DNA of 62,346 bases, counting the filler, from Collodictyon triciliatum (taxonomy: Eukaryota): NCBI GenBank assembly GCA_043381765.1. It is 11 parts of 11 records of this genome, joined end to end, with 100 filler letters (N's around TTAATTAATTAA, not from the genome) between each part and the next. Parts side by side here need not be neighbours in the genome. Positions count along the whole stretch, not along the records: positions 26,502 to 33,021 come from JBHJMP010004403.1; 10 more parts are not named here. The stretch is one strand, 5' to 3'. Each line of letters opens with the position of its first letter. The first letter of the stretch is position 1. Of the stretch, positions 1 to 62,346 are shown piece after piece. The position numbers were made by a program, and so were the translations under genes. The notes under the pieces are model-generated. The model was not told the DNA's origin. It ran no database searches and saw only the letters and a list, made by a program, of their open reading frames with translations.

Positions 1-97
1 ATTATCATTATTATTATCATTATTATTATCATTATTATTATCATTATTATTATCATTATTATTATCATTATTATTATCATTATTATTATCATTATTA
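1..97. repeat. (ATTATTATC)n microsatellite at the window start
   Basis: 9-nt tandem unit read directly. Confidence 0.95.
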
Positions 98-904
98 TTT
101 GTTTTTCAAAGGCATGAATCTGATGCTGTGTTTTAAGATACTAATATCTAGAGGGGGATAAGACTTTGGCAAGTAGATATAGCCCTGTTCGTATCTTTTA
201 AGAAGAGGAAAGTGATAGTGTGGAAAATGGGCAGGAGCCAGGGAGTGCATCGGAGTTTGGAGCATACATCGATTGGATCTCACTGCCTGTCTCGTTTTTA
301 GTTTGGTTCTGATTAGGCCGCTTTTCACTTTCGTTTTGTGTGCACAATTAAATAGCGACCGCGATATTGTCTTTTCAAAATAGTAGGAAAAAAAGAAGAA
401 GAAAAAAAAAGAGAAAAAAACAGCTTGGGCTGTAGAAAGATCAAAGTTGATTGATTTTGAAACAGACCGAGCCGCAAGCCTTGTCCGCGTTCGTCGTCTG
501 CTTCTCTTTCCCACATTGCTTGTTGTTTCGTCAAAGTGTCTTTCCTGCGTGCACACTTTTGTTAACCCAGTGGATCGGGTTTACTAATCTTTCGATTGGT
601 ATATTCCTTCCAGTAATAGGTGAATAAAGGAGCTGACTTCACACGCTCATGTGTTTCCAGAGAGAAAAGGGCATGTGTAGTTCTGTGCATTCGCGCTAAT
701 ACTGGCTCTGCGCAAGGAAACAGCAGACAAGCCAGCGAACATAAAAGAATATATATGTGTGTGGAATGGGCAGATAGGTTGTATTAAATCTTTGGAAGTG
801 AATAATCTTTCCAGTGAGCGTTTTTATTCATATCGCGACACTCGATGGCGATGGCTGCATGACGTGATTTCAAGTGGTGTGATAAGGGGACATTGGGACA
901 GAAA

Positions 905-1671
905 CTAGAACGCGCCGCCAACTTGCTGCTGCATCACGTCGATTTGCTCGTCATCCTCGAACCCGAGCTGCGGGATTATGGAGGAAGGAAGGGAAAAAAA
1001 AACAAAGACAGATATCCCAGTATTAATCAAAATAAGGCACCAATTAGAATCCGCCGTCAAACCTTAATGATCTTTTGACGAGGGAGGATCTGAGAGAATC
1101 ATATCATAATGGCTTTACATGTATTATGAATCTACATACCGATTTTGGGGTTTGGTCCGGCTGAATGAAGTTTCCGTCGGCACTAAGAAAGCGAAGGGTC
1201 TCCATTCTGTCCATTAACAAAACATATTAGAGGCAACCAGCAGAAATCGAATGTAGCATAATTGGCCAGGAAATCAGGATGGATGATATGCACCTGACAC
1301 CCTTGCGATCTGCGTAGGCCTTGAAGACCTTGAGCATTTTCGTCGTGTTTTTTACTTTGAAAAGGATTTCTTCGCCATTCTGTCGTGTGTTGGGTTTATT
1401 AATATCACTGAAGGGAATCGCTAATGTGTTCTTCCAAGAAGTGGGGTGTATTCTCTTGAAAGAAAAACAGAAAATAAAAGCGGTACGTGGACGCGATCCA
1501 AATATCTTCATCGATACAAGCATGGACGGCATGGCTTTACGGAAAAAACAAAACAAAACAAAAAAAACAAAAAAAACAAAAAAAAAATAAAGCAAAAAAA
1601 AAAAGGGCTTTGCTTACTGCATCACGAACGTGCAGCGTGATTTTCTCGTCAGCCTCTTCAGTCGGGTCCAT
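905..1671 (-). CDS. SUMO: SUMO (small ubiquitin-like modifier), 4 exons
   Basis: GT-AG splicing gives MDPTEEADEKITLHVRDA|NGEEILFKVKNTTKMLKVFKAYADRKGVR|METLRFLSADGNFIQPDQTPKS|LGFEDDEQIDVMQQQVGG-AF*. SUMO signatures FKVK, LRF, DQTP and QxGG plus a short propeptide are present. Confidence 0.95.
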
Positions 1672-2797
1672 TTGCTTAGTTGTACTTTGTCTCTGGTATT
1701 GTTTTGCTTTAGTCCAGTGAAAAATAATTCTTTCTTAAAAGGTGCGATTCTAGCATTACAGTCAGAAAGCGTATGTCCTTTGGGTATACACTATGAAACA
1801 TGCGAAAAACTGATGCTAGGATTCATTCTCTCATATGATTCGCCTAACAGGAAGCTTTCTTCCCTTTCTATTCGATTTTTTTTATTTTATTTTTTTTAAC
1901 AAAAGGCATCGACGCAGTGAGTGACTTTTCAAACAAAAAATTAAATAAAAAGTGTTGAAAAGAAGGTGTTGGCCTTCACACAGTAAAAATAAAAACGCGC
2001 ATCCTTGAGGCTTGGGGGAAGTAGGTCGTGTGAGGCAATAGAGAAAAGGGGGGTGCGATTGTTGTCTGTTCAGCTATTGAGCAATAGAAGAGTTGCCCTC
2101 TGTTCTTGCCGGTCGCCTCGCTATGCTGCAAGGGTGAAAGCAAGAGACATGCTTTGCACTCGCACAAATAAGAATTCAGTTATCATCGTGTGACGAAGAG
2201 GTCATGGACAACGATAGCAAAAAAGAAAAAAAAACCGCAGGATCCCTCCGATCTTCCTCTGTTTGTGGTGATTTGGAATCTCTCGAAACATAAAGCCTCC
2301 ATCAAACGTGCGATCACGAGATGAATCAGCACAAATATTCAATGGATCAATCGCGGTGGCCTTAATTCCGCAAATAGAATATTCGTTAAGTGAAAGATGT
2401 TCGCCCCAAAATTGTATCCCGGTTGTCATAGATTCGTTACAGAAGGGTGTAGTCGTTACTTTTATAGGCTTGCGAGTTGAAGTAGACTTTCGGCAGAAGA
2501 TAAAGTAATGGTTCTTGGTGATATGGTGTATGTGCGAGTTGTGGCTCCGGTTTACTCCGAGATCACACCGCATTGCCCTGGTGTGTTTGCGTGCGAAAGA
2601 TAGATGGATATTATATGGAAAATCTGGTTGAAAATTTGCCGTATTGCATAAATAAAAATGTTTTTTTTCTCTATCGTGGAGGCAAGGATGCAAAGTTCTG
2701 CTATAATCCTGGTATTCATGAGACACATGAAGCACTTGAGGCCTCGCTCTTGAAATAATATATTTTTTTTAAGACGACCAATGAATATGAGATCCAA

Positions 2798-5700
2798 TTA
2801 GAGGCGAGTATGTCCGGAGCCATGGTAGAGCTCTTTCAGTATAAACCTTCAAGACATAAGGGAAGATAAAGAGAGAAAAGAAAAAAAAGGATTACAAAAT
2901 TTGAAGTATACTGGCGACCTGCGAAGATGAGACAGCATTTAGTGCAAATATAAGAGGATATACATACGCATTAGACAACAACAATTCTATGTCATTGACA
3001 CTCCAATTTTCTGTGGGCATATGCTGCAGAAACATCAGAGTTTCTTGGAAATCCTTTCCTTGAATCTTCGAAGACCATGACCGCAGAAATGATGCGCAAA
3101 CATACAGATGGAACCCAACGAATCCGTTCTCTTCTACCAGATACGTGTCCCACATTCGAATGATATGCTTGAGAGGAATCTCTCGAATTAAGAAACAGTT
3201 CATCCAACGGAAAGCAAATTGAAGAAATTGGATTTGGTGCGCCTCCAGGTGGGAGTAAAGCAGGGCTAAAGCGGAAAAAAGTTTCCAGAAAGGTATCAAG
3301 CATTATTTTTCGTTTTTTCGTTCTGCGTGACGAGCCAAAGCCATCCATTTAATGTGATTGAGCTTTACTTCGAATAATAAAAACATATATACGAAAAAAC
3401 CAGGGTGCTGGTAAGAAAAAGAAAAAGGCATATTGAAAAAATACGTTCAGTCTTGGCAATTAGTTCCTTGAGTCGATGCACTTGCCGTTGAATCCCAGGT
3501 TGGGCAAATGTATAATTATCCTATTTTGATAATGGTATTTATTCACTTGGAATACTTGTATTGCTTCAGATATAAACCATTAAAAGAGAGCGAACTAGTT
3601 TCAAGTGTGATAATGAGAAGCACGCAAATGAATTTCCAACTAGCGCCATGGTTAATTCTTACCTGAATGCTATCCAGCAATTTAGATAAGCACCAATAGC
3701 TATCAGCTTCAACAACAGAAAGGTTTTCAGAAGAGACTTTTGAAATATCACATGTATCTACATCCCCGTCTGGCGGTTGCAAAATTGTTAGTTGCGAATA
3801 TTTTTTTATCTTGGATAAATATATGTTCATTAAATATGTCACTAGTTTGATTAATTTATACAACAGGATTATGTAAAATAAGAATGCACGTATTCTTAAT
3901 TCTTAATATTCAAGACATGCAACACTGACCTACAAATTGGGACAAAAATATAACGAAAAAAGGCGTAACAAGGTCGTTGATTCCCTGCACATATCCACTC
4001 GCAGGATGGCGGATAGACCAGACATATAGAATTCTCTCTAAAATCTTTTTATGTACATGACTTTTATTCCTCTTTCAGTTTGCAAATATCGTGAGTTTCT
4101 TTCTTGGTACATACTCAAGGAAACCTTCGAATTAAAAATCAAACCTCTTGAACAACAGTCTGTTGGAAAAGGGGAACCAACGGGTGCGTTCTAGGCATAT
4201 CGATATGTATCTGCAGTTTTATTTTACGGGGGGAATTAATTACGCAACGTTGACGTGTTACGAATGGTGCATAATATCAGCTCTAGCAAATAGCCCCCTT
4301 TTTAAAAAAAAAAAATTATAAAAATTTACCCCTACAATTATTTTTACATAAAATGAAGCTGAAACCTGTCTGAATATGCCCTCTTCGTATTCTGTTCTTT
4401 CCGTTGCATCTTCTCCAAAGTACCTTTTGAGGCATTCGAAATACTCATTTCTCTTCCGAGCTAGCGTGGACTCACGTCTATCCGAATTACAAGGCAAGTA
4501 GTCCTATTGTTTCATTGATCCATCTTGAATTTCAACAACTAAAGTTCTAATCAGTTCACGGAATATTATTTGAAACTTTTGCGCCATAGTAGTTACACCA
4601 TACAGAGTTCTAATGTAAATATGCGTGGTACGAAGCCTACCATTAATAACTGCCAAACCATCGGGCGTACTTCACTGGGAATACCTGACCAACTCAAGCG
4701 CTTCAACTCACCTTCGCCAAGTAAATTCGTTTTTAATTGAAAAAATAAATTAAATCATGATGAATAATTTTTATTACTAAAAATAATCTATTCACTGCCA
4801 ATCAAAATTACCGATTAATGAAATACTTTGAAGAATGTACAAGAATACTACGATGAGAGGCGAATTATTACCGAGATCTATGTGTGGCTGTTCGAGCACT
4901 TTGCGGAATTTAGAAAGCTTGGAGCCTTCGTAGTCAAACACAGGTATTTTTGAATCATCCGTTGAGATTTTGCATTCTGTCTTTGGCGAAGTGCCGTCTG
5001 CTATATTACTAACCACCTTGATTGATGAATTCGGTTAATTAGTCCGAAAACAAACTCGCTTTGCTGCGGTTGGCATTACTATTGGTATTATCAAACTACA
5101 TTTCAAAGATTAAATCATGGCATCACAAACGTCCCCACGAAGAATGCACTCCGGTGAAGTGAAATCTGAGCTAAAAGTTGCTCTGCGTCCACCAGACGTT
5201 CTTGGGTTATTTACCCTTCATGAAAAAACATAAACTTTTTTGAATGACTTATCCTAATTCAATACGATTCGTATTTTAAAATGAAGTGAATCGTCTGTTT
5301 GTAAAATGATACAATAGCAAACCCTCTGAGCTCTGTGGTTAACCGAGACAATACACTCCCAAACGTTCTGGTTGGATTCGAATCCCTTCTCGTCCTCGAA
5401 AACTTTTTTAAAAACGACAACCCGTTTGAAGGCAATTCATTTGTTTCAGAAGCCTCAGATGCAAGATTTGTAAAGCTTGCCGGAGCCGAACGCGGCATCC
5501 CAGAAAGCTCTTCAGCTCTGTCCAAAGTCACTGACTTACGTGCCATCGCCGGAGACATTCTTTTCACAGCGGCGCGTTGAGGAAAAGCAAATGAGAAGAT
5601 CCCTCTTTCGGACTCGCTCTTTTGGCCATCTGATTGTAAAGTAGACGATTGCGGGTCAAGAGACTGGGCGAATCCTGGGAACTGAAAAATAGAGCCGGAC

Positions 5701-6080
5701 GAAACAGGGTGGTTACTTTGTTGAGCTTCGCTTTGTTGAGTGGCTGAAGGATTTGAATCCATAGGTGCTTCTGTGATGACTGTGATGGCTGGATGAGTAG
5801 TTGCATCGACAAGCGGAGACGGTGGTAGTGATTCTGTTGCAGAAGAGTCCTTTAAGGAGGCATAGTCGAGTCCGGCGCTGTGCATGCCTGTACTTTTGGG
5901 AGGCAAAGGCTGCTGTGTGGATTCCAAGGCGGAGTTTGTCACGCAGATCGGACTGAGCTGGGCAATTGTGTTGCTGTGTGAAGAGGACGGCTGCGAAGCT
6001 TGGGTGATTCGTGCAGGTGGATTCTTTGGAGACAAAAAGTCGCTGAGTTTGCTCGTGAGTTTCGAGGATAGATCAGCCAT
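2798..6080 (-). CDS. TBC1D22: TBC-domain Rab GTPase-activating protein (GYP1/TBC1D22 family) with a long disordered N-terminus, multi-exon
   Basis: Exons encode LSWSGIPSEVRPMVWQLLM, GYVQGINDLVTPF, EADSYWCLSKLLDSIQ, FLQFAFRWMNCFLIRE and IRMWDTYL. The last exon is AFILKELYHGSGHTRL*. The start is taken as the first ATG (MADLSSK). Confidence 0.92.
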
Positions 6081-6296
6081 TCTGTGCACGGCTGAAGTCG
6101 GCAAGAGTCCGGGTGGGTAGAAGCGCTGGCTTTTTTTTTCCACAGAGGTTCTCTTTTAGAATGGTTTTCTTTCCTTCTTGAGCACATTCTTTTTGTTTCT
6201 TGGTGGCTTTTTATTGTCTTTTTTATTCATATGAAAACGTTTATCATCTACGTGACCATTCCGTTACTTTTATTTTTCTTCTTTTATTCATTTTCC

Positions 6297-6299
<3 letters not shown>

Positions 6300-6374
<75 letters not shown>

Positions 6375-6400
6375 TACTACTACTACTATTATTGTTATTA

Positions 6401-6465
<65 letters not shown>

Positions 6466-6529
6466 GTTATTATTGTTATTGTTATTATTGTTATTATTGT
6501 TATTATTGTTATTATTATTATTATTATTA
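6300..6529. repeat. (ATT)n/(GTT)n/(ACT)n microsatellite at a contig end
   Basis: Read directly. Confidence 0.95.
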
Positions 6530-6629
6530 NNNNNNNNNNNNNNNNNNNNNNNNNNNNNNNNNNNNNNNNNNNNTTAATTAATTAANNNNNNNNNNNNNNN
6601 NNNNNNNNNNNNNNNNNNNNNNNNNNNNN
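6530..6629. other. Artificial contig linker N44-TTAATTAATTAA-N44 (also at 13156-13255, 19781-19880, 26402-26501, 33022-33121, 39639-39738, 46257-46356, 52872-52971, 59487-59586, 60911-61010)
   Basis: Identical 100-nt spacer with stops in all frames. Most contigs between spacers are 6526 to 6515 nt in roughly decreasing order; one is 1324 nt. Confidence 0.98.
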
Positions 6630-6644
6630 TTTTTGTGTTTTTTT

Positions 6645-6693
<49 letters not shown>

Positions 6694-7279
6694 CTGGTTT
6701 TTTTTTTTTAAAAAAAAAGTGACTGAGTGAGTGGGAGTGTGAGTGGGAGAGCGAGAGAAAGCGAGAGCAACCCATTTCATATCGTTAGAAAAAGACATTT
6801 CATTAGGAAGTTCCACTCATTCATATCAAGCACATACCGCACACATCCACCTACATACCCAAATACAGTATTTCAGCTCATCTATTTGTTTTGCTCCTTG
6901 CATTCATCCTCTAGTTCTGAAGCCCGGCAGCTAATCCGCTGAATGGCCGTCTATCTTCCTGATCTGGAATTTATAGTGTTTCTCATGCCTCGCCATAAGC
7001 ACAGCTGCCAAGCGGAGTTCACTTTCTTTGCCGTGGTGGGCAATTCCACCAGCAAGGTGCATCCGTATGTCTGTGCCGAAGTGAAATAAATTAAAGTTCC
7101 AAACAAGGTATGAATAGATAGGGTGGTGCGGAGAAAGAGGTGTGGAAGTTGTGGGCGCCTCTGGGCCATTGCAGCTGTGTTATCTGCGGAAGCAACGTTG
7201 GATGTTGAGGTGAGTAGATGTGCTTGATCGTCCTTTGAATCTGGGGAAGAGAGAGAGAGGGTATTCGTCTGACGTAGCT

Positions 7280-7540
7280 TTTCTTTTCTTCTCTTTTCTC
7301 TTCTTTTATTTTCTTTTCTTCTCTTTTCTTCTCTTTTATTTTCTTTTATTTTCTTTTATTTTCTTTTATTTTCTTTTATTTTCTTTTATTTTCTTTTATT
7401 TTCTTTTATTTTCTTTTGTTTTGTTTTGTTTTGTTTTGTTTTGTTTTGTTTTGTTTTGTTTTGTTTTGTTTTGTTTTGTTTTGTTTTGTTTTGTTTTGTT
7501 TTGTTTTGTTTGCTTGTTTGCTTGTTTGCTTGTTTGCGTG
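7280..7540. repeat. Compound (TTTTC/TTTTA)n-(TTTTG)n microsatellite
   Basis: Read directly. Confidence 0.9.
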
Positions 7541-7603
7541 TTCCGTGGAACGGGATAAACATCTTCGGCGCTGCTTTACATAGAGCTACACTCCTTACAA
7601 CCG

Positions 7604-9123
7604 ATGTCTGTGGAACTCTCGGCTATCGTTGTTCCAGGTTATCTCCAATCTTACATTTTTACTCGGTTTTCTTGTCATTTTTTTCATATTTATGAAAAAG
7701 AAAAAGAAAGGAAGCATCTGTACATTCATTTACATGTATTCATTACAGGTCAGCGGCTCGGGCCTTGCCTAGAGTATACTGCCGGGGTTGGCACGTTTGT
7801 TCGAAACGATCATGTATACGCAGCCTGTGTGGGAGTCCGGCGAGTCCATATTGGAAACACAAATGCAGTTTGTGTTTTCATTTTGGAATGAGATAATTAT
7901 ATATGAATGTATTATTTTTTTCTCCCTTTATTTGATACATGATTGTATTCTAACAATCGTATGGCTTTGTATCGGAAAAAAAAAAACGAAATAATACTTT
8001 GCCTTGGTTTTGTTTTGTTTTCATATTTGTTTTTGTATTTGTATTTTATCTTTCGGTCATTACCTGCCTCGATATCATATAAAAAAAACACATTTATCTC
8101 ACATAGGTACCCACAGTGAGCGTAGAACAGTACCAAGAATCGACATTAGTTCCTGAAATTGGTTGTGTTGTCATCGGAAAGGTTTCAATATTAGTATTTC
8201 GCATAGATATTGCCTCTCTGACAGAGTGACAGAAAGAGATTTTTACCACGCATGGACTAGATTGTAATGATTCATGCAAATTGTTGTATTCTGCTTAATA
8301 TGTTCTTCTAAATGTTAGGTGACTAAGATTACCACTCGATTTGCGAACGTTGCAATTGAATGTGTCGGTTCACAGGCTTTGAAGGAGAGCTATTTGGGAA
8401 TGATTAGGTTTCTTTTCTGGAGAGATAAAAAAAATATTAATACAGCTGAGAGTTTTTTCTTGTTTTTTTTTTCCCTCTGTCATTCCATTCAATCTATCTG
8501 CATCCGAGATATATAATCAATATCTTTTTATCTCAACAGTGCGGCACCGCATCCAAAAACACCTCCGTGTCGATACTCACGTATTTAAACCATACAGACT
8601 GCAAGATGTGCGACAAACTGAAGTGGACAAAATACAAATACATCAATGCTTTCGCCCTGGTGATGTTGTTCGCGCAGAAGTTGTATGTTTATGATTTAAT
8701 TAACCTTGCCATTATGACCCGCAGTGTCTTCTTTTTTCTCGCCCATATTTATATCATTCACATGATATTACTTTATTTTACAATCATGGTGTTTATCGCG
8801 GCGATATTTTAGATTTCACTTGGAGATGCTCGCTCATATTATCTGTCGACAGCTAAGAACGACCTTGGAGTGATTTTTGCCCGAAGCGAAGCAGGTCTGC
8901 ATCTTATTTCAATACGTGCTTCATTCGTATTTCATCTGCGATAGACAGGGAAAACTGCAAACCTGCCAAAAGGCCCCGCCAAAGATTCGTTTTTGCTACG
9001 GTCAGATTACATGTGTTTAACATGCATGATTTAGGTGCAACGATGATTCCTGTGAGCTGGGAAGAGTTTGTTTGCCCCAAGACAGGAATGAAGGAAAGGA
9101 GGAAAGTGGCAAAGGTGGAATAG
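7604..9123 (+). CDS. CSL4: RNA exosome component CSL4/EXOSC1, 7 exons
   Basis: Spliced product: MSVELSAIVVPG|QRLG...|VPTVSVEQYQESTLVPEIGCVVIGK|VTKITTRFANVAIECVG...GMIR|LQDVRQTEVDKIQIHQCFRPGDVVRAEV|ISLGDARSYYLSTAKNDLGVIFARSEAG|ATMIPVSWEEFVCPKTGMKERRKVAKVE*. Confidence 0.96.
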
Positions 9124-9644
9124 ACCCCTGATTGGCGTGTTAACAGAGAAAATCATTTTCTCATAAAATGACATTCATCAATAATGAAGAAAATTTCAAC
9201 AGAATAAAATATAATGACAATAAAATTAAAAGAAAATATAGATGAAAAAAAAAACACGTGTTAATAACCAGGTAATTTCATTTTAGGCATGATTTTGCCA
9301 CAAATGATGTCTCACAAGAATCATTTGCGTGTGACATCTCAGTCAAACAGCCTTTTTAAGAGAAAGAGGATATACATTTTGCTCATTTCTAATATATACA
9401 ACCGCATTTCCAGTACTCATTCGAATCGCAACCCTTTTTTTTTTGAGATGACTTTTATAACTAGTTGTTGTACTTCGCTATGCCGTCAAGGTATTAACCT
9501 ATGTTGGCGATGAATACTCAAGTGCCAAACTTGCTTCTCCATTTTTTATATTATTCCAATTTAATTTTTTATTGGTTTTTTTTTGTCACGATATGATTTA
9601 TTTACGGCATCACGATGCCCACCGTTCAAAAAAGACGATGCTCG

Positions 9645-10660
9645 TTAAACAGGAACCCCATTAACCTGCAAGATCTTCTTGCCGGTCTTTTGGATTACAG
9701 CTTGCGTGTCCTCCAGGGAAATGCTTCCTGTCACGACCACACTTTGCTTTTCCAGACTGACTTCGAATGACTCGACGCCTTTCTGCTTGTCTAATCACAG
9801 GGCACGGGTTAGTGTTATTTGCCGACACGTCCACTAAGCAAAGATATTCATGGCCCGATGATGCAACAGTCTCAATGACAGCAAAAAGAAGAAAAAAAGG
9901 AGCACATATGTATGCATGAGACGGTCTCGCTTTTGAATTCGTGGGTAGAGTCTGAGAATCATAGTCGCGTTGCGCCGTGAGCAAAGAAGCGGTGGATTTG
10001 TTAAAGTATGGATACCTGAGGCGACGCGAGTCAGGACTCGTTGAATGGCGTCAGAGCAGCCCGAACAGGGCATTTCGACAAGGAAGGTGTGGGTCTGGAT
10101 GTGTCAGTGTGATGGTCAGTGAGTGGCCAAATGTCTGTCGACAGAATCGCCACAAGGTGAGAAGCTTAAGTTTTTGTTTTTATTTTTGTTTTTATTTTTG
10201 TTTTTATTTTTGTTTGTTTTTATTTGTATATTTGTTTTATATTTGTTTTTATATTTGTTTTTATATTTGTTTTTATATTTGTTTTTATATTTGTTTTTAT
10301 ATTTGTTTTTATATTTGTTTTTGTTTTATTTTTGTTTTATTTTTATATTTTTGTTTTTATATTTTTGTATTTATATTTTTGTATTTATATTTTTGTATTT
10401 ATATTTTTGTATTTATATTTTTGTATTTATATTTTTGTTTTTATATTTTTGTTTTTATTTTTTATTCTTGTATTTGTTTTTGTTTTTGTTTTTGTTTTTG
10501 TTGGTATTCTTTATATTCTTTACTTTCTTTACTTTCTTTATATTCTTTATATTCTTTATATTCTTTATATTCTTTATATTCTTTATGCTCTATTTAGTTT
10601 TTTAGGGACGGATTAGGGTATTTGCGGTGAAAGAGCGCATTAAAAAGGTACCTGCGACAT
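9645..10660 (-). CDS. ATX1: Copper chaperone ATX1/ATOX1 (HMA domain), 3 exons
   Basis: Spliced product: MSQ|THTFLVEMPCSGCSDAIQRVLTRVAS|DKQKGVESFEVSLEKQSVVVTGSISLEDTQAVIQKTGKKILQVNGVPV*. It has MxCxxC and the C-terminal KTGK motif. The 9-nt first exon (10652-10660) is inferred. Confidence 0.9.
10171..10580. repeat. Compound T-rich micro/minisatellite filling ATX1 intron 1
   Basis: Successive units TTTTTGTTTTTA, TATTTGTTTTTA and TTCTTTATA. Confidence 0.9.
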
Positions 10661-11097
10661 CTGGTGCTTGTTAAGGTAGTAGATTTCTTTGAATTCGATA
10701 GCTGCGTGAGGACTCTATCAAAGGCCTTGATTTGTAGGCAGAGAAGGAGGCATTAGCACAATTTGTTGGGCATGTTTGTCTCCCGACCTTCTACACCCAA
10801 CCCCTTTGTTCAGAAGCAGTTTTTACACATTTATTTATATACATTTGATTGATCGATCGACCTCTGCACTTGTTGAATTGTTGATTTTGGCCTTTGCTTT
10901 GTTGGACTGGCTTTGTCTGTCCTTTGGGTTTCTTTGTGTGGTTCATAAAAAGGACGTCTGCTGACGAAGGCCTCCTCCTCTGATAATACACGCGCCTGCA
11001 AAACAGGATACTCGATCGCTGCGGGCGCGGATGACTTGGCTGCTGTTCGATCGCGGGCAGCGAGTTTCTGGATTCGCGGTCTTTCAATAATATTATG

Positions 11098-11286
11098 TAT
11101 CTGGAATTTATTTTAAATAGCTTAAATTCTCATAAAATATTGCAAGTATTTCTCATATTATACATAAATAATGAAAATGTATAATATATTTTATTGAATA
11201 AAGTACAATAACATCAAATTCTGGAACCTTCTATCCACAATCGAATATTTTCGGAAGTTCTGGAAGATTCCATTAAATTCCAGATA
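11098..11286. mobile_element. Candidate MITE with a 13-bp terminal inverted repeat
   Basis: TATCTGGAATTTA (11098-11110) and TAAATTCCAGATA (11274-11286) enclose an AT-rich interior. The outer TA could be a target-site duplication. Confidence 0.4.
11218..11271. promoter_or_regulatory. Two perfect 3-unit heat-shock-element matches (nTTCnnGAAnnTTCn)
   Basis: aTTCtgGAAccTTCt at 11218-11232 and gTTCtgGAAgaTTCc at 11257-11271, between the divergent ATX1 and LRR genes. Confidence 0.4.
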
Positions 11287-11686
11287 TGTGTATATCGATT
11301 GAATTGTTCATTTTTCCCTCTCAAACCTGTCAAAATTGAAGCCAAAGGGATGCCCACAAACAACTTGCAATTTGTAAGAGCCCGCTGTTCTCAGCGTATT
11401 TATTTAATGGATTGACTTGTCACTCCTCACCAAATCGACATAGAAAAACCGGCAAACGAGAGAATTTGCCAAGCAAGAACAGCAAAATGACCCACAAGAA
11501 AACGCCAAAACGAATCAAATAACTTATCTGATGCATGACAAGGAGACAAAATTAACCAAGCAGGATGGGTTTAACATTGCGGCAAAACCCCGCTACTCTC
11601 GAATGTAGCGAGACCCCACTGTCCTACTGACTCAATCATTGTTGGGTCCTCGCTGACAACATGACTCAATAGGTAACCGCGACAAA

Positions 11687-13019
11687 ATGTCGATGCCTCT
11701 GCCACCTCCGCCACCGGCTCAATCGCCTGTCGAGATGCTCAAGTTGGTTAAACCAAACTGGCAGCCGGCAGACAAGCCACTCGCTCAATGCACATCACTG
11801 ACCTTAGAGCCGCGTTTGTATCCGGTTTTTCCCATGGGAATCTTTGAGCTGCTACTGCTCCAGAAGCTATGCTTAGCTTACTGCAAATTGAAGCAACTTG
11901 CACCAGAAATCTCGATGCTCACAGCACTCAAGACGCTGTTGCTGCAAAACAACGAGCTCTCGGCTGTCCCTTCGGGCTTGTCGCTTCTGAAGAACATGGA
12001 AGAGCTGGACTTATCCGGAAACAAGTTCTCCAGCGTACCGTCGGAGATAATGAACCTGCCGTTGCTCAAGAGCTGCAACCTCAGGATGAACAGCCTGTCA
12101 GAAATCCCGGCCGCGATTTCCATTCTGACGTCTCTTGTAGTGCTAGACATTTCTGTGAATGAACTGAAGCACTTGCCCAAAGAGATCTCGGCATTGACTA
12201 ACCTTGTCGAATTCTATTCCTTTCACAACAAACTCACCAGTGTGCCGGAGGAAATCTCTGCCTTGGTTCGTGTTTCGAGGCTCTCCTTGGTGGGTAACAA
12301 GCTCGCGTACCTGCCTGTGGGTATGTCCGCACTTGTAGACCTCAAGCACTTGGAGCTTTCCGATAATAATCTATCGTGGCTCCCCTCTGGTATGTCTACC
12401 CTCACCAATCTGGAGAACTTATCTTTGGCTGAAAATAAGGTACGTTCGCTAAGTGTCTTTGTCATTGACGATAATGCGCCATGATACCTCTCAACAATGT
12501 CGCACAGTCCATTACAAATGAGGGTTCTTGTATAACGATACATTCTAAAATTCAAAGCAGAATAAAATTAACTTGCGTGTGGTGAAGCTGAATAAAATCA
12601 CCCATTTAGATCGAGGAGCTGCCACTGTGGATTACAAGTTTTACAAAGCTAGGAATCCTCTCTATAGACAAAATCGGCTCGGTGAGTTTGAAACGAGCAC
12701 CTGAGGGTATTGTCAACCTTCCATGCTGGAACTATGTCCCTCCAGTTACCTTTGAGATGTTTGCAAGCGGAATAGGACAAGAAAACCCGTTACGAAAGCT
12801 AAAACTCTATCAAATCCCAGTAATATATATTTCATACCATCCAATCAAATGTATTGATATTTGTGTTGAATCGTGTTGATCTGGTCCATCAGCGATTAAA
12901 AAAAGAAAAGAAAGGATATACATGATATAAATATGCCCTTTTCGTTTTGCAGACACCGGTGGCAGAAATCATTCCACAGCCTGAATCTGAAGTTGCCAAA
13001 GTTGTCAAAGAGGGCTTTC
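11687..13019 (+). CDS. Leucine-rich repeat protein, 5' part (probably the N-terminus of an LRR-Roco); truncated by the contig end
   Basis: About 9 regular 23-aa LRRs in exon 11687-12439, then exon 12610-12819 (IEELPLWITSF...KRAPEGIVNLPCW...KLKLYQIP) and exon 12953-13019 (TPVAEIIPQPESEVAKVVKEGF). Confidence 0.85.
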
Positions 13020-13066
13020 GTGAGTCCACATCTTTCATTCTGTCGTGATCCTTTTGTTTTTTTTTT

Positions 13067-13155
<89 letters not shown>

Positions 13156-13255
13156 NNNNNNNNNNNNNNNNNNNNNNNNNNNNNNNNNNNNNNNNNNNNT
13201 TAATTAATTAANNNNNNNNNNNNNNNNNNNNNNNNNNNNNNNNNNNNNNNNNNNN

Positions 13256-13311
<56 letters not shown>

Positions 13312-13514
13312 AAAAAAAACAAAAAACAAAAAACAAAATAACAAACAAACAAGCAAACAAACAAACAAACAAACAAAAAACAAATGTATAGTACCAATAA
13401 TAAAATAATGATATAGATAGAGTATTTGCAAAACTCTTTGGACAGTAATAGATATGCATATGCTCTACCCAATTAACGTCCTTGTGCTATTACAACAGGC
13501 CGATTGCTCAGACG

Positions 13515-16500
13515 ATGGCGAATGTGCCGCGGAAGCCGAATCCTTGGAAGCCTCTGAGCACATCTACTCCGGGGGAAAGTTCAGCCGGGATCAAAAGTAC
13601 CCTGTCTAAAGCAAGACGCCATGCACACCTACTATTTCCTCATTCACGCTCATTTATATATATATATATATATCTTCAATTTCTTTGGAATCCGCTCGGA
13701 AGGAAAGAAAAGAATATATCACTACTGTCCACTTAGTCAATGACTCCGGGATTTCCCTCCTCACCACTCACAATATCCCATGCGCAGACAGAGAACAACC
13801 GCAACATCGAACGGCAGAAGTTAAGCAGGGCGATTGGCCGAACCTGAATAAAACACAGACTCCAGCGGCGAAGTCTCCTGCATCGGGTGTTTCTGTTATG
13901 ATATCTCTGCGAAAAACATATGACGAATCAAAGGAATCCGCCGCCAATCAACTGCATACTGCCCGAGCGACTCTGTCTACACAGATGCAGATATGCACAC
14001 CAGAATCCAAGCAAGAGATGCAGGAGGATGACACACAATCGCATTGTATCATCTGCCTTGAGCAAGTAATCTTAAGAATGATAATGAGCCTTTCGTATTT
14101 GGATATACTCTTTCTCTTTCTCTTTTTTTTTTAAATTCAGATTGCCTTCTTTAATAATAAATTATTTCCTTCTCTTTCTTTTTTGTTGTGTTTGTTATTA
14201 AAGACACGCAACTTCACCAAATTCAAACTCACAACACCAGCTTTTAAAGCCCTCCTTGTATGTCAAATCATATCCACGTTTTATTCATATGGAAATAATC
14301 GTCTGCTCTGACCTCACTTCCACCACCATCTTCCCAGATTGACCACGATCACCCTATTTGGTCTTGTGATCAATGCTTCGACTCATTCCACTTGGAGTGT
14401 ATCCAAGCTTGGTCGGTCAATGTGGCCCACAAACCCAGTCCATTAATAGAGATTCCAACAATCGAAGGGCCACCCGTATGGCGCTGGTAATGCTTGCATG
14501 TTTGACTGTCCCTTCATCTCTACGCTACCAACAAGGATAATCCACATCGCATTTTCTCCCTTTCAATCTCGCCAATGTTTTCGACTCATTCTTCTTATTT
14601 ACTTCTCTTCTTTATATACAACCATGTATGAAAACATATATATCTGTAATATGGGTATTACGTGAATCGATTGGCATAGATGAAGAGGAGGGTAGTTGCA
14701 AACCTAAGGAAAATTGTTAATGTGTAGCCCAAAATGCCGCAAGGAGCATCTGAAGAAGGCGGAGCCCATTCGCTATTTTTGTTATTGCAGTAAAGTAGAG
14801 AACCCTGCCTTGGATCGCTGGCTGACGCCTCATTCGTGTGGGCAAACATGCGAGAAAAGACTTTCATCTAATTGCACTCATAAGTGCACACAACTTTGCC
14901 ATGCTGGTAATTTATTCAATTCTTCAATGCAAAAAAAAAAAAAAAAAAGAAAAAGAAGAAAAATCCAGCTCCCAATTCAAAATGGAACTCATCAATTCTC
15001 GCATAACTGATAGGACCATGTCCTCCTTGCCCGAAAAATGTCGTGAAACGATGCTTCTGCCATAAACTATCGAAAACCGTCCGTTGCTCATCATCTCAGT
15101 TTTCATGTGAGGATATATGTGCTCGTCCATTATCATGCGGAGCACACACCTGTCCTGATTTGTGCCATATGGGTAATTATACAGTCGACAATGTGGATAC
15201 TAAAATCATGCTACACGCGTCTCCCAGAATATGTAAATACTCATTTGATGTATGCACCACTTATAGGTAAATGTTCACCTTGTACACATAAGATGATAAA
15301 AAAGTGCCTGTGTAACAAAATTGAGCAAGAAATACAGTGCTCAAACGAAATCTTCCGATGCACATCCCCCTGTGAAAAGAAACTCGGGTGCGGCAATCAT
15401 GACTGCAAATTGGTTTGCTAATGAGTCATTCATAGCATTTATAATAAAAATGCAAAACATGTGCATAAGACAAAAAAAAAACCAAAAGACTTTAAGACCA
15501 AAAACAAAAAACAAAAGAGACCGAAAAAACAAAAACAAGATCAACGCCAACATATTGAATTTAAGCATAAGATTAGGGAGGGGGGGGGGGGTATACATTC
15601 TTCCCTCATATCCTCGATTCACGCTTTTATTAATATATATTTACAATACTGGAATATTTTTCTCCTTTATCCGATATTTTATAATGCTGGTATAATATGG
15701 CAGGTATGTCATGAAGGTCCTACTTGCCCACCATGTCCTATGCAGGGAGTGAGAACTTGTCCGTGTGGAAAAAAAGGCAAAATTAATTATGATTAATTTA
15801 ATGAATGAATATTGGCGATAGATTGTAGTTATGAAACTAATGTCCCTTACGGTCGATCAAAGGAATGTGGTTTTTAATAATAAAAAAAATGTATTAATGA
15901 AATAAATCGCATAACTGGGTCCTACTCGTTTTCCAAATATAAGGCGGATTCACCATTCCATGCAACAAAGATACTCCAAGTTGCGGGGGTACATGCGACA
16001 AAGTATACGACTCTTGATATCCCTTATTGTTACGAATCGCTTGTGTTTTCATGACCAGTGTTATAGGTACTCATCCAACATCATATTGTCGAATAGCTTC
16101 TTTCTTGTGGTAAACATAAATGTTTCGAGCGCTGTCACCAAGGGGACTGCCCCAAATGTTTACACACCGTGGTTTGTTGAATATCCTATGATTGTCCTTT
16201 CTTTCGACGGATGCGATGATATTTTTCTTTTCTCTATTTTTTTGTCTGTTTCAATCATTTCAAAAAGTTAAAAGAAAACAATATGTCTTTTCTAAATATT
16301 TATTTACACTTTTTTCTGCAATTACTATTGACGAACAGAGGAATCATCTAAATGGTATGATCTATGTCACCTTTTATACCACAGACAAAGCATTGCCAAT
16401 GCCGAGCCAATCGCAAAGAAATTCCATGTTGGGATACCTTCAGATGCGAGCACAAATGCAATCGTATGAGAAATTGCCAGCGTCATAACTGCCGCAGGCG

Positions 16501-19197
16501 CTGCTGCGATGGAAGGTGTCCCCCTTGCACCGAGGTTTGATTTTTATTGTTTTTATAATTTACTTTTTATTTTCATTACCAATTATTTAATAACCAACGT
16601 TATTATCACAGTCTACTGGAATATATGAAACGTATCCTTCTTTTCTTAAATTGTGACATGGCTGCTAATAATATTTCTGCAAACCACATCGAATTCTTTT
16701 TTTTTTTTCCTTTATTCGATTCAAACCACATCGAATTCTTAATTGCTAATTGTCTAGAGATGCAGAAAAATTTATACGCATTCAAATTGAAATAGAATCA
16801 TAACAACTGCACCATCATCAGGTATGTAGCCGAAAATTAGGGTGTGGTATCCACAAATGCACCTTGCCGTGCCATTCAGGCCCATGCTTTCCATGCCCTT
16901 TGACCTTTCAGAAATCCTGTTTTTGTGGTGAAACTGTCGCCACATTTCCGTGTGGAAAACAAAGAGTCGCACAACCCCCTGTTTGCAGCAAGCGATGCAA
17001 CATACCAACGAAGTGTCATCATCCCGCACGTGTAGTAAGCTTCCATTATAACCATTGAGGCATACCCCTCATTATTTTGAATCTGACATTCTATTATGTT
17101 CACAGTTGAAATAATTACTCAATAATAGCATTAAACTATTTTGTTATTTTTTTTTGTTTACTAGAGCCACAAATGCCACTATGGTGAATGCCCGCCGTGT
17201 AAATTGACCTGTTTGAAGGAGCTAGGGGACTGTGAGCATCTTTGTCACTTCTCGTGCCATGATATCCCAGAAGATATTCCTCGTGATGAGGAAGAGTATG
17301 TAATTGGCGCAAAAAGACCACCTCGTCCCCCAATTCCGCCTCCGATGCCATGCCCTATGTGCCCTGTTCCCATGACAAAAAAATGTGTAGGCGAGCACAA
17401 GGTACCAAAAATATATTAAAGGATATAGAGAAAATAAAGAAGGAAAGCAATCTCGGATACAAGAATGAATAAAAAAAAAAAAAAAAAAGAATGATACTTT
17501 ATAAATCATCCTTGTATAGAGTTGTGATTCTTCTTTGTGTCACTAAGATGAATCGTGCAAGAATGACTTCACTTTTCTTGCAAAAATAAACTTGATATAA
17601 TTAAAATTGTACCTAAATATATATCTATTATAGGATTTCGATGTTGTTTGCTCAACAATACCTTTTTCTTGTGAAGAAATCTGCGGTCAGTTGCTCGATT
17701 GTGGAAATCATAGTTGCGTTAAGAAGTGTCACCCTTTAACTACGAACACCAAAAAATTGCCCATCGACGAGTATCTCATAAGTGATTACCAACCCTTGAA
17801 AAAAAATGAATTTTGCACAAAATGCAAATTAATATGCCAAAAAGTAAGAAAATGCCATCACCCATGTTCTATGCCATGTCACCCAGGTATGATATATCTC
17901 ATCTAATATTACAAATATTGACAATTTGATTCTGCCAGTTTATTATAATTATCATTAACAATGATTTATTTGTGTGTGTGTTTATTTAATTATTAATATG
18001 GTTTGGGTTCTACCCTCCAGGGCATCGGCTTGTAAAATATATGCATTTGTAATAAATGACTACTTCACTTAATACGTAGACATAAACTCTTCAATAATAT
18101 ATCATTAGGAGAATGCAGTCCCTGCCTTGAGAGCAGAAAGAGGAGATGTCACTGTGGTGGGACAGTTTTGTACCTTCGGTGCCAGGACTTCATGAATGCC
18201 TTATAGTATGCACTCCACTATATTTGTTTTACATTTCTATGGCAACCTTTAAGAACCTTTTCATAATATTATTGCAATAGTAGAGTATTTTTGTTAAATA
18301 TTTCTCTTGTTAGCGAACATTTTTTCAGATCACTTGCTTTTGGTATTCATTAACTCGTAGCGCCCTCGGCGAGGAAAAAAACGACCCGGTAGAGAACGAG
18401 ACCCTTGGGAGCCTTCTTCGGTGCTCTCAAATTTGTCAGAAAAAGCATGTAAACTGCTCGCATGTATGCAGCGAAACGTGTCATCCAGGGGATTGTCCGC
18501 AAAGCAAAAAGTGTTTGAAAAAGGCTACTTTGCGCTGTCCTTGTAAGCGCCAAAAGATGGAGTTTCTCTGCCACGAAGTGTATGAGGCGAAGTTACAGAA
18601 CCGAGTACTGTTACTGTGTGATTCGGAGTGCCAAGAGATATACCCATCTATGACAAGTACGCTCGATGCCCAAGAATTGGAGAATGACAACCTACAAAAT
18701 AGCCTAATTAGCACAGAGGTATTCACTCATATAATTCAGCCATGGGTGTGTACTATATCGATTCTGCTACACCCAGAGACAATTATTCTCCCTGTTACTT
18801 ATAACCGGCAAACCCTGATAGATATCCGACTCTAGATCCACTCAAAATATGAGGGATCGGAGGAGAAAACGACCGCAGCACGAAAAGGATGGTTCCGCAG
18901 ATCATGTTGAGGAAAGGTCAGATAATACATGTCTATATTACAACAAAAAAATGGTGGTTTTCTTTTAAAAAAATAATATCCCAATCAAATGCAATATTTC
19001 AAAAACACTAAGATAGGAGGAAAACATAATTGTCAGAGAAAAAATCCTTTCGCTCAACGTGATGTGTTTTACATTCAACGTGATATAATAGGAAGAAAAA
19101 AGAGTCTGTCCTCATGCAACGCATATATGTTATCCTTTTTATAACCGCTGTTGTTTTTGGTCCGTTTCTTCTGGCCCAGTTTCGACATCTGCTCTAA
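13515..19197 (+). CDS. NFXL1: NF-X1-type zinc finger protein with RING/PHD-like domain and C-terminal TM helix (NFXL1-like), many exons
   Basis: CIICLEQ|IDHDHPIWSCDQCFDSFHLECIQAW, then WRWxCPKCR, YFCYCSKVENP...WLTPHSCGQTC and repeated CGxHxCxxxCHxGxCxPC fingers. The last exon RKKKESVLMQRIYVILFITAVVFGPFLLAQFRHLL* is a hydrophobic tail, and no R3H domain is seen. Confidence 0.92.
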
Positions 19198-19907
19198 AAG
19201 GCCTTTTTTTTTCTCGCCCAAGAGGGACACGCATTATAAATCAAAGCACAATGACAGGAAAGGATAATAATGACGCCGATTGGGAAAAAAAATGCGATAT
19301 TTTTAATTCACAGTATCTGGCAAAACATGTGCAAAACTACGATGGTTTGACCAAGGGGACAGCAGATAGCCGCATAAATCTGAGATTTATTCGATTTTAA
19401 CTTGATTATAGCCAATTATGACTAATCCTTCTAATTAATCATAGATATTCAGTCCTCATAATAAACAAAATTCAAACATACCATATTTTCCGCATTTGAT
19501 TTCCAGAAGCGAACCCTTTTTCCGAGAATTTATGTGTCATGAGAACAAATAAGGAAATATTAGTAATCTCTGTTTCTAAATAAGAAGTAGATTGCCACCG
19601 AATCAGCTCCTATGGGATCTTATCTCTTCGCGGCGGATTCAAGCAAGACCGCAAAATCAGACAGAAAAGCGACAGCGATGCACAAAAAACAAAAAGCAAA
19701 AAGCAAAAAGCAAAAAGCAAAAAACAAAAAACAAAAAACAAAAAACAAAAAACAAAAAACAAAAAACAAAAAACAAAAAANNNNNNNNNNNNNNNNNNNN
19801 NNNNNNNNNNNNNNNNNNNNNNNNTTAATTAATTAANNNNNNNNNNNNNNNNNNNNNNNNNNNNNNNNNNNNNNNNNNNNTGTATTTAGTAATTTGGAGT
19901 TTGTGCG

Positions 19908-19938
<31 letters not shown>

Positions 19939-20082
19939 AAATAAAATAAAATAAAATAAAAATAATCACACATTGACAACAGTACATAGGGTATCAATAA
20001 ACTATAAGAAAAAGAAATCCTTCAGTGCAACCACAGTCACTTATGGGAAGATATACCTTAATTAATGATATTGGTTGCGTAG

Positions 20083-20677
20083 GTACATATTTTCGGGAAC
20101 AAACGACTTTGGAGTCAAGTCTGATGCAGTTCTTCGCCGTGTTCGTGGGCTCTCCGGTGTAAAGGACTCTCTTCAAGTAACGTCTATGATATACATTGAG
20201 TTCTTGTTACACTCTGGTGCATTTCACCCGAGACACCCGCTGGCATCTGCTGTCTTGAATTTACCATGTCGCCCTTATGTTTATTTTATTTGTTCGTCGT
20301 TTCATCGTGGATGTTTATTCGTGTGTATGATACCATGGTAGGAGGAGAGTCTCGTTGTGGACTGGGCCTCAGGTCGTCACAGCTTTGTTGAGGTTTCTTC
20401 GTGGAACGACATCGGATCCTCCAGCCCGCCCCAGTCGTCCATCTCCCCTGAGACAGAGACAGAGAGAAATGACTTATTGGCAAACACTGTCACGACACTC
20501 GATGGCTCTCGCGACCCAGACGCACATGAGGAAGCGGTATTGCAGTCTGGGCGTGTTACTGAGGAAGAAGAATCCAAACAGTCCGAGACGCATATCCTCG
20601 ACGTCTCTGCGGTTGAGGAGCAGTCCGTGAAGCCTGCACCGGAGAAGAAATCGAAGGGCAAAAAGTCACCCAAATGA
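20083..20677 (+). CDS. 3' two exons of an uncharacterised protein (5' end off contig)
   Basis: In-frame GT-AG splice: YIFSGTNDFGVKSDAVLRRVRGLSGVKDSLQ|EESLVVDWASGRHSF..., followed by an acidic tail ending KKSKGKKSPK*. Confidence 0.6.
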
Positions 20678-21259
20678 TACCTCCTATTTTTTTCTCTCTC
20701 TTAAATTCTTTTCTTTAGCCTCTCTTACTCTCTCTGCACGCAATTTCGGCGTACATAAGATGATTACCGCACAACAAAGTTCATCAGGAAAGAAATAAAA
20801 AGGAAAGGAGACAACCGATTTATTATTATTATTATTTATTCGTTTCAAAGAGCTCGCTCCGTCTTATTAGTAGGTTGTTGCGATCACGGGTCGGTGGCAG
20901 CTGGCATTTTGATCGTCAGTGTGTCTGTGCATAACCTGTGTGGTTAAGGGATGTGGTCAAGTGATCTTTTCGCTCTCTGCGTTGGCTGCGTCGGCCTTCC
21001 CGGTTTGCGTGCGATCAGTAGGCGTTCCATGAGGCAGGGCTGTGGCGCCAGTCTCCTGTTTGGCCGTCCCGTCCTTCTCGGGATCGCTCTTTCTGATCGC
21101 TTACTTCTTTTTTTTTTGTTCTTTTTTCCAGCTTCGGATAGTTTACAGATTTGTATTTGAGCGTCGGCTGGGCTCGAACACTCTAACATAGAAACAACCA
21201 AACTGTGAAAAATTTATTTTCCAATTTAAGATGCCTGACCCAGCAGACGAGTTTATAGG

Positions 21260-24200
21260 TGCCCAAGCCGGATCCTGTAGGACAGAGAACAGTGTTGTCA
21301 GCGCCGCGCGTCAGGGAATGGAAACGAGTGAGCGTTTCTGTCATGAGTGCAGGTTCTGTGGACTGGCCAAACAGGGTTGTTGCATGTTCAAATGCTTTCC
21401 TTGGCGCTGATGATGGATATTGATTGATCAATATTCCTTTTCTTCTTTCGCTCTTAACTCTTGTTCTTTTCTTTTTCATTTGTTGCTAACTAGTTGTCTT
21501 TGGGTGTTTAAAAAAATTGCGATTTCTCTTTAATGTTGTTACTGCAAAGAAAGAAAAAAAAAGGAACCTTAAATGCCAATGTTATTGATACTGCGAAGAA
21601 GAAAAAAAGGAAGCATAAAGGCCAATATTATTGATACTTCAAGATAATGTCCCATGGCATCATAGGTGATTCCTCTGAATAGCTGAGGATACGAAAATAT
21701 GTACAAATTCGTTTTTTGCTTGCGAGGACTGAAGGCGAATTTCGAAGGAGGGTATTTTTTTTTTCGCACAAGATCAAGAAATATTCTTTTTTATAAGCAG
21801 ACTCTTTTGTGCACCTATTGATATACTACTTTGGTGCATTTTCCTCGCTATTCTTATATTATTGTTATTATTCCTTTCAATTTGTGCAAGTTGATGAGGA
21901 TTTTGGATATTCCCCCTCACTATGCTTAATTTCGCTTTTCATTAATACTTGAATTCGTGTACAAAGTAAATGTACTTAGACGTCTGCGTTTTACATAAAC
22001 TTTGTCATGTAAATGTTTTGATGCATTAGTTCGTCCTGAATAATGAACATCATTTCGTTTTGCCAACGCTGAAAGTCACTTAAAGAGAGTGACAAATAAA
22101 GAGGATAATTATTCACTCCATCTAATAATTTATATCCAAAATATAGAAATTATCCTGAGACGATTGCAACATGGTTGAAGATTAAAATAGGAAATCACAG
22201 AACTTATGAGACGGATATTGCCCAAGGTCTCATTCCGCACACTCTTTTTTTTCAAATAATTATGATAATAATAATAATGATAATCATAAATATACTCATG
22301 TTAATCTAAGGAAGAGGACATACCAATTACAAGTATATTGGACTCACAGATCTTACGATTCCAAAATTTTAGACTGGAGTATTGATTTGAAATTCAACTT
22401 CTTTTTTTTTTCCCCCCCTCCTTCCGCAATATCTAGGACGAAATCCTGTTTGGGAGTTTGACAAATACTTCATCTATGAGGACGAAAGCCCTGGAGTCTT
22501 CGAGACTGAAGATTTACAAATCGAAGCTGAAATAAGGATCCCGGGAGGGAATGTCTCAAAAGGTTCGACTATGTGATCATTTATTTCATGGTCGAACACA
22601 CATTCCAATACAAGTGCTATCCAACGCGAGATTTCTTAATATATACAAGTATTTTTTTAAAAAGAAAATGATCCAATTTTATTGCTTAGTCTCATTTATT
22701 AATTTATCATATACCGTTACCAGTCATTTGGAAACGTAGACTTTATCTCATCAAAACGGGCCCCATTTTCAACGTAATGAAGGTAACGTTGTTTATTCTT
22801 TAGAAAATTTTAAAGTATTTACAATCGATAATTGCATCTTTCACATATTCAAGTTTATGCCCCTTGTGTCAATTTATAATTCTTTGTTTAGGAATTTAAT
22901 TTTTTTTAACAAGCGATCATTAATTACAATCATGATACTATAATTAAAATTCATAAATTTTTGTAGTCTGGTAATAATACAATCCAATTGGAGGCTGACT
23001 ATTACCAGGTATCCAAAATTAATGTAACTGTGGGTGACTTCAAATTGGACTCTCCAAACACGCCCAAAAATCATGGTGGCTATTCGTTGGATGCATCCAT
23101 AGCTAGGTCTGTATTTAAAATGTTTGATAGCTAATTCGTGTGATTAAAAGAGCAATCGATGCCTTATGTTACTCCTAATTAGACTTTTTTTTTTTTTATT
23201 CTTTATACAGATACTCTTCTCTTGAATTAAGAACTTTTTTTGAGAGGGCTGAGAGGAAAGTATCTATCGAGGATACAAATGGGTGTGACTTTCTTGAGCC
23301 TTTGCCACCCGCTATATCTCATCAATCACCTTTTATTCAATATACGAAGGATGAAGATTTTCTTCACAGAGGCTTTGTAAAGATTTCCTACGAGACACAT
23401 ATGAAGGTAGTAAATTCATCTATATTTTGAGTTACAGACTTTTTCGTATCTGTTAACAAAAGAAAAAGGTAAAGTAGAATAAAATAGGAAAAGGCCTTTA
23501 CTATATATGTAATAAAACATACTTCGACAAGAAAAAGAATGAAAAACATCATCTTATTTTTTGGTTACTTACTAATGTTTTGACATAATGCGTCAGGATA
23601 TATTCAACCTCAAACTCAATTTTACTGTTGTGAGTACACTTCAAGGCTCGTATCCGATTCACTTTGTTGTAAGTGACTTAATTTCTCTGAAAGTCACATA
23701 TGCTACAAATATGAATGCGGAGGTTTCTCAGGCAATGGAAGAGTGTACCGTTCAGCCCCTTTGCACATTGCTCACTCGCTCCTTTACTTGTTAATATTTA
23801 AAATAGTGAATAAAGATTATTTTTTTACATGTCATCATACTACATTATTTCGATATTTCTATGTAAACTTCTCTTTTTTTTTTCTGTCGAAAAGCTTCCC
23901 ATAAGCAGGATATTTCCATTTAGAGATAATTTTAAGGTGAATTGGACATGTTCGTCAATTAACTTGCCCTCGTGGAGCTTGTCTGGCTCTATAGTATTCG
24001 ATCATATTCCTGTCTATGTACAAATGATGCCAGTCCCAAGACCTGGTAATAACATGATTAGAAATCATGTACATGATAAAACAGCTGACTCATATTCCCA
24101 TAGAAAAATAAAGACGGCATGTCCAACGTGCCATATTATCACAATTATAATCCCTTTTTACCAAATCATATATATATATGTATTGATAATAGCTCACCAA

Positions 24201-24420
24201 GCTGTTGTAATGCCTTTTCATTTTTATGTTTATTTATGTCAGAAATAGTCTCTGTACAACGTATTCCACAACAACCAGACAGGTCAGGACATAACCGTTT
24301 CTCTTCCTTTTTTACGTGAGTGGATATAAATTAATTTAGATATAGCTATGCTAAAATAAAGCTTATTTCAACCGTAACCCAAGTCATCAAATATTCCCTA
24401 TGATATTTGGAAGAGGTAAA
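21260..24420 (+). pseudogene. Multi-exon gene with C2-domain-like segments, apparently disrupted
   Basis: Exons read VSVSVMSA, YVQIRFLLARTE, GRNPVWEFDKYFIYE, IKTGPIF and LSGSIVFDHIPVYVQM. An in-frame TAG near 21680 and phase mismatches prevent a clean model. Confidence 0.4.
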
Positions 24421-25373
24421 GGATAAATTCTTTACAATTTTTTTTTTGTATATTCCACATATAACATGACGTATCTATAGAAACATTGGTTCTCATCAAT
24501 AACATTACGCATAGCAGTCTCTTACACTACGAATACTGACCATGCTTTCATCAACAAATTTGTTAATTTCACAATTCTTTGTCTGTTTATTCTTATTATT
24601 CTTACCATGAAGGAGCACGGTAAGCTTCAAAAAAAAAATATCTTAATAGCTTGTTGGTTTGGTGCATACATTTTGGATGGTACATAACTCGCTCACCACT
24701 TCAACCTTTCTACTAAAATGGACGGCGGCATATTTGGGCAGAACTGTTGAGAGAATCATACAGATTGGTTAGTATATTGTGGATTGCAATCAAACCTGCT
24801 CTATGACGAAAATAAATTATCTACGCCTCCGGATCAGAAGTTATAATATCTTTGAATTATCCAGGACCTGAAACCACATGGGAACCATTCTCTCCATTCA
24901 CTTATCACCCACAGAGATGGAAGTTTGCTTTTCTTTTCTTTGTTCTCTTTTCTTGTTGTTTCTTCTCCCTTTCATGTCAATTTAAAGGACCATGAACACT
25001 CATGTCGCTCCTTGATGTAAATGCATCGTGCTATTCTTCCATCCGCGAAAATTAGCACATTAACCACCGAATTATTTATATCTAAAAAATGGAATCAGGG
25101 AGCTTGTCGGGGGCAGCTCATAAAGTCAAAGGAAGTCATTTATCTCGCATCACAGCCCCTTTTGAAGCAAAATCGGCCCTCCGAGAGAGACATAAAGAGA
25201 TGCAGTAGCACACCACAGGCTCGCATTAACATGTGTCGACTCATTATGATTCTCTCCCCCCCTTTTTTTTTTTTTATTTATTTTGGAAAAAAAAAAGACT
25301 CGATGGTTCATGCAATACACTTATTGTTATGTGTAGACACGTGATGCCAGAGAAAAGAACAAGAAAGGGATAC

Positions 25374-26031
25374 TTATTCATTTGGGGATTTCTTTGATTT
25401 CTTTGGGCACTTTCCGTACGTGTGCTCAGGACGCTTCGCGCCGATTTTTTTGGATGGGCTCTGTTTCTTCAGATGGGGCGCCCCCATTCCCTCGTGGAGG
25501 TCCTCTTCAACCATCCCTTCGCTCCCGACATCGCTGTGCTCGTGCTCTTCTGCACTCCCTTTGGACCAGTCGCTCGCCGGCCCGCCCGTCAGAGACCCTC
25601 TGCTGGACTGTGGCGTTGGAGGGACTGCCGCAGATTGCTCGCCTACATCGCAGTCGTCGAATGGCGTATGGATGAGTGAACGTGGGTAGACCTTGGGTGC
25701 GGGCATCTCTTGCTATTCTTCTCCTCTGCGACTGCCCAGCCAGAACCGAAAAGACAGGCGAGTTATTGCAAAGAAGCCACGCAGGGGCCACAGAGCATGG
25801 AAAGCATACAAAGACGAACACAGCTTCAAAGGGGTCAAACCGGTGTATTCAGCCGCCATGCGTGTAATCCGGGCACTGGTCGGGAGAGATGCAACCTCAC
25901 AGTCGGAGGTTTCTGGTTCCCATATCCGAATTATTCCATCGGACGATGCGCTGATGATGATTTTAGAGTCTCTTGCGGGGTGTGTGATGACCGATATGGC
26001 GTGGATGCTGGGGGCTTCAAATACAAAGACA
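25374..26031 (-). pseudogene. 3' end of a WD40 protein of MAK11/PAK1IP1 type, probably degenerate
   Basis: Exon 25841-26031 (absent from the ORF track) reads KIIISASSDGIIRIWEPETSDCEVASLPTSARITRMA, matching the last WD repeat SASSDGxIxxW...ARxTC. An acidic then Lys-rich tail follows (25374-25706), but the best acceptor is out of frame with it. Confidence 0.65.
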
Positions 26032-26501
26032 CTACAACAGATTCACGATACGTGCGTGTATATTAAAATTTATTTTTATTTGTTATTCGAACGCAAAAGC
26101 ATCGGAGAAGTGAAAAGAATGTCGAGACAATGTGACTGATATTCATATCTGTTGTGGAAATGTTTCAGGGGTATGTCTTGTTTTAGTGACATAAATTACC
26201 TATTAGCACGGCCTGAAAAAACTTTAACTATTGTGTTTGATCTGATGTCCAATAATTTGATTACATTTTCTTCGCCACCAAAAGCAATTAAGTCGTTCTG
26301 TAGAATAGAGTGATATGAAAAAGATGGGGGGGGGGGGGGGGGTTTTTTTTTTTTTTTCCTCCTGGGGGGCTTAAAAAAAAAAAAAAAATTTTTAAAAAAA
26401 ANNNNNNNNNNNNNNNNNNNNNNNNNNNNNNNNNNNNNNNNNNNNTTAATTAATTAANNNNNNNNNNNNNNNNNNNNNNNNNNNNNNNNNNNNNNNNNNN
26501 N

Positions 26502-26565
<64 letters not shown>

Positions 26566-26959
26566 AAAAAAAAAACAAAATAAAAAACAAAAAAAAGAAT
26601 AAGAACAAGCAAGACGTGAAATAGAGTAGATAACAGATTCGGTTGGTTGTGAGACGCTATTTCGCAAAGTTTGGCCATGTTTCGCTCCTCTCCATTGTCA
26701 GGTTTTTGCGAACGAAAGGTTGTGCGATATGCGGTTATGATGATGAAAAAAAAAAAAAAACTTCGTCAGTTTCACAAAACGACACGCTCGTCGCAGAGAA
26801 ACACCGAGCAAATAATCAAAACAAAAATGAACGAAGAAAAAGTATGTGAAGGGACTAAAGAGTTGTTGTCTGATGTGTTATGTTGCTAGTCATTTGCAAG
26901 GACAATAACCAGCCCAGCAACAGTCTGACTGAATATAAGACGCTTTTCAAGGAGGATTG

Positions 26960-29586
26960 ATGTTGGGGTTCCTTCAGTGCGGTTTTCGCCTCGGCCAGTC
27001 AACTTGGAGACCAACCCTGAGCGCCATTTCAACGATCTCAAGTCGTCTGAAGCAGCCAAGCCCTGGAGTTTCGGGGTATCCAAGCCGCTTTTCTTGTCTT
27101 TCACGGAGGTTTTATGTCTTGGAAAATCGAGATTACTCGAAATCAGATGTAGCAAAGGTAAAACACGGAATAAAGATGGAAACGCAGGTCAAGCCAAAGC
27201 GTTCTTCTGGTTTTATAGATCGCCTTGTCTTCTTTTCCAATATCGGGCTTTTAGTCCTTGGACACAGTAGCCTAGTTCTTCGTCTTTCCTTTGCTGGATT
27301 TGTCATGTACACTTCAGGTTTGTTTTCCCATGCCATTGCACGAAATCTACAGCATTCAACTTTAGCATTATTATCTTATTTTATTATTATATCATAATAC
27401 TATTACCTGGATTCACTCGCCTCATGTGTTTTATGATTAATCAGACTTGTCACATTATTACATTATATTTATTAGTACAAAGAACATTTATTTATTTCTT
27501 AATCCAATCCTTTTAAAAGTAATGTTATTTGGAAGGAAGATTAAAAAAAAAACTAAAAAACTTATCGCGTTCGCTTTATCAGACCAGATTTATTTGCTTT
27601 GAGGCTGTGATTGACGTCTTCTGAAAACAAATCACGATTTAATCAATATCAATAGGTATTGGCGGGGAAACTCTGCTGCCCTCTTGGTTATCTCATTGGA
27701 TTTTTCAGAAAACTGCATTTACCATTCACTTTGAGAGTGCAAAAACTATTTGGTCAGAAAATGTTATTCAGTTTTCAAATATAAAGATCAAGAGGAACAA
27801 AGAAGATATGGATTTGTTGAATTATCACCCTTCATACTCTGAAATTGAGTTCTACGCCACAAAATTGCTCGTCCAGTTCTCTTTTGAATGGTTTCTTGAA
27901 GGTTTAGTAATATTTTTGACCTATTATTTTTCAGTAAGAATATTATCTTTAATGACACCCTCTTTGAATCGAATAAAGGAAAAAATATTTAATGACACAC
28001 AATCGTATAAATACAAATAATGCGGATATAATCAAAGAGAAATCAAACAAAATCTATACTCATTTTTATATTTTTTTTTTACTACAAGATTACATGTTTG
28101 TCGAAGTCTTATATCCAAATATAAATGTTTTCTTTGTCGATGTCTCGGACGTTCCTTGGCTGAGGCCCTCTGTTATGTTTTTGTTATCAGTTAGGACAGT
28201 TTTAACCGAAATTTCTATTGTAATTTAATCAGGAAAAGGATTCATCAAGCAAGTTGAAGCACATGATGTCATTTGGACATTCGATCGCCGCAAAATCCCG
28301 GATACTTTTGAAAGCCCTTATGTTGTGGATGATTCTAGCGCCACATTGTTCCACTTAAATTCATTTATCATACGAAATGCAGAAGTAAGAATTCTCTATC
28401 CAAACTTTCGCCCCGTCCACATCCATCTCTACAAGTTTGATTGTGATCGATTTCGTGATCGATGGGTCTTGCTGGACTTACTCACTGCAAAGACAGTTAT
28501 TGGAACTATTGATTCACACTTATTTTCTCTTCAGAAGCAAATTGGCCACGAGGTATGCAGCAACTGATTTCCTATACGACGAATTTATACCACCTTTTTA
28601 ACTTTGCTTGCTTTCAAAAATCTATCATAAAAATGAACATAATTCAACTCAACATGTTGCTACATTTATCATATTTATAGTCCCTAATTCGCATCGATTC
28701 CATAAATACCGATCTCATCGGAGGAGGAGAAAAAGGACAGTTAAAATGGGTTCTGGATGGTAGAGTTGACCAATTTATTCGCATATGTTGGACTCCAAAT
28801 CTTGACTACTGGGACACTCGGAAGTTGCCCGAGCATTGGGGGTCTCGAGAAGGTTTGTCTTATAGTTGTATCAGTCTTTTCAAGCATACAGAATCCCATG
28901 TCATTCAATTTAATTGCGGTGTTTATATTAGCTTATCACGTCCGTCTTGTATGCAAGCATATTCCTCATATTTAAACTCTGTATCACAGTTCTTATGAAC
29001 GCAAAGTTCGTATTCAAGGATTTGTACATGCGAGTTCCGTTGATGAATACAGAAATGTCATACATTCGCAGCGCTGTTATCCAACCTCTGATATTTTATC
29101 TCAACAATATCAACTATGCACCCGATTTTGACATTAAATTCTCTATTCCGCTGGCAAGTAGTTTGCTTTTTTTTTTCTCGACATATTTATTTTTTCCTTT
29201 CAATTTGATGTAGGCACAAATACTTTGTCAGTTCTTAACTACTCTGGTCTTATTTTTTACTCGAGACTTGGAACTATACTATTCCACTGATATAGTTATA
29301 TTGAAAACTTAGACATTCTAGCCCTGAAATAGCCTATTAGTCATGTTAATCCTTTTCATTTTCTTTTTAGCATGAGTTTTTGGATGCATGGTCATTCCAT
29401 GATACTTCCATCCCGCGCAAGGTTGTGTTGGAATGCGAAAGACAAGCGACCCAGGGTGATGAGCGCACGGCAAAGTCCAATTGGTTCCAAATGTATATCC
29501 TGGAGACGTCTGTTTTCTTGTACCAAAAATTTGTGGAGTCGTTTACCAGGCTCTTGGATTTCTCTTACAGGTGGTTTGCATACTAG
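26960..29586 (+). CDS. MDM31: Mdm31/Mdm32-family mitochondrial inner-membrane protein, multi-exon
   Basis: Arg/Ser-rich presequence and TM segment, then FHLNSFIIRNAEV..YPNFRPVHIHLYKFDCDRFRDRWVLLDLL, RIDSINTDLI..GQLKWVLDGRVD, KDLYMRVPLMNTEMSYIRSAVIQPLIFYLN and EFLDAWSFHDT, all in the order seen in fungal Mdm31. Confidence 0.85.
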
Positions 29587-30112
29587 ATCGAACCTTGGCT
29601 AGTTTTATCAATGATTCTCTGAAGGACACCTTGTCAGCCTATTTTAATGTCCATAGTAGCCATATAAATTTTTCTTCCTTGAATTCATCTTAACGAAGTC
29701 TTTTCAGTTTTGTTTCCAATTATTTTCCCAACAGCGCTATACAGCATCTATATCTTCTCTTTACTCTATATCAAATACTTGCTTATAATCCCTCTTACTG
29801 GGTATTACTTTCGTTAAATATTGATACATCAAGGAATGAACAACATCGTAAATTAGTTACAATTTCGAGATGTGCTGATGGCTATTAGCTATATGTAATT
29901 ATGCATTATTCAATTTCGCTTTTTATATGATTATTGGTAATTTTTTCTTTTTTTATGATTATTGGTAAATTATTATCAAAGGATTGATTTCCAAAAAACT
30001 TTTTTTTTTCATTTTGTGAGTTGGAAATATTTGTAATTCAGCGGTTAAGATACAGTATTTCTTATCTATGTAAATGCGGAATCCTTACATGCACATATGA
30101 TGGCCTTGTTTT

Positions 30113-30240
30113 TATTATATCCGACTAGAAGGGGTATACCAATAGATAGATTGGTAAACCTGGTGCGCTGGTATCCAAGGTCTCGCCACCTTTTTTCACA
30201 AAGGTCGTGTAGTGGTGATGAGTGCCAGGAAAGACCCAAC
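30113..30240 (-). ncRNA. Candidate Fanzor omega-RNA scaffold / element right end
   Basis: Lies just 3' of the nuclease RuvC-III segment. Stems GGUCU/AGACC and ACCUUU/AAAGGU, a 10/11-bp hairpin (30133-30143 with 30150-30160) and a crossing CCUGG/CCAGG pairing. Confidence 0.55.
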
Positions 30241-30254
30241 AGTCTGTTTTTTAG

Positions 30255-32131
30255 AAGAAGGTGTACGCGCATATTTTGAAGGATTAAAAGAGCTTTGTTG
30301 AGTATATTTTTAGCGCTGTTAGAGTCCTTTGTCAAGAATACACTTTGTTTACTCTATGAGCGATTGTGTTCTTTACACATGAGACATCTATACATTTTTT
30401 TTTTTTTGTATTTCCTTTAGGTGTCATATATTTCAATTCTTTTTCGCAGTTGAAACACATCTTGGAGGTTCTAAATTCATCTACACTAACTGCTTCAAAG
30501 CATTTGTATAGCATTTTTTGTAACCGTCTTCCGATTGTTGCCGTTAAATGTTTCATCGGAGATTTTCTACTTCAGTCCCCATACGCCAATACAACATCCT
30601 TGCCAAATGTCTTTTCGATTCGGTCCATAAACAACTGTTCACTTCTTTTTGTATTAACATACTGTCTCCACCTCATCTTTCGAAAAGTTCGTGCTCATAA
30701 AATCTGGATAGTTCTATCTGGCATCTTGATTTCATAGATACATATTTTCGAAATCTTTCATAATCGGCCGTGCGTGAATTATGTTTACTCAGTTCTGTCT
30801 CTAAATCGATTAAAGATATTCTTAATGTCTCAAACTGCTGATTCTCTTCAAAAGTCATGGCAACAAAAGAAACAGCACTTTGTAAACCTGTTGCCATGCA
30901 TATCCCCGAAGCATTGTGCTTTTCTTTTTTTCTCGCGCATGAGTATTTTGTGATTTTCAAGAGGTTTGCTATCATGTCCTGTTTGGTGTGCTGAATAACG
31001 TAATTTCTTACCTGTCTCCGCCACCATGCAAACAAATTAAACTTGCCTGCGTCCACTCAAACTATTATTATTTTTCGCTAATAAAGATAACTGCTCTTCG
31101 GAAAGTTCATCTATACATAAATATATTCTTGGGTCTTTTGACTAAGTTAGGATTTTTGAATTTGAAATACCTTTCTTTTCAAACAATAATGACACCGCCA
31201 AGCCGTCTGTTTGTATCGTGTATTTAAAATTGTAGTCTTTTTGATGAAAGACCCTCTTCTTCATTTCAAAGAAATCATCCCATAGGGCCTCTTACCATCC
31301 TGATATATTCTCCAATAATTTTGGCTTTCCAGATAATACTAATAGACATATCAAACATGCGGTATCTAGAGTAATATGACGTGATATATTGGTAGTTCTT
31401 ATGGGGATTGGTTGCAACAGTTTGGCTCTAATGTCCTCAAAAATGCGATTCGTGTAAATCAGACATGGTATGCACTTATTTGGATTGACTTTGACGTCAT
31501 ATTTGATATCATTTACAAATCGCTGGGAATGATATGATGCAAATGCGTTATAGCCCATTCTTTATATTGCTATGGTATTTCGAGATTCTTGAAGATGGCT
31601 TTTCTTATCTTTCGTAACTCAGCCTTTTCAATAGCTATCTGTCATATTCTCATCTTTAGGAACTGTTTGATTTATAAAGTGCAGTAACCTCTTTACAAAT
31701 GTTCCTTAATGTCATTGTGATAAGCTTTAACATTTGCTTCGCCAAGTTAATACACGAGACAGTATAACCAACGGAAAGCGTTCTTCTCGGGACAAAAGGA
31801 ATCGAAAATCATTGAGATAAAAAGTCATCATGTCATCTCTCAAACCTGGTTTTTTTAATCTTGCGGGTCTATCTTGTGAAGCTACTCCGACTGTCTTCAA
31901 AGCGTACAAAAAACATTTCATCGATTGTTGGGAGTTGTTGTGATTTCAATGTGTCCATCTTGCGAACAGATAAGCGTCGGTAACCAAATTATGACACAAT
32001 AAAGCCGTATCGTTGGTTTTGTCATAGTCATCCGCATTATTTACAATCGACTTTCGAGAGGTTTTCACATTTCGATAGTCTGGTTTTACCGACTTCAGAT
32101 TCTCAGACTCAAGATGTTTTCTTTTCTTCAT
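30255..32131 (-). pseudogene. Fanzor1: Fanzor1 (eukaryotic TnpB-derived RNA-guided RuvC endonuclease), intronless, multiply frameshifted
   Basis: Joining frames gives KTSRKSI, LPTIDE, QPIPIRTTNISRHITLDTA, TIQTDGLAVSLLF, RuvC-I IIV*VDAGKFNL, FRKMRWRQY, LAYGD*S, RuvC-II VDEFRTSKMCFNC, RCLMCKEH and RuvC-III KDSNSAKNIL. Confidence 0.9.
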
Positions 32132-32852
32132 GTGAAAGTCTTTGTTTTACTTTTTCCTTTAGAAAAGTACCGATTTAACTATTTTAGTAAAATTTTATTC
32201 AATCAGTCAATTTAATACATGAATAAGAAAACTGCATAAAATCAATTTAGGTAAAATTGAGCATCTACCAAGGCTTTCATAATGTGCGCATTGTAGCAGA
32301 CAAACAAACAAAGTTTTTTTTATAGGTGATTGAGACAAAACCCTGAGAGCCGACTCGGCGAGTTCGAAGGGCCAGCCGTATAGCCATTGCAGCTGAAAGT
32401 CAGCATATCAGCCGCAGACAACATGATTACCGCCGCAAGTGTGGATAGTATGCTTTTTTGAAATGCGTGTTTGGTGGGAGGTTTGTAGGGTGGGTTCTGC
32501 TGGGTCAACGCAAGAGCTTGTTTGTAATTTTTGAATTTTAATTCGGAACAAGATTTACATAAAGGAAAAATAAAATATAAGCTGATTATAGGAATGGAAT
32601 GAGATTATAAAGTATTTTTAGCCTTATTATATATACTAATCGTACTACTATATTATTCATATTGCTTCTTGGACTCATCAAAGCTACTGCTTCCGTTAAT
32701 CCAGATTTAATTCGATGTTTGTCTGTGCAATAAACTGTTACATACGGGTACACTTTCGTTGTATATAAAGTATTGTGCCTTGAAAGGGATAAACCAAGTT
32801 CGTCACAACCTTTGCAATGAAGTTTATCCATTTACAGGCTGAATGAGACCGA

Positions 32853-33021
32853 AGAAAGGAGAAAGGAGAAAGGAGAAAGGAGAAAGGAGAAAGGAGAAAG
32901 GAGAAAGGAGAAAGGAGAAAGGAGAAAGGAGAAAGGAGAAAGGAGAAGGAAAGGAAAGGAAAGGAAAGGAAAGAAAAGAAAAGAAAAGAAAAGAAAAGAA
33001 AAGAAAAGAAAAGAAAAGAAA
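32853..33021. repeat. Purine microsatellite (GAAAGGA)n-(GAAAG)n-(GAAAA)n
   Basis: Read directly. Confidence 0.95.
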
Positions 33022-33255
33022 NNNNNNNNNNNNNNNNNNNNNNNNNNNNNNNNNNNNNNNNNNNNTTAATTAATTAANNNNNNNNNNNNNNNNNNNNNNN
33101 NNNNNNNNNNNNNNNNNNNNNAAAGAGAGAGAAAAAAAAGAGAGAAAAAAAAAGAGAGAAAAAAAAAAAGAGAGAAAAAAAAGAGAGAGAAAAAAAAAGA
33201 GAGAAAAAAAAAAGAGAGAAAAAAGGAGTAGGGCATGATTAGCACAAGCACGTAC

Positions 33256-33527
33256 TGCAGTTGATTGAAGCTCAGATCCAGGTAGCGGACAGACGTTGCA
33301 TACTGCTCCACAAGCTCCTCCGGAAACGCCTCGAGCTGCTGATCAACCACGTGGAGAGCGCCGTCTTCAAAGTGGAAGGACAAACCAGCGGGCTCTGCCT
33401 CTGTCTCTGCCTGCTGATACTCCTGCTGGTATTCCGGCTGCTCTGTTTCCGCTGGTGCTAACGTGGCTGCCGGCGCTGCCTCGTGCGTTGTCTCCACCTT
33501 CTTTGTACGCGAGCGATTCGATTCCAT
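33256..33527 (-). CDS. First exon of an LRR protein (LRMDA/C10orf11-like); rest off contig
   Basis: MESNRS...LHVVDQQLEAFPEELVEQYATSVRYLDLSFNQLQ followed by a GTACGT donor. Confidence 0.65.
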
Positions 33528-33654
33528 GCCTGTTGTACTTTTTGTGACTCTCCTTTTGTCTTTTTCCTCTTCTTCTTGTTCTTCTTCCGCCTTTTCTTGC
33601 TTCCTTCTTTCTTTGTGTAGTTCCTTCCCTAAGTGATAGACGCAGTCTTTTATC

Positions 33655-33685
<31 letters not shown>

Positions 33686-34508
33686 GCAAGGGTTGTCGGA
33701 TCTTCACCACCTCCCACGACGGAGGCATTTGGATCTCATATGAGTCTGCTGTTAGTTCAACTGAGTACCCCAGACTACACGCACAAAGAACCCAATATAA
33801 ATAATAAAAATAAAAATAAAAAAAAGAAGAGAGGAGAGGAATACAAAACGCGAGGTCAGAGGAGGCGACAGAAGAGAAGTGATGGGGTGCGGCGTTACAG
33901 GGTGAAAAGTCTTGTGCAAGAAAACAAGGCAAGCCAGCATTGCATGATGAGCTTCTGCCTGACTCGCGCCAACCGCACGCCCGACAGGCAAACGCCCTGC
34001 AGGAATGGCGCGGCCGCGTGGGGTTCGCGTTTTCGGATTAGGCCGCCCTGCTTTGAATCTTGTACCTGCCACTTTCCAGTTGATCAAACGGAGCGGAAGG
34101 CGCAGGGAGAAAAAAAAAAAAAAGGAAAATAGGAAAGGAATGTCTTTTATCATATTTTGGAATTTCTTACTTAATATTACTAGTGTGGAAAAGGGTGAGG
34201 CGAAGCCCTGCTGTGCTTTTCTTTTTCCTGCAAGATTTAAGCCAACGGCAACAACAATCCCGATCGTTGTGTTGGGATCGCAGGAGCAGCACGCGAGGGT
34301 GGGTTGCGGAGGGGTCTTTTTTTTTTTTTTTCGGTGTTTCGCATCTTGTTTTTTGGTTGATGTACTTTGGTGGCCTGGTGACTCGACTTGGACGCCAAAA
34401 ATATGGACACGCAACCATATCGTTTTTGAATCCAACAAAAGTGACACGCTCCAACGATTGCTCCTGTGATATTCGTCCATACTACCCCCAACCTTGGAAA
34501 TGAGATTC

Positions 34509-34509
34509 C

Positions 34510-34607
<98 letters not shown>
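34509..34607. repeat. (ATT)n microsatellite
   Basis: Read directly. Confidence 0.95.
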
Positions 34608-34608
<1 letters not shown>

Positions 34609-34838
34609 GCTGCTGATATATTTATCAACTCAGCCCACCTTGAAAAAATCGTGTCTGAGAAAAGAGTCTAGCCTCATTGCAAACCTTTACATGAATCCTT
34701 TTTTTTTTATTTACTTAACATTGACATTAACTTTATTGTATTGTATTGTCCGATTTCGTAAAATAATCATCATAATTCAGCATCTCTTAAAGAATAATGA
34801 TGTATGGTAGATATATTGCCGTCCCTAATTCTTGCAGG

Positions 34839-37800
34839 ATGAATCGTCTCGCACCAAAGTCTACCAACAAGGCCACAAAAAGGGTCAGTCTTAGTTAAAT
34901 GATCAATATCATTAAAAAAAAATTTTTTTTTTGTAATAAAAATGCACTGTTAGCTGATACTAGCGTAAATGCAACCTTACGTATAAGCCAATGCTCCAGG
35001 TGAAAGCATGTTCAAAATCTTCCTGTTTATTAATAATCATGTAGACTCCAACTCCCATGATGCGATCTGCTGGGCCAGAAAGTGAAAAATACCACGAAAC
35101 CATAAAAAAGTACCACGAGGAGTTGATGGACTCTCATGTATCAATACAGCAAAAGGATCGTGCCCTGCAAAGCCATATACAAACTCAATCCTGGTTATTC
35201 CAGAAGCTTTGTATCGCCCGTGTGGACCTGGATAGTCTACAGTCAAAGTGGAGCTTCATATTTGATGCGTTGAAGGAGTATCAATCCGAGGGCAAATCTA
35301 TGCCTATCCAGGCGCGCGACTTACATGTAGTATCATACATCGACCGTTTGCTTCGCATGTTCAAGCAAAAATCCATGGAAACGCCATCTTTTGAAGAGTT
35401 TACTCAGGCTCGACAAAGTCAGGTACAGCTGATACAACAACAAATGTCTCGGGATTTGAATGTTCCTTTTCAAGAAATCACCGACTTTGTTGGTTCTTTA
35501 TCTTCAGTTTTTCAAAGTCCCAGTGTTATTTCAGAGCAACCTTCTAAAATGGAAGGAAAAGAAAGCTCTCATCAGTCCTCAAAAATTTCACAATTCCTTG
35601 AATACGCATCCTCTAACATTCACGAGGACCTGGAACAGTACGGTGCTTTTTCTAATGCGGTTTCAACATATAAATCCTATGATGGCTTTGTTCTTAAGAG
35701 AATGAAAGACTGCACCGTACAAACACTACAAAATCTGAAATCCCTCCAAAGTCATTGCAGAAAATACTCCATTATCAATCAGTCCATCGATCAAGTAATC
35801 CAAGAGTATCGGTCTTTAACCTCGTCTTTAAAGCACAACCCAATGTCACAAACACCAAATGCACTATTGCAGTATTTGCACACAGCCTGGAATCCAGATG
35901 AAAAAGTGCCGGCTGTGGAAATACACAGCCAATTCATCTCGCTTCTCGAATTAATTGAAAATTTGATACATATGTTGACACAAATACATGAGATTGCACC
36001 ATCCTCAGTTTCCTATCTCATAAATATCTCATCAAAAATACGCTCAATTTTTCCAGAGGATCCATTTGGAGCTAGGCACGCCTCTTTGTCAATTCCAGAT
36101 GAAGGAAGGATAATATCAAGGTCTATTTCACGAGTCTCGCATGATTCTGGAACATCGCACAAACCTCATCGCCTTCAAGATGATATCGATACCAAACTTG
36201 TGTATTCTGAAAACCAAGAGTTGGACCAATATCCACATCGCCTCTCTGACACAAAATCCATGGGCCTTTTTCAAACTCCTTCTACAATTTTTTTGGGCTC
36301 TCCTTTTGAAGATGGTCTGTCACCTCCTCAAACTAAAGACGAAATCATCCAGGAGCTAACCAAAGAGCTTGACTTTATGAGAAAGGAATTGAGTCATTCG
36401 GATGATGCCAAAGAAGCATCCATTCGTGAATGTCGCGCTCTAGGAAGCAAATTGAAGCAGCTGCAAATCGAAAGGGACGAGCTTTTGGAATCTGAGCAAA
36501 AATTGCGTAGCGTCTTTGAAGAGCTAAGGCTTGAATATGAGCAGGGCATGAAGGTTTTTGCAGAGAAAGTTAGGGAAACTGAATTGACAAAGGAAAGCTG
36601 CGAGCACAACAGGAGAAAACTGATCGAAGCAAACAACCAAATCCGTTTATTTGAAGAAAATGAAATTGTCTCTTTTCAAAAACAGAGCGAAATGGAAAGA
36701 GAGTTGACCCGGTTAAGAAATTTTGTTGATAGGACGAGCAAATATCAAAAGTACACAAGTAATGATATCAGTGTGTCTAACATGCCTTCTCAATCTAGTG
36801 ACTTTACGTCGCACCCCATGCAGGGTGTAGACGAAATCATGAATATCCCATTATCTCCATTCGCCAACCCACGTAGTCCAGGCTGTGTCGACTCGAGTAG
36901 TATTGGCATTCAAACAGAAGTAGATGATTTCGTGACCCAGCATGAACTTTTTGTTGAATACAATAACAAGGCCCTTCAATATGAAGTTACAATACACCAG
37001 CTTCAAATGGAAATTGCTCGACTATCCGATATTGACGGACAACCACCTTTGCATATTCTTCCAAGATCGCTGGCCCCAAAAGTTTGCTACCTTCCATCAG
37101 AAATAAGTTTGGCCATAAAGTCTGATTCAGAAGCAAATCATGTTACGCACACAGAACACCCTAATTCAATCTTGCATATACAATTCTTGGAATATCAAAA
37201 CAGCGCCTTGGTTGAACAACTACAGAGAACAGAGATTGAATTGTGTGATACTAAGTCAAAAAATCAAGACCTCAACAACCATAGCTGCCAGTTGGAGTGC
37301 GATATTCAAAAGCTGAGAGAAGAGCTTGCTTGCACCGACCAGCTTCTAAACATACTGGGAACTCGAGCCGAAGAGGCATTCAAGTCTTTGGATAGAATGG
37401 AATTGGGATCACAAAGGCATGAAACTCAAGTGCAATCGATCGGTCAGCGTTTGTCAACCACAGAAAAACTGAATGAAACATTTCGAGAGTCCTTGTTTTT
37501 CTTGAATGAGAAAATATCAAAGCTTGATCTTTCTTGCACTCAAAGGGACTTGACTCATTATAACAATGAGATAGAAGAATATCGTTCTGCAACATCAACA
37601 GGCTCGAAGGGCACCGAAACCGCAGAAAGTCAAGCTAAACTGTACGAGCAACTTTTAGAATCAAAAGATGCTTTGATTAAAAGCATGAATGAAGAAATTA
37701 CTCGACTAAAAGGGATGTATGAAGCAGAAATTCAAAAAGTAGATTATCAGTTCAAGATTATTACAGAGCTCCAAGAGGCCCTTGAGCACGTCTCACAAAT

Positions 37801-38725
37801 AATGGCTAATCAAGGTGATCATACAGAAAATGTAGAAACAAGAGAATCCAGCGTTAAAGAGGATAACATCGAAAGCCATGAACCGAGAGGCATTCCATTG
37901 ACGGACATGAATATACCCGAAAAATCAATTAATATCTTCCAAGAACTCGAATTTACGAAAGAAAGCAATCTAGATCAAAATCTCTTGTCTATCGTACGAG
38001 ATATTCGAGAATCTTTTTCTCAGTTCGACCCAAGTGAAATTGATCTAAATACCAACGATATCATTATACAGTGGCTCCACTCATTTGTTCTTTACGTCAA
38101 AGATATTGCTGTGCAGCGCAACAAACTAAGGAACTTTTACTATGATTCCATCTTATACTACCAAGAAATCAGCAAAAAATTGGACGGCTGCTTGAGGGAA
38201 GCATCTCCCTTTCTGGCAAGTGAATCTCAACAAAGTGATACAGAGATCCAAGAACACAACACCCCAGTTATCTCATTTTGCCACCATCCATGCCCAATAA
38301 GCATAACGAGACCTGAAACTAAGGGTGCCGGAGTATTTCATTCAGAATCAATATCTGCGTCTGGTGACGGCGAGGAGTATGACAATGAAACAGGCCCTAC
38401 AACACAAGAGGATATCGATGCAAAGGATTGGGACGTTTTATTAGGCAAAGTACACTGCGTCTGGCGTGCTGTCCAACTGCTCCTTGCGGAGAGGACACTA
38501 TTTAGTCAACAACTGCAAAGGGCCCAGGTAGAGCTAAATCAGAAAGTTGCAGCAATTGACTCGCGAAAAAATGAAGCGGCCAATATGACTGTCATAGACG
38601 ATGTGATGAGCATCGTGCAACTGCTGATTTGCCAGTTTAGTGGATGCGATGCAGAGTTAGGTGATGGAAGTGTTTTACACGATAGCAACCATATTCCCAG
38701 CCTGACATTGGTGCATGAGTCATGA
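34839..38725 (+). CDS. Large coiled-coil protein of unknown function (>1200 aa); 3' end uncertain
   Basis: Short exon 34839-34883 splices in phase 0 to a 3.67-kb open exon starting at 35045, with several E/Q/K/L heptad stretches. A possible donor at 38711 means the gene may continue. Confidence 0.8.
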
Positions 38726-39410
38726 CATGTACATCCTGATACAAAAATAAGAAAAAAGATAAATCCACCATATATTTCCATTTTCTCACCCGCCCAATTC
38801 ACTGGGTGTCTTTTTCTATCTCTAACTCCTGTTCTATCTTCCTTTGTGCTGCTTTACGTGCTGGTGATTTGCTCATATGGAAAAGCAGTCAAAAAGAAAG
38901 ATAGCTGAGGCAGCCTACATATGCACCCAACATTTAATCCTTTTTGGATGGAATAAATGGGAAAAAAAGAGGGAGAAATTGAAAATAAAAAATTGAAAAG
39001 TAGCAAACAGATTGTGTGTTATCAAAAATGAATAGAAAAGGGGAGAAAAAACAACCTGTAGTTCCCACGAGAGCTGGGTACGTGTCGCTCGCCCCTCAGA
39101 ATTGTAATGTCTCGGAATAGGGAATCCCATTTGTGGATATTTTATTTGTGCAATTGACATCAAATACGCTACATTCTTATTTTATTGAATCTGATCGTCC
39201 CATCCACCAGCAGAGACCCACACGAATCCCTGATGACAACCAGTGCAGCCTGCCCGGAGGCCGCATTCGTTCTACGCAGCAACGCGCCGGGCTATTTTTC
39301 TCCTTTTCTGCTCCTCCTATTCTGCTTCTCCTTTCTGTCATTTTGTCTTTCGGTCTTTTTTTGTCTTTATTGTCTTTTTTTTTGTCTTTTTTTTTTTTTT
39401 TTTTTTTTTT

Positions 39411-39457
<47 letters not shown>

Positions 39458-39738
39458 TCTTTTTCGTCTTTTTTGTCTTTTTTGTCATTTTTGTCTTTTT
39501 CGTCTTTTTCGTCTTTTTCGTCTTTTTCGTCTTTTTCGTCTTTTTCGTCTTTTTTTGTCTACTTAGTCTTTCTGTATTTCTGTATTTCGTTTACGTTTTC
39601 GTTTTCTCTATTTTTTTTTTGTCTACTTATTTTTCTTCNNNNNNNNNNNNNNNNNNNNNNNNNNNNNNNNNNNNNNNNNNNNTTAATTAATTAANNNNNN
39701 NNNNNNNNNNNNNNNNNNNNNNNNNNNNNNNNNNNNNN

Positions 39739-62346: not shown

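Follow-up and report, generated by a model that had tools for sequence, protein, structure and literature searches.

A decayed Fanzor1 transposon copy in Collodictyon triciliatum and the candidate omega-RNA scaffold template at its 3′ end

Does the block at the 3′ end of a Fanzor-like gene in the eukaryote Collodictyon triciliatum (GenBank assembly GCA_043381765.1) encode the guide RNA of that nuclease? The block (positions 30095–30240, minus strand) lies in a stretch of 62,346 nucleotides, filler included, which we call the window, and a preliminary description had read it as an omega-RNA scaffold with a pseudoknot and an adjoining guide. The window strings together separate contigs of ~6.5 kb and one of 1.3 kb, with ten linkers of the form N44-TTAATTAATTAA-N44 between them and simple repeats at the ends of most contigs; reading features across the contig joints is invalid. 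Comparison with intact relatives, with further copies of the same family and with shuffled controls leads us to favour, with some reserve, the view that 30240–30124 is the decayed template of a Fanzor1 omega-RNA scaffold and that ~30123–30108 is its former guide. That these particular stems belong to the scaffold, and where the guide starts, we infer. The coordinates of the features discussed below are collected in Table 1.

Table 1. Features of the Fanzor1 locus, of the assembled window and of the metagenomic relatives
Feature	Position	Strand	Details
Candidate SL1-like two-tier stem-loop	30179–30236	−	Putative outer stem 30236–30231 (GGUCUU) / 30184–30179 (GAGACC), five Watson–Crick pairs and one G–U pair
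Inner hairpin ACCUUU-GUGAAA-AAAGGU	30188–30205	−	Letters confirmed
Terminal 10-of-11-bp hairpin	30133–30160	−	Loop 30149–30144; −9.5 kcal/mol
Proposed pseudoknot partners CCUGG / CCAGG	30229–30225 / 30163–30159	−	Present, at chance level
Fanzor1 pseudogene	30196–32131	−	ATG 32131–32129 to family stop TGA 30198–30196; from tblastn of intact relatives
Zone where family similarity stops, probable right end	30122–30147	.	X2/X4 depth and X3 loose end
Flank for guide if the right end is near 30124	30095–30123	−	Would follow from the 14–15 nt rule
Linker N44-TTAATTAATTAA-N44	26402–26501	.	Borders the 6520-bp contig 26502–33021; twin linker 33022–33121
Assembly linkers	6530–6629, 13156–13255, 19781–19880, 26402–26501, 33022–33121, 39639–39738, 46257–46356, 52872–52971, 59487–59586, 60911–61010		
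Intact mariner-type Fanzor1 elements, lake and sea metagenomes	L001 174–3503; L007 1257–4572; L051/L052 1251–4571		

Judged by protein similarity, the minus-strand gene is a relative of Fanzor1, but a pseudogene. Tblastn searches of the window with two intact relatives gave E 8.9e-147 for P0159 (648 aa), the closer one, and E 3.6e-77 for P0003 (634 aa), the latter over residues 3–593. P0003 itself matches Fanzor1 proteins of solved structure, namely SpuFz1 (8gkh; E 9.2e-37, residues 14–607), the protein of Parasitella (PpFz1; E 7.2e-34) and that of Guillardia (GtFz1; E 7e-16), and these matches together bear out the earlier assignment of a Fanzor relative to the minus strand. The Fanzor1 protein motif has been described as D ... 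[TS][TS]-x-x-C4 zinc finger ... RD (Bao and Jurka 2013, PMC3627910). In the gene we found VDAGKFN, DEFRTSKMCFNC and YRCLMC, with KDSNSAKNI in the place of RD and with the motifs spread over different frames. An exhaustive protein search with a 121-aa piece yielded 1252 relatives (E ≤ 0.001); word-based protein searches with a 127-aa piece and with the 95-aa tail frame gave no matches, and Pfam returned for one of eight pieces a weak Cas12f1-like TNB match (E 0.004), under the cut-off. No further Fanzor copies were found in the window, where P0003 matches 30288–32128 alone. An nhmmer match at 58187–58205 was rejected as a further copy; it lies beside a simple repeat, without neighbouring motifs.

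The decay of the gene is evident in its reading frame. No intact open reading frame for the nuclease is present: P0003 aligns to the window in four separate pieces, between them using three frames and crossing 12 in-frame stops, and the copy carries at least three frame changes. A variant genetic code with TGA read as tryptophan, which was prompted by GD*S in the gene at the site of GDWS in relatives, is excluded, because the in-frame stops are a mixture of TGA, TAA and TAG and stand opposite many different residues, as expected of decay. Comparison with the tail of P0159 (... KKQAVGYSSTALTVTHKRMRM) indicates that the family frame of the window (... KKQTVGSFLALITTTRPL) terminates at the TGA at 30198–30196, with a possible extra frame slip at the gene tail, into EKRWRD. 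The block had been placed right after the nuclease; it does stand at the 3′ end of the gene, but the frame ends inside it, and on this tail comparison the block overlaps the last ~15 codons rather than following the gene.

This position is the one at which omega-RNAs of Fanzor1 are encoded (PMC10432273, PMC10530073), with a template at the 3′ end of the gene that is described as running through the right inverted repeat (PMC10432273). The block lies on the gene strand, overlaps the 3′ end and reaches the probable right end of the element, and the preliminary description was right in this respect. Among known systems, SpuFz1 (PDB 8GKH; Saito et al. 2023, PMC10432273) belongs to the same protein family, via P0003; its scaffold is reported to be 75 nt long, to span the 3′ inverted repeat and to use a guide of 14–15 nt. 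The distance from the stop to the right end would also be similar: a right end at 30124 would make it ~72 nt, and the corresponding region in Spu-1 is ~80 nt long. Unlike SpuFz1, the present copy is a pseudogene with no inverted repeat found and is known from DNA alone, and its candidate scaffold takes in the last ~15 codons; the omega-RNA of SpuFz1 is located past the stop. In its overlap with the coding end it is more like the omega-RNA of GtFz1 (PDB 9cer; Xu et al. 2024, PMC11423790), which is described as overlapping 17 codons (PMC10432273), although the protein similarity to GtFz1 is weaker (P0003, E 7e-16). Fanzor1 omega-RNAs are described as having a conserved first stem-loop and a variable remainder (PMC11423790).

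The composition and the individual stems of the block are largely as first described. With a GC content of 0.481 (30133–30240), the block is GC-richer than its flanks (0.246 at 29900–30094 and 0.31 at 30241–30440), and ~5% of the 108-nt windows of the contig reach this value. All named stem letters were found in place on the minus strand: GGTCT at 30236–30232 and AGACC at 30183–30179, ACCTTT/GTGAAA/AAAGGT at 30205–30188, and CCTGG at 30229–30225 with CCAGG at 30163–30159. The outer stem GGUCUU/GAGACC of Table 1 is the GGUCU/AGACC stem noted earlier, lengthened by the G–U pair and with 46 nt between its strands. In the minimum free energy fold, the inner hairpin ACCUUU/AAAGGU does not appear, its place being taken by a competing 5-bp hairpin, CACGA-CCU-UUGUG (30209–30197). 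The tail alignment described below suggests that the A-run of the inner hairpin corresponds to the unpaired A-rich linker of the relatives, which would also favour the competing CACGA/UUGUG hairpin.

These stems may, on the other hand, carry no RNA meaning. According to this main rival, which we consider possible but the less probable reading, the block is a decayed coding tail followed by untranslated or terminal DNA, its stems are chance pairings, and any scaffold of the family is organized differently. Several controls speak for it. For the whole 146 nt, the minimum free energy is −34.4 kcal/mol; shuffles average −30.3 (sd 3.4), which makes z = −1.21, and 21 of 200 reach or pass the stability of the block, so that the fold does not rise above chance. 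The proposed pseudoknot fares no better: a 5-bp complement of this type, between the loop and downstream sequence, occurs in 736 of 1000 shuffles of the block, with a mean of 1.77 per shuffle, and the pseudoknot is thus a chance complement, unsupported. A 5-bp outer stem around a 6-bp hairpin is mildly unusual: 35 of 1000 shuffles contain one, as do 31 of the 624 windows of 108 nt on the contig. The higher GC, too, would be expected for a coding tail beside a 25%-GC flank. The stability of the terminal hairpin is equalled or exceeded in 33 of the 12984 28-nt windows of the contig; across both strands of the window, with low-complexity sequence excluded, there are 297 hairpins with 10 of 11 pairs. 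An Rfam search of 28000–33000 gave no match at E ≤ 1.

What argues for a scaffold at this place comes mainly from intact relatives. A metagenome scan recovered 80 loci with intact single-exon genes that are 37–55% identical to the window's piece. Elements of the P0003 group are ~3.3 kb long, have 31-bp inverted repeats at their ends, end on the right 46–48 nt past the stop, and carry mariner-like transposase fragments on the opposite strand; inverted ends or transposase pieces were seen in relatives L001, L007, L051, L052, L009, and L012. Going by the descriptions, inverted ends, opposite-strand pieces of a mariner-like DDE transposase and a Fanzor1 gene that adjoins the right end liken these metagenomic relatives to the mariner/Tc1-type Fanzor1 elements PGv-1, PUl-1, and HMa-1 (Bao and Jurka 2013, PMC3627910) and to Fanzor1c (Jiang et al. 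2023, PMC10530073). The window copy differs from the mariner/Tc1-type elements in that inverted ends, a TA duplication and a transposase were not found on its 6.5-kb contig. The contig breaks off in simple repeats ~700 nt upstream of the gene, and so may just lack the left end.

From L001–L080, we compiled a set of 55 scaffold regions. Among 71 distinct tails, conservation at the nucleotide level begins ~70 nt ahead of the right-end region and continues as far as the inverted repeat, wherever the stop falls. Within this conserved stretch, one subgroup reads the motif GTCTTTCAC as S-S-F-T and another reads it as G-L-S, and the use of two frames, together with a stop at varying places, points to a constraint on nucleotides and not on protein. 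The same stretch can form a two-tier stem-loop. Covariation was assessed in 36 distinct relatives, with rows picked by motif matching; six of the 55 scaffolds that fell off the end pattern, 12 duplicate stem-loop segments and L014, which has a long insertion, were left out of this alignment (A3). Over 12 pairs, 94.7% of positions are paired, compared with 77.1% in shuffles and 45–55% with a slid partner; 11 of the 12 pairs change on both sides, and none of 500 shuffles reaches the observed value. The covarying inner helix has seven pairs in most relatives, the number reported for stem-loop SL1 of GtFz1, which is a resemblance and not a test. In the 13 closest scaffolds, a further hairpin covaries (three of four pairs change on both sides), and a fourth helix beside the inverted repeat is weak, with 73.8% paired. 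By this comparative evidence, the relatives have, at a place equivalent to the block, a covarying stem-loop into which the last codons of the gene extend. A stem-loop that covaries and is read in different frames by subgroup is good comparative evidence for a guide-RNA scaffold.

To what extent does the block itself correspond to this scaffold? A MAFFT alignment of the tails sets VGYSST and HKRMRM of P0159 against the codons that in the relatives supply the two arms of the covarying outer stem. At these places, the window reads VGSF ... EKRWRD, and GGUCUU and GAGACC can form six pairs. Once the protein tails are aligned via P0159, the candidate outer stem therefore appears to sit where the covarying outer stem of the relatives sits, on the codons concerned, which speaks against chance stems. 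In BLASTP, the similarity to P0003 extends no further than residue 593 and leaves out the tail, so that the positional homology rests on a weak tail alignment. Another register, with GGGTC as the 3′ strand of the relatives' stem (CGTAC ... AAAAAAC ... GGGTC, by eye), was rejected, since it needs a deletion of 14 codons, whereas the P0159 tail alignment keeps the lengths.

The interior of the window's stem-loop, 46 nt long, is arranged unlike that of any relative, and four homology tests against the relatives' scaffolds were negative at the block, in agreement with chance stems. A covariance model of the covarying stem-loop (R1) gave 34 matches at E ≤ 10 over the window, none of them at the block. 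In a search confined to 30090–30300 (211 nt), its best match reached 4.0 bits (E 0.32) upstream of the block, and 30188–30205 was aligned to the inner helix at a mere 3.1 bits (E 0.6). A second model of the whole scaffold of the 13 closest relatives (R2) gave 15 matches at E ≤ 10 over the contig, with none at the block, and an nhmmer search with the 55-sequence profile had no hit there. Finally, when the block was aligned locally to each of the 55 scaffolds, the top score was 22, which 85 of 300 shuffles and 229 of 291 random contig windows also attained. The proposal of an omega-RNA scaffold thus stands in part: the position at the 3′ end of the gene, the covarying relatives and the placement of the outer stem agree with it, but the fold, the pseudoknot and recognition by every model do not. 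The best R2 match, insignificant at 9.3 bits (E 0.63), falls at the start of the Fanzor gene (32062–32171, minus strand), where the letters AAAAAGTAAAAC ... GACTTTCAC echo scaffold motifs; both are probably due to chance.

Where does the element end? Contigs from two small runs, X2 and X4, show that the element family is a high-copy repeat, with 370 and 350 contigs on the element, mostly at <95% identity. Their cover reaches down to about 30150. Summed depth in X2 and X4 falls from 142.8 and 108.4 (30156–30262) to 11.6 and 9.75 (30049–30155) and to 0 below 30049. In the deep metagenome X3, near-identical contigs cross the block into the flank (29980–30203, four differences), and a diverged copy has a loose end that could be read by eye. 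This copy shares 19 of 20 letters with the window in 30124–30143, a segment that comprises the 3′ arm of the terminal hairpin and the next nine bases; it differs at five of eight positions over 30144–30151 (the hairpin loop and one closing pair) and again at 30123 and 30122, which are the only two "flank" bases visible. For the terminal 30 nt, the X3 copy is the one readable second copy, the evidence from the window's own family otherwise consisting of the depth tables. Similarity among family copies ends near 30147–30124, within or just past the block, as the preliminary description had anticipated.

Relative to the terminal hairpin, the X3 copy is changed at four of six loop positions and at two of 22 stem positions, with one pair broken. 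It fits a right end near 30124 and a hairpin with a freely varying loop, in this one copy, and the concentration of changes in the loop is at odds with chance stems. A guide of 14–15 nt is described as lying beyond the right end of Fanzor elements (PMC10432273). The guide had been placed roughly within 30095–30124; the departure of the second copy at 30123 would put it at ~30123–30108, a location that is plausible but unproven. We looked on the 6.5-kb contig for an inverted repeat matching the right end and found none. The sequence 30126–30096 was also considered as a degenerate inverted repeat (AGTCGG ... CAAGG, 16 of 31 positions by eye), which neither nhmmer nor R2 supports. For closer DNA relatives, pattern scans of genome contigs and of viral contigs gave no matches, and scans with family-specific peptides gave 20 and 156 pattern matches, none of which was confirmed.

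The small runs also contain rearranged copies. Some X2/X4 contigs join 30252 straight to 30400 or 30503 and keep up to 83 nt on the side of the block, and further recurrent joints connect 32166 to 32277, 32330 or 32342. These joints suggest internally deleted derivatives of the family with common breakpoints. That the side of the block is retained in contigs skipping 30253–30399 or 30253–30502 again counts against a block of chance stems. Upstream of the gene, at 32403–32500 and beyond, the summed X2/X4 depth is ~500, compared with ~200 over the gene; this stretch may be part of another version of the element that is more abundant and perhaps has no nuclease.

A conserved 3′ block could alternatively act as DNA, as a subterminal site bound by the transposase and accompanied by a terminal hairpin or inverted repeat, in a cut-and-paste element. 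The relatives are of mariner type and their last 31 nt are inverted repeats, and the template of the guide RNA is described as overlapping the transposon end in Fanzor elements (PMC10530073). The end of the window copy, however, has no inverted partner on the contig, and the covariation in the relatives keeps pairing within the strand, which argues for RNA or single-stranded folding rather than for protein sites on duplex DNA; we consider this reading improbable. Least probable of all is a scaffold still in use, in which a nuclease-less "ghost" copy would be transcribed and supply a guide RNA in trans to an intact Fanzor1 encoded elsewhere in the genome: nuclease-less ghost loci acting in trans are described in Spizellomyces (PMC10432273), the family is high-copy, an intact close relative exists (P0159, 648 aa) and contigs with internal skips retain the 3′ block, but no intact copy was seen from the same genome, divergence has carried the copy beyond the reach of every model, and its fold stability is not beyond chance.

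On the preferred reading of a decayed scaffold template, the block would be where a dead copy of a high-copy Fanzor1 transposon ends on its 3′ side: the last ~15 codons and then ~70 nt, up to a right end near 30124. Transcription in the active ancestor would have covered this stretch, with or after the gene, and the transcript would have folded into an SL1-like two-tier stem-loop, whose outer stem may survive as GGUCUU/GAGACC, followed by a hairpin. Read-through past the right end would then have added ~15 nt of flank as the guide of the nuclease. In the copy at hand, the nuclease has been destroyed and divergence has left the scaffold unrecognizable to the relatives' models, so that nothing functions in cis. 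The general plan is that of the ISDra2 TnpB omega-RNA, which comes from the right end of its element, overlaps the 3′ end of the gene and contains a pseudoknot. The present block shares this plan, while the pseudoknot proposed for it is at chance level; in the main text of the Fanzor1 structure paper, the word "pseudoknot" does not occur (PMC11423790).

The type of system is already known, and the copy adds a decayed eukaryotic member to it. As a dead transposon tail, the copy itself is of little importance. Mariner-type Fanzor1 elements are widespread in lake and sea metagenomes, and the scaffold of the relatives provides an annotation template for such elements. More speculatively, hundreds of nuclease-less or internally deleted Fanzor1 copies that keep the 3′ block could form, in this freshwater eukaryote, a large pool of "ghost" guide-RNA genes serving a few intact nucleases in trans, with a scaffold whose much enlarged first stem-loop overlaps the coding tail, an idea to which we give little credence.

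Two features on other contigs of the chain were recorded in passing. At 44322–44993, there is a tandem array of at least seven copies of a 69-nt unit (repeat family D8). The neighbouring contig has a long open frame on the minus strand (33066–34037), which includes a stretch resembling leucine-rich repeats (LDLSFNQLQ) and acidic runs and is unrelated to the Fanzor block.

What the first reader, a model, noticed from the sequence alone, without database searches (positions are those of the whole stretch)
30255..32131. Fossil Fanzor1 RNA-guided nuclease split across several broken ORFs
Seen: minus-strand fragments join into one intronless reading path of about 1.9 kb in an intron-rich genome. 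All three RuvC acidic residues are still present (D at 31051-31053, E at 30476-30478, D at 30324-30326), with a CxxC...CxxH zinc-finger remnant, a TDG motif, nonsense codons at 31057-31059 and 30572-30574, and frameshifts. Established: this motif order and long N-terminal region define Fanzor1, the eukaryotic TnpB descendants carried by transposons and giant viruses. Inference: this genome hosts or hosted a Fanzor family, and intact siblings could be new programmable nucleases. No transposase is visible in the contig, so this copy is non-autonomous.
Basis: partly seen in the sequence, partly recalled or inferred. Interest (0 to 1): 0.85.

Follow-up and report, generated by a model that had tools for sequence, protein, structure and literature searches.

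The report
Dead Fanzor1 nuclease gene copy
This is a decayed, non-functional copy of a transposon-borne RNA-guided DNA-cutting enzyme gene (Fanzor1) lying between ordinary genes of a microbial eukaryote; such relics are a known kind, and its closest relatives sit in giant-virus DNA.

Summary
The minus strand from 32131 to 30196 is collinear, without introns, with an intact 648-aa environmental protein (P0005). 371 of 634 codon columns are identical, broken by 6 internal stops and about 13 frameshifts.

P0005, the family profile and two of the window's own fragments match only solved Fanzor1 chains, not Fanzor2 or TnpB. The predicted fold of P0005 matches SpuFz, PpFz and GtFz.

The copy is dead. 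It has no detectable terminal inverted repeat, transposase or structured 3' RNA. It lies between cellular genes.

Public runs hold many diverged copies of the same element. The lineage nests among relatives found at 534 places in giant-virus contigs. There the gene sits in 2.0-3.3 kb elements with inverted repeats, often beside a Tc1/mariner-like DDE_3 transposase, with a 3' RNA that shows covariation.

Sharing of Fanzor1-mariner elements between giant viruses and hosts is already in print.

Verdict: a new member of a known kind, of modest interest.

The parts
30196..32131 (-). Full-length Fanzor1 pseudogene. ATG at 32131-32129, terminal TGA at 30198-30196. It has 6 internal stops and about 13 frameshifts.
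   Evidence: Frameshift-aware alignment to P0005: 371 of 634 codon columns identical. tblastn E = 2.9e-136.
32119..32131 (-). Start Met followed by a K-K-R-K basic patch, which may be a nuclear localisation signal.
   Evidence: The residues are shared with P0005. The NLS role is an inference from Jiang 2023; it was not tested here.
31202..31210 (-). TDG motif of the WED domain, a Fanzor1 hallmark.
   Evidence: T312, D313 and G314 are kept. D313 is invariant in 51 relatives. The motif is named in Yoon 2023.
31045..31059 (-). RuvC-I motif. A TGA stop stands in place of Gly, followed by V-D-A-G. The family has DPG, and the window has Pro changed to Ala.
30572..30580 (-). G-D-stop where the family has GDW. 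This is the canonical RuvC-II position, occupied by Gly. A TGA replaces Trp.
   Evidence: The Gly or Pro substitution at this position is described in Jiang 2023.
30464..30481 (-). D-E-F-R-T-S, with the alternative catalytic Glu at 30478-30476.
   Evidence: E555 and S559 are invariant in the family and kept in the window.
30366..30457 (-). Zinc-ribbon remnant: CxxC at 30457-30446 and CxxH at 30377-30366. A frameshift in an A-run near 30409 lies between them.
   Evidence: Pfam PF07282 matches at E = 0.004, below its cut-off.
30306..30329 (-). RuvC-III motif K-D-S-N-S-A-K-N. The family has RDxNxxxN; the window keeps Asp and has Arg changed to Lys.
30149..30195 (-). 3' tail from the stop to the approximate right end of the repeated element.
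   Evidence: Contigs of other copies stop matching near 30149-30180 (tables 2 and 8). No RNA structure signal. No match to the viral 3' RNA model.
32132..32600 (-). Upstream part of the element, shared with other copies. The segment 32167-32341 is missing from some copies. The true left end was not found.
   Evidence: Depth and joints. No inverted repeat partner was found.

Best explanation
The locus is a dead, intergenic copy of a DNA transposon about 2.4 kb or longer. Its only recognisable gene once encoded a Fanzor1 of about 650 aa: an omega-RNA-guided RuvC endonuclease with the rearranged D-E-D site.

Shown here:
- Full-length collinear homology to an intact Fanzor1-class protein.
- Retention of the catalytic and hallmark residues.
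- Heavy disabling damage.
- Absence of a transposase, of terminal inverted repeats and of a folded 3' RNA.
- Cellular flanking genes.
- Other, diverged copies of the same element in public runs.

Inferred:
- When alive, the element worked like its relatives in giant-virus contigs. There the Fanzor1 gene lies inside a short element with inverted repeats, sometimes with a Tc1/mariner-type DDE_3 transposase.
- In those relatives the 3' end of the gene plus the right inverted repeat encodes a structured guide RNA that directs DNA cleavage next to the element's end.
- The window copy depended on a transposase supplied in trans, stopped moving and decayed neutrally.
For: Homology and family assignment:
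- Collinear alignment to P0005: 371 of 634 columns identical, 6 stops, about 13 frameshifts.
- P0005 against solved chains: GtFz1 2.1e-28, PpFz1 2.7e-24, SpuFz1 3.7e-23. Nothing else scored below 0.38.
- Window fragments against PpFz1: 4e-8 and 1.7e-4.
- Family profile against solved chains: PpFz1 6e-93, SpuFz1 2.5e-88, GtFz1 4.2e-67. No Fanzor2 or TnpB at E <= 1.
- AlphaFold model of P0005: pLDDT 84.1. Its top seven Foldseek hits are all Fanzor1, E 1.5e-27 to 5.9e-24, TM up to 0.71. The next hit is at 2.8e-7.
- The window keeps 14 of 17 invariant and 37 of 52 near-invariant family positions.

The lesions are real and the element is multi-copy:
- Seven of my 13 frameshifts coincide with indels that set the window apart from some or all of the other copies in public runs (table 4).
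- Two 151-nt contigs of a freshwater metagenome are identical to the window. They cover the stop at 31144-31142 and the frameshift near 30913 (table 8).

Context:
- Flanks hold MDM31/32-like exons and LRR, Roc-COR and kinase genes.

Relatives in giant-virus contigs:
- 534 of 596 candidate stretches encode relatives.
- 25 of 81 loci carry a DDE_3 gene upstream.
- One locus has 48-nt inverted repeats.
- 56 of 76 loci share one sharp right end.
- The 3' RNA has 9 of 24 pairs with compensatory changes.
Against: - Pfam alone does not recognise the window fragments. The only relevant hit is PF07282 at E = 0.004, 17.7 bits against a cut-off of 26.3.
- Neither end of the element could be defined from the window. 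No inverted repeat was found.
- The transposon superfamily is inferred only from viral relatives that are 47% identical or less to P0005.
- The window's 3' region folds no better than shuffles: z = -0.73, and 46 of 200 shuffles fold as well.
- The viral 3' RNA model does not match the window: best 4.9 bits, E = 0.28. So an omega RNA is not shown for this lineage.
- The source genome could not be searched.
- The metagenome with identical contigs may be the sample the window was assembled from, so it is not certainly independent.
Confidence: 0.93

Rival explanations
1. The stretch is a small remnant of an integrated giant virus, not a copy of a transposon resident in the host genome.
For: - The window plus P0005 lineage sits inside a 47-row clade (SH-aLRT 99). 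The two other branches of that clade hold giant-virus contigs.
- Atlas look-alike clusters are 92-100% viral, mostly Nucleocytoviricota.
- A host-chromosome Fanzor fragment derived from a giant endogenous virus is described in Chlamydomonas.
Against: - Only about 2.4 kb is element-like.
- Both flanks carry cellular genes within about 1-2 kb: MDM31/32-like exons up to 29213 and an LRR frame from 33066.
- No viral hallmark domain appeared in 66 of 84 scanned ORFs.
- The same element is present as many diverged variants in two runs, as expected of a genomic repeat family.
Confidence: 0.06
2. The gene is really intact, and the stops and frameshifts are assembly or sequencing errors.
For: One frameshift, near 30409, lies in a run of 13 A, a typical site of error.
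Against: - There are six substitution-type stops, and most of the 13 frameshifts lie outside homopolymers.
- 3 of 17 invariant residues are changed.
- The window's end branch is 0.47 against 0.25 for P0005.
- Metagenome contigs identical to the window cover one stop and one frameshift.
Confidence: 0.02
3. The gene is functional and is read with reassigned stop codons or programmed frameshifts.
For: None beyond the presence of in-frame stops.
Against: - The six stops align with six unrelated family residues: TAG with E, H and E; TAA with R; TGA with G and W. No single reassignment fits.
- Neighbouring host frames are open for up to 1226 aa under the standard code.
- Thirteen frameshifts in both directions are present.
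Confidence: 0.01
4. It is a Fanzor2, a TnpB or prokaryotic contamination, not a Fanzor1.
For: PF07282, the shared TnpB/Cas12f zinc-ribbon module, is the only Pfam match.
Against: - No Fanzor2 or TnpB chain was reached at E <= 1 by P0005 or by the family profile.
- In the fold search ApmFz2 ranks 30th (E 6.2e-5, TM 0.22) and ISDra2 TnpB 39th, against TM 0.67-0.71 for Fanzor1.
- The TDG motif is present.
- The flanks are eukaryotic genes.
Confidence: 0.01

Closest known systems
Fanzor1 RNA-guided endonucleases (SpuFz1, GtFz1, PpFz1; Bao and Jurka 2013, Saito 2023, Jiang 2023, Yoon 2023)
   Same: - Domain order and length class of about 650 aa.
- DPG-type RuvC-I motif.
- Gly at the canonical RuvC-II site, with an alternative Glu in D-E-x-x-T-S.
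- Zinc ribbon and RD-type RuvC-III motif.
- TDG motif in the WED domain.
- Intronless, basic N-terminus.
- Whole-length sequence and fold match of the intact relative.
   Different: - The window copy is a pseudogene: 6 stops, about 13 frameshifts, and P to A, E to D and R to K changes at invariant sites.
- Sequence identity of P0005 to the solved Fanzor1s is only 18-20% in the structural alignments.
- The subfamily (1a to 1d) was not determined, because no named reference sequences were on hand.
Fanzor1 plus IS630/Tc1/mariner elements of giant viruses and giant endogenous viruses (PGv-1 and relatives in Bao and Jurka 2013; Chlamydomonas element families A-C in bioRxiv 10.1101/2024.09.03.611062)
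   Same: - The window's relatives in IMG/VR contigs have this architecture. They have inverted repeats (33 nt in L001, 48 nt in L009). A DDE_3 transposase lies upstream in 25 of 81 loci. Variants of 2.0-2.4 kb hold no transposase gene.
- A decayed host-chromosome copy related to viral elements is also reported there.
   Different: - In the window no transposase, inverted repeat or 3' RNA homologue is detectable.
- The window lineage is a separate long branch, at most 47% identical (through P0005) to any viral locus found.
- The host is an unidentified low-GC eukaryote, not a green alga of known name.
Fanzor2 and IS607-type TnpB
   Same: - RuvC fold with the alternative Glu.
- Zinc ribbon.
- Guide RNA encoded at the 3' end of the element.
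   Different: - No sequence match at E <= 1.
- Weak fold match, TM about 0.2.
- The window lineage is about 650 aa, against 362 to 466 residues in the matched Fanzor2 and TnpB chains.
- The TDG motif is present.
- No IS607 serine recombinase was seen.

Membership tests
Fanzor1 | RuvC-I Asp within a DPG-type motif | tested here: met
   Asp is kept at 31053-31051. The window reads D-A-G where 51 of 51 relatives have D-P.
Fanzor1 | Canonical RuvC-II Glu replaced by Gly or Pro, with an alternative Glu downstream in D/N-E-x-x-T-S | tested here: met
   Gly at 30580-30578 and Glu at 30478-30476, 34 residues apart. Both are invariant in the family. The feature is defined in Jiang 2023 and Yoon 2023.
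Fanzor1 | C4 zinc ribbon between RuvC-II and RuvC-III, followed by the RD motif (Bao and Jurka motif) | tested here: met
   CxxC ... CxxH, with one Cys changed to His, then K-D-x-N-x-x-x-N with Asp kept and Arg changed to Lys.
Fanzor1 | TDG motif in the WED domain | tested here: met
   T-D-G at 31210-31202. The Asp is invariant in the family. The feature is named in Yoon 2023.
Fanzor1 | Whole-length similarity to experimentally characterised Fanzor1, closer than to Fanzor2 or TnpB | tested here: met
   sequence; fold of P0005: seven Fanzor1 chains at E <= 5.9e-24, next hit 2.8e-7.
Fanzor1 | Placement inside the Fanzor1 clade on a tree with named Fanzor1, Fanzor2 and TnpB references | not tested
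   No named reference sequences could be obtained. My tree holds only unnamed relatives.
Fanzor1 | Carried by a eukaryotic-type transposon (not IS607) with defined ends | tested here: inconclusive
   Window: no inverted repeat and no transposase. Viral relatives: inverted repeats and a DDE_3 partner in 25 of 81 loci.
Fanzor1 | Structured guide (omega/reRNA) encoded at the 3' end, overlapping the right end of the element | tested here: inconclusive
   Window: z = -0.73 and no model hit. Viral relatives: 9 of 24 pairs show compensatory changes, and the right inverted repeat pairs with an upstream segment. The model also finds loci that were not used to build it.
Fanzor1 | Open reading frame able to give an active nuclease | tested here: not met
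   6 internal stops and about 13 frameshifts. The locus is therefore filed as a Fanzor1 pseudogene, not as a working Fanzor1.
Giant endogenous viral element | Neighbouring viral hallmark genes or a long block of viral-like composition | tested here: not met
   The flanks carry MDM31/32-like, LRR, Roc-COR, kinase, RabGAP, RRP4, Alg14 and SNRNP200 pieces. GC content is even across the window.

The most novel reading that the evidence does not exclude
The source organism, an unidentified freshwater eukaryote, may be a natural cellular carrier of a Fanzor1-mariner element lineage otherwise known almost only from uncultivated giant-virus genomes (the clade Pfam labels DUF8286). On this reading the element passes between virus and host. 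Close relatives of the organism would still hold transcribed, possibly intact copies. Those copies would yield new compact Fanzor1 nucleases, and would give a sequence link between giant-virus MAGs and a host.
Probability: 0.3. Interest if true: 0.5.

Novelty: new member of a known kind. Interest (0 to 1): 0.3.

Why it matters
The dead copy itself has no use as a nuclease. Its value is as a marker.
- It shows that a Fanzor1 lineage, nested among elements of giant-virus contigs, has multiplied in a cellular genome.
- It points to an assembly where intact siblings, element ends and a guide RNA could be recovered.
- It adds one more case to the published picture that giant viruses and their hosts share Fanzor-bearing transposons.
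- It flags that Pfam still files most of this Fanzor1 clade under a domain of unknown function.

Tried and rejected
Searches that gave nothing:
- Own-genome search: no genome is held.
- Cluster-member look-up for names and accessions: switched off.
- Pfam on the eight raw fragments: only a sub-threshold PF07282 hit.
- Second copy of the element in the window by blastn: none.
- Inverted repeats: nothing near the element's ends. Local alignment of the right end against 26.5-36 kb scored 21-23, against a shuffle mean of 19.2 and maximum of 36. A 20-mer of the right end with up to 3 mismatches found only itself.
- Transposase relic: tblastn with the viral DDE_3 protein gave a best E of 0.78.
- The viral 97-aa upstream ORF: no HSP in the window.
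- Rfam on 28500-34000: 0 matches. tRNA scan of the window: 0 genes.
- JGI metagenome scan with P0005: only one distant locus, 21% identical.

Host taxon:
- The Roc-COR frame's best hits are unnamed EukProt transcriptome proteins at 33-36% identity, so the host stays unidentified.

Sequencing runs:
- No RNA holder is listed. X1 and X3 are only guessed to be RNA, so expression is open.
- The parts of the stretch without cover in X1 and X3 (29600-30104) were not interpreted.

Supplementary tables of the Fanzor surveys could not be opened, so they may already list this clade.

Full report
**What is there**

Reading the minus strand of 29800-32700 in three frames shows pieces of one protein scattered over all frames. 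A search with the C-terminal piece, read through its TGA as X (P0001), found 44 proteins at E <= 0.01 among 64 candidates. The best full-length one is P0005, 648 aa. A partial, uninterrupted relative, P0004, is 84% identical to P0005 (186 of 222).

tblastn of P0005 on the window gives one hit, from 32131 to 30287, at E = 2.9e-136.

My own frameshift-aware alignment runs from the ATG at 32131 to a terminal TGA at 30198-30196.
- 371 of 634 aligned codon columns are identical (58.5%).
- There are six internal stops: 31572-31570, 31294-31292, 31144-31142, 31059-31057, 30574-30572 and 30356-30354.
- There are about 13 frame changes.
- 14 residues of P0005 have no codon, and there are 6 extra codons.
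- No gap is longer than two residues, so there is no intron.

It missed four stops and about 60 nt of the 3' end.

**What family**

Pfam on the raw fragments gives only a sub-threshold PF07282 match (E = 0.004). The evidence therefore rests on relatives and on solved structures.
- P0005 matches three solved chains, all Fanzor1: GtFz1 2.1e-28, PpFz1 2.7e-24 and SpuFz1 3.7e-23. The next matches are myoglobins at 0.38 and above.
- The window's own fragments reach PpFz1 at 4e-8 (P0001) and 1.7e-4 (P0003).
- A second search with P0005 gave 104 proteins at E <= 0.001 among 8000 scored candidates.
- A profile of 51 of the relatives matches PpFz1 at 6e-93, SpuFz1 at 2.5e-88 over its whole length, and GtFz1 at 4.2e-67. 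No Fanzor2 or TnpB chain appears at E <= 1.
- An AlphaFold model of P0005 (pLDDT 84.1, pTM 0.83) has seven Fanzor1 chains as its top Foldseek hits: E 1.5e-27 to 5.9e-24, TM up to 0.71. After a gap of 17 orders of magnitude come Cas12 proteins. Mimivirus Fanzor2 ranks 30th and ISDra2 TnpB 39th, both with TM about 0.2.

The invariant columns of the family are the hallmarks named in the literature:
- D of TDG, D-P of DPG, and G of GDW (the former RuvC-II site).
- The alternative Glu, S of T-S, and R-D and two Asn of RuvC-III.

I saw the matching passages of Bao and Jurka 2013, Jiang 2023 and Yoon 2023.

The window keeps 14 of these 17 positions; the changes are P to A, E to D and R to K. It keeps 37 of 52 near-invariant positions, against 47 of 52 for P0005.

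**Is the damage real?**

Runs found by shared words were laid on 29600-32600.
- Two small contig sets (X1, X3; coded organisms) gave 372 and 356 contigs at 80% identity or more. The identity classes of 99+, 95-99, 90-95 and under 90% held 30/66/125/151 contigs in X1 and 46/62/114/134 in X3.
- Up to 17 (X1) and 19 (X3) different contigs lie over a single position.
- These contigs cover about 30105 to 32600 and not the lower flank.
- Seven of my 13 frameshifts coincide with indels that set the window apart from some or all of the other copies. Examples are four letters missing at 31747, one at 31726, and one extra at 31637.
- The stop at 31294-31292 is removed by a substitution seen in most or all of the contigs over it (10 of 10 in X3).
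- Two 151-nt contigs of a freshwater metagenome (X4) are identical to the window. They cover the stop at 31144-31142 and the frameshift near 30913. That sample may be the window's own source.

The stops align with six unrelated residues, so no recoding explains them.

**Surroundings**

- The element lies between MDM31/32-like exons (27643-29213, plus strand) and an LRR frame (33066-34037, minus strand).
- Further out are RabGAP, RRP4, Alg14, SNRNP200 pieces and a Roc-COR, kinase and LRR cluster.
- Of the 84 frames of 110 aa or more, 66 were scanned and none has a transposase or viral domain. The 18 not scanned are simple-repeat or N-bearing frames.
- No second copy, inverted repeat, transposase relic, Rfam match or tRNA was found.
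- The right end of the repeat lies near 30149, 47 nt after the stop. The left end lies beyond 32600 and was not found.
- The 3' region folds no better than shuffles (z = -0.73).

**Relatives and how the family works**

In IMG/VR, 534 of 596 candidate stretches encode relatives. The best 80 were kept, many from giant-virus MAG contigs up to 267 kb. Atlas look-alike clusters are 92-100% viral, mostly Nucleocytoviricota. They carry PF26935, which the Atlas names DUF8286.

Architecture of the viral loci:
- In L001 a pair of 33-nt inverted repeats encloses a DDE_3 transposase with an HTH domain (E = 1.5e-15) and the Fanzor1 gene.
- 25 of 81 loci have such a transposase upstream.
- Against L009, 76 loci align. 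56 of them share one right end, and 24 share a left end about 450 nt upstream of the gene.
- L009 has 48-nt inverted repeats.

The 3' RNA of the viral loci:
- The last 290 nt of 55 loci are conserved up to a sharp end, after which the flanks are unrelated.
- RNAalifold predicts 24 pairs, 9 of them with compensatory changes. One helix pairs the right inverted repeat with an upstream segment. This matches Yoon 2023's description of Fanzor1 guide RNAs.
- A covariance model of this RNA finds loci that were not used to build it: L081 at 2.7e-9, L005 at 8.2e-6 and L001 at 2.9e-5. It finds nothing at the window's 3' end; the best there is 4.9 bits.

On a tree of 64 rows, the window and P0005 are sisters (SH-aLRT 100). 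They sit inside a 47-row clade (99) whose two other branches hold viral contigs. The window's end branch is 0.47 against 0.25 for P0005. The root is on a long branch, so no direction of transfer is claimed.

**Comparison with what is known**

- Bao and Jurka 2013 described Fanzor1 in mariner elements of large viruses, and old non-autonomous families (passages).
- A 2024 preprint on a Chlamydomonas giant endogenous virus describes Fanzor1 elements with an IS630-Tc1-mariner transposase, Fanzor-only and degraded variants, and a host-chromosome fragment 80% identical to a viral family (passages).

The window is another case of that kind. The subfamily (1a-d) and the host taxon remain open; the Roc-COR frame's best hits are unnamed transcriptome proteins at 33-36% identity. 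Supplementary tables of the Fanzor surveys were closed and may already list this clade.

**Verdict**

This is a genuine, correctly read Fanzor1 fossil. It is a new member of a known kind. Its interest is modest, and lies in the pointer to a multi-copy family and to the link with giant viruses.

Noticed in passing
window 6530-61010: There are ten pairs of 44-N runs, each pair separated by 12 bases. Nine are spaced about 6.6 kb apart; the tenth follows the ninth by about 1.4 kb. This regularity looks like masking, not assembly gaps. One pair (33022-33121) lies just upstream of the element and may hide its left end.
   Followed up: no
window 40563-45208 (+) and 11657-12484 (+): Three adjacent frames separated by short gaps carry Roc plus COR-A, a protein kinase domain and LRRs, which suggests a Roco-type kinase gene with short introns. 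A second LRR frame lies at 11.6 kb. The best outside relatives are only 33-36% identical.
   Followed up: partly
window 27643-29213 (+): Three frames match successive parts of the MDM31/MDM32 profile: positions 73-117 (E 0.0055, weak), 181-287 and 410-449. This is an intron-split mitochondrial morphology gene that ends about 1 kb from the element's right end.
   Followed up: partly
window 32167-32341: Several contigs of other copies join 32166 directly to 32277, 32330 or 32342. So 110-175 nt of the element's upstream region are absent from part of the family. The ends do not look like a canonical intron (table 5).
   Followed up: no
L009 7598-7891 and 53 other loci: A 97-aa Lys/Glu-rich ORF just upstream of the Fanzor1 gene, inside the inverted repeats, is conserved in 54 of 81 loci. 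It is absent from the window. Its function is unknown.
   Followed up: partly
L009 9740-9913 and 51 other loci (alignment A3, model R1): The viral elements have a conserved 3' RNA of about 175 nt with compensatory base-pair changes that ends exactly at the element terminus. The model also detects it after a Fanzor gene only 21% identical to P0005 (L081, E = 2.7e-9). It is a good candidate omega RNA for this clade.
   Followed up: partly
proteins P0005-P0150: Nearly all relatives carry PF26935, which the Atlas names DUF8286. So most of this Fanzor1 clade is filed in Pfam as a domain of unknown function or as 'transposase'. The local Pfam copy lacks that model.
   Followed up: no
window 32842-33000: A long (GGAGAAA)n-type purine microsatellite, grading into (GGAAA)n and (GAAAA)n, lies just above the element. 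Similar simple repeats fill many frames across the window.
   Followed up: no
window 29903-30115: The freshwater metagenome run X4 holds a 151-nt contig over the unique flank below the element, with 2 differences (table 8). So the organism or a close strain seems to live in fresh water. The two small runs with many element copies do not cover this flank.
   Followed up: no
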